In this document: positions 1 through 64,000 of the stretch, piece by piece
How the letters are laid out: each line of letters opens with the position of its first letter
How positions within the stretch are numbered: the first letter of the stretch is position 1
Source: Octopus vulgaris
Lineage: Eukaryota
Reading direction: 5' to 3'
DNA: 64,000 nucleotides
Assembly (NCBI GenBank): GCA_951406725.2
Contig: OX597827.1
Span: forward strand, 6,944,001-7,008,000
Made by a program: the position numbers and the translations under genes
The notes under the pieces: model-generated
The model's database searches: none
What the model was told of the DNA's origin: nothing
Seen by the model: only the letters and a program-made list of their open reading frames with translations

Positions 1-678
1 TCTCAGAAATAGTATATTTTATCTTAATTTCTTTGCATGTCTATTTTCATACTTACCTACAGGAGTGCAGTACAAATTTTTGTGATATTTGGAACTATTT
101 GTTAATTAGACATAGTTTTTTTGTTATTTCTTGATGACAAATACATCTCTGCTGTGACATCAACACACATGCAGAATACACACACATATAATGAATGTCG
201 TGGCTTGTCAACACAAACTCACGTCAGCTACCTATGACATATGCACACACATAGTCTTCACACTCTTTAAGTAGAAAAAAAAAGAAAAAACCTCAATTTT
301 TTGATGTACACAATATCTTATTCATTTAGAAATATTCCTAACTGAATATGATTTCAAAAATCTAAGTATTTAGATTTTAGATTTCTTTAAACAGAATATT
401 TTAATGTTTTTTTTTTTTATTATTTTCAAGTAAATGGCAATCTTTTGCTTATCATCCAGAGTTCATTAATTTCTATAAAATTTTTTTATTTAATTACTTT
501 TGTTTTAAAGTGAATAAGAGAGGAAAGTGAAAGATGTATGTACGTGTATATGAAATGGACGTGCATGAAAGAGAGAGAAAGAGTGAGTAAAGGGATGTGT
601 TGTCATGTATACATACATCTTTTTTGTATTACATGTGTGTGTGAGAGAGAGTGAGTGAACGTGTGTGTTCTCATTGCA

Positions 679-710
<32 letters not shown>

Positions 711-1121
711 TATATTATACGCATATACCCACACAAACATGTACACACACACACACACACAAGTTTTCTTTTGTAAATTTATATTTTTATTTTTTGACTC
801 ACATGCACAAATTTTGGTAGTAACTCCCCAAATGAAAGAGATATTTTAACAGCAAAAAACAAGAGGATCTTCTCACTCACTGTAGTAAAGTTTTGTTCTT
901 TTTCAAAGTCTCCCATCAACAAAATTATATTACAAGTGTTAGTTTAGCTTGAAACTATGAAAGTAAGAGAAACCAGATGAAAATATTAAGCACCAGGACC
1001 AAACTCAATATTTTAACATTGCTGACTAAAATTCTTATCTACTAAACCATGCCAGTGACTATTATTATAAACATTCACAAACTCTAATGATTTGAAGGAA
1101 AACTTAATTATTTCAATTTAC

Positions 1122-1272
1122 CTGGCAGGGTTTCATAATGTCCAGCACTACCGACACTCCAGCCATGACTACTATCTGTGTGAGAAGACAAGATTGACAT
1201 TTCGCTGGTTTCATCGGCACTGCTTAGTTCTCTGTAACCTGGAGACATACTTTCTTCTCTTGGAACAAACAT
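1122..1272 (-). CDS. Pcdh: Protocadherin gene 1, cytoplasmic exon 3 (151 bp)
   Basis: tttctag|ATG acceptor and CCAG|GTAAAT donor on the minus strand; encodes MFVPREESMSPGYREL...HGWSVGSAGHYETLPG, homologous to exon 3 of the other six copies. Confidence 0.88.
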
Positions 1273-1580
1273 CTAGAAACATAAAACAGAAAGATTGTAT
1301 GCCATAATATTCTATCATGGTATTATTGTCATTCATAATCTCTCATTTTACTTTTAAACTGAAATATTCTAGTAATCTTCATGTGAGTCAGTAAAGAAAA
1401 TTAATGAGTAATTTAGAATCTACATTTTTAAGATAAGAATTAATCAAAGAGAAAAATAATTTTTCTTTTATATTTTGCAACACAGCTTCAAAGGTTCTTG
1501 GTTAATTACAGCCTGCTTTATTATTAACTATGGAATTTTGAAAGGAGAAATATTTTGAAATTAAAAGAAAATTATCTCAC

Positions 1581-3968
1581 CTGCTGATGACGTCTTAATG
1601 TTGGGTTATCCCATCTATTACCTGGCATGGTTCTGCAGTGAATATCTTCTCTGTCTACCATTGGTTGTTGAGATTTCTTCAGATTTCTCTCCAATGTGTA
1701 CTGAACTCCAGGAGGAACACAAGTAGGATCAAATATATATTTTGATTGGATGTTTAATGCAGGTGTAACCTTGTGGTACATATCAACACTGTTGTTATAG
1801 TTGTTGTCTGTCTGCTTCAGTCTATGAACTATACAGATTGATATAGAGATCACTATGACAACTGATACGATCACAGCTGCTATAACAATAACAATCATCA
1901 CATTCAATTGGAGACCATTACTTGATTCTGTTGTTGTCTTTGAAGGGGTCTTAAATATCTTTGATGTGCTGTTACTAACTGTTAGAGTCAAAGACAAAGT
2001 TGTTGTCGATGACAGAACTGGACTGCCACTGTCTTTCACACCTAATTCCAGTTCATAGAATCCAGCATCATTTTGGTAAAGTGAGCGAGAGAAAGATAAG
2101 ACACCAGAGTGATGGTTCATTTGAAATAAGTGTTTCTCATTACCTCTGAGTATTTCATATGTGAGGAAGGCATTGTGTTGACTGTCTCTGTCAGAGGCCC
2201 TAACAACTGTGATATCATGGTCAGAGTGGGGATGGTAGTGGACATTAAGACTGAAAGGGTCAACATTAGGGAAACTGAAATAGGGAGCATTATCATTTAA
2301 ATCCATAACCTCAACAACAACATTTGCTCTCTTCTCCAGTGATGGTGTTCCTTTATCTTTTACTAAAACCTTAAACTCATACAGGTTCTTTTCTTCTCTG
2401 TCTAGGGACTCAGTTGTGGAAATGAATCCCACATCAGATATCTGAAATGGTAGAATATCTTTTCCATTAGATAATAGAGAATAGGTTAATTGTCCTCCAT
2501 CTCCAATATCTGGGTCTGTGGCATTGACATATCCAACAGGGAAGTCTTTGTGTTCATTTTCATAGGTGAGAAACTTAAATATGTCCTGACTAAACTGAGG
2601 TTGTACATCATTTATGTCAGTAACCAGCACAGAAAACTGTTTCTCTACTTTCAATGGAGGTAAACCATTATCTTGACATTTAATGGTGAAATTAAATCTC
2701 TTCTCACTCTCTCTATCTATTTCACTCTTGACAACAACTTTGTATTTCTTTTTAGAAATTAAAATTAGCTGAAGATATCTGTTTTGTAAATGACACTTCA
2801 CTTGTCCATTTTTTCCACCGTCACTGTCAGTAATTTTGACATAAGCAACAAAACTGCCAATTTTAGATGCTTCTGAGATGACTGCTGTGTTTCCAGTTGA
2901 CTCTATAACAAATTTGACATCAATTTTGGGAGAATTGTTAAGATGACTGATTCCAGTTACAAGAACAGTAGCAGCTGAGGACATTGGTGGGTTACCATTA
3001 TCCCTAGCTTCAACAATTATTTTGTAAGATTTTCCAAACTGAAATTCTTTTGTAATAAAGATGTCTCCAGTTACCTCATCTAATTTTAAACATTGTTTTA
3101 ACCTACTTGGGGTTTTAGCATTAAACACATAAGAAATTCTTCCATTTTCCCCTGCATCTAAATCAGTAGCAAACAGCCTTACAACTGGTTTGTTTATCTT
3201 GTGTGTATCGTTTATATTGACATTGTAGATATTCTCTGAGAATATAGGATAATTATCATTTTCATCCACCACTAATATTTCTAAATTCAATGCTCCTTCC
3301 TTTGGTGGAGATCCACCATCTGTGGCAATTAACTGAAGATAATAAATATCCTTTGTCTCTCGGTCCAAGCTTTCTTCTAAAATTAGTTGTAAAATATCAC
3401 TGCCATCTGTTCTATTAGAAACCAACAATTTGAAAGGAATATTTTCGTCTTCTTTGAGTCGATAAAACAGCTTAGAATTTTGAATACTGACATCATTATC
3501 AATTGCATTTAGAATTATCTTTCTTCCGGTGGATACATTTTCATCAAATTGCATATTAACTTTCTTGCGCATAAACATCGGATAATTATCGTTGACATCC
3601 TCTATCATAATTTTGATTTCTAATATCCTGATAAAAGAATGACCATGTCGAACAGCTACTTCCAATATTCTGAAACATTCCACATTATATTGACACAGGG
3701 TTTCTGCATCCAATATGGCAGCTGTGTACAAGTGTCCTCCAGGTGTAACATTGAATAACCGAGCTGTTTCATCAGTATTACCCTGGAGTACTTTAAATGT
3801 CAGCTTGTTGCTATTATCCTGAGACTGTATATTATCCAGCAAATGTATATCCGTGACAATATCTCCAATAAAGCTGTGTATATCATTGTTCTCTTTCACA
3901 TGGTAGGTATGATCTACACACCAGCAGCTGCCAGCCATCGATAACATCAACAATACCATGGACAACAT
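1581..3968 (-). CDS. Pcdh: Protocadherin gene 1, large coding exon (signal peptide, EC1-EC6, TM)
   Basis: ORF 1572-3983; first ATG at 3968; cadherin motifs DxNDN, LDRE and AxDxGxP; hydrophobic TM VMIVIVIAAVIVSVVIVISISICIV; CAG|GTGAG donor at 1581/1580; acceptor at 4072. Confidence 0.95.
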
Positions 3969-4875
3969 GGTTATAGTCTTCAATTCTAGTTTCAGCAGGA
4001 ATATATAGGGATAATGATGTAAGAAAACAGCTATCAGTTATTTGTTGTGCGGTGAAATTCCTTTGCTTTGTCCTGAAAAACATATTTTATATCAGTAAGT
4101 GAGAGGAAATTATGAAAACTTACATCAGTGGTATAATAGTGAAATTATTGTATACAGTACTCAGGTGCACCACAACATAAAATATACCTGTTGTATACAA
4201 TCATTTATGCCAACGTGTCTGTCTTTTCCCCCGTCTCCTCCTCTATGAAGCTATCTTTATCACCTTTGATTTCACCTTGCAATTTAATAAAAGTGTTATA
4301 AGCAGACATTTTTCTCAAGGACAACAGGGTTCAATGTTGGGGCAATGAAATATGACAATGCTCATCAGATTTTGCCTTTTTGCCTTAATTTCTGTTGTTC
4401 CATCATCCCTGAAACCATGAGCATCAGTATTTATAAAATACTACCTGGTTTAACACCACTATCTGGCACTTTGTTACTTTAAAAGGGGTCCATCTTCTAT
4501 GATACTAATGCTTCTAAACAATGTTATTCCTTGAAGAAATCAGTTTTAGATGTCCAGGTTCGGCACTAGTTTCATTGATATCATTAATTTGAGTGTGACA
4601 AAGGCCTAAGGGAGGCAGGTTCAAGCAGCATATCCACCTGAATCTCAGAGAGCCAAGGGAAAAAAAACCAGTGACCATCTATTTGGAGCCCCACCTTAAT
4701 AATCTTTCATTGAACAATTTGGTTCTGATACTTTCTTTTTTAAAGCTCGGTAGTTATTTTATTAAACTCTTATGCCAAGCAGCAAAGTTACAGGGACGTA
4801 AACAAACCAACACCGATTGCCAAGCTGTAGTGAGAAACAAATACACACATATGCATTATATATATATATTGTATG

Positions 4876-4913
<38 letters not shown>

Positions 4914-5094
4914 GTAATAAAGATTCAAGTTAATTTAAATGAATTTACTTGAATATGGTACCTAACTTAGATGCACCAAAAAACTATACGGTTTTAACAA
5001 TACAGTAATGTGGGGTGATTATAAGCGAGAAGCTTCTTTCTCGCGTATATATATATATATATATGTATATATCTGTGTGCGCACATGCACATAT

Positions 5095-5245
5095 ACGGCA
5101 AATTTCTTTCGGTTTTTGTCAACAAAATCCACACACAAGGATTTGGTCACCCCAGTACTATAGTAGAAGACACTTGCCTATAGTGCCACAGAGTGGTACT
5201 GAACCTGGAACCATGCGGTTAGAAAGCAAACCTCTTACTTGCACC
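5095..5245 (-). mobile_element. Partial degenerate SINE head (same family as 9021-9415)
   Basis: Reverse-complement similarity to the SINE head: ctatagtagaagacacttgcc...actgaacctggaaccatg. Confidence 0.7.
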
Positions 5246-5895
5246 TTAAAAAAAAAAATGCTCAACACTCTTGAATTTTGGAAAGATACAACCGCCACCC
5301 ACCCCGAGGTGATGAAGTGGTTTTGTTTGTTGCAGCATACCAAGTTTCTCTTTGTAGCCCTGAGGAGGGACTGCAAAGGATATGATCATTACTCCAACTA
5401 TCCTAATGAGTAGCGTAAAATAAAAAGAAAGCATTACTTCACGTAATCAGAGTTATTGCCCTTGGATACTGACCTAGAAGAAATAAAACTATTTTTAAAA
5501 AAAGTACGAAAATATTTTCTTCTTCTCACATTCTAATTACTAATTAATAAACCTATACCTAACATTAGTTTCTAATTAAACATTAATTATTCTATTCATA
5601 GATCAACTTTCCATAATTCTGAAATTGTTTGTAACAGTGAAAAATAATTTTTTGAAATTATATCAGTTTCTACACTTGAAAAGCTTTGATGAATATTATC
5701 TTCATTTCTGATTAGATTTCTGGAAATCACAATGAGAGAGTAATATCTGTGGAAAATTCTAGCAATAGTAATTGAATTGTTGTATCACATCCTCTATCTA
5801 ACAAAGGGAAGAACTTGCGAATAAATAAACCATTTAAAAAAATACATAAATATTTACATATTAAATTATCAAAATGACTTTTAATTAGTACTTAC

Positions 5896-6140
5896 CAACA
5901 GTTGTCAGTTGTTTGTTCTGTTGTTGCTGTGCTGTTTCAGTGTTCTGATAACAAAGTTGTAGTAGTAGCAGAAGTTCTGAGTAGTTTGGTATGTGACAGT
6001 GTTATGTAGTTCTATGGAGTTGGTTGTGTAGTATGTAATGTGTGTTGTAGCCAATGACAAGCTGTCTTTTATTCCAGTGCAAGGAAACGGAAATACAGCC
6101 TCCAACTTTTGCAGTTAATGATGGGCTGACTCACATACAT
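5896..6140 (-). promoter_or_regulatory. Putative promoter and non-coding exon 1 of Pcdh gene 1
   Basis: GTTG|GTAAGTA donor at 5896/5895; CCAAT at 6051-6055; block conserved upstream of six genes. Confidence 0.7.
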
Positions 6141-7014
6141 TATCACTTAGGCCCACATACACTTGTGTGTGTGTGTGTGTGTGTGTGTGTTAGTAGAGTG
6201 TACATAAATGAACAAGGAAGAAATATCTAATATCTAAAATGGAAAGGATAGGCAATAAATTCAGTATGGAAAATGTTATTTCTAAATAATGATTATATAC
6301 TTTATAAATAGTATAAGAAAACTAAAATTAGCAAGTTTACTTATGATACTAAATTGGCATAATCTGCCAAAAAAAAAAAAAGAAATTGTAAAATGAATGT
6401 CAAATTATTCTATATGAATTGTTTCCATTAGTAATAATATGCCAGGTTATACAAAGAAACTTTTAGAAAATACGAAACTGTGGCTGTCAATAAACAAATG
6501 TCTCTTGAGTAAAGATTTGTATGATTGAAAACTGACTTAAAAGTAAAATATGCTCAAAGAGTAATATTTAGGAATCACCTAAATACAAAGCTGTTATTTT
6601 AAATCAAAAGTGTACTTTAATTTTGAATGCAGTGTCAGTTTCAAAATAATCATTAATATTAAAAAAATTTTAGCAAGAAATAAGTACATAGAAATAACTA
6701 ACAAAGTAAACTGGAAAAAAAAAAAAAAAACTATTTCCTTGCCAGGAAACTATAACATGGATCTTTAATTTTAGTATCATACATTGATATTTAAAAAATC
6801 TGGTAAAATGTTTGGGAGAAACCTGCTTTGACTAAATGTTAGAATATCAATAAGTTTCTAAAAATTACTGCTTATGATACACAATGAATACAAGTTCCAT
6901 TGTGGAAGGAAATACTCCCATAATATAATTATTTTCCATTAATTTATTCCACTCAGTGAATTCATTGCCTGTATTGTGTAAATGGTAGCTTGGAATATTC
7001 TTGAAATTGTATAA

Positions 7015-7394
7015 TTAGTTGTTTGTTAAAGGTGGAGGTGGAGGTACCTCCGGTATTGAAAGTCTGTTTGGTAGTGTTGTTACTTTAGGTACAGTTGGAA
7101 AAGATGATTCACAGTCTGAAGTAAACTGACTAGTTACTGGTATTTCAGGTACAGTTGGAAGAGATGATTTACAGTCTGAAGCAAATTGACTAGTTACTGG
7201 TATTTCGTATAGTGGTTCAGTTTGGTTAGATGTAGTACCAGTTATAGTCAAAGGTATTTGCTTGGGAAAACTGGAAGTGTTAATACCAATATCTGGTTGA
7301 TAAGGATAGCCTTTGTTATTACCTCCACTTGATCTCTTCAGAGTGTATGGAAGCAGATTTCTCTGTGTATGATCACTTTGGTTACAGTATTTAT
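7015..7394 (-). CDS. Pcdh: Protocadherin gene 2, terminal coding exon 4 (Pro-rich tail, internal 60-bp duplication)
   Basis: tttcag|AT phase-1 acceptor matches the phase-1 donor of exon 3; homologous to other terminal exons (TITGTTS, SDCK, VPK(V/I)TTLP). Confidence 0.82.
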
Positions 7395-7676
7395 CTGAAA
7401 ATACATAGATATATGAAAAGGTACTTTGAAACAAACAAACAAACTTTGTTTTTTTTATGAATAAAATTATCCAATACTTATGTATTATTTATGTGAACTT
7501 GTGTATTTTTCACCAATATATTGACAAAGTAACTGTTAAAGTGGTATTGAATAGCATCCATATTTACATCATACTTCGATTTTATTTTTCCATTATGGTT
7601 AAGTTAGAGAAAAAACTTTGGTAGGACAATTTGCATGTAGTGGATCAAAGAAACTTCCAAATAATCTACATACTCT

Positions 7677-8117
7677 TGTAGTGATGCTGCTGTGTAAGGT
7701 TCAGCGCACATGCACAGAATTGGATTACTTCCGGTTGGCCACCGGAAGTCTTCCTCATGTGTATGTGCAGGAACTGACCCCTAAAACACGATTCGCTAAC
7801 TCATCCTTTCTGGCTCAGGCAGCACCCAAGAACGGACGTGTATTGGCAGTCTCTCTCAGGACTTCTCACCAACCAAGCAGCAAACCCGACGAATCGTTTG
7901 ACTAACAAACAAGAAAGCGAGTAATCAGTCCTGCGGATTCGGCTGTCGGTTTCCCTCCAGAGAACACGTACACCAGTTCTTGATTGTGACGAGAAATAAA
8001 CAACCATTTTGCTGTGTTTGTAGACCACCTGACTTTGTCTGTTATTCTACCTAAATTGAATGTGACGGAATCAGATCAGACACCCCTTCCAGTGATACCG
8101 AAACTGATCCTGTTACA
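7677..8117 (+). mobile_element. Solo LTR (Gypsy-like), 441 bp
   Basis: TGTAG...TTACA termini, 4-bp CTCT target-site duplication (7673-7676 and 8118-8121), internal AATAAA near 7995, GC-richer than the flanks. Confidence 0.7.
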
Positions 8118-9020
8118 CTCTTATGAAAGGAATCACCCCCAAACTTCCCTTTGTACACAACTTCTTGTACATTGATGTTTGCTCTGGTACGCCATCACTA
8201 CTTCCATCCACCCCTATATACAATGTGAGGTGGGTGGGAGTAATGGAGGAAGAGATAAAAAAAAAAGCAGTGTGGCATACCAGAGCAAACCTCCAAGGTA
8301 GAAGACGTACTCAATGTGAGGCAGCTATGTGTCTCCTCTACAGCAAGGCACCTGTACTTATCACTATCATACATTAGCCCTTCAACCCCTAGTGTAAAAC
8401 CACTTTTCTCTCTCAAAAACTAGCCCACCTTCACTTAAAAGTTCAGCTGTTTTTCTTTTCCATTTTTCCTGTTCTTTATCTGTCCTGCAAAATATTTGGC
8501 AACCTCACTAGTGCCATCGACATAAGAAAAAGCAACCAGAATGCACTGTATTGTGGTTGGTATTGGCAATAGCATATGGCCTTAGAAATCAACCCAAAGT
8601 ATACTCTATAACTCAGCACAGCCCTACAACTTACTGGATCTTGTCAATTTATCCAATTCATGCCATTACTGATTACAGACATTAAATGATGATGTTCATG
8701 GCAGAGTTTTAGAAAAGCACAATAAGTGTTAATTTTTATGATCACATCAAATGTCCACTTTTCCATACTTGCATAGTTCAAACAGAATTTGCTGATGCAG
8801 GTATTCTATAATTGGATGCCCTTCCTTTTGCCAACCTTCACTTGTTTCTAAGCAATGCGATATTTTCCCATGACTGGGCAAGTTTTTTGTGGAAAATTGG
8901 AAATGTAGGACAACACTTGTATAACAGTGACTCTTGTTAACATCTACTATGAGATGTCTAGACAAGGAGGCACAAACAGACACTCACACAAATATATATA
9001 AATACAGGCATACGTACAAG

Positions 9021-9415
9021 CGCAGGAGTGGCTGTGTGGTAAGTAGCTTGCTAATCAACCACATGGTTCTGGGTTCAGTCCCACTGCATGGCACCTTGGG
9101 CAAGTGTCTTCTACTATAGCCCCGGGCCGACCAATGCCTTGTGAGTGGATTTGGTAGACGGAAACTGAAAGAAGCCTGTCGTATATATGTATATATAAGT
9201 ATATGTGTGTGTGTGTGTGTTTGTGTGTCTGTCTCCCTCGCATTGCTTGACAACCGATGTGTGTCCCCGTTACTTAGCGGTTCGGCAAAAGAGACCGATA
9301 GAATAAGTACTGGGCTTACAAAAGAATAAGTCCCGGGGTCGATTTCCTCAACTAAAGGCGGTGCTCCAGCATGGCCGCAGTCAAATGACTGAAACAAGTA
9401 AAAGAGTAAAGAGTA
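9021..9415 (+). mobile_element. Abundant SINE (tRNA-like head, internal (TA)/(TG) microsatellite, gtaaaagag tail)
   Basis: ggagtggctgtgtggtaagtagcttgc...gggttcagtccc head; five near-full copies in the window. Confidence 0.85.
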
Positions 9416-9868
9416 CATGCATGATGGACTTCTTTCAGTTTCCATCAACTATAATCCACTCACCAAGCTTTGGTCAGCTGAAAAATTTAGTCGAAGGCAC
9501 TTGCTCAAAGAGACTAAGTGGTATTATGGTTGGGAATGGGAAGTGAACCTGTTAACCCCACAGCCATGCTTAATGCCGTGTGCTTATAATGGTTATATTA
9601 GTCCACAATGATGAGAAGTAAATGAGTGAAAACCTCGGATGCCTCTTATAACTGAATATCACAGTTTACCAACATCATCCAACTAGCAAACTCTGAAAAG
9701 GTGTTTGACAGTGAATTTTATGCTAGTTGGAACCTCAAATAGTCCCAACCAACATAAGCATGCAAAATACATGCAACAGTATTAGCTTAATGATATCACA
9801 AGCTAGATAAATACAAAACATTTAGTGGGCAAGTGTTGTACAGATATATACATAGAATAGTAATGGAA

Positions 9869-10237
9869 TCTCTATATATATAAACGGCAAAATGTCTGTC
9901 TGTGTGTGTGTCCGTTATACAAATCTACAACTTTTCAGTTAGAGGGCATGTACTTTCTATGATCATTCAAAACCGTCCAAGGGTGGTCGTGCATATCTTT
10001 ACATTTCCCCAGTCACCCCGCAAAGCCATTAAAAAATCAATTGAAGTGACTTTTTTTGTGAATTTTCTATCCAAAACCCACTCAAAATGCCTGAAACTTG
10101 ATACGCTAATTGAATGCCAGCTAGCTGTATGCGACTGGTCAGAGATTTGGACGGTACTCGCATGTATGTGTGCACGCATGCAGCTGTATATGCATGCACT
10201 AGCACTATGACCCGGTGTTGCCAGGTCATAGTGCTAG
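9869..10237 (+). mobile_element. Non-autonomous Helitron-like element
   Basis: A|TC 5' end (tctctatatatataaa); 3' 14-bp stem ctagcactatgacc/ggtcatagtgctag ending CTAG|T. Confidence 0.75.
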
Positions 10238-11492
10238 TAATATTATATAAATTACTCCAGTTATGAATTATAAATCTTATATTTTTGACTTCTGAATTCC
10301 CTTTCAACTCTCAGCTCATATATTCTGGTTTTGAAGGACCCTTTAAGCTTTTGTGTGGATTACCAGGGTTTAATAGTATTGGAGACTGAATTGCAGCAAT
10401 AATAACTAAAAATGATGATTTATTTGAAATATTACCACAAGGTAATGATCACATGGTCAATCAATCATCTACAAAATGGAACAGCTAGTGATAGTGAGCT
10501 ACTGATAACATTATCAGGATTAGCAGATGAGTTTAGTGAAAGATTGTTTAGCAGTTAGTTCTTCACTTGATCTTTACAGGTAGTTTTCACATTTAGATTC
10601 AATGCAGTTTCTCTATGTATGAATTGGCTACCAAATATATTCCGGGAAATCTCATTACATTGTTGTTATAAATTAATTATTTGGTTAAACATTTGAAGAA
10701 AGTTTACAGCCGCTCTTAACTGTTGCCAAATAATTTTTCCACAAAAAAAAAAAGATCATGTATCAGACCATTATAGCATTTGAAAATAACCCTGCGCAAA
10801 TATTAATGAAACTTTCCATTTGATTGACTGTAGCCTTTTAAAACTGATTTTTTTTAAATGATGGTTTGCATAGTTTTCTGCTGCACTATTATATTTTGAA
10901 ATGAAGGAAGAAATTTCAACTTCCTTGTAGACAAGACAATGTAACAAGGTAAATCTGGTTCATTGTCTGATACCATTGTCAGACAATATCATACCAACAG
11001 ACAGTGGGAAATGAACATTTCCTCAGGTTTTGTGGGTTCCTACTGTAACGTAATGTAAACAGACTTCAATCAAAGTAGTGCCAAGTCAAATGTATTCAAC
11101 AAATATCCAGTATTTTGTATTCATACTCAATCCATATGTAATCTATCCTGGAGTTCTGACTGAGTCAATAAAAGGGCTACCATTAAAGATGATTCTAGCA
11201 CACAAACTCCACAAGATCTGATAAATTCTTTAACATTTCTACCAAGATTAGTTTACCAAGCACAAGTCCTTCTTACTTCAGTGTTTATTGCACAAATATG
11301 TGTGTCATGAACTGAAGAAAGAAGTAATGCATGGTAACATTCAGAAATAAATAGAATGGTTTTACTTGGAATAAAATTATTATCTACAAAGTATTAACAT
11401 GAATGACTCAAACATTGTCATTGTAAGACATGGTTTCAACCAAACTTTTCCAGCAGTGTGATTTTTAAGCAAACATAGAGAGCAACCTTTAA

Positions 11493-11711
11493 CCCTTTAG
11501 TGTTCAGATTATTCTATCAAACATAATGCCTATTGATTCCCATTGATTTGAATTAATCATGCATTATCTCATATCTTCAAGATCTTAATGGTGTAATTAC
11601 TTAATGTAGAATAACATTGTATGGTAGGTGTGAGAGACTGGATCTGGTCAGTTTGAACATAAAACGGATTAGCTATTTTGGCCGGATATGGCCGGTTTAA
11701 ATACTAAAGGG
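11493..11711. mobile_element. piggyBac-like MITE
   Basis: TTAA|CCCTTTAG ... CTAAAGGG|TTAA; second copy at 36512-36723. Confidence 0.8.
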
Positions 11712-11819
11712 TTAAATCTTTAAAATGATTTTTGATGTCTTAGTCTGAACTTTAGCATAAATGAATTCAATGTCACTTTTATGACAATGAAAAGCATTTG
11801 TAAAATATCTCAGACTTAC

Positions 11820-11967
11820 CAGGCATTTCCACAAATTGTCCAGCACTACTGACACTCCAGCCATGGCCATTATCATTGCAAGACGATAATGTTGACATAT
11901 CACTGAATTGGTGGGTGTTGTTTAGTCCGCTGTAACTTGGAGACATATTTTCTCTTGGAACAAACAT
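11820..11967 (-). CDS. Pcdh: Protocadherin gene 2, exon 3 (148 bp)
   Basis: tttcag|ATG ... G|GTAAGT; MFVPRENMSPSYSGL...DNGHGWSVSSAGQFVEMPG. Confidence 0.88.
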
Positions 11968-12027
11968 CTGAAAACACAAAAAATCCATAGTTAGGACATA
12001 GTGAAAAGGATTGAAATATATGCAATA

Positions 12028-12425
12028 TCTTTATATATAAAAGTGAGGTTGTGTGCTGTCTGTCTCCTACGATTTAGATTCCTAACTACTCCCACATTTT
12101 GCGGTGCAGTTTAACCAAAAGCGGGTATCTTATAGTCGTGATTCATATCGAGCCCTTCTGGGTATTAGCGCGCGTCTACGATGAGTCTACGATTTAAAAA
12201 AAAATTTACCATTAATTTTTCCCATTTTTAATGCATTTTTGGCATATATAAGGGAAGTAACTCTCTCAAAATTTATTATTAAATCTCACAACGTAAAAAG
12301 CTACAGTAACACCCCGCCCCTTTGTGGTTAGCCATATTGAGATGGCCATTATACTTTACATCTCTAAAAATGCTTATATAGTTATTTCCCTTACAAACCC
12401 GAGCAACGCCGGGCGATACTGCTAG
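12028..12425 (+). mobile_element. Non-autonomous Helitron-like element
   Basis: A|TC(tttatatataaa) 5' end; 3' hairpin cccg-agcaacgc-cggg followed by CTAG|T. Confidence 0.8.
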
Positions 12426-12784
12426 TGTTATATATAACTAAAATAATTAATAATGGTTTCTGAATTATGTACATAGCTAGCAATTTTGTTGGGTCGAAGG
12501 GAAACTTGTACATAACTATTATTTTATTTAATCAACTTTAGAGGGATAAAAGGCAAAGTAGGTTTTGCCAGGAGAAGTACAATGAAGCATTTTCTCTAAC
12601 TAGCCACTGACACTAGCAACCCACCAACCTGATGAACACATAATTATAATCGATTAAAAATATTGATACAAAATGCAGATTGTAGATAGAGCAGTTGAAT
12701 TGTCATAGTAGCATGCAATCAAATGACAACATGAGAAAAATCTTTATCTACATTTCAGAGAAAAAGATATTGAAAGCATCTCAC

Positions 12785-15175
12785 CTGTTGATGTCGTCTT
12801 AAAGTCAGATCCTCCCATCTACCACCTGATATAGCTGTGTAGAGAGAATTTTTCCTGTACACCATTGCTTGTTCAGATTCCTTCAGATCTTTCTCCATTG
12901 TGTTCTGAACTCCAGGAGCAACACAAATAGGATTGAACACATATCTTGATTGCATGTTTAATGCTGGTGTGACATTGTAGAACATAGATCTACTCTCATA
13001 GTTGTTGTCTGTCTGCTTCAGTCTATGAACTATACAGATTGATATAGAGATCACTATGACAACTGATACGATCACAGCTCCTATAACAATAACAATCATC
13101 ACATTCAATTGGAGACCATTACTTGATTCTGTTGTTGTCTTTGAAGGGGTCTTAAATATCTTTGATGTGCTGTTACTAACTGTTAGAGTCAAAGACAAAG
13201 TTGTTGTCGATGACAGAACTGGACTGCCACTGTCTTTCACACCTAATTCCAGTTCATAGTATCCAGCATCATTTTGGTAAAGTGAGCGAGAGAAAGATAA
13301 GACACCAGAGTGATGGTTCATTTGAAATAAGTGTTTCTCATTACCTCTGAGTATTTCATATGTGAGGAAGGCATTGTGTTGACTGTCTCTGTCAGAGGCC
13401 CTAACAACTGTGATATCATGGTCAGAGTGGGGATGGTAGTGGACTTTAAGACTGAAAGGGTCAACATTAGGGAAACTGAAATAGGGAGCATTATCATTTA
13501 AATCCATAACCTCAACAACAACATTTGCTTTCTTCTCCAGCGATGGTGTTCCTTTATCTTTTACTAAAACCTTAAACTCATACAGGTTCTTTTCTTCTCT
13601 GTCTAGGGACTCAGTTGTGGAAATGAATCCCACATCAGATATCTGAAATGGTAGAATATCTTTTCCATCAGATAATAGAGAATAGGTTAATTGTCCTCCA
13701 TCTCCAATATCTGGGTCTGTGGCATTGACATATCCAACAGGGAAGTCTTTGTGTTCATTTTCATAGGTGAGAAACTTAAATATGTCCTGACTAAACTGAG
13801 GTTGTACATCATTTATGTCAGTGACCAGCACAGAAAACTGTTTCTCTACTTTCAATGGAGATGAACCATTATCTTGACATTTAATGGTGAAATTAAAGCT
13901 CTTCTCACTCTCTCTATCTATTTCACTCTTGACAACAACTTTGTATTTCTTTTCAGACATTGAAATAAGCTGAAGATATCTATTTTGTAAATGACAGTTC
14001 ACTTGTCCATTTTCTCCACTGTCATTGTCAGTAACTTTGACATAAGCAACATACCTGCCGACTCGAATTGCTTCTGAAATGAGAATTGTGTTTCCAGTTG
14101 ACTTTAAGAGAAACATGACATCAATATTTGGTGGATTATTACGATGTGTGACACCATTTACCAGAACAATGGCTGTTGAGGACATAGGTATTTTACCACT
14201 ATCCCTGGCTTCAACAGTTATTTTATACATTTTTCCAAATTGAAATTCATTTGTTATAAACATTTCTCCTGTTGTCTTATACAATTTAAAACACTGTTTG
14301 ATTTTATTTGGAGTTTTAGCACTAAATATGTATGAAATTTTCCCATTTTCCCCTTCATCTAAATCAGTAGCCAACAACCTTAGAATCGGTTTGCGCATTT
14401 GATGTGTGTCATTTAGAGTCACATTGTAGATATTTGGGGAAAATACAGGGAAATTATCATTTTTATCTCCCACTAAAATTTTGATGTCCAGTATACCTTC
14501 TTTTGGTGGAGATCCCCCATCTGTGGCAATCAGCTGAAGATTATAAATGCTTTTAGTCTCACGATCTAAGTTACCTTCTAAATTCAGTTGTAATAATTGA
14601 CTTCCATCTGTTTTTTTAGAAACAAACAATTTGAAAGAAGTATCTTCATTCTCTACAAGTTGATAAGAGATTTTAGAATTCTGAATACTGACATCATTGT
14701 CAATGGCATTTGGAATTATTTCTTTTGTTCCAGCCAATACATTTTCATCAAATTGTATTTGAAATTCATTATTTGGAAACACTGGATAATTGTCGTTGAC
14801 ATCGTCTATCATAACTTTGATTTTTAATATCTTGAGAAAAAAATGACCATGGTGAACTGCTATTTTCAGTCTTCTAAAACATTCCATGTTATATCGACAC
14901 AGAGTTTCTGCATCCAATATGGCAGCTGAGTACAGTTTTCCTCCAGGTGTAACATTAAACAATTGAACAGTTGGATCAGTTCTAGGCCGGAGTACTTTAA
15001 ATGTCAGTTTGCTTCTATCATACTGGGACTGTATATCATCCAGTAAGTGTGTATCAGTGAAAATATTTCCAATATAGCTGTCTGTATCATTGTTCTCTTT
15101 CACATGGTAGGTATGATCCACACACCAGCAGCTGTTAGCCACCAGCACCACAATCAACAAAACCATTGAAAACAT
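12785..15175 (-). CDS. Pcdh: Protocadherin gene 2, large coding exon
   Basis: 806-aa ORF with six cadherin repeats and TM; CAG|GTGAG donor at 12785/12784. Confidence 0.95.
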
Positions 15176-15610
15176 GGCTAGTCTTCAGTAATGTTAGCAA
15201 CAGAGATAGTATGCGGATAACAATAATGAAGTATATCAAACAAATGTTGCACCCTCAGTTTTCTTCTGCCAACTCCTGTAAGCATGTAAATTTAGATTTC
15301 ATTAAGCAATTAGAAAATCATAAAATTTACAGATATGATATAAATACATTAATAATTCCATAAACATACAGATCCATGTCAAAATCTCTGCATTATCGTT
15401 CATCTGTCTGTCTCAAAGCATTTTCATCAATATTATGCACTCTCTCACATCTAACAATATTATGTAATCCTAGAAATATTAAGTAAAGGCGTTTTATCAT
15501 GAGTTAAATCTTTTTGCATTAGATTCTTTTACTCTTCAACAATTTCTGAACCATAATAATCTACAGGTCTGACATTATTTAATAGATGAGGAAAAAAAAA
15601 TATTTACGTA

Positions 15611-16144
15611 GGTGCAAGAGTGGCTGTGTGGTAAGTAGCTTGCTTACCAACCATGTGGTTCTGGGTTCAGTCCCACTGTGTGGCACCTTGGGCAAGTGTC
15701 TTCTACTATAGCTTCGGGCCGACCAAAGCTTTGTGAGTGGATTTGGTAGACGGAAGCTGAAAGAAGCCCATCGTATTTATGTATGCATATATACGTTTGT
15801 GTGTGTGTATGTTTATGTATCTGTGTTTGTCCCCCCAACATCGCTTGACAACCGATGCTGGTGTGTTTACGTCTCCGTAACTTAGCAGTTCGGCAAAAGA
15901 TACCGATAGAATAAGTACTGGGCTTACAAAAGAATAAGTCCTGGGGTATCTGTGTTTGTCCCCCCAACATTGCTTGACAACCGATGCTGGTGTGTTTACG
16001 TCCCCGTAACTTTGCGGTTCGGCAAAAGATACCGATAGAATAAGTACTAGGCTTACAAACAATAAGTCCTGGAGAGGATTTGATTGACTAGAGGCAGTGC
16101 TCCAGTATGGCCACAGTCAAATGACTTAAACAAGTAAAAGAGTA
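15611..16144 (+). mobile_element. SINE copy with internal ~125-bp tandem duplication
   Basis: Same head and tail as 9021-9415; segment tatctgtgtttgtcccccc...aataagtcctgg occurs twice. Confidence 0.85.
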
Positions 16145-16825
16145 TATGCAGGACTCATTTATTTCAAGTTGCCACCCATGTAAGTGGTAACTATACTCAA
16201 ATTAATTCAACACGCGTGATGTATACTTGAAGTTTTGACTTCTAAATGAAAACTGTACAGTGCACGTGGATTTACTAAATGGAGATCATATTGTTAAGTG
16301 GATCATCTTGAGTGTCAAGGCAGTCACAACTTTTAAATAATATACTTATAAATGCCTTGTTGTCGACTGCAAAGCTTTTGTAGTTTGAACAATAATGAAT
16401 TTGGCTTTTCAACAATCTGCTGAAATTGTACGGTAGAAATCTTAAAATTTTGTAGCCACACAAGATTACCAAATTAAAAATGAAAACGCAGTTATTTAAA
16501 CTAAATGGTTTGAGTTACTGCCCTTCGATACTACCCTAGTGAAAAGAAAAAATATTTGTGATAAAACTCAGAGTCTTTGTAATTATCATATATTCATTCT
16601 AGTCACTGACAATTAACATTTTGATTGCACTTAAAATTATTTTCTAATTATAGATTCACCCTCTTACACATAGTCAAACTTTCATTAATTCTAGAATTCT
16701 CTGGAACAAAAATGATAAATTCTGAAATTTAATGAAATTATACCTTCTCTATTATTTACTATACTTGATCGTACAATTTACATTCCATTGTAAGACTTCT
16801 GGAAATCATGATGAAATACAAATAT

Positions 16826-17191
16826 TAGAAAATTATTTTAAAATCTCACGAGAGATATTCAGCAACAGTACTTAAGAGTAAAGGTTGTTTGCCAACATAA
16901 CATAGCAGTCCTGGTTTAGGACAAATGTTGCTGTAATTTAGCCCCAAGAGACATCGTCTCCAGCTGGCTATTCGACACAATCTGTGTCCTTATATTTTCG
17001 AACAAGGGAATCTAGCACCCCCACTCAGCTCAAAACAACATCTCTGTATCTTGATTTCCAGGTTATTTTCCTTCATCAGCACAGATCATGTGGTATAACC
17101 AGCTGGAGGCGATGTCTCCTGGGGCTAAATTACAGCAACATTCGTCCTAAACCAGGACTGCCATGTTATGTTGGCAAACAACCTTTACTCC
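16826..17191 (-). mobile_element. Retrozyme-like insertion B with an inverted 5' segment
   Basis: 12-bp TSD AAATACAAATAT (16814-16825 and 17192-17203); ~96-bp inverted repeat (16876-16971 vs 17095-17190); body colinear with the 343-nt unit at 36884-37776; contains a hammerhead motif. Confidence 0.75.
17040..17086 (-). ncRNA. Type I hammerhead ribozyme (canonical CUGAUGA core, slightly degenerate)
   Basis: Minus strand reads AUCUGUG-CUGAUGA-AGG(AAAAUAA)CCU-G-GAAA-UC(AA)GA-UA^CAGAGAU; stem I has one mismatch and there is an extra G before GAAA. Confidence 0.62.
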
Positions 17192-17346
17192 AAATACAAA
17201 TATGTTTGAAAAATTCTGATGATAATAAGTAAACTATTGAATTACATCATTTTCTATGTAACGACAGATTTAACTTGTGAATAAATAAACCATTTTAGAA
17301 ATATACAAACTTTTACACATCAGAATAACTTTCAATAAGTACTTAC

Positions 17347-17600
17347 CATCAGTTGTTAGTTGTTTGTACTGGTGCAACTGCTCTATTTGAGTGTTCTGAT
17401 TACAAAGTTATAGTAGCAGCAGCAGTTCTGAGTAGGTTGGTATGTGATAGTGCTATATAGCTCTATGAAGTTGGTCGTTAGTTAGTACGTCATGTTTGTT
17501 GTAGCCAATGACAAGCTGTCTATTAGTCCAATGCAAGGGAATGGAAATACAGCCTCCAGTTCTTGCAGTTAATAATGGTCTGATTCACAGACTAGTTCAC
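17347..17600 (-). promoter_or_regulatory. Putative promoter and non-coding exon 1 of Pcdh gene 2
   Basis: GATG|GTAAGTA donor; CCAAT at 17505-17509; most diverged copy of the conserved block. Confidence 0.68.
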
Positions 17601-18549
17601 TTTCACCACATGCATATGCACACACATGAGTATGTATGTGTGTTAGAAGAATGTACACAAATGAATAAGGAAGAAAAGTTTAATATTCGGAATGGAGAGG
17701 ATAGGCAATAAATTCAATATGGAAAATATCATTTCTCAATAATTATAGCATATTTTTTTTTTAAATCTGAGAAAACTGGTTTTAAAGACTAAGGTGTTAC
17801 CCAATCTAAAACAGTTTTTTTTTTTAATAAAATGAGTATAGAATATGTTCCTTTAAAAATAAAATTCATAAGTAGTTTAAAGCAATATTATAAAATAGCT
17901 ACAAAATTATGTCAAGAAACTTTTGAAAAGGCGGTGCTCCAGCATGGCCACAGTCAAAAGGCGGTGCTCCAACATGGCCAAGTAAAAGAGTGGCTATCAA
18001 TAAACAAATGTGTGCTCAATTGGAATGTGGGAAACAGAAATGTGGAAAACCCACTATTGCTCTTTTGAAATTAAAACTGCAATTTAATAGATTTTGTTAG
18101 AATAAACAATAATAACGAAGAATTTCCTAATGAAAAGAACAGAACTATTAGAAAACAACTAACTTGTACAAGTGCTAACTACTGCAGTAGAATATGGATT
18201 AAATCTCTGATTTCAAGAAAAACATTAACATTTAGTATTCTGGGAAAATGTTGAGTGAGAATATGCAATATTACAAGAATGTGATTGTAAGATTTGAGAA
18301 GATTACAATTCCAAGCAGGAGATATACAGAAACATTAGAATATTGGACGAAATGTCTGCATAATTTAGTCAAGATTATTTTACACTGAGTTCAAATTGCA
18401 ATGTGGTTATCTTTAACATAACATTGGTAGAAAAGACGAAATGCAAAATAGTGATAAAAAAATATAGTTGATTTAACCTCTAGCAGACAGTGGTAGGGGG
18501 AAACAATTCTAGAGTAAATGCAGAATGCTAAAGGTTAATGTTCCTTTAA

Positions 18550-18891
18550 CCCTTTCATTACTGTATTTTGAGATGCTCTGTGTTTCTTTCAATTAGTTTT
18601 AAATATAACAAAGAATTTAATAAAATAACTTAGCTATCATTCAGCTAGTGTTAGGGACATAAATTGTGACTAAGGTTTGGTGGAAGTTTTGAATTCAAAA
18701 CTTATGAAAACAAGACAATAGGCGTAGGAGTGGCTGCATGGTAAGTAGCTTGCTAACCAACCACATGGTTCCGGGTTCAGTCCCACTGCATGGCAACTTG
18801 GGCAAGTGTCTTCTACTATAGCCTCGGGCCGACCAAAGCCTTGTGAGTGGATTTGGTAGGCGGAAACTGAAAGAAGCCCGTCGTATGTATG

Positions 18892-18928
<37 letters not shown>

Positions 18929-19194
18929 TTGTGTCTGTGTTTGTCCTCCTAGCATTGTTTGACAACCGATGCTGGTATGTTAATGTACCCGCTACTTAGC
19001 GGTTCGGCAAAAGACACCGATAGAATAAGTACTGGGCTTACAAAGAATAAGTCGTGGGGGTCGATTTGCTCGATTGAAGGCGGTGCTCCAGCATGGCCGC
19101 AGTCAAATGACTGAAACAAGTAAAAGAGTAAAGAGTAAGACATTTGTACTACAGAGCTAGGGCCGGTTTCAGCCGGGGGTTGGTAACGAAAGGG
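18550..19194. mobile_element. piggyBac-like MITE interrupted by a SINE
   Basis: TTAA|CCCTTTCATTAC ... GTAACGAAAGGG|TTAA. Confidence 0.75.
18721..19137 (+). mobile_element. SINE nested in the MITE
   Basis: Full head and tail; aagaca repeated at both flanks. Confidence 0.85.
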
Positions 19195-19364
19195 TTAAGA
19201 CTATAACGGGGGATGAAGAAAATTAAATCTAATAGTCACACATCATCGATAAATGTTCGATTGTGAGGAAAAAAAAAACAAACGTTGCTATGACATTTTC
19301 CATACAGTGAATCTATTGCCAATGTTATGTAATAATGGTTTGTTATGTTGTTGAAATTATGCTA

Positions 19365-19690
19365 TTAGACATCTGTTGCAGATAGAGAAGGTACCTGAAG
19401 TACTGTAGGTACCTTTGGTAGAGTTGTTACTTTAGGTACAGGCGGTAGAGGTGGTTTACAGTCTGAAGAAAAGTCACTTGTCATTGGTACGGTAGATGGT
19501 TGTTCACTTATGTCAGATGTGGTACCAGTTACTGTAAAAGGTATTTGGTCATGATCACAGGAAGTGTTAATATCAACGTTAGGCTGGTAATGGTATCCAT
19601 TGTGATTATCTCCCCTTGATCTGTTCAATGTGTTTGAAAAATTGGGATTTCTCCTATTCCATGTACGGTCACATTGATAGCGGCACAGAT
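19365..19690 (-). CDS. Pcdh: Protocadherin gene 3, terminal exon 4 (ends SATDV*)
   Basis: tttctag|AT acceptor; DLCRYQCDRTWNRRN...SATDV-stop. Confidence 0.85.
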
Positions 19691-19791
19691 CTAGAAATAT
19701 CCAGATGTGAATGAAGTTAAAACGTGAGAAGAAAAAAAAAATAACCCTTACATCTGTTTTATACACAAAATAATTAAACATCTATGTAGTA

Positions 19792-19968
19792 TTCTATTGT
19801 GTCTGGGGAGAGTCATTTTCTTTTTGTGCCTTATTGTGTAACACACTCACCGGTAAAATTGTCCTAAATAATAAGGCACAAAAAGAAAATGACTCTCTCC
19901 AGACACAGTAGAGTATGCTTCAACACACGAACTCATAAAGAATCTTGCAAACCAAATCCAAAAACGAA
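19792..19968. mobile_element. Short insertion with 45-bp inverted repeat (Penelope-like inverted structure)
   Basis: 12-bp TSD ATCTATGTAGTA (19780-19791 and 19969-19980); arms 19791-19835 and 19870-19914. Confidence 0.65.
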
Positions 19969-20231
19969 ATCTATGTAGTACTTGTATTGCTAATCAAAGC
20001 TTTGATATAATGACATACCATGAAGAAAGAATTACTCTCCTGTGAATGCGATTTATTAAGATTTTTCTCTTGGTTATAGTCAGATTCAGGAAAAGATTTT
20101 GGAAGTAAAATCTATTTGCAACAGACTGATAGAACTTTTCAGGTAACAGCCTTGATGACAAAGGACAGAGGTATGGAAAACATTGCTGAAATCAAGAAGA
20201 CCACCACAATCCAATTGATATCTTAAAACCA

Positions 20232-21890
20232 AGGTGCCACGTAAAAAGCATTGCTGCTAGGGCAACACAAAAAGCATTGGTGCTGGGGCCACGTAAAAAG
20301 TACTGGTGCCACGTAAAATGCACTGGTGCTGGTGCCACATAAAAAGTACTGGTGCCACGTAAAATGCACTGGTGCTGGTGCCACATAAAAATTACTGGTG
20401 ACGTAAAATGCACTGGTGCTGGTGCCACATAAAAAGTACTGGTGCCACGTAAAATGCACTGGTGCTGGTGCCACATAAAAATTACTGGTGCCACGTAAAA
20501 TGCACTGGTGCTGGTGCCACATAAAAATTACTGGTGCCACGTAAAATGCACTGGTGCTGGTGCCACATAAAAATTACTGGTGTCACGTAAAATGCACTGG
20601 TGCCACATAAAAATTACTGGTGCCACGTAAAATGCACTGGTGCTGGTGCCACATAAAATGTACTGGTGCCACAAAGTGCACTGGTGCCACATAAAAATTA
20701 CTGGTGCCACGTAAAATGCACTGGTGCTGGTGCCACATAAAATGTACTGGTGCCACAAAGTGCACTGGTGCCACATAAAAATTACTGGTGCCACGTAAAA
20801 TGCACTGGTGCTGGTGCCACATAAAAAGTACTGGTGCCACATAAAATGCACTGGTGCTGGTGCCACATAAAAATTACTGGTGCCACGTAAAATGCACTGG
20901 TGCTGGTGCCACATAAAAATTACTGGTGTCACGTAAAATGCACTGGTGCCACATAAAAATTACTGGTGCCACGTAAAATGCACTGGTGCTGGTGCCACAT
21001 AAAAATTACTGGTGCCACGTAAAATGCACTGGTGCTGGTGCCACATAAAAATTACTGGTGCCACGTAAAATGCACTGGTGCTGGTGCCACATAAAAATTA
21101 CTGGTGTCACGTAAAATGCACTGGTGCCACATAAAAATTACTGGTGCCACGTAAAATGCACTGGTGCTGGTGCTGGTGCCACATAAAATGTACTGGTGCC
21201 ACAAAGTGCACTGGTGCCACATAAAAATTACTGGTGCCACGTAAAATGCACTGGTGCTGGTGCCACATAAAATGTACTGGTGCCACAAAGTGCACTGGTG
21301 CCACATAAAAATTACTGGTGCCACGTAAAATGCACTGGTGCTGGTGCCACATAAAAAGTACTGGTGCCACGTAAAATGCACTGGTGCTGGTGCCACATAA
21401 AAATAAGGTGCCACGTAAAAAGCATTGCTGCTAGGGCAACACAAAAAGCATTGGTGCTGGTGCCACGTAAAAAGTACTGGTGCCACGTGAAATGCACTGG
21501 TGCTGGTGCCACATAAAAAGTACTGGTGCCACATAAAATGCACTGGTGCTGGTGCCACATAAAATGTACTGGTGCCACAAAGTGCACTGGTGCTGGTGCC
21601 ACATGAAAAGTACTGGTGCCACGTAAAAATTACTGGTGCCACGTAAAATGCATTGCTGCTAGGGCAACACAAAAAGCATTGGTGCTGGTGCCACATAAAA
21701 AGTACTGGTGTCACGTAAAATGCACTGGTGCTGGTGCCACGTAAAAATTACTGGTGCCACGTAAAATGCACTGGTGCTGGTTCCACATAAAATGTACTGG
21801 TGCCACAAAGTGCACTGGTACTGGTGCCACATAAAAAGTACTGGTGCTGGTGTCACATAAAATGCACTGGTGCTGGGGCCACGTAAAAAG
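20232..21890. repeat. Minisatellite array (~18-26-bp units built on ctggtgccacRtaaaa)
   Basis: About 1.65 kb of tandem (tg)cactggtgctggtgccacataaaa / ctggtgccacgtaaaa variants, followed by a SINE-like 3' domain ending in (gat)n near 22055. Confidence 0.95.
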
Positions 21891-22599
21891 CACTGAGTCC
21901 ACTCTGTGGGGTGGTTGGTGTTAGGAAGAGCAGCCAGCCATAAAATCCTTTACCAAAAGAGACCCAGCAGCCTTGGGTAGGTTTTTTACTGGCTCCCGTC
22001 AACTGTCCTACCCATGCATGCATGGAAGATGGACATTAAACGATGATGATGATGAATTTTAAACAGGTGGAAAAAAACTGTGGCTATGTATTTTGTCCTA
22101 CAAGGTAGCAGTTCTGTCTGCTCACCTTTTCATTAATTTAGAAATAACAAAAGGTAATTTAATCAGGATTCAAACCACTTTATTTGAAGCAATATTGTCC
22201 CCAATATAAAATGATATCTCTGTACTAAACGTAGACATATCATATTTTGATGAATACTTATCAGAGTAGGGCTGTATGGTTGAGATGCATGCTTCGCAAT
22301 CTCACAGTTCTGGGTTCAATTCTGCATTGTGGCACTTGAGTAAGTGCCTTTTATTACTGGTATATACCAAGTAATGCACTGTGAATGGATTTGATAGAGA
22401 GAAACTATACGAAAGCAACATGTGAGTGTGACAATGCTTACATTCTGCACTGAGGCGCTTTAGAGTGCCAGTTGTTGATATTTTCCTATCAACAAGTCTG
22501 GCAGTTCTGTACTCACGAAGACAAGAGGAAGGAAAATTCCCTTATATGAAAAGTGGGTAAGTATTAATTTAAGGTACAAACAGTCAACACAAAACAATT

Positions 22600-23292
22600 C
22601 CCAATGCCACATAGATAGTACCTGTATTGAGGTCATGTAAAAAGCCCCTTTGCTGATGCCACGTAAAAAGCTCCTGCACTGGTTCCACATAAAGAGCACC
22701 TGTGCTGATGCCATGGAAAAAAAGCACTTATGCCGGTGCTACGTGAAAGCACCTGTCCCTGTGCTGCAAAAATACCATCTATGCCGGTGCCACATAGAAA
22801 GCATCTGTGCAGGTGTCCTGTTAAAAGTATGTGTGCTGGTGCCACAAAAAAGGCACCTGTGCCAGTGCCACAAAAAAGGCACCTGTGCCAGTGCCACAAA
22901 AAAGAGCCCCTGTGCTGGTGTCACAAAACAGGCACCTGTGCCAGTTCCACAAAAAAAAAGCCCCTATGCTAGTACCATGTATATAGCCCCTGTGCTGGTG
23001 CCACAAAAAAGGCACCTGTGCCAGTGCCACAAAAAAGAGCCCCTATGCCAGTACCCTGTGCTGGTGCCACATAAAAACCACCTATGCTGATTCCACATAG
23101 AAAACAGCTTTACGAGTGTCATGTAAAAGTACATATACTGCTGCCATGTGAAAAGCACCCAGTACACACTTTAAAGTGGTTAGCATTAGAAAGGGCAGCC
23201 AGCTGTAGAAACCAAGCCGAAACACATGACTGGAACCTGGTGCAGCTCTCCAGTTCTAGCCAAACCATCCAACCCATGCCAGCATGGAAAAC
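22600..23292 (+). repeat. Degenerate minisatellite-bearing SINE-like element
   Basis: gtgccacaaaaaaggcacc repeats followed by the gcacccagtacac...gtggttagcattagaaagggc...catggaaa domain. Confidence 0.7.
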
Positions 23293-23462
23293 ATTTGTGT
23301 GTATTATCTGACACATGCCACAATGGAAAAAAGTGAACATTAAACAGACTGAAAGATATATATTCGAGGTTTTACGTTATCATAAAACATCTCCTCACAT
23401 TTCAATATTCAATTCAAATACCTCTTGCTTTTGAAGAAATTTTGGGGATTTTTTTTACTGAC

Positions 23463-23613
23463 CTGGCAGTTCCTCGTAATGTCCAGCACTACCAACACTC
23501 CAACCATGACCACTATCAGTGTGAGATGACAATGTTGACATTTCACTGAATTGGTCAGCACCATTTAGTTCTCTGTAACCAGGAGGGATGCTTTCTTCTC
23601 TTGGAATAAACAT
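23463..23613 (-). CDS. Pcdh: Protocadherin gene 3, exon 3 (151 bp)
   Basis: ttccag|ATG ... CCAG|GTCAGT; MFIPREESIPPGYREL...DSGHGWSVGSAGHYEELPG. Confidence 0.88.
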
Positions 23614-23826
23614 CTGGAAAAATTTATTGCAGAGTGCAGTATACAATTACAATAATAAGAAGGATTCTAATAATCTAATATGGTGTTTCGTATTTAGCAT
23701 TAGAATATTTTAAGTTATGAAATTATGAAGAACATTCTGTAATACTTATTTCTCCAAGATAAACTATGCACAAAAGCAGAATTTTCCCTGAAAGATTTCC
23801 AAACACATGAAAATTTATGAACTCAC

Positions 23827-26211
23827 CAGTTGTTTTCTTGAAGTTAGATCATCCCATCTATCAGCTGACATAGTTCTGCAGTAAATATTTTCCCTGTCTT
23901 CAATTGGTTGTTGAGGTTTCTTCAGATTTCTCTCCATTGTGCACTGAACTCCAGGAGGAACACAGGTAGGATCAAATATATATTTCGATTGGATGTTTAA
24001 TGCAGGTGTAACCTTGTGGTACATATCAACACTGTTGTTATAGTTGTTGTCTGTCTGCTTCAGTCTATGAACTATACAGATTGATATAGAGATCACTATG
24101 ACAACTGATACGATCACAGCTGCTACAACAATAACAATCATCACATTCAATTGGAGACCATTACTTGATTCTGTTGTTGTCTTTGAAGGGGTCTTAAATA
24201 TCTTGGATGTGTTGTTACTCACTGTTAGAGTCAAAGACAAAGTTGTTGTCGATGACAGAACTGGACTGCCACTGTCTTTCACACCTAATTCCAGTTCATA
24301 GTATCCAGCATCATTTTGGTAAAGTGAGCGAGAGAAAGATAAGACACCAGAGTGATGGTTCATTTGAAATAAGTGTTTCTCATTACCTCTGAGTATTTCA
24401 TATGTGAGGAAGGCATTGTGTTGACTGTCTCTGTCGGAGGCCCTAACAACTGTGATATCATGGTCAGAGTGGGGATGGTAGTGGACATTCAGACTGAAAG
24501 GGTCAACATTAGGGAAACTGAAATAGGGAGCATTATCATTTAAATCCATAACCTCAACAACAACATTTGCTCTCTTCTCCAGCGATGGTGTTCCTTTATC
24601 TTTTACTAAAACCTTAAACTCATACAGGTTCTTTTCTTCTCTGTCTAGGGACTCAGTTGTGGAAATGAATCCCACATCAGATATCTGAAATGGTAGAATA
24701 TCTTTTCCATCAGATAATAGAGAATAGGTTAATTGTCCTCCATCTCCAATATCTGGGTCTGTAGCATTGACATATCCAACAGGGAAGTCTTTGTGTTCAT
24801 TTTCATAGGTGAGAAACTTAAATATGTCCTGACTAAACTGAGGTTGTACATCATTTATGTCAGTAACCAACATTGAAAACTGTTTCTCTACTGTCAATGG
24901 AGGTGAACCATTATCTTGACATTTAATGGTAAAATTAAAGCTCTTCTCACTCTCTCTATCTATTTCACTCTTGACAACAACTTTGTATTTCTTTTCAGAA
25001 ATTAAAATTAGCTGAAGATATTTATTATGTAAATGACAGTTCACTTGTCCATTTTTTCCGCCGTCACTGTCAGTAATTTTGACATAAGCAACAAAACTGC
25101 CAATTTTAGATGCTTCTGAGATGACTGCTGTGTTTCCAGTTGACTCTATAACAAATTTGACATCGATTTTGGGAGAATTGTTAAGATGACTGATTCCAGT
25201 TACAAGAACAGTGGCAGCAGAGGACATTGGAGGGTTACCATTATCACTAGCTTCAACATACAATTTATATATCCTTCCAAATTGGAATTCTTTCTTTAAA
25301 AACAAATATCCGGTTAATTCATCTAATCTGAAAAACCGTTCTGTATATTTTGATGTTATGGCATTGAAAAAATAAGATATTAATCCATTTTCTCCTTCAT
25401 CTAAATCTGTAGCCAACAGCTTTGCAATCGGTTTGTTTAACTGGTGTGTGTCATTTACAGTGATATTATAATTCTTCTGAGAGAACAAAGGTTTATTGTC
25501 ATTTATATCCTTCACTAATATTTTAATACGAAGTACACCTTTTTTCTGCGGTGACCCATTATCTCTGGCAATTAACTGAATTTCATAAATGCTTTTTGTC
25601 TCACGATCTAAGACATTTTCTAGATTGAGTTGCAATAAATCAGATCCATCCAACTCTTTAGAAACAATCAATTTAAAAGGAGTATTTAAATCTTCAATCT
25701 CATAAGTGATTCTGGAATTCTGAATACTGACATCATTATCAATGGCATTTGGAATTATATACTTGGTTCCTATTAAATCATTTTCATCAAATTTTAAATG
25801 AAATTCCTCATTTGGAAACTTGGGAGAATTATCATTGACATCTTCTATTATAACTTTGATTTCTATTATCTTGAGAAAGGAATGGTCATGTTGAACAGCT
25901 ATTTCCAATATTCTGAAACATTCCACATCATATTGACACAGAATCTCTGCATCCAATATGGCAGCAGTGTATATTTGTCCTCCAGGTGTAACATTAAATA
26001 ACTGAACATCTCCATCATTACCACCCTGGAGTATATTAAATGTCAGTTTGTTACTATCATCCTGAGACTGAATATCATGTAGTAAGTGTGCATCAGAGAC
26101 AATATCTCCAATAAAGCTGTTTATATCATTGTTCTCTTTCACATGGTAGGTATGATCCACACACCAGGAGTTGTCAACCATCAACAACACCAACAAAACT
26201 ATGTATAACAT
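23827..26211 (-). CDS. Pcdh: Protocadherin gene 3, large coding exon
   Basis: 803-aa ORF, ATG at 26211, six EC repeats and TM; CTG|GTGAGT donor. Confidence 0.95.
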
Positions 26212-26427
26212 GGCTACAGTCTTCAAGTCTGTTGCAGGGAAATATATATGTAATATTCCAAGAAACTATCAAAGATTTGTGACTTCTTGTATTTTCTTCT
26301 GTTGCCTCCTGCAAACCTGTAAAAACATATAAACTTATTATGCATAAGAAAGGATGTAGTAATCAAGAAAATGCATATAATTTCTAACTGTAATTAATGA
26401 GATATTTTATGATAGAATTAGAAATTA

Positions 26428-26820
26428 TGCAAAGGAGTGGCTGTGTGGTAAGTAGCTTGTTTACCAACCACATGGTTCCGGGTTCAGTCCCACTGCGTGG
26501 CACCTTGGGCAAGTGCCTTCTACTATAACCTCGGGCCGACCAAGGCCTTGTGAGTGGATTTGGTAGACGGAAACTGAAAAAAAGCCTGTCGTATATATGT
26601 ATATATATGTATGTGCGTGTATGTTTGTGTGTCTGTGTTTGTCCCCCTAGCATTGACAACTGATGCTGGTGTGTTTATGTCCCCGTCACTTAGCGGTTCA
26701 GCAAAAGAGACCGATAGAATAAGTACTGGGCTTACAAAGAATAAGTCCCAGGGTTGAGTTGCTCGACTAAAGGTGGTGCTCTAGCATGGCCGCAGTCAAA
26801 ATGACTGAAACAAGTAAAAA
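26428..26820 (+). mobile_element. SINE copy
   Basis: Same family as 9021-9415. Confidence 0.85.
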
Positions 26821-27288
26821 AGGGGCAAGGCAGCAGAATCATTAGCACACCAGACAAAATGATTAGCAGTATTTTGTTCATCTTTACATTCCAAGTTCAA
26901 ATTCTTGCATAGTCAACTTTGCCTTTCATCCTTTCGGGATTGATAAAATCAATACCCATTGAACAGTACAGCTGATGGAATTGATTTACCAAAATGGACT
27001 CAACTCATTTAGTCTTGTCTTTCTGATTCATATTAAACCAACACACTGGATGGTGGAGATCAACGATGCCATTTGGTTAAACACATCACTTGAATCTTTT
27101 TATCATACACTTGTTTCAGTCGTTAGACAGCGGCCATGCTGTGGCACTGGCCTGATAATATATTCTCTCTTTACGACCGTAGTACTCCCCAACCGTTTTA
27201 TTCCAAAAGTTATTAAGTTGCAGAACGTTTAGAATGAGTCTCTGTTTCATTGATATTATTCCTTTTTAAGACTCATACTTATTGAGTC

Positions 27289-27677
27289 GTGGAGGCGCAA
27301 TGGCCCAGTGGTTAGGGCAGCGGACTCACGGTCATAGGATCGCGGTTTCGATTCCCAGACCGGGCGTTGTGAGTGTTTATTGAGCGAAAACACATAAAAA
27401 AGCTCCAGGAGTCTCCGGCAGGGGATGGTGGTGATCCCTGCTGTACTCTTTCACCACAACTTTCTCTCACTCTTATTTCCTGTTTCTGTTGTACCTGTAT
27501 TTCAAGGGGCCGGCCTTGTCACTCTCTTTGTCACGCTGAATATCCCCGAGAACTACGTTAAGGGTGCACGTGTCTGTGGAGTGCTCAGCCACTTACACGT
27601 TAATTCCACGAGCAGGCTGTTCCGTTGATTCGGATCAACCGGAACGCTCATCGTCGTAACCGACGGAGTGCTTCCAC
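27289..27677 (+). mobile_element. tRNA-derived SINE (second family)
   Basis: A-box-like TGGCCCAGTGG, B-box-like GGTTTCGATTCCC; 11-bp TSD CTTATTGAGTC (27278-27288 and 27678-27688). Confidence 0.85.
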
Positions 27678-28215
27678 CTTATTGAGTCACATTCTGTGTT
27701 TAGTTATTTAGAAATTAAAAAAATTCAGAAATATGGCAACAAAATGAGTTGTTCCCCTTTAATATTGACCTACAAAAAATACGAAACCAAGCAATAATTG
27801 CCAAAATAGCCCGAGCTGAAGAGATAATTTCCTTCATTACATCCACCTTCTAATTACAGATATTTAACCATTCTGTTATATTTAACATCATTCTCTCATT
27901 AAACATTAGCTATTCTAAGCATAGCCAAACCTCCAGTAATTCCAGAATTTACAGTAAGAGTTAAATTACAAATTTTTTAATTTAGTGAAATTATAGCTTT
28001 CCTAAAATTTACTATTCTAGATAGTCTTCGAGGAAAATACCATTTGTATTCCAGATTTGATATCTGGGAATCATGATGGGGTACAAATATCTGAATAGAA
28101 TAATATTCTATTATTACATCCTGTCTGTACCAATAGAATGAACTTGTGAATAAATAAACCATTTGAAAAACATATAAAAGATTACACAAGAGAATAAGTT
28201 CTAATAAGTACTTAC

Positions 28216-28470
28216 CAACAGTTGTCAGTGGTTTATATAGTTGTTGCTGTGCTGTTTCAGGGTTTTGGTAACAAAGTTATATCAGTAGCAGAAGTTCTGA
28301 GTAGTTTGGTATGTGACAGTGTTATGTAGTTCTATGGAGTTGGTTGTGTAGTATGTAATGTGTGTTGTAGCCAATGACAAGCTGTCTTTTATTCCAGTGC
28401 AAGGAAACGGAAATACAGCCTCCAACTTTTGCAGTTAATGATGGGCTGACTCACAGACTGGTTTACTTAA
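28216..28470 (-). promoter_or_regulatory. Putative promoter and non-coding exon 1 of Pcdh gene 3
   Basis: GTTG|GTAAGTA donor; CCAAT at 28371-28375; conserved block. Confidence 0.7.
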
Positions 28471-29526
28471 CCCACACCCACTTACATATATATATGTGTG
28501 TATGTGTGTTAGTACATAAATGAATAAGGAAGAAATGTCTAATGATTAGAAGGAAGTGGACAGGCAATAAATTCAGTATGGAAAATATTTCTAAATAAGG
28601 ATGATATATATGAGTAGAATTCTGGAAAATATGTCTAACTTTAGTAAATTTATCATACAAATTGTACATAACTTTAAAAAAGTTATGATGTAACCAAAGT
28701 AAAATTAATTAGTATAAAAAATAGATTTATGTAAATATTATGTTAATATAATAAAATTCCAGTGACAGTATAGAGAAAAACTTTTTCGAAAATACGAAAC
28801 TGTGGCTATCAATAAACTAATAGTTGTTTGCTGGAAATCTCTGTAGCAGAGGATTAAAGGAATGCAGAATGGAAGAATGCGAATAAAGAATGATACTTTA
28901 AAAGTCGCATAATCACATTGGTGCATTTGTAAAATTAAATCACCAGACTTTATTTTCAATTTGATAGATTTTCTCAAAATTAATAATAATATCCAAGAAT
29001 TTCATAAAGAACAGAAGAATAAGGAGTTTCTAACAGATATATATGGTACAAACTATTGCAGTAAAATATAGAATAAATCTCAGATCTTGTAACAAGACAG
29101 TAACAGCTAGGATTCTTCGAAAATGTAAGTTCATAGCATAATAAAATACAAATTAAAAACTTCATGAGGTTTTCTATTTGAGGAATGGATTAGCAAAAAT
29201 GTTAGAATATTGAATAAAATGTTTGCTGTGTTTAGTTACAAACTATTATGCACTGTGCTGAAATTGCTATGAGGTTAACTTTATTTTATCAATGCCAGAC
29301 GAGATTAAATATAAGACAAGCAATGGGGTTGATTTAATGTTATATTAAGTCTGAAATAGAAAATGAAAACTAATGGAAACTAAAATTGAAACATTAATGA
29401 TCAGTGTTTTACTATAACAAGAAATATTGTTTTGTTATTAATATTTTCCATTAATGTATTCCTTACTGGAAATGTATTGCCTGTCTTGAGAAAATAATGC
29501 TTTGTTATGTTCTTGAAATTATGCTA

Positions 29527-29858
29527 TTAGACGTCTGTTGCAGATAGAGGAGGGAGTGGAGGTACCTGGGGTGATGAAGGTACCTTTGGTAGTGTTGTTA
29601 TTTTGGGTACAGCTGGCAGAGATGGTTTACAGTCTGAAGTAAACTGACTTTTCACTGGTGCTGTAGAATGTTGGTCAGTTATGTTAGATGTGGTCCCAGT
29701 AATAGTCAAAGGTGTTTGGTCAATCGAACAGGAAGTGTTATTATCGACATTAGGGTGATGCTGATATCCATATTTGTTATCTCCCCTTGATCTGTTGAGT
29801 GTGTTTTGAAGTTGATTTCTTCTCTTCCATGTCTGGTCACTTTGGTAACGGCACAGAT
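29527..29858 (-). CDS. Pcdh: Protocadherin gene 4, terminal exon 4 (ends SATDV*)
   Basis: ttttag|AT acceptor; 332 bp open frame to TAA. Confidence 0.85.
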
Positions 29859-30446
29859 CTAAAAAAAATCAAGATTTTGTATAAATATATTTTGCAATCA
29901 ACAATTAACCTCATTAACATTTCTTTCACGTATAAAATTATTCTACATTTGTGTAGATTTGTTCGAAAGTTTGAATTTTTAATCCACAGCTTCATAATTT
30001 ATTGATAATGAAGAATTTAATTAAATACAGATGTTTCTCATATTTACATTGTCTTTCTTGATTATGATCAGATTTGAAAAGAAAGTTTGGAAGGAGAAAT
30101 TCATGTGAATGAATTCTAATAGAACTTTTTATAATATCAATATATTTTACCTTGTTAGATATGAACAACAAACGTTAATTTGAAATTACATTATAGTCCT
30201 GCACTTTTGGAGACCAGTGGAATGAAAGCACCCATCCTTGAAAAGCAATGAAGGATTAGCAAAAGAAAGAGCTAAGTGTATGCATTGCCTTAATATTCTA
30301 CTCATCTGACTCATGCTAGCATACGAAAAATGAACAGGAAAAGAATGAACTAAATTAAATATATTTAATTCTCTTTCATTAGTAAATATAATATCTAATT
30401 TAAAAGTTTTTTAAATCAGAAGAAATTCTTGGTATTTTTAACTTAC

Positions 30447-30594
30447 CTGGAAGTTCCTCATAGTGTCCAGCACTACCGACACTCCAGCCATGACCACTAT
30501 CAGTGTGAGATAATTTTGACATCTCACTGAGTTGATCCGTATTGTTTAGCTCTCTGTAACCTGGAGACATAGTTTCCTCTCTTGGAATAAACAT
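30447..30594 (-). CDS. Pcdh: Protocadherin gene 4, exon 3 (148 bp)
   Basis: tttcag|ATG ... CCAG|GTAAGT; contains DSGHGWSVGSAGHYEELPG. Confidence 0.88.
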
Positions 30595-30939
30595 CTGAAA
30601 ATATAAATCCAGTGGATCATCATGATGTTCTGGACACTTAAAAATCAAAATATAATTCAGAAATTTAAACAATTTTAAGAAACCTTCAGTTGGGAGGTTA
30701 ATTTATAAAATTTGGTACAGGTCATCTGTTTGAAAGTTGAGTTCTTAAAGAAGATACAAAACATCTGTCAGAATGCTGAAGCAATTTACATTCTCTGTCT
30801 CCAAGGTGTCTACTTCATCAACATTTCTTAACACAGATATTTTTGACTTGAGATTGTAATATTTAGAGAAGCTTACAACTCTATATTAAGAGATTTGAGT
30901 TCCGAAATATCTTTTTAAATTAGAGTGTGGATGATATTA

Positions 30940-31161
30940 GAAGGCAGTGAGCTGGCAGAATCGTTAGCACGTCAGGCAAAATGCTTAGCGGTATTTCGTC
31001 TGCCGTTACATTCCGAGTTCAAATTCCACCGAGGTCGACTTTGCCTTTCATCTTTTCGGGGTCAATAGATTAAGTACCAGTTATGCACTAAGTTTGATGT
31101 AATCGACAATCCGTTTGTCCCCTCTGTGTTTAGCCCCTTGTGGGTAGTAAAGAAATAGGTA
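30940..31161 (+). mobile_element. SINE (third family, ggcagtgagctggcagaatcgttagcac head)
   Basis: B-box-like GAGTTCAAATTCC; related copies at 38843-39078 (-) and about 26825-26980. Confidence 0.75.
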
Positions 31162-31329
31162 TTAGAGGGCAGATTTATGATTTTTTTTAAAATGCATATA
31201 TAATAACAGAAAAATGCTATATTTTTACGAAAATAACAAACAAAGCTAAATTATCGATTTAATTCAATAAAACCACCATGACAAGCATCAATAACTGCTT
31301 CTACACAGAGTAGAAAGTGTTTACAAGCT

Positions 31330-32375
31330 CGGATTAAGAAGTTCTTGTTAGACATATCTCAAACCATGGTGGCTTTCAAAGAATCTTTGGTACTATAGGG
31401 GTGTTTGTTGACATTTTACGCAAGGGTGCTCCATACGTAGTAGTCCAGTGGATTAAGAGCTAGAGAATTTAGAGGCCAAATGTTGGAGGTGATGTGATAA
31501 TGCAAATTGTCAGCCATCTATTCTTGAGTCATTTGAGCCTTGTGTGATGGTACAGAATCTTGTTGAAAGGCATAAGGCCTTCCATTGCATACACTGATGA
31601 CCCAAGGCTAAACTTTATCCAGAACCTCGGTATGCATGGCAGATTTCACCCTAAAGCCCTGTGGGAAAAGTGAAGATGCATCATATGTCCTTCATTGCCA
31701 ACAAAACCCAAAACTATAACACTTGCAGGAAATGCTGCACATTACTCTTGGAACCTCTGAAGGGTCTGCACATAGCCATCTGTCATTTCTTCAATTAGTT
31801 TCCTGGTCCTGGCCAAAGATTTTCTCATCTGAGAAAAACCAAATCACAGCATCTTCTAATGCATTTTAAAGTTTGTCAGAAAGTCTTCTGGATCTGATTA
31901 AATGGTTTTCTTTTGTTTTTTCCTCACATGAATTGACCTCTCCTCATCAAATAAGATTTGTATCTGATGTCTTCATGCACAACATTTCTGAATGGTTTTT
32001 CTAACACAAAATGTTTTTACAATTGACCTCATTGATTTTCCTGGATTGTCTTCAATGTTTTGTCTAACTACCTGAATAAATTCAGGTGTTCTGATAGAAT
32101 CAGAGTGTTTTTCATGCTTTGATACCAGTAATACACTTCCGTCTTCATTCTGTAACTCACACTAAATCTTGTGGACAAAAGATCTTGCAACCTTCAGAAA
32201 CAAGAAATTTCTAAATCACTATGCTCAGCCTTCAAAGCCACAATCACAGCTTACCTTTTCATCTTAATTCGTAAGCATAAGACTTGTCATTGTTACTTTC
32301 TAAAATAGAAGTTCAATAAAAATTAAAGTAAAGACTAAAAATGCATGTGTCTTCGAATGCTGTCCATGCCCTGTA
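31330..32375 (-). pseudogene. Degraded Tc1/mariner-superfamily transposase relic
   Basis: Minus-strand translation near 31430-31480 gives WPLNSLALNPLDYYVWS, matching the WPxxSPDLNPLDY motif; no long ORF; boundaries approximate. Confidence 0.6.
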
Positions 32376-32498
32376 CTTGAGAGTCCACCAATATTTATTC
32401 ATGCAACATAGAAAATCTTTTCTACAGATAAAAATAGCAAACGTTTTATTTACGTCTATTGTTTACTGCACTTGTGTTTATATAAAAATACTAGTAAA

Positions 32499-32837
32499 TG
32501 GGAGACCCACTTCGGTCATGAATGACCATGGGATTGCACCTAGAAAATCATCCTCCAAGGTACAAGTCCAGGCAAGGGTGTTTATTGAAAGCCGGCAGTC
32601 GCCCATGCATACCAGCCTCCCCTCTCTACACCACTGATGTTGTCCAAGGGAAAGTCAAGGGCCAATACAGCTTGGCACTTGTGATGTCGCAACTCATTTC
32701 TACAGCGGAGTGAACTGGAGCAACGTGAAATAAAGTGTCTTGCTCAAGAACACAACACACAGCCTGGTCCGGAAATCGAGCTCACAACCTCACGATCGTA
32801 AGCTCGACACTCTAACCACTGAGCCATGCGCCTCCAC
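32499..32837 (-). mobile_element. tRNA-derived SINE
   Basis: Minus-strand head gtggaggcgcatggctcagtggttagag...gctcgatttcc resembles the head at 27289. Confidence 0.8.
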
Positions 32838-33218
32838 AATAATAGCAATTATTTCAAATAGTGTAAATGTAATATTTCTCCAACCGTAAAGATTGTGGAA
32901 GTCAATAAATATTTGTTGCTTCTCAATTTCATTTGCAGCACTCGTATGGTACTTTTCCCATTTCAGTTAATTTTTTGAAGCAAATACATGCAGAGAAGAC
33001 ACAGGTACAAAAGAGGGAACAATTTAAAAGTAAAATAATGTGATTTTTAAATATTTTCTTCAAATGATTGCTCTTGCAAAGGTGTATTTACATGGTACCA
33101 AAATGATTGCTCTGAAATATATATAAAGCAATTATATTTCATACAGGAACACAAAAACAAATGAAATATGCAACAACCCTTTTTTTCTTGATATTTCAAA
33201 TAAATATAAGCAATTTAC

Positions 33219-35605
33219 CTGTTCAGGTCTGTTCAAAGTAAATTTGTTCCACTTATCACTTGGTATGGTTCTGCAGTAAGTATCTTCCCTATAAACCTTT
33301 GATTCTTGAGATGGCTTCAGATTTCTCTCCAATGTGTACTGAACTCCAGGAGGAACACAAGTAGGATCAAATATATATTTTGATTGGATGTTTAATGCAG
33401 GTGTAACCTTGTGGTACATATCAACACTGTTGTTATAGTTGTTGTCTGTCTGCTTCAGTCTATGAACTATACAGGTCGATATAGAGATCACTATGACAAC
33501 TGATACGATCACAGCTGCTATAACAATAACAATCATCACATTCAATTGGAGACCATTACTTGATTCTGTTGTTGTCTTTGAAGGGGTCTTAAATATCTTT
33601 GATGTGCTGTTACTAACTGTTAGAGTCAAAGACAAAGTTGTTGTCGATGACAGAACTGGACTGCCACTGTCTTTCACACCTAATTCCAGTTCATAGAATC
33701 CAGCATCATTTTGGTAAAGTGAGCGAGAGAAAGATAAGACACCAGAGTGATGGTTCATTTGAAATAAGTGTTTCTCATTACCTCTGAGTATTTCATATGT
33801 GAGGAAGGCATTGTGTTGACTGTCTCTGTCAGAGGCCCTAACAACTGTGATATCGTGGTCAGAGTGGGGATGGTAGTGGACATTAAGACTGAAAGGGTCA
33901 ACATTAGGGAAACTGAAATAGGGAGCATTATCATTTAAATCCATAACCTCAACAACAACATTTGCTCTCTTCTCCAGTGATGGTGTTCCTTTATCTTTTA
34001 CTAAAACCTTAAACTCATACAGGTTCTTTTCTTCTCTGTCTAGGGACTCAGTTGTGGAAATAAATCCCACATCAGATATCTGAAATGGTAGAATATCTTT
34101 TCCATTAGATAACAGAGAATAGGTTAATTGTCCTCCATCTCCAATATCTGGGTCTGTAGCATTGACATATCCAACAGGAAAGTCTTTGTGTTCATTTTCA
34201 TAGGTGAGAAACTTAAATATGTCCTGACTAAACTGAGGTTGTACATCATTTATGTCAGTGACCAGCACAGAAAACTGTTTCTCTACTTTCAATGGAGGTA
34301 AACCATTATCTTGACATTTAATGGTGAAATTAAAGCTCTTCTCACTCTCTCTATCTATTTCACTCTTGACAACAACTTTGTATTTCTCTGCAGATACTGA
34401 GATTAGCTGAAGGTATCTGTTTTGTAAATGACACTTCACTTGTCCATTTTCTCCACTGTCATTGTCAATAACTTTGACATAAGCAACATACCTGCCGGCT
34501 CGAATTGCTTCTGAAATGAGAATTGTGTTTCCAGTTGTCTTTAAGAGAAACATGACATCAATATTTGGTGGATTATTACGATGTGTGACACCATTTACCA
34601 GAACAATGGCTGTTGAGGACATAGGTATTTTACCACAATCCCTGGCTTCAACAGTTATTTTATACATTTTTCCAAATTGAAATTCATTTGTTATAAACAT
34701 TTCTCCTGTCGTCTTATACAATTTAAAACACTGTTTGATTTTATTTGGAGTTTTAGCACTAAATATGTATGAAATTTTCCCATTTTCCCCTTCATCTAAA
34801 TCAGTAGCCAACAACCTTAGAATCGGTTTGCGCATTTGATGTGTGTCATTTAGAGTCACATTGTAGATATTTGGGAAAATACAGGGAAATTATCATTTTT
34901 ATCTTCCACTAAAATTTTGATGTCCAATATACCTTCTTTTGGTGGAGATCCCCCATCTGTGGCAATCAGCTGAAGATTATAAATGCTTTTAGTCTCACGA
35001 TCTAAGTTACCTTCTAGAATTATCTGTAATACACTAGATTCATCTGCTCTCTTCAAAACAAACAATTTGAACGGAATATGTAAATCTCTTAGCTGATAAT
35101 TGATCTTTGAGTTCTGAATACTGACATCGTTATCAATGGCATTTGGAAGTGTTTCTTTTCTTCCTTTTGCTGCACTTTCATCAAACTTTAAATGCAATTC
35201 CTTTTTTTGAAAAATTGGATAATTATCATTGACATCTTCTATCATAACTTTGATTTCTAATATCTTAATAAAAGAATGGCTATTTTGAACTGCTATTTCC
35301 AATATTCTGAAACATTCCACATCATATTGACACAGAATCTCTGCATCCAATATGGCAGCTGTGTGCAGTTGTCCTCCAGGTGTAACATTAAACAACTGAA
35401 CACTTCCATCGGTACCACCCTGGAGTATATTAAATGAAAATTTGTTGCTCTCATCCTTAGTCTGTATATCATCCAGTAAGTGTGTATCAGTGACAATATC
35501 TCCAATATAACTGTTTATATCATTGTTCTCTTTCACATGGTAGATATGATCCACACACCAGCAGCTGTCAGCTGTCAACAACACCAACAAAACTATGAAT
35601 AACAT
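33219..35605 (-). CDS. Pcdh: Protocadherin gene 4, large coding exon with 1-bp frameshift at ~34873 (pseudogene or assembly error)
   Basis: ORFs 34856-35620 and 33132-34859 join into a full Pcdh; GGG here versus GGGG in the near-identical gene 2 tract; CAG|GTAAAT donor. Confidence 0.88.
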
Positions 35606-35826
35606 GGCTAAAGTCTTCAAGTCTGTTGCAAGGATACGAATGTGTAAAGTTGATAGAATCTATCAAAGAATTGTGACTTCTTGAATATATTCTTTTTTTC
35701 TGTCCTGTAAACATGTAAACGTATTATGCATAAGAAAGGATGTAGTAATTAAAAAAATTCATATAATTTGTAAAATTATAAATTATGGCAAGGTGACAGA
35801 ATCATTAGCACACCAGACAAAATGAT

Positions 35827-36240
35827 TTTTACTCTCTCTCTTTTACTCTTTTACTTGTTTCAGTCATTTGACTGCGGCCATGCTGGAGCACCACCTTTAA
35901 TCGAGCAACTCGACCCCGGGACTTATTCTTTTGTAAGCCCAGTACTTATTCTATCGGTCTCTTTTGCCGAACCGCTAAGTAACGGGGACATAAACACACC
36001 AGCATCGGTTGTCAAGCAATGCTTGGGGGACAAACACACTCACACAAACACACACACGCATATATATATATACATATATACGACGGGCTTCTTTCAGTTT
36101 CCGTCTACCAAATCCACTCACAAGGCTTTGGTCGGCCCGAGGCTATAGTAGAAGACACTTGCCCAAGGTGCCACGCAGTGGGACTGAACCCGGAACCATG
36201 TGGTTGGTAAACAAGCTACTTACCACACAGCCACTCCTGC
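35827..36240 (-). mobile_element. SINE copy (reverse)
   Basis: Reverse complement of the 9021-9415 family. Confidence 0.85.
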
Positions 36241-36511
36241 ACCTGGGACTGCAATATTTTTTGTTCATCTTTACATTCCAAATTCAAATTCTTCCATAGT
36301 TAACATTGCCTTTCATCCTTTCGGGGCTTATAAAAGGAGCAGCCATTGAACAGTATGGTTGATGTAATTGATTTACCCCTTCCCCCAAAACTGCTGGCCT
36401 TCTGCTAATGTCTCTACATTTATGACGAAGACTCCTCAAACCATTCCATTCTTTCTCTCAGGATGCATTTCCATCAACATATAGGGTGAACTCTTTCAAA
36501 CAGTAGTTTAA

Positions 36512-36723
36512 CTCTTTAGTGTTCGCATTATTCTGCCAAAATTAATGCATTTTTATCCACATTGCCTTGAACTAATCATGCATTATCTTGTAGCTTTGAG
36601 ATTTTGATGAGGTAGCTGTTAATTTTTAAAACGATATTGTAGGGTTAGTGTGAGAGACCAGATATGGCCATAAAACAGGCAGAATACTTTTGGCCAGATA
36701 TGGCCGGTTTAAATGCTAAAGGG
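36512..36723. mobile_element. piggyBac-like MITE
   Basis: TTAA|CTCTTTAG...CTAAAGGG|TTAA; homologous to 11493-11711. Confidence 0.78.
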
Positions 36724-37146
36724 TTAATACAATAGAATTTTATGATATTTCCCTCCTGCACAAATAAGTTATGCTTTGATGTGTAAAAATATTACATAAA
36801 TCATCTTATCTCTTTTTCTGTAACAAATATTACTTAAATTGTTATCATTTCAGGAACCTACTTTATCACTAAACCAAATGAAGCTGCTGACCTCCCCTGT
36901 TCGAAGGTTATAATGGACACAGGTTCATGTGTCACATAGCTAGCTAGAGGTGATGGCCTCTTGGAGCTAATCAACGGCAGCATTCGTCCTATTTATCTGG
37001 ACTGCCATGTTAGGTTGGCGATAACTATTAATATCCAGTACCGCTGCTGTAGTCTCCTTTAGAGAGACTTAGAAATAATGATATTTCTATTTTTGAAAGC
37101 CAGTGGATGTATTCCACTGAATTTAGGTAAATAATCCTTTGACACC

Positions 37147-37218
37147 TGCTGGGTTCGGCCACTCCACATTGATAAAAAGCAAACACCTTGAAACTAGTCT
37201 GTGGATGCCAAGCCAGCA
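37147..37218 (+). ncRNA. Type I hammerhead ribozyme, U3-A8 variant (copy 1)
   Basis: UCCACA-UUGAUAA-A-AAG(CAAACAC)CUU-GAAAC-UA-GUC^UGUGGA; stem I extended by GGC/GCC and UGCUGG/CCAGCA; predicted cut after C37199. Confidence 0.82.
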
Positions 37219-37489
37219 AGGGGAAGCTGCTGACCTCCTCTGTTCGAAGGTTATAATGGACACAGGTTCATGTGTCACATAGCTAGCTAGAGGTGATGGC
37301 CTCTTGGAGCTAATCAACGGCAGCATTCGTCCTATTTATCTGGACTGCCATGTTAGGTTGGCGATAACTATTAATATCCAGTACCGCTGCTGTAGTCTCC
37401 TTTAGAGAGACTTAGAAATAATGATATTTCTATTTTTGAAAGCCAGTGGATGTATTCCACTGAATTTAGGTAAATAATCCTTTGACACC

Positions 37490-37561
37490 TGCTGGGTTCG
37501 GCCACTCCACATTGATAAAAAGCAAACACCTTGAAACTAGTCTGTGGATGCCAAGCCAGCA
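37490..37561 (+). ncRNA. Type I hammerhead ribozyme, U3-A8 variant (copy 2)
   Basis: Identical to copy 1, 343 nt downstream; predicted cut after C37542. Confidence 0.82.
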
Positions 37562-38147
37562 AGGGGAAGCTGCTGACCTCCCCTGTTCGAAGGTTATAAT
37601 GGACACAGGTTCATGTGTCATATAGCTAGCTAGAGGTGATGGCCTCTTGGAGCTAATCAACGGCAGCATTCGTCCTATTTATCTGAACTGCCATGTTAGG
37701 TTGGCGATAACTATTAATATCCAGTACCGCTGCCGTAGTCTCCTTTAGAGAGACTTAGAAATAACGATATTTCTATAAATGAAGGAAAGATATTTACATA
37801 AATTCAATTGGCCTAGAATTTTATGATACTATTTTCCTCCAACACAAACAAGTTGTGTTTTGGTATCTAAAAATATTACATCAGATGTCTGATCTCTTAT
37901 TTGACACAATATCTTAAATTTTTATCTTTTCAGAAACCCAATTTATCACTTCAACTAGTGAAAAAGATAAATACATAAATTTCACTGGTCTACATCCCTT
38001 AAATCATTTAATTTTCTCAATAGACAAAATGAAATAAAAAAAACAGCATCTACACTGACACTCAAAGACCCCTTTTCGAATATTTGTTGAAACTGTTTCC
38101 CCCATCACAAACTGTCATAATATTTAAAAAGTGAATACATTGGATGA

Positions 38148-38565
38148 TGCCGTTGCCAGCACCATCCATTCGTGGCCGTTGCCAGCCTCGCCTGGCCCCG
38201 TGCCGGTGGCACGTAAAAAGCACCATCCATTCGTGGCCGTTGCCAGCCTCACCTGGCCCCGTGCCGGTGGCACGTAAAAAGCACCATCCGTTCGTGGCCG
38301 TTGCCAGCCTCGCCTGGCCCCGTGCCGGTGGCACGTAAAAAGCACCATCCGTCCGTGGTCGTTTGCCAGCCCCGTCTGGCACGTAAAAAGCACCCACTAC
38401 ACTCACGGAGTTGTTGGCGTTAGGAAGGGCATCCAGCCGTTGAAACACTGCCAGATCAGACTGGACCTGGCGCAGCCTACTGGCTTCCCAGTCCCCAGTT
38501 GAACCGTCCAACCCATGCTAGCATGGAAAGCGGACGCTAAATGATGATGATGATGATGATGATGA
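38148..38565 (+). mobile_element. SINE-like element with internal 61-bp GC-rich tandem repeat and (gat)n tail
   Basis: About 3.5 copies of gccgttgccagcctcgcctggccccgtgccggtggcacgtaaaaagcaccatccattcgtg, then the same 3' domain as 21890-22055. Confidence 0.8.
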
Positions 38566-38842
38566 TATATCAATATCCACAAAGAAACAGAAAACTCAAT
38601 AAAAAAAACAATATGACTATCATGGCTAAAACTATCTTTGACCATCGATTATTTCAATCAGAAACAACTTGGAATTAAAAGGCAGCTGTGACGCAAATAA
38701 TGTATAACTAGCTTTTCCACTGAAATCATATTCCTATAAACTATTAACAATTAGTCTGATTAATTAATGATAAATACATTTTTCAGAAATACATTCATAA
38801 ATTCATTATGGTTAGCAGTAACTTTTGTAGTCTGAAGATATA

Positions 38843-39078
38843 CCTATTTCTTTACTACCCACAACGGGCTAAACACAGATGGGGACAAACAAGGACAGAC
38901 AAACGGATTAAGTTGATTTCATCGATCTCCAGTACGTAACTGGTACTTAATTTATCGACCCCGAAAGGATGAAAGGCAAAGTCAACCTCGGCGGAATTTG
39001 AACTCAGAACGTAACGGTAGACGAAATACGGCTACGCATTTCATCCAGCGTGCTAACGATTCTGCCAGCTTGCCGCCC
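38843..39078 (-). mobile_element. SINE (third family, reverse)
   Basis: Reverse complement of the 30940-31161 element; tctgaaga at both flanks. Confidence 0.75.
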
Positions 39079-39565
39079 TCTGAAGAAAAACAGTTGAGAT
39101 TTTCAGCAATCTGTTGGAGATAGAAAACCATAACTTTTACTCTAACATGCTAAAGGCCTGATATGCAATAGGGATTCCTTTAGCTTTTTTTCTATATTTA
39201 TACTAATGCCATACTTAAGTTTCACAACGCTAGTTATGCCACGATATTGCCAAAATATCTTACTGATTATTCTACTACTAAACATATTTATAGTAGGCCA
39301 CAAGGATATGCCTCAAGCCACTGCAATGAAGTTGCAGCCTTTACATTTAGACACAATTCATAATTTTTTAGACATGGTTCATAAATTATTTTTGATACGG
39401 AAATTTTAAGAATTTTAGTGTTTTCTTCCACTACTGCAATGGACTCAACTCATTTCAAATTGTCTTCTCTGATTCATATTAAAACTACTCACTGAATGAT
39501 GGGTTAAAGATGCCATTTCCTTTAACACCAACACCTGGATCTTTTATCTTATAATAATAATGAAA

Positions 39566-39905
39566 TTATTGTATACAGTGCTCAGGTGCACCACAACTTG
39601 TCAGAAAGTGCGTATAGAGTATATGCAGTAATGTACAAATGTCTGGAAAGCGAACAATGCACGAGTCAGATACATGCTTGTGTGTGTATGGAGGGGAGAC
39701 GAATCTCAGAAAGCATGGAAGTTTTGAAGGTTGCAGTGCTCCGACAACTAACAACTGATGCCGGCAGTTTGTTCCATGCTTCAGCAACTCTCAGCGTGAA
39801 AACATGTTTCCTGAAGTCATGGGAGCTGTGCTGTTTTCTGACTTTGTAAATATGTCCACGGGTGTTAGATGGGTGGAATTTGAAAAGGTGCTCGGAGTTT
39901 ACCTG
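39566..39905 (-). mobile_element. 3' fragment of a CR1/L2-type LINE
   Basis: Minus frame encodes FRKHVFTLRVAEAWNKLPASVV, typical of the ORF2 C-terminus of CR1-like LINEs; short tail copy at ~4144-4176. Confidence 0.65.
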
Positions 39906-40604
39906 TTTAAGTCATAGGACTGTGGCCATACTGGGGCACTGCCCCGATACTTATAATCGATTTGCAATTTTACACCGTTAGTACTTCCCAACCATTTTAA
40001 TTCTAAAGTTCCTTTGTTGCAGACATTTACAATGGGTTTCTGTTTCATTGATATCGTTCGTTTTTCAGATTCATCATTGCAGAGTAAAATTCAGTGATTA
40101 GAGATTTGGAGAAAAGATTTTTTAAAAAAACTAATACTAACAGAACTCTAACTAAAGGAGTTGTTGCCCTTTGAGCCTGACCTACAAAAGAATAAATTTA
40201 CAACATTTGCCTAATAGTTTAAGTTGAAAAAATTTCTTCATCACATTTACCTTCTAATTACACATATTTAATCATTAAGTAACATTTAACATCATTCTCC
40301 CATTAAATAGCCAATCTAAATCATAGTCGTAATTCAAGAATTTAGTGAAACAATAAAATTACGAATTTTGGTATTTTGTGAATATTTCCTAAATTTTACT
40401 CTTTAAGAAATACCATTTACATTCCAGATTTAATAAATAGAAATTATGACAAGGTACAAATAACCGTGAAAAATTCTAACATTAAATAAACTTATTCTAT
40501 TATTACATCCTGTCTGTAACAATAGAATGAACTTGTGATTAAATAAACCATTTGAAAAACATATAAAAGATTACACAAGAGAATAAGTTCTAATAAGTAC
40601 TTAC

Positions 40605-40860
40605 CAACAGGTATCAGTTATTTATATAGTTGTTGCTGTGCTGTTTCAGGGTTTTGGTAACAAAGTTATATCAGTAGCAGAAGTTCTGAGTAGTTTGGTA
40701 TGTGACAGTGTTATGTAGTTCTATGGAGTTGGTTGTGTAGTGTGTAATGTGTGTTGTAGCCAATGACAAGCTGTCTTTTATTCCAGTGCAAGGAAACGGA
40801 AATACAGCCTCCAACTTTTGCAGTTAATGATGGGCTGACTCACAGACTGGTTTACTTAAC
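40605..40860 (-). promoter_or_regulatory. Putative promoter and non-coding exon 1 of Pcdh gene 4
   Basis: GTTG|GTAAGTA donor; CCAAT at 40760-40764. Confidence 0.7.
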
Positions 40861-41890
40861 CCACACCCACATACATATATATATGTGAATGTGTGTTAGT
40901 ACATAAATGAATAAGGAAGAAATGTCTAATGACTAGGATGAAGTGGACAGGCAATAAATTCAGTATGGAAAATATTGATTCAAAATAATGTTAACATAAA
41001 TGTGTGAAAGTATAAGGAACCTAACTTTAGTAACTTCATGTTACAAACTGCACATAACTCTCAAAAAAGTTATCATGGAACCAAGATAAAATTAATTCAC
41101 ATAAAAAATAAATATTTGGAAATATTATATTAATACAATAAAACAGCAGTTGAATCATAGAGGAAGATATTTTAGAAAATACGAAACTGTGGCTATCAAT
41201 AAACTTGTTTATATTCAGTAGAAATGTGTGAAGTAGAACACTGAAGAACAGCAGAATAAGAGAATGAGCAGAAAGAATGATATTTACCAAACCTTTTGCA
41301 TTTGTTAGGTTAAAGGGGTTTACTTCATTTTGGATTTCATAGATTTCCTCAGAATTAATAATAATAATATTGAAGAATTTCATAAAGAACAGAAGTGGAA
41401 GGCAACTACTAATAGATATAACTTCTACAAATTACCATAGTAAAATATTCTGTAAATCTCAGATTTTCTAACAAAACATTAACATCTTGGAGCCTTCGAA
41501 GTGAACACTGATAGCATTACACAATATAAATATAAGATTCTTAAGATTTTGCTATTCCAGAAATGGATTTGCAGAGAAGTTAGGATGTTGAATAAAATGT
41601 TTGCCGTATTTAGTTACAAATTATTATGCACTGTGCTAAAATTGCTATGAGATTAGATTTATTTTATCAATACAAACCAAATAAATGGGTTGATTTACTG
41701 TAAATTAAAATCTAAAAAACAGAATCTGAAAACTAACAGAAACTAATTAATGAAACATTATTGATGCGTGTTCTACTATGAAATGAAATATTGTTTTGTT
41801 ATTAATATTTTCTTTTAATGTATTCCTTACTGGAAATGTATTGCCTGTCTTGAGAAAATAATGCTTTGTTATGTTCTTGAAATTATGCTA

Positions 41891-42222
41891 TTAGACGTCT
41901 GTTGCAGACAGGGGAGGGAGTGGAGGTACCTGGGGTGATGAAGGTACCTTTGGTAGTGTTGTTATTTTGGGTACAGCTGGCAGAGATGGTTTACAGTCTG
42001 AAGTAAACTGACTTTTCACTGGTACTGTAGAATGTTGGTCAGTTATGTTAGATGTGGTCCCAGTAATAGTCAAAGGTGTTTGGTCAATCGAACAGGAAGT
42101 GTTATTATCGACATTAGGTTGATGCTGATATCCATATTTGTTATCTCCCCTTGATCTGTTGAGTGTGTTTTGCAGTTGATTTCTTCTATTCCATGTCTGG
42201 TCACTTTGATAACGACACAGAT
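41891..42222 (-). CDS. Pcdh: Protocadherin gene 5, terminal exon 4 (ends SATDV*)
   Basis: tttctag|AT acceptor; 332 bp. Confidence 0.85.
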
Positions 42223-42826
42223 CTAGAAAAAATATTAAGATTTTATATAAATTTACTTTGCAATCAATAATTAAGCATTTGTTTCATGTGTAAAATTATC
42301 CTAAATCTATGCAGGTTTACTCAAAACTTTGAATTTCTTATGAACAACTTGATAATTTATTGATAATGAAGAATTTAATTAAATTCAGATGTTTTTCATT
42401 TTAACATTCTCATACATGATTATGGATCATTCTTCAGAAGGAATTTTGGAAGAATAATATATGTGAATAAATTTCACGAGAACATTATATATATTGAATA
42501 TCTTGACCTATATCTTTTTAAATGGACACTAATGGACGCTAATCATTAATTTGAAATTAAATCATAGTCCTTTTTATTTGGAGACTGGTGGAATGAAAGC
42601 TCCCTTGTTTGAAAAGCATTCAATGGATTAGTTACAGAAAGAGCCTCTATGTGTAAAGCACTGCCTTAATATTCTACTCATCTGACTCATGCTAGCATAA
42701 GAAAAATGAACGTAAAAGGAATGAACAAACTAAATTAAATATATGTATTACACTCTCATTAGGAAATATGATATTAAATTTAAAAGTTTCTTACAACTGA
42801 AGAAATGCTTAGTATTTTTAACTTAC

Positions 42827-42977
42827 CTGGCAGTTCCTCATAATGTCCAGCACTACCGACACTCCAGCCATGACCACTATCAGTGTGAGAAGACAATGTT
42901 GACATCTCACTGAATTGGTCAGGATTGTTTATTTCTCTGTAACCTGGAGACATACTCTCTTCTCTGGGAATGAACAT
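42827..42977 (-). CDS. Pcdh: Protocadherin gene 5, exon 3 (151 bp)
   Basis: tatag|ATG ... CCAG|GTAAGT. Confidence 0.88.
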
Positions 42978-44084
42978 CTATAAATACAAATCCAATGGAT
43001 CATCATGATGTTCTCGACATTCAAAAAAAAGAAATGTATCACAAAGATTTAGACAATTCTAAGGAATCTTAATCTTTCTATATTCTAAATTCTAAACTTT
43101 CTGAAGTCTTCAAGTAATTTCCCAGAAAGATGAACTCAAAACATCAGTCGGAATATATATATATAAGTACTTTTTAGTATATTTTATTTACTCTGTCTCC
43201 AGGATATCTTCATCATCGCCATCTCAGAGTGCTATGACTTTTGAGTTTATAATATTCAAAGAAGCTTCAATTAGTAAGAAAGAATCATATATTAAGTAAT
43301 TTAGTCACCCCAGTAAACTGAGGATATGAACAATAACAAGCAGAGTAAATAATTCAATATGAAAACAGCAGTCGAGTTTCAAACTAACTTTTCAAATTGT
43401 ATCTGACAGTTTATTAGTATTACCCCAGTAACATAGGAAAACTATTCTACAGATGAAAATATCAAACCTGTTTTATTCGTGTCAAATGCTGACTGCAATT
43501 GTACAGATAAGATTAGCAATTGTCTAAAATACTGTGTATATAACATTCCTCCAACCATAAAGTTTGCACATGTCAATAAATATTTGTTACTTCTCAATTC
43601 CCTATGCAGCATTCAGAAGATATTCTTCTAGGAATAACCAATATTGAAAAGAATGCGAAAATACATTTGGAAAAGATTGATGAACAATAAGGTGAATGAT
43701 TTAAATGTAAAATAGTTAGAGTGGTCATCATCATCTTTTAACATCAGTTCTCCATGCTGACATGGGATGGAGAGTAGGACAGGAGTTAGCTAGCCTTAGA
43801 GCTGTCCATGCTTCATCTCCCTATTTTTCTATAGTTTCTATGAAGGGACGCTCATCCTAACACCAACCACTTAACATTTACACGGCCCCAGCATGGGAAC
43901 TTTTATGTGGAACCTCTCTAGGCAATTTTACATGGCACCTGCAAAGGTGTATTTACATGGTACCAAAATGATTGCTCTGAAATATATATAAAGCAATTAT
44001 ATTTCATGCAGGAACACAAAAACAAATGAAATATGCAACAACCCTTTTTTACCTTGATATTTCAAATAAATATAAGCAATTTAC

Positions 44085-46471
44085 CTGTTCAGGTCTGTTC
44101 AAAGTGAAATCATTCCACTTATCACATGGCAAGGTTCTGCAATAAGTATCTTCCCTATAAACCTTTGATTCTTGAGATGGCTTCAGATTTCTCGACATTG
44201 TGTACGAAATGCCAGGTGGAACACAGGTAGGATCAAATATATATTTCGATTGGTGTTTAATGCAGGTGTAACCTTGTGGTACATATCACCACTGTTGTTA
44301 TAGTTGTTGTCTGTCTGCTTCAGCCTATGAACTATACAGATCGATATAGAGATCACTATAACAACTGATACGATCACAGCTGCTATAACAATAACAATCA
44401 TCACATTCAATTGGAGACCATTACTTGATTCTGTTGTTGTCTTTGAAGGGGTCTTAAATATCTTTGATGTGCTGTTACTAACTGTTAGAGTCAAAGACAA
44501 AGTTGTTGTCGATGACAGAACTGGACTGCCACTGTCTTTCACACCTAATTCCAGTTCATAGAATCCAGCATCATTTTGGTAAAGTGAGCGAGAGAAAGAT
44601 AAGACACCAGAGTGATGGTTCATTTGAAATAAGTGTTTCTCATTACCTCTGAGTATTTCATATGTGAGGAAGGCATTGTGTTGACTGTCTCTGTCAGAGG
44701 CCCTAACAACTGTGATATCATGGTCAGAGTGGGGATGGTAGTGGACATTAAGACTGAAAGGGTCAACATTAGGGAAACTGAAATAGGGAGCATTATCATT
44801 TAAATCCATAACCTCAACAACAACATTTGCTCTCTTCTCCAGTGATGGTGTTCCTTTATCTTTTACTAAAACCTTAAACTCATACAGGTTCTTTTCTTCT
44901 CTGTCTAGTGACTCAGTTGTGGAAATGAATCCCACATCAGATATCTGAAATGGTAGGATATCTTTTCCATTAGATAACAGAGAATAGGTTAATTGTCCTC
45001 CGTCTCCAATATCTGGGTCTGTGGCATTGACATATCCAACAGGGAAGTCTTTGTGTTCATTTTCATAGGTGAGAAACTTAAATATGTCCTGACTAAACTG
45101 AGGTTGTATATCATTTATGTCAGTAACCAGCACAGAAAACTGTTTCTCTACTTTCAATGGAGGTAAACCATTATCTTGACATTTAATGGTGAAATTAAAG
45201 CTCTTCTCACTCTCTCTATCTATTTCACTCTTGACAACAACTTTGTAATTCTTTTCAGACTCTGCGATAAGCTGAAGATATCTGTTTTGTAAATGACACT
45301 TCACTTGTCCATTTGCTCCACTGTCATTGTCAATAACATTGACAAAAGCAACAAAACTGTGAATTAGAGTTCCTTCTGAGATGACTGCTGTGTTTCCAGT
45401 TGACTTGAAGACAAATTTGAAGTCAATGTTTGGTGGATTATTCAAATGAGTGACACCATTTACAAGAACAGTAGCAGCTGAGGACATTGGTGGGTTACCA
45501 TTATCCCTAGCTTCAACAAACAATTTATATATCCTTCCAAATTGAAATTCTTTCTTCAGAAACAAATATCCAGTTACTTCATCTAATCTGAAAAACTGTT
45601 CAGTATATTTTGATGTTATGGCATTGAAAAAATAAGATATTAATCCATTTTCTCCTTCATCTAAATCTGTGGCTGACAGCTTTGCAATCGGTTTGTTTAA
45701 CTGGTGTGTGTCATTTACAGTGACATTATAATTCTTCTCAGAGAACAAAGGTTTATTATCATTTATATCTCTAACTAATATTTTAATATGAAGTACACCT
45801 TTTTTCTGTGGTGATCCATTATCTCTGGCAATTAACTGAATTTCATAAATGCTTTTTGTCTCACGATCTAAGACGTTTTCTAGATTAAGCTGCAATAAAT
45901 CAGATCCATCCAAATCTTTAGAAACAATCAATTTAAAAGGAGTATTTAAATCTTCAATCTCATAAGTGATTCTGGAATTCTGAATACTGACATCATTATC
46001 AATGGCATTTGGAATTATATACCTGGTTCCTATTAGAACATTTTCCTCAAATTTTAAATGAAATTCCTTTTTTGGAAAGTTGGGAGAATTATCATTAACA
46101 TCTTCTATTATAACTTTGAGTTTTAATATCTTAATAACAGAATGGCCATGTTGAACAGCAATTTCTAACATCCTGAAACATTCCACATTATATTGACACA
46201 GAATTTCTGCATCCAATATGGCAGCAGTGTACAAGTGTCCTCCCTGTGTAACATTAAATAACTGAGCTGTTTCATCAGTTCTTCCCTGAACAACATTAAA
46301 CATCAGTTTGCTGTTATCGTCAAGAGATGGTACAGTATCCAATAAGTGTGTATCAGTGACAATATCTCCAATAAAGCTGTGTATATCATTGTTCTCTTTC
46401 ACATGGTAGGTATGATCCACACACCAACAATTGTTAACCATTAACAACACCAATGAAAGTATGTATAACAT
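44085..46471 (-). CDS. Pcdh: Protocadherin gene 5, large coding exon with 1-bp frameshift at ~44252 in the cytoplasmic part
   Basis: 762-aa ORF diverges after VTPALNT; GG here versus GGG in gene 6; conserved donor at 44085/44084. Confidence 0.9.
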
Positions 46472-47401
46472 GGTTACAGCCTACAATTCTGTTACAAGGA
46501 AATATATGTATAATGTTGATGAAACCTATGAAATAATGACTTCTTGAATATTTTCTTCTGTTATCACCTGTAAACATATGAAACATAAAAGCTAATTATG
46601 CATTAACAAAGATGAAGTGATCTAGAAAATTCTCATCAGTGAAAACTGGTAGCAATACAAAATTTTACCAACATATTACAAGGTGTGTCAAAAAATCTAC
46701 ATTATCATTCCTTTCTTTCTATTTATATGCATTTGATAGAATTTTATGTTATTTTCCTCCTACACATTTAATTTATGTTTTAGTGTGTAAAAATATTACA
46801 TCAATTGTATGATCTCTCGCTCTTTGTAACAAACATTTCTTAAATTTTCATCATTTCAAGAACCAACTTTATACTTCAAATAAAAGAAGGAAGCATTAAC
46901 ATATGTTTGACTGGTCAACAACTTAATTTATCTTATTTTCTCACAACATGTACTAAGAAATGAAGCCTACACTGACAATTAATGAACCGTTTCCAAATAT
47001 CAGTCAAATCTCCCCCAAATCACAAACTATCATAATATTTAAAAAGGGGACATATTGGATAATGTATATCAAAGTCCAGCATGGCACAAGACAAAAAGAT
47101 ATGATTATTATGGTTAGAACTGCCTTTGATCATTGATCTATCCAATTAGAAACAACTTGAGATTTAAATTTTGATTGGCAGTCAAGTAATATATAATTAT
47201 ATAATTATCATGTTTCTATACATTATCCACAATCAAGTCTGATTAATAAATGATAAAAGCATTTTGAAAAATACATTCATAAATACATTATGGTAAGCAG
47301 TAAGTTTTGTAGCCTAAAGAATATCCAGTTGAGCTTTTACAATTTTTTCGTCTTAAAAGCCTTCCTTGGGACTTTTCGTCTTCCTTCCCTTCCTTCTTCT
47401 A

Positions 47402-47438
47402 TGTTTCTGACGAGGGGTTGCGCTCGAAATGTTAAATA
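47402..47438 (+). ncRNA. Degenerate minimal hammerhead motif in a Penelope-like relic
   Basis: UGUUU-CUGACGA-G-GGGU(UGC)GCUC-GAAA-UGUU-AAAUA; paralogous copy at 55412. Confidence 0.45.
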
Positions 47439-47499
47439 CTCCATCTTTCATTTCTTTCCTGAGCATCAAAGAACTCTGTCTCTTTATTCATGTTTGGAG

Positions 47500-47549
<50 letters not shown>

Positions 47550-48635
47550 TCTAATCCAGTGTCATATCTAACAAGTTTCACAACACTAGTTGTGTCAAGA
47601 TAGTAATAGAGAATCTTGTACTCAAGTATCCATTACTAAACGTACATTTAGTGTGCCATAAGTCTGTCTCAAATCAGAACAATGAAGCTGCAACCTTTAC
47701 ATTTAGACTATTTGTAATTTTTTTTACATACGATTCGTAAACTTATACTGAGATGGAAAGTAAAAAAATATTTTAGTATTTCCTTCCATTACTAAATTGC
47801 ACTAAAGTCATTTCAACTTGTTTTTCTGATGCATATTAAAACTATTTATGGGATGATGGAGATCAAAGATGCCTTTCGGCTACACACCATTACCTGGATA
47901 TTTTTATCCTTTATTTCTTTCAGGAACTGGACTGCAGCTTTGCTGGGGTACTCCCTTGATACTTATACCACATTCACTCTTTTACAACATTAGTACTCCC
48001 CAACCGTTCTATTCCTAAAGTTATTAAGTTGCAGACTTTTAAAACGGGTCTCTGATTCATTGATATGGTTCGTTTCTAAGAGTCACAGTTTCTGAGCCAC
48101 ATTCTGTAATTAACTATTCAATGAAAAGAAAGAAAAAGATAAATAATAACAGAACTTTAACTAAATGAGTTGTTGCCCTTTGATTCTGATAAAAAAAAAA
48201 AAAAAAGATGTCTGACAGTCAAAGCTGAAGAATTAAATTTCTTCATCACATATACCTTCTAATTACTAATATTTAACATTTATGTTATATTTAACATCGT
48301 TTTTCCATTAAACATTAGACATTCTAATCACAAACATTCAGTAATTTAGTGATTCACTGGAACAGTAAAATAAGAAATTTTAAAATTTAGTGAAATTATA
48401 TCTTTCCTAAAATTTACCATTCTAGACGGTCTTTGAGAAATAATATTTATATTCTAGATTTGATAAATGGAAATCATGACAAGGTACAAAAATCTGTGAA
48501 AAGTTCTAACATCAAGTAAATTTACTCTATTTTTACATCCTGTCTGTAACAATAGAATGAACTTTTGATTAAATAAACCATTTGAAAAGTTATACAAACG
48601 TTTACATAACAGAATAAGTTTTAATAAGTACTTAC

Positions 48636-48890
48636 CAATAGTTGTCAGTTATTTATATAGTTGTTGCTGTGCTGTTTCAGGGTTTTGGTAACAAAGTTAT
48701 ATCAGTAGCAGAAGTTCTGAGTAGTTTGGTATGTGACAGTGTTATGTAGTTCTATGGAGTTGGTTGTGTAGTGTGTAATGTGTGTTGTAGCCAATGACAA
48801 GCTGTCTTTTATTCCAGTGCAAGGAAACGGAAATACAGCCTCCAACTTTTGCAGTTAATGATGGGCTGACTCACAGACTGGTTTACTTAA
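48636..48890 (-). promoter_or_regulatory. Putative promoter and non-coding exon 1 of Pcdh gene 5
   Basis: ATTG|GTAAGTA donor; CCAAT at 48791-48795. Confidence 0.7.
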
Positions 48891-49941
48891 CCCACACCCA
48901 CTTACATATATATATGTGAATGTGTGTTAGTACGTAAATGAATAAGGAAGAAATGTCTAATGACTAGAAGGAAGTGGACAGGCAATAAATTCAGTTTGGA
49001 AAATATTGATTCAAAATAATGTTAATATAAATGTGTAAAAGTATAAGGAACCTAACTTTAGTAACTTTATGTTACAAACTGCACATAACTCTCAGAAAAG
49101 TTATGATGGAACCAGGATAAAATTAATTCATATAAAAGATAAATATTTGGAAATATTATTATATTAATACAATAAAACAGCAGTGGAGTCACAAAGAAAA
49201 CTTTTTAGAAAATACGAAACTAAGGCTATCAATAAACTTATTTATGTTCAGTAGAAATGTGTGAAGTAGAACACTGAAGAACAGCAGAATAAGAGAATGA
49301 GCAGAAAGAATGATATTTACCAAACCTTTTGCATTTGTTAGGTTAAAGGGGTTTACTTCATTTTGGATTTCATAGATTTCCTCAGAATTAATAATAATAA
49401 TATTGAAGAATTTCGTGAAGAACAGAAGTGGAAGGCAACTACTAATAGATTTAACTTCTACAAACTACCATAGTAAAATATTCTGTAAATCTCAGATTTT
49501 GTAACAAAACATTAACATCTTGGAGCCTTCGAAGTGAACACTGATAGCATTACAGAATATAAATATAAGATTCTTAAGATTTTGCTATTCCAGAAATGGA
49601 TTTGCAGAGAAGTTATGATGTTGAATAAAATGTTTGCCGTATTTAGTTACAAATTATTATGCTCTGTGCTAAAATTGCTCTGAGATTAGATTTATTTTAT
49701 CAATACAATAAATGAGATTAAATACAAACCAAATAATTGGGTTGATTTACTGTAAATTAAAATCTAAAAACAGAATCTGAAAACTAACAGAAACTAATGA
49801 ATGAAACATTATTGATGCGTGTTCTACTATGAAATGAAATATTGTTTTGTTATTAATATTTTCTTTTAATGTATTCCTTACTGGAAATGTATTGCCTGTC
49901 TTGAGAAAATAATGCTTTGTTATGTTCTTGAAATTATGCTA

Positions 49942-50273
49942 TTAGACGTCTGTTGCAGACAGGGGAGGGAGTGGAGGTACCTGGGGTGATGAAGGTACCT
50001 TTGGTAGTGTTGTTATTTTAGGTACAGCTGGCAGAGATGGTTTACAATCTGAAGTAAACTGACTTTTCACTGGTACTGTAGAATGTTGTCCAGTTATGTT
50101 AGATGTGGTCCCAGTAATAGTCAAAGGTGTTTGGTCAATCGAACAGGAAGTGTTATTATCGACATTAGGTTGATGGTGATATCCATATTTGTTATCTCCC
50201 CTTGATCTGTTGAGTGTGTTTTGAAGTTGATTTCTTCTATTCCATGTCTGGTCACTTTGGTAACGGCACAGAT
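49942..50273 (-). CDS. Pcdh: Protocadherin gene 6, terminal exon 4 (ends SATDV*)
   Basis: ttttag|AT acceptor; 332 bp. Confidence 0.85.
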
Positions 50274-50866
50274 CTAAAAATATTGAGATTTTATACAAAT
50301 TTACTTTGCAATGAAAAATTAAACTCTTTAAAATTTCTTTCGTGCATAAAATTATTCTCCATCTGTGCAGGTTTGCTTGCAAATTTTTAATTTCTAAGAA
50401 ACAACTTGATAATTTATTGATAATGAAGAAGATAATTAAATTCAGATGGTTCTCATATTAACATTCACATTTTTAATTAGGGATCAGTCTTCAGAAGGAA
50501 TTTTCCAATAAAAATATATTTTAAATTTTATACAATCAGTATCTTAACCCCTATTTCTGAAAGTTTTACAAATGGACAATAATCATTAATTTGAAATTAA
50601 ATCATAGTCCTTTTTCTTTGGAGACTGGTGGAATGAAAGCTCCCTTGTTTGAAAAGCATTCAATGGATTAGTTACAGAAAGAGCCTCTATGTGTAAAGCA
50701 CTGCCTTAATATTCTACTCATCTGATTCATGCTAACATAAGAAAAATGAATGTAAAAGGAATGAACAAACTAAATTAAATATATTTATTACACTCTTTTT
50801 AGGAAATATAACATTCAATTTAAAAGTTTCTTACAACTGAAGAAATTCTTGGTATTTTTATCTTAC

Positions 50867-51017
50867 CTGGTAGTTCCTCATAATGTCCAGCACTACCGAC
50901 ACTCCAGCCATGACCACTATCAGTGTGAGAAGACAATGTTGACATCTCACTGAATTGGTCAGGATTGTTCAGTTCTCTGTAACCTGGAGACATACTCTCT
51001 TCTCTGGGAATAAACAT
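50867..51017 (-). CDS. Pcdh: Protocadherin gene 6, exon 3 (151 bp)
   Basis: tatag|ATG ... CCAG|GTAAGA. Confidence 0.88.
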
Positions 51018-51993
51018 CTATAAATATAAACCCAATGGATCATCATAATGTTCTCGACATTCAAAAAAAACAAATATATCTCCAAGATTTAGACAATTCT
51101 AAGGAATTGTATACTCAAAATTCTACAATTTCTGAAGTCTACAAGTAATTTCCTAGAAAGATGACCTCAAAACATCAGTCAGAATATATATAAGTAATTT
51201 TTAGTATATTGTATTTACTCTGTCTCCAGGATATCTTCATCATTGCCATCTCAGAGTGCTATGACTTTTGAGTTTATAATATTCAAAGAAGCTTCAATTA
51301 GTAAGAAAGAATCATATATTAAGTAATTTAGTCACACCAGTAAACTGAGGATATGAAGAATAACAAGCAGAGTAAATAATTCAATATGAAAACACCAGTC
51401 GAGTTTCAAACTAACTTTTTAAATTGTATCTGATAGTTTATTAGTATTACCCAAGTAACATAGGAAAACTATTCTACAGATGAAAATAGCAGACCTGTTT
51501 TATTCATGTTAAATGCTGACTGCAACTGTACAGATAAAATTTACAAGTGTCTAAAATATTTTATATATAACATTCCTCCAACCATAAAGATTGCACGTGT
51601 CAATAAATATTTGTTACTTCTCAATTTCCTTTGCAGCATTCAGATGAAGTTTTTCTAGGAATAACCAAAATTGAAAAGAATGCAAAAATACATTTGGAAA
51701 AGATAGATGAACAATAAGGTGAATGATTTGAATGTAAAATAGTGAGAGTGGTCATCATCATCTTTGAACATCAGTTCTCGATGCTGACATGGGATGGAGA
51801 GTAGAACAGGAGTTAGCTAGCCTTAGAGCTGTCCATGCTTCATCTCCCTATTTTTCTATAGTTTCTATGAAGAGACGACCATCCTAACACCAACCACTTA
51901 ACACAGTTATATTTCATGCAGGAACACAAAAACAAATGAAAAATGCAACAACCTTTTCTTTCTTGATATTTCAAATAAATATAAGCAATTTAC

Positions 51994-54381
51994 CTGTTCA
52001 GATCTGTTCAAAGTAAAATCATTCCACTTATCACATGGCATGGTTCTGCAGTAAGTATCTTCCCTATAAACCTTTGATTCTTGAGATGGCTTCAGTTTTC
52101 TCGACATTGTGTACGAAATGCCAGGTGGAACACAGGTAGGATCAAATATATATTTCGATTGGGTGTTTAATGCAGGTGTAACCTTGTGGTACATATCAAC
52201 ACTGTTGTTATAGTTGTTGTCTGTCTGCTTCAGTCTATGAACTATACAGATTGATATAGAGATCACTATGACAACTGATACGATCACAGCTGCTATAACA
52301 ATAACAATCATCACATTCAATTGGAGACCATTACTTAATTCTGTTGTTGTCTTTGAAGGGGTCTTAAATATCTTTGATGTGGTGTTACTAACTGTTAGAG
52401 TCAAAGACAAAGTTGTTGTCGATGACAGAACTGGACTGCCACTGTCTTTCACACCTAATTCCAGTTCATAGAATCCAGCATCATTTTGGTAAAGTGAGCG
52501 AGAGAAAGATAAGACACCAGAGTGATGGTTCATTTGAAATAAGTGTTTCTCATTACCTCTGAGTATTTCATATGTGAGGAAGGCATTGTGTTGACTGTCT
52601 CTGTCAGAGGCCCTAACAACTGTGATATCATGGTCAGAGTGGGGATGGTAGTGGACATTAAGACTGAAAGGGTCAACATTAGGGAAACTGAAATAGGGAG
52701 CATTATCATTTAAATCCATAACCTCAACAACAACATTTGCTCTCTTCTCCAGTGATGGTGTTCCTTTATCTTTTACTAAAACCTTAAACTCATACAGGTT
52801 CTTTTCTTCTCTGTCTAGTGACTCAGTTGTGGAAATGAATCCCACATCAGTTATCTGAAATGGTAGAATATCTTTTCCATTAGATAATAGAGAATAGGTT
52901 AATTGTCCTCCATCTCCAATATCTGGGTCTGTGGCATTGACATATCCAACAGGGAAGTCTTTGTGTTCATTTTCATAGGTGAGAAACTTAAATATGTCCT
53001 GACTAAACTGAGGTTGTACATCATTTATGTCAGTAACCAACACAGAAAACTGTTTCTCTACTTTCAATGGAGGTAAACCATTATCTTGACATTTAATGGT
53101 GAAATTAAAGCTCTTCTCACTCTCTCTATCTATTTCACTCTTGACAACAACTTTGTAATTCTTTTCAGACTCTGAGATTAGCTGAAGATATCTATTTTGT
53201 AAATGACAGTTCACTTGTCCATTTACTCCACTGTCATTGTCAATGACATTGACAAAAGCAACAAAACTGTGAATTAAAGTTCCTTCTGAGATGACTGCTG
53301 TGTTTCCAGTCGACTTGAAGACAAATTTGACATCAATTTTGGGAGGATTGTTAAGATGACTGATTCCAGTTACAAGAACAGTTGCAGTTGAGGACATTGG
53401 TGGGTTACCATTATCCCTTGCTTCAACAAACAATTTATATATCCTTCCAAATTGAAATTCTTTCTTCAGAAACAAATATCCAGTTACTTCATCTAATCTG
53501 AAAAACTGTTCAGTATATTTTGATGTTATGGCATTGAAAAAATAAGATATTAATCCATTTTCTCCTTCATCTAAATCCGTAGCCAACAGCTTTGCAATCG
53601 GTTTGTTTAACTGGTGTGTGTCATTTACAGTGACATTATAAGTATTTTGAGAGAACACAGGGAAATTATCATTAATATCTTTAATAATTATTTTTATATG
53701 AAGTACACCTTCTTTCTGTGGTGACCCATTATCTCTGGCAATAAGCTGAATATCGTAAATGCTTTTTGTCTCACGATCTAAGACATTTTCAAGGTTTAGT
53801 TGCAATAAATCAGATCCATCCAATTTTTTAGAAACAATCAATTTAAAAGGAGTATTTAAATTTTCAATCTCATATGTAATTTTGGAATTCTGAATACTGA
53901 CATCATTATCAATGGCATTTGGAATTATATGCCTGGTTCCTATTAGAACGCTTTCATCAAATTTTAAATGAAATTCCTTTTTTGGAAACTTTGGAGAATT
54001 ATCATTAACATCTTCTATTATAACTTTGAGTTTTAATATCTTAATAACAGAATAGCCATGTTGAACAGTTATTTCCAATATTCTGAAACATTCCACATTA
54101 TATTGACACAGAATTTCTGCATCCAATATGGCAGCAGTGTACAAGTGTCCTCCCTGTGTAACATTAAATAACAGAAGTGCTTCATCTGTACTTCTCTGAA
54201 GTACATTAAACATCAGTTTGCTGTTATCGTCAAGAGATGGTACAGTATCCAATAAGTGTGTATCAGTGACAATATCTCCAATAAAGTTGTGTATATCATT
54301 GTTCTCTTTCACATGGTAGGTATGATCCACACACCAACAATTGTTAACCATTAACAAAACCAATAAAAATATGGATAACAT
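51994..54381 (-). CDS. Pcdh: Protocadherin gene 6, large coding exon
   Basis: 824-aa ORF with six EC repeats and TM; CAG|GTAAAT donor. Confidence 0.95.
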
Positions 54382-55411
54382 GGTTACAGTCTACAATTCT
54401 GTTACAAGGAAATATATGTATAATGTTATTGAAACCTATGAAATAAAGACTTCTGGAATATTTTCTTCTGTTATCACCTGTAAACATATGAAAATATAAA
54501 AACTGATTTATGCATTTAATAACGATGAAGTAATCTAGAAAATTCTCATCAGTGAAAACTGGTAGCAATACAAAATTTTACCAACATATTACAAGGTACG
54601 CAAAAAAAATCTACATTATCGTTCCATTCTTTATCTTTATATGCATTTGATAGAATTTCAAGTTATTTTCCTCCTACACATTTAAGTTATGTTTTAGTGT
54701 GAAAAAATATTACATCAATTGTATAATCTCACCCTTGTAACAAACATTTCTTAAATTTTCATCATTTCAAGAACCTAATTTATACTTCAAATAAAAGAAG
54801 GAAGCATATTAACATATGTTTGACTGGTCTACATCTGTTAATTTATCTTAAATTCTCATTTTGTGTACTAAGAAATGAAGCCTACACTGACAATTAATGA
54901 ACCTTTTCCAAATATCAGTCAAATCTCCCCCAAATCACAAACTATCATAATATTTAAGAAGGGGACATATTGGATAATGTATATCAAAGTCCAGCATGGC
55001 ACAAGACAAGAAGATATGATTATTATGGTTAGAACTGCCTTTGATTATTGATCTACCCAATTAGAAACAACAGGAGATTTAAATTTTGATTGGCAGTCAA
55101 GTAATATATAATTAGCTTTTCCACTGAAATCATGTTTCTATACATTATCCACAATCAGTCTGATTAATAAATGATAAAAGCATTTTTCAGCAATACATTC
55201 ATAATCACATTATGATAAGCAGTAAGTTTTGTAGTCTGAAGAATATCCAGTTGAGCTTTTCAGCAATTTGCTGTAGAAAGAAAAACTTAATTTTTGTTGT
55301 AACATTCTAAAAGCACAATATGCTATGGGGTTTACTTTTTCTGTGGCCGTGTGTTTACCGTTGGCTATTTTCTTTCTCCGTCTTCCCTTCCTTGGACCTT
55401 TCCTTTTTCTA

Positions 55412-55448
55412 TGTTTCTGATGAAGAGCTCCGCTTGAAATGTTAGATA
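55412..55448 (+). ncRNA. Degenerate minimal hammerhead motif in a Penelope-like relic
   Basis: UGUUU-CUGAUGA-A-GAGC(UCC)GCUU-GAAA-UGUU-AGAUA. Confidence 0.5.
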
Positions 55449-55541
55449 CTCCATCTTTCACTTCTTTCCTGAGCGTCGAAGAACTCTATACTTGTTCCAC
55501 GTCCTCACATTGTTGTGTTTTCTCTTTGTTCATGTTTGGAG

Positions 55542-55587
<46 letters not shown>

Positions 55588-56392
55588 AATAGAAATTTCT
55601 ATCGGTTTGTTTTGAGACGCATAAATTATAATGGTTATTGACAATTTTTGTCTTTTTTTCGGCATATTTGGCATTAGAATTTTTCTTTTGCCCTTATTTT
55701 TGTACATTATTTATAAATTTAACCTTTAAAGGTATTTTTTGATATGCTGGCCAGTGGTGTTGTTTAACTGAATAGCATCTTTGTTCTCCATCATCCCATA
55801 ACTAAACTCAATACTCAATATGCATCAGGAAGACAAGTTGAAATGAATGTTACTGAGTCACAATCTGTAATTCACTATTTGATGAAAAGGAAGTAAAAGA
55901 TAAATAATAACAGAACACTAATTAAATGAGTTGTTGCCCTTTGATTCTGACCTAAAATTAACAAAACACAAATAATGTCTGCCTAACAGTCTAAGCTGAA
56001 AAAAATAATTTCCTTCATCACATCTCCCTTCTAATTACTAATATTTAGCATCAATCTCACATTAAACATTTGCCAATCTAATCACAATTAAACATTCAGT
56101 AATTTAGTGATTCACTGGAACAGTAAAATTACAAATTTTGAAATTTAGTGAAATTATATCTTTCCTAAAATTTACCATTCTAGACGGTCTTTGAGAAATG
56201 CTATTTATATTTTAGATTTGATAAATGGAAATCATGACAAGGTACAAATATCTGTGAAAAATTCTAACAATGAGTAAACTTGTTCTATTATTACATCCTG
56301 TCTGTAACAGTAGAATGAACTTTTGATTAAATAAACCATTTGAAAAACATATAAAAGATTACACAACAGAATAAGTTCTAATAAGTACTTAC

Positions 56393-56650
56393 CAACAGGT
56401 ATCAGTGGTTTATATAGTTGTTGCTGTGCTGTTTCAGGGTTTTGGTAACAAAGTTATATTAGTAGCAGAAGCTCTGAGTAGTTTGGTATGTGACAGTGTT
56501 ATGTAGTTCTATGGAGTTGGTTGTGTAGTATGTAATGTGTGTTGTAGCCAATGACAAGCTGTCTTTTATTCCAATGCAAGGAAACGGAAATACAGCCTCC
56601 AACTTTTGCAGTTAATGATGGGCTGACTCACAGACTGGTTTACTTAACCC
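56393..56650 (-). promoter_or_regulatory. Putative promoter and non-coding exon 1 of Pcdh gene 6
   Basis: GTTG|GTAAGTA donor; CCAAT at 56548-56552. Confidence 0.7.
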
Positions 56651-57674
56651 ACACCCACTTACATATATACATGTGAATGTGTGTTAGTACATAAATGAAT
56701 AAGGAAGAAATGTCTAATGATTAGAATGAAGTGGACAGGCAATAAATTCAGTATGGAAAATATTGATTCAAAATAATGTTAATATAAATGTGTAAAAGTA
56801 TAAGGAACCTAACTTTAGTAACTTTATGTTACAAACTGCACATAACTCTCAGAATAGTTATGATGGAACCTAGATAAAATTAATTCACATAAAAAATAAA
56901 TATTTGGAAATATTATATTAATACAATAAAACAGCAGTGGAGTCACAAAGAAAACTTTTTAGAAAATACGAAACTATGGCTATCAATAAACTTATTTATG
57001 TTCAGTAGAAATGTGTGAAGTAGAACACTGAAGAACAGCAGAATAAGAGAATGAGCAGAAAGAATGATATTTACCAAACCTTTTGCATTTGTTAGGTTAA
57101 AGGGGTTTACTTCATTTTGGATTTCATAGATTTCCTCAGAATTAATAATAATAATATTGAAGAATTTCACAAAGAACAGAAGTGGAAGGCAACTACTAAT
57201 AGATTTAACTTCTACAAACTACCATAGTAAAATATTCTGTAAATCTCAGATTTTGTAACAAAACATTAACATCTTGGAGCCTTCGAAGTGAACACTGATA
57301 GCATTACAGAATATAAATATAAGATTCTTAAGATTTTGCTATTCCAGAAATGGATTTGCAGAGAAGTTAGGATGTTGAATAAAATGTTTGCTGTATTTAG
57401 TTACAAATTATTATGCTCTGTGCTAAAATTGCTCTGAGATTAGATTTATTTTATCAATACAATAAATGAGATTAAATACAAACCAAATAATTGGGTTGAT
57501 TTACTGTAAATTAAAAGCTAAAAAACAGAATCTGAAAACTAACAGAAACTAATGAATGAAACATTATTGATGCGTGTTCTACTATGAAATGAAATATTGT
57601 TTTGTTATTAATATTTTCTTTTAATGTATTCCTTACTGGAAATGTATTGCCTGTCTTGAGAAAATAATGCTTTG

Positions 57675-58030
57675 TTATGTTCTTGAAATTATGCTATTAG
57701 ACGTCTGTTGCAGATAGAGGGGAGGGAGTGGAGGTACCTGGGGTGATGAAGGTACCTTTGGTAGTGTTGTTATTTTGGGTACAGCTGGCAGAGATGGTTT
57801 ACAGTCTGAAGTAAACTGACTTTTCACTGGTACTGTAGAATGTTGGTCAGTTATGTTAGATGTGGTCCCAGTAATAGTCAAAGGTGTTTGGTCAATCGAA
57901 CAGGAAGTGTTATTATCGACATTAGGTTGATGGTGATATCCATATTTGTTATCTCCCCTTGATCTGTTGAGTGCGTTTTGAAGTTGATTTCTTCTATTCC
58001 ATGTTTGGTCACTTTGGTAACGGCACAGAT
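57675..58030 (-). CDS. Pcdh: Protocadherin gene 7, terminal exon 4 (2-bp insertion near the end alters the C-terminus)
   Basis: ttttag|AT acceptor; homologous stop at 57697-57699 is out of frame; reads ...PPLYLQQTSNSIISRT*. Confidence 0.82.
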
Positions 58031-58627
58031 CTAAAAACAATATTAAGATTTTATATAAATTTACTTTGCAATCAAAAATTAAGCATTTGTTTCATGCGTA
58101 AAATTATCCTAAATCTATGCAGGTTTACTCAAAACTTTGAATTTTTAATGAACAACTTGATAATTTATTGATAATGAAGAATTTAATTAAATTCAGATGT
58201 TTTTCATTTTAACATTCTCATTTTTAATTAGGGATTAGTCTTCAGAAGGAATTTTGGAAGAATAATATATGTGAATAAATTTCACGAGAACATTATATAT
58301 ATTGAATATCTTGACCTATATCTTTTTAAAGATTTGCAAATGGACACTAATCATTAATTTATAATTAAATTTTAGTCCTGTATCTATGGAGATTGGTGGA
58401 ATGAAAGTTTCCTAGCTTGAAAATTAATGAATGGGTGAACAACAGAAAGAGCCACGAGGTGTATAGCATTGCCTTAATATTCTACTCATCTGATTCATGC
58501 TAACATACGCAAAATGAATGTAAAACGAATGAACAAACTAGATATGTATTATTATATCATTAGGAAATATAATATTAAATTTAAAAGTTTCTTACATTTG
58601 AAGAAATTCTTGGCATTTTTATCTTAC

Positions 58628-58778
58628 CTGGCAGTTCCTCATAATGTCCAGCACTACCAACACTCCAGCCATGACCACTATCAGTGTGAGATGACAATGT
58701 TGACATCTCACTGAATTGGCCAGGATTGTTCAGTTCTCTGTAACCTGGAGACATACTTTCTTCTCTGGGAATGAACAT
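58628..58778 (-). CDS. Pcdh: Protocadherin gene 7, exon 3 (151 bp)
   Basis: tatag|ATG ... CCAG|GTAAGA. Confidence 0.88.
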
Positions 58779-59890
58779 CTATAAATATAAATCCAATGGA
58801 TCATCATGATGTTCTGCACATTCAAAAGAAAAAATATACATCTCAAAGATTTAGACAATTCTTAGGATTCTTCAATTGGGATGTTAATTTCTAATCTTTC
58901 TATAGTCTAGATTCTAAACTTTCTGAAGTCTACAAGTAATTTCCTAGAAAGATGACTTCAAAACATCAGTCAGAATATATATATATAAGTAATTTTTAGT
59001 ATATTGTATTTACTCTGTCTCCAGGATATCTTCATCATCGCCATCTCACAGTGCTATGACTTTTGAGTTTATAATATTCAAAGAAGCTTCAATTAGTAAG
59101 AAAGAATCATATATCAATTTAGTTACCCCAGTAAACTGAGGATATGAAGAATAACAAGCAGCGTAAATAATTCAGTATGAAAACAGCAGTCGAGTTTCAA
59201 ACTAATTTTTCAAATTGTATATGATAGATCATCAATATTACTCCAGTAACATAGGAAAACTATTCTACAGATGAAAATAGCAAACCTGTTTTATTCGTGT
59301 CAAATGCTGACTGCAATTGTACAGATAAAATTTACAATTGTCTAAAATACTGTGTATATAACATTCCTCCAACCATAAAGATTGCACATGTCAATAAATA
59401 TTTGTTATTTCTCAATTTCCTTTGCAGCATTCAGATGATATTCTTCTAGGAATACAGAAAATTGAAAAGAATGCGAAAATACATTTGGAAAAGATAGATG
59501 GTGAATGATTTAAAGGTAAAATAGTGAAAGTGGTCATCATCATCTTTGAACATCAGTTCTCCATGCTGACATGGGTTGGAGAGTAGGACAGGAGTTAGCT
59601 AGCCTTAGAGCTGTCCATGCTTCATCTCTATTTTTCTATAGTTTCTATGAAGGGACGCTCATCCTAACACAAACCACTTAACATTTACACGGCCCCAACA
59701 TGGGAACTTTTATGGGGAACCTCTATAGGCTATTTTACGTGGTACCTGCAAAGATGTATTTACATGGTACCAAAATGATTGCTCTGAAATATATATAAAG
59801 CAATTATATTTCATGCAGGAACACAAAAACAAATGAAATATGCAACACCCATTTTTACCTTGATATTTCAAATAAATATAAGCAATTTAC

Positions 59891-62278
59891 CTGTTCAGGT
59901 CTGTTCAAAGTAAAATCATTCCACTTATCACATGGCATGGTTCTGCAGTAAGTATCTTCCCTATAAACCTTTGATTCTTGAGATGGCTTCAGATTTCTCG
60001 ACATTGTGTACGAAATGCCAGGTGGTACACAGGTAGGATCAAATATATATTTCGATTGCATGTTTAATGCAGGTGTAACCTTGTGGTACATATCAACACT
60101 GTTGTTATAGTTGTTGTCTGTCTGCTTCAGTCTATGAACTATACAGATCGATATGGAGATCACTATGACAACTGATACAATCACAGCTGCTACAACAATA
60201 ACAATCATCACATTCAATTGGAGACCATTACTTGATTCTGTTTTGGTCTTTGAAGGGGTCTTAAATATCTTTGATGTGCTGTTACTAACTGTTAGAGTCA
60301 AAGACAAAGTTGTTGTCGATGACAGAACTGGACTGCCACTGTCTTTCACACCTAATTCCAGTTCATAGAATCCAGCAACATTTTGGTAAAGTGAGCGAGA
60401 GAAAGATAAGACACCAGAGTGATGGTTCATTTGAAATAAGTGTTTCTCATTACCTCTGAGTATTTCATATGTGAGGAAGGCATTGTGTTGACTGTCTCTG
60501 TCTGAGGCCCTAACAACTGTGATATCCTGGTCAGAGTGGGGATGGTAGTGGACATTAAGACTGAAAGGGTCAACATTAGGGAAACTGAAATAGGGAGCAT
60601 TATCATTTAAATCCATAACCTCAACAACAACATTTGCTCTCTTCTCCAGTGATGGTGTTCCATTATCTTTTACTAAAACCTTAAACTCATACAGGTTCTT
60701 TTCTTCTCTGTCTAGGGACTCAGTTGTGGAAATAAATCCCACATCAGATATCTGAAATGGTAGAATATCTTTTCCATTAGATAACAGAGAATAGGTTAAT
60801 TGTCCTCCGTCTCCAATATCTGGGTCTGTGGCATTGACATATCCAACAGGGAAGTCTTTGTGTTCATTTTCATAGGTGAGAAACTTAAATATGTCCTGAC
60901 AAAACTGAGGTTGTACATCATTTATGTCAGTAACCAACACAGAAAACTGTTTCTCTACTTTCAATGGAGGTAAACCATTATCTTGACATTTAATGGTGAA
61001 ATTAAATCTCTTCTCACTCTCTCTATCTATTTCGCTCTTGACAACAACTTTGTAATTCTTTACAGACTCTGCGATAAGCTGAAGATATCTATTTTGTAAA
61101 TGACACTTCACTTGTCCATTTTCTCCATTGTCATTGTCAATAACATTGACAAAAGCAACAAAACTGTGAATTTGTGTTCCTTCTGAGATGACAGCTGTTT
61201 TTCCAGTTGACTTAACGACAAATTTGAAGTCAATGTTTGGTGGATTATTCAAATGAGTGACACCATTTACCAGAACAGTAGCAGCTGAGGACATTGGTGG
61301 GTTACCATTATCCCTTGCTTCAACAAACAATTTATACATCCTTCCAAACTGAAATTCTTTCTTTAGAAACAAATATCCAGTTACTTCATCTAATCTGAAA
61401 AACCGTTCTGTATATTTTGATGTTATGGCATTGAAAAAATAAGATATTAATCCATTTTCTCCTTCATCTAAATCTGTAGCTGACAGCTTTGCAATCGGTT
61501 TGTTTAACTGGTGTGTGTCATTTACAGTGACATTATAATTCTTCTGAGAGAACAAAGGTTTATTGTCATTTATATCTCTAACTAATACTTTAATACGAAG
61601 TACACCTTCTTTCTGTGGTGATCCATTATCTCTGGCAATTAACTGAATTTCATAAATGCTTTTTGTCTCACGATCTAAGACGTTTTCGAGATTTAGTTGC
61701 AACAAATCAGATCCATCCAACTGTTTAGAAACAATCAATTTAAAAGGAGTATTTAAATCTTCAATCTCATAAGTGATTCTGGAATTCTGAATACTGACAT
61801 CATTATCAATGGCATTTGGAATTATATACTTGGTTCCTATGAAATCATTTTCCTCAAATTTTAAATGAAATTCCTTTTTTGGAAACTTGGGAGAATTATC
61901 ATTAACATCTTCTATTATAACTTTGAGTTTTAATAACTTAATAAAAGAATGGCCATGTTGAACAGCAATTTCTAATATTCTGTAACATTCCACATTATAT
62001 TGACACAGAATTTCTGCATCCAATATGGCAGCAGTGTACAAGTGTCCTCCCTGTGTAACATTAAACATCAGAGCTGTTACTTCACTACTTCTCTGAAGTA
62101 CATTAAACATCAGTTTGCTGTTATCGTCAAGAGATGGTACAGTATCCAATAAGTGTGTATCAGTGACAATATCTCCAATAAAGCTGTGTATATCATTGTT
62201 CTCTTTCACATGGTAGGTATGATCCACACACCAACAATTGTTAACCATTAACAACACCAACGAAAGTATGTATAACAT
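59891..62278 (-). CDS. Pcdh: Protocadherin gene 7, large coding exon
   Basis: 807-aa ORF with six EC repeats and TM; CAG|GTAAAT donor. Confidence 0.95.
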
Positions 62279-63089
62279 GGTTACAGTCTACAATTCTGTT
62301 ACAAGGAAATATATGTATAATGTTTTTGAAACCTATGAAATAATGATTTCTTGAATATTTTCTTGTTATCACCTGTAAACATATGAAAATATAAAAACTT
62401 ATTTATGCATTAATAACGATGAAGTAATCTAGGAAATTCTCATCAGTGAAAACTGGTAGCAATACAAAATTTTACCAACATATTACAAGGTACGCAAAAA
62501 AAATCTACATTATCGTTCCATTCTTTATCTTTATATGCATTTGATATGATATTAAGTTATTTTCCTCCTACACATTTAATTTATGTTTTAGTGTGAAAAA
62601 ATATTACATCAATTGTATGACCTCTTATTCTTTGTAACAGACATTTCTTAAATTTTCATAATTTCAAGAACCTAATTTATACTTCAAATAAAAGAAGGAA
62701 GCATTAACATATGTTTGACTGGTCTCCAACTTAATTTATCTTAAATTCTCATTTTTGTACTAAGAAAGGAAGCCTACACTGACAATTAATGAACCTTTTC
62801 CACATATCAGTCAAATCTCCCTCAAATCACGAAACTATCGTAATATTTAAAAAGGGGACACATTGGATAATATACATCAAAGTCCAGCATGACACAAGAA
62901 ATAAAGATATGATTATTAAGGTTAGAACTGACTTTGATCATTGATCTATCCAATTAGAAACAACTTGAGATTTAAATTTTGATTGGCAGTCAAGTAATAT
63001 ATAATTAGCTTTTCCACTGAAATCATATTTCTATACATTATCCACAATCAAGTCTGATTAATTAATGATAAATGTATTTTTCAGCAATA

Positions 63090-64000
63090 TTAGGTTGTCA
63101 AGAAAGTTCTTGCAGTTTTTAACCTTTAAATTCAGTTGCATATATCTCGGCTTAAACAGAACTTTATAAATTGAAATAAAGACCATCAGAATCAACACAC
63201 TTTTGCCAACGCGAAACAAGTTTATTTATGCCAGTAGCCTAAATATCATGCATTCTGGCGGCAATGAAGTCGTTGAGGGTGTGTTTGGCATCATCTTGGT
63301 TTTTAAAGAATTTCTGACACAGGATGTTATCGAAATGCTTGAATAAGTGGTAGTCGGTAGGCAAGAGGTCTGGTGAGTATGGTGGTTGAGGCAGAATTTC
63401 GTAGCCCAATTTGTTCAATTTCTGCAGGGTCAGTTGTATGACATGCAGCCGAGTTTTGTCACAGATAAGAAGTGGTCTTTTTCTATTGACCAATGCTGGC
63501 TGTTATTTTCGGTGTTTCTTATGCATTTCATCCATTTACTGACAGTGCTTCTCTGCCATAATGGTTTTGCCTGGATCCCAAAAGCTGTAATTGATGAGAC
63601 TTGCTGCAAACAACCAAACAGTCGCCATGACCTTCTTTTGGTGCAACTTTGGTTTCGGGATGTGCTGTGGAGCTTTGTCGGGGCCCAACCCCTTAGCTGA
63701 GCACCACCGGTGGTTGTAAAGTATTCATTTTTCATTGCAAGTCACAATCCAGTCAAGAAACGGGTCGTTCTTGTTGTATAAAAGAAGGGAAGAAGACACT
63801 TCAAAATGGCATTTTTTTTTGGTTGTCGTTCAATTCATGCGGCACCCATTTCTCAAGTAATTTTTTTCCAATCTCTTTCAAGTGGTTCGAAATTATCATT
63901 TGCGTTACGTCTAATTCAGAAGCGAACTCTCGAACAGTTGTGCGGGAATTGGCTTCCACTAAGGCTCTTAGTTGATCATTGTTAACATCCGATGGCCAAC
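63090..64000 (-). mobile_element. Mariner transposon relic (frameshifted transposase), truncated by the window end
   Basis: TA|ttaggttg terminus; translation PQPPYSPDLLPTDYHLFKHF carries the mariner YSPDL motif; inserted at the site homologous to ttcagcaata|catt in gene 6. Confidence 0.85.

Follow-up and report, generated by a model that had tools for sequence, protein, structure and literature searches.

A truncated hammerhead ribozyme repeat with an inverted arm in the protocadherin cluster of Octopus vulgaris and its likeness to Penelope-like element insertions

Retrozymes are defined as tandem units without an open reading frame (ORF) that carry type I hammerhead ribozymes and give circular RNA (PMC7229834). 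Penelope-like elements (PLEs) were proposed in 2020 as candidate mobilisers of animal retrozymes (PMC7229834). Vertebrate retrozymes have been derived from PLE pseudo-LTRs, with homology described in Xenopus; the same study calls the mechanism unexplained and places invertebrates outside this analysis (10.64898/2026.07.22.740005). Insertions of PLEs often comprise an inverted 5′-truncated copy, a tail of 30-40 bp at one end and duplications of 8-10 bp (PMC8557442, PMC3846280). With purified protein of the anole PLE, both strands of AT-rich sites were cut and extended; its reverse transcriptase (RT) uses two internal RNA start sites, which bound the tail, mostly on RNA that is uncut at the hammerhead (PMC11167929). 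In O. vulgaris, PLEs make up 6.83% of the assembly, with 190 families and 30 recently active Penelope families (PMC13282606), and Penelope is among the abundant repeats of cephalopods (PMC8967140). Our literature searches listed no description of an octopus retrozyme, and the O. vulgaris repeat library may list the family under another label; the available text of PMC10886601 has retrozymes only in its references and in a remark on plant retrozymes.

The repeat studied here, element B, occupies positions 16826-17191 of the window (the whole 64-kb stretch of DNA that was analysed) and lies inside the protocadherin cluster of O. vulgaris. The window contains seven tandem cadherin-type genes, all on the minus strand, and for the gene adjoining element B, 85% of its length matches an O. 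vulgaris protein named protocadherin with 100% identity. Element B has the same orientation as the flanking genes and is located in the non-coding spacer that separates the final coding exon of one cadherin gene from the first of the next. In the large exons of the seven protocadherin genes (1572-62287), identity is 97-99% over the second halves and lower over the first halves, a pattern like that of gene conversion. The protocadherin exon at 33132-35659 (-) falls in two reading frames, which suggests a frameshift or an assembly error. A separate 56-bp inverted repeat with a 14-nt spacer (19790-19915) is MITE-like or a hairpin; an Rfam miRNA match to it scores below the gathering score.

When compared to EN+ PLE insertions (Pen2a_Av of Adineta, PMC3846280; PMC8557442), element B shares the head-to-head inverted and truncated 5′ copy, the tail at one end, the AT-rich target and the hammerhead in the repeated end. 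The target site duplication (TSD) is 12 bp in element B, in contrast to 8-10 bp in the published PLEs (PMC8557442, PMC3846280), and unlike Pen2a_Av the 260 nt of element B contain neither an ORF nor an ORF start (PMC3846280). The Poseidon element PAc of Anolis carolinensis resembles the family of element B in its two defined internal 3′ ends downstream of the hammerhead, in the need for a template uncut at the ribozyme and in the apparent use of both target strands (PMC11167929). However, the ends of PAc lie within its ORF, whereas those of the B family, which follow the cut site at distances of about 170 and 220 nt, lie in a non-coding domain predicted to form several helices (PMC11167929); the comparison sets biochemical results for PAc beside sequence data for B. 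Metazoan non-LTR retrozymes share with element B a type I hammerhead and a TSD over 4 bp (PMC7229834; 10.64898/2026.07.22.740005). Their units are about 170-400 nt long, with a GC content under 50% and no ORF (PMC7229834); in the 260 nt of element B the GC content is likewise under 50% and there is no long frame. Mussel retrozyme units of 350-390 nt are close in length to the 343-nt tandem unit of element A, a relative of element B in the same window (PMC7229834; 10.64898/2026.07.22.740005). Unlike retrozyme tandems, element B is less than one unit plus an inverted arm (PMC7229834), and the available parts of the retrozyme descriptions include no tail, inversion or shared structured end (PMC7229834; 10.64898/2026.07.22.740005).

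Structure of the insertion and kinship with a tandem element

The features of both elements are listed in Table 1. The 12-mers on either side of element B are identical, and the same 12-mer is present once in all five paralogous spacers that were aligned; the 12-bp duplication is therefore host-derived, and the TSD recognised in the original prediction is genuine. The target is AT-rich. The direct arm is truncated in the 5′ arm of hammerhead stem I, and beyond 17085 the contigs of the family have other sequence. The inverted arm ends 50 nt before the 3′ end of the direct arm. A minus-strand element reaching to 17090, with an inverted body copy of about 96 bp at its 5′ end, had been described before; the inverted copy is present but is 112 nt long, and the direct arm stops at 17085. 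The direct arm has a GC content of 0.39. A long open frame running through either element B or element A was looked for and none was found. Element B has no poly(A) end, and the tandem-repeat listing of the window has no entry at 16.8-17.2 kb.

Table 1. Positions of the features of elements A and B in the 64-kb window
Feature	Position	Strand	Remark
Element B, left TSD copy, 12 bp	16814-16825	+	identical to 17192-17203
Element B, direct arm, 260 nt (hammerhead, structured body, tail)	16826-17085	-	homology to element A
Element B, tail, 50 nt, direct arm only	16826-16875	-	inverted arm stops at the equivalent of 16875/16876
Predicted multi-branch domain (7-bp closing stem, two inner hairpins), common to element A	16860-16933	-	separate and joint folds
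Predicted long hairpin with internal loop	16939-16970	-	two pairs with both partners different in A and B
Predicted short hairpin, conserved with element A	16974-16988	-	
Predicted type I hammerhead, damaged in the element B copy	17041-17085	-	core at 17079; cut between 17047/17046
Six nt common to both arms at the head-to-head junction	17080-17085		
Element B, inverted arm, 112 nt (body copy without tail)	17080-17191	+	92% identity to direct arm
Element B, right TSD copy, 12 bp	17192-17203	+	first 3 nt also match family sequence
Element A, 2.6 tandem units of 343 nt, no inverted arm	36884-37776	+	
Element A, TSD, 8 bp	36876-36883 and 37777-37784		

In a colinear alignment, about 200 nt of the minus strand of 16826-17086 matched the 343-nt unit of element A at 71%. 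The local alignment score was 139, while 1000 dinucleotide shuffles gave 22.4 ± 3.4 with a maximum of 39, so that the colinearity first noticed in short motifs stands against shuffled controls. Also as anticipated, the 3′ ends coincide within 1-2 nt (TTTCTA in element B, TTTCTAT in element A). Element A is flanked by an 8-bp duplication of its own and sits at another site, so the two are independent insertions of related families, in agreement with what had been proposed. A profile built from both elements detected no additional copies within the 64-kb window. A 20-nt motif common to A and B was found at no locus in viral contigs and at two loci in metagenome contigs, where the likeness was limited to the motif itself. 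The heptamer GTTCGAA is conserved in both elements 42-43 nt after the cut site (16997-17031, -). Five places differ among the units of element A. At two places, TG in units 1 and 2 stands opposite CG in unit 3, a distribution that points less to three rounds on a single circle than to a mixed, multimeric template or to local duplication at a later time. Element A is located inside a direct duplication of host spacer of about 150 bp (36733-36882 and 37814-37962, 77% identical).

Type I hammerheads were searched for on both strands of the whole window, with 30 shuffled windows as control. Six matches were obtained, compared to a mean of 0.23 in the shuffled windows; one of them is in element B and two are in element A, where the predicted hammerheads have a U3-A8 core variant and cut after 37199 and 37542. 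The distance from cut site to tccc motif, previously given as about 38 nt in B and about 36 nt in A, was measured as 37 and 36 nt, respectively. In the element B copy the hammerhead is damaged, with a G-G mismatch at 17044 in stem I and no palindrome in helix III. The family letter at 17044 (99% in run X1) gives a perfect 6-bp stem I, and the majority letter restores this stem in all four runs that were aligned. Family letters at 17051 (61%) and 17052 (45%), unphased and taken from X1, would make helix III palindromic as in element A. Rfam gave no match on element B at E≤10 and three on element A, all below threshold and at chance level; at E≤1 the window had 12 matches, all outside the two elements. 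Behind 17043, loose contig ends (21 contigs in X1) seem to represent a B subfamily with another helix III palindrome and a GUC cut triplet, with an agreement of only 0.6. Two similar copies of a minimal-type hammerhead-like motif with an extra A before stem II are found about 8 kb apart at 47401-47500 and 55411-55540 (+), each followed by a (TA)n run. They showed no similarity when compared with elements A and B and are possibly remnants of another PLE.

A conserved structured domain in both elements had been put forward from the alignment, and the folding predictions agree with it: elements A and B gave the same helices when folded separately, and the joint fold, with one row for each element, had 40 consensus pairs, of which none was broken, three were changed on both sides and seven on one side. 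The joint fold energy was -46.8 kcal/mol compared to -15.6 ± 3.4 in 300 column shuffles, for a structure derived from A and B themselves, two sequences that cannot prove covariation. Single-strand folds had modest z-scores (-2.9 for B, -2.0 for A, -1.3 to -1.6 for the hammerheads).

The family in public contigs

The stretch of element B was present, whole or in part, in 20 of the 24 public runs listed (four organism labels, 10 studies). Contigs of four runs were aligned to 16500-17110 at 80% likeness, namely the two large runs X1 (guessed to be DNA) and X2 (of unstated kind, treated as DNA), and X15 and X17 (both guessed to be RNA, a type that the records give for none of the runs). In the bins of 16878-17024, the depth relative to the flank was 16,000-33,000-fold in X1 and 12,500-41,000-fold in X2; these ratios are sums of contig depth and not copy numbers, and the contig counts given below are likewise not copy counts. 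The element B family is a very abundant, high-copy octopus repeat. The flank of element B had no cover in X15 and X17, which says nothing about expression of the locus.

We then considered where contigs leave the element, for which 24 of 531 rows of loose ends were listed. Among these rows, the strongest on the 3′ side fall into two groups. In the first, 35 contigs of X1 and 17 of X2 had loose ends before 16834, followed by an AT-rich and poorly agreeing flank, and 40 and 34 contigs, respectively, had loose ends before 16848 and carried the family's own tail letters. Together this distal group (75 contigs in X1, 51 in X2) extends in family tail letters to about 16824-16826. A proximal group had loose ends before 16876/16877 (79 contigs in X1 and 55 in X2 among the rows listed) and went over at once into AT-rich, poorly agreeing flank. 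These two groups show that 3′ ends of the family are preferred at two positions about 50 nt apart, matching the ends of the two arms of element B. The proximal one falls within the predicted multi-branch domain. The expectation of a defined 3′ end, taken as the start of reverse transcription, is thus borne out in that 3′ ends are clustered across the family, but they are clustered at two places and not at one. By eye, the tail letters of the family align to the 3′ end of element A better than the letters of the element B copy do.

Opposite-strand joints accounted for 11 of the 15 joints listed (35 in all) and were found at different places, four of them in both DNA runs; inversions are thus common and arise anew with each insertion. 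When compared to the commonest family letter, the element B copy has 11 differences between 16874 and 17051. At five of the six places in the shared stretch where the direct arm departs from the family, the inverted arm keeps the family letter. At 16884, on the other hand, both arms share a rare G, where 97-98% of the DNA depth has A. Element B is an old, decayed copy, the arms of which probably decayed separately.

Mode of insertion and class of the repeat

We interpret element B as a truncated insertion of a high-copy hammerhead repeat that is related to element A, is likely non-coding and was likely copied in trans by the RT/GIY-YIG endonuclease of a PLE, with a probability of roughly 0.55. 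Its head-to-head inverted arm, one-sided tail and short TSD at an AT-rich target match published PLE insertions, as the inverted 5′ segment had suggested from the beginning. The PLE families of O. vulgaris offer candidate partners for such copying (PMC13282606). The geometry of the insertion is seen at the locus itself; for the enzyme, the priming and the joining we infer the following course. A PLE protein would bind the structured RNA downstream of the ribozyme and nick the target strands 12 nt apart. One target 3′ end would prime cDNA at the distal start, which is the end of the tail, and this cDNA would pass a ribozyme that was uncut or had been religated. The other target 3′ end would prime at the proximal start 50 nt upstream. 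The two incomplete cDNAs would join head to head, in element B via the six shared nucleotides, and repair would fill the duplication. After insertion the arms would decay separately, and within host transcripts the arms of such copies would pair and subsequently be edited by ADAR.

An RT or GIY-YIG ORF was found neither in element B nor, read by eye, among the 23 ORFs of at least 120 aa in the window. That element B would be non-autonomous rests on its kinship with element A, since the upstream sequence seen reaches only about 30 nt past the hammerhead. It speaks against our interpretation that the tail of element B is 50 nt long compared to 30-40 nt in published insertions, and that element A, of which one insertion was seen, has no inverted arm. 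Priming by long homology between target and template was rejected, as the family matches the target of element B by only two to three A/T letters at either end. The TSD of element B resembles the sequence at the 3′ end of element A at 11 of 12 positions, and the target of element A does not match the A template.

The inverted arm could also have been made by the same family and mobiliser in another way, in which the 3′ end of the first cDNA folded back onto the upstream 6-nt match and extended itself, and the endonuclease cut the resulting hairpin 50 nt before its end. A 6-nt match at the junction is rare by chance (0.00065 per random pair), and self-priming with resolution by the endonuclease has been proposed for the inversions and tails of PLEs (PMC8557442, PMC3846280). 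The rare G shared at 16884 likewise agrees with one arm copied from the other, and it fits two cDNAs from one source equally well. In the 11 other opposite-strand joints (from the 15 of 35 listed), however, microhomology was not above random, with a mean of 0.36 or 0.55 compared to 0.60 when computed on the letters of the element B copy, and an obligatory microhomology at inversion junctions was rejected for this reason. Moreover, both tail boundaries of the anole PLE were RT start sites in vitro (PMC11167929). We consider fold-back rather unlikely.

A different question is what kind of repeat was inserted. Element A has the genomic part of the retrozyme definition, being tandem with a hammerhead in each complete unit. 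Element B has less than one unit and one hammerhead at its locus, and no tandem or circular join of B was seen in the joints listed (15 of 35) or in the rows of loose ends listed (24 of 531), so B is at most a candidate retrozyme. With a lower probability than our preferred interpretation, B may instead be the 5′-truncated 3′ end (pseudo-LTR and tail) of an autonomous PLE, and A an ORF-less tandem derivative of a related pseudo-LTR. Element B has the textbook anatomy of PLEs, most copies of which are 5′-truncated (PMC8557442, PMC3846280); truncated PLEs typically carry hammerheads singly or on opposite strands, and it was searches with a PLE that led to the description of the U3-A8 core found in element A (PMC4209133). 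The depth of the family falls towards the 5′ side across the cut site (about 5-fold in X1 and about 4-fold in X2, where end effects may contribute), and one contig from an RNA run continues for 1,311 nt past 17085. In contrast, body and tail of element B contain no ORF start, whereas the pseudo-LTR of Pen2a and PAc holds the first codons (PMC3846280, PMC11167929). The family letters would make stem I 6 bp long and helix III palindromic, which is the canonical metazoan and not the minimal PLE form of the hammerhead (PMC4209133), and element B is homologous over its full length to the ORF-less 343-nt unit of A. The whole-length kinship with A, the missing ORF start and the canonical family hammerhead favour B as a non-autonomous unit. 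A retrozyme-type unit and a remnant of a PLE would in any case share one mechanism of insertion.

A tRNA-derived SINE, a MITE or an assembly artefact would account for the very high copy number and the long inverted repeat, and an 11-mer at 17031 in element B, one mismatch away from the A-box consensus, was counted in favour of a SINE; this box is absent from element A. However, no tRNA gene was called in the window, the end is not poly(A), and the best B-box match has three mismatches. A Pol III promoter in element B was rejected on account of this unsupported B box. The inverted arms do not lie at the termini, and their junctions differ among the joints listed. As to an artefact, contigs at flank depth cross the left junction of element B in both DNA runs, X1 and X2; none of the contig pieces listed spans the inversion junction of the locus. 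We regard all three as very improbable.

The truncated, trans-copied hammerhead repeat that we favour can be taken one step further. Somewhat short of even odds, A and B may be two retrozyme families that keep a covarying domain of about 200 nt as a docking signal for the two starts of a Penelope RT. If this were true, A and B would be direct genomic evidence for the mobilisation of retrozymes in trans by the machinery of PLEs, starting at defined internal positions; octopus transcripts would in addition contain thousands of ADAR-edited duplexes, seeded by the inverted arms that the insertions make themselves. The insertion anatomy of PLEs is textbook knowledge and a PLE origin of animal retrozymes is in print; what is new is PLE insertion anatomy in a relative of a retrozyme, together with A>G/T>C changes restricted to RNA that hint at editing of inverted arms. 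The value of the locus lies in this editing hint and in the common structured domain, through which a tandem retrozyme is tied to PLE-type ends. A high-copy family with such ends near a homologous tandem retrozyme offers a short, defined RNA for testing trans-mobilisation and the structure bound by the RT.

RNA-only sequence changes

Nine variants reached 5% or more in an RNA run while staying below 1% in X1 and in X2 (38 RNA-covered rows; 40 of 48 rows listed), in a comparison in which DNA and RNA come from different individuals and the RNA label is guessed. All nine are A>G or T>C and lie within the stretch common to both arms, whereas 12 of the 16 DNA-polymorphic variants in the rows listed are C>T or G>A. 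The RNA-only changes occur on both strands, and one is in a predicted loop. The signal stems from other copies of the family, as no RNA covers the flank. These changes suggest that ADAR acts on long duplexes, for example paired inverted arms, and that, in an animal that edits heavily, inversions made by PLEs give rise to edited double-stranded RNA. The neighbour preference of ADAR is weak when taken alone, with no 5′ G in the nine (P=0.15) and a 3′ G in five of nine (P=0.03). A>G editing of repeats in non-coding RNA of coleoids is known in general (PMC9068888), and the changes seen here are of the same kind. Unlike in the edited coleoid repeats described in that source, the likely duplex in the B family, as it appears from unmatched runs, would be made by the insertion itself (PMC9068888).
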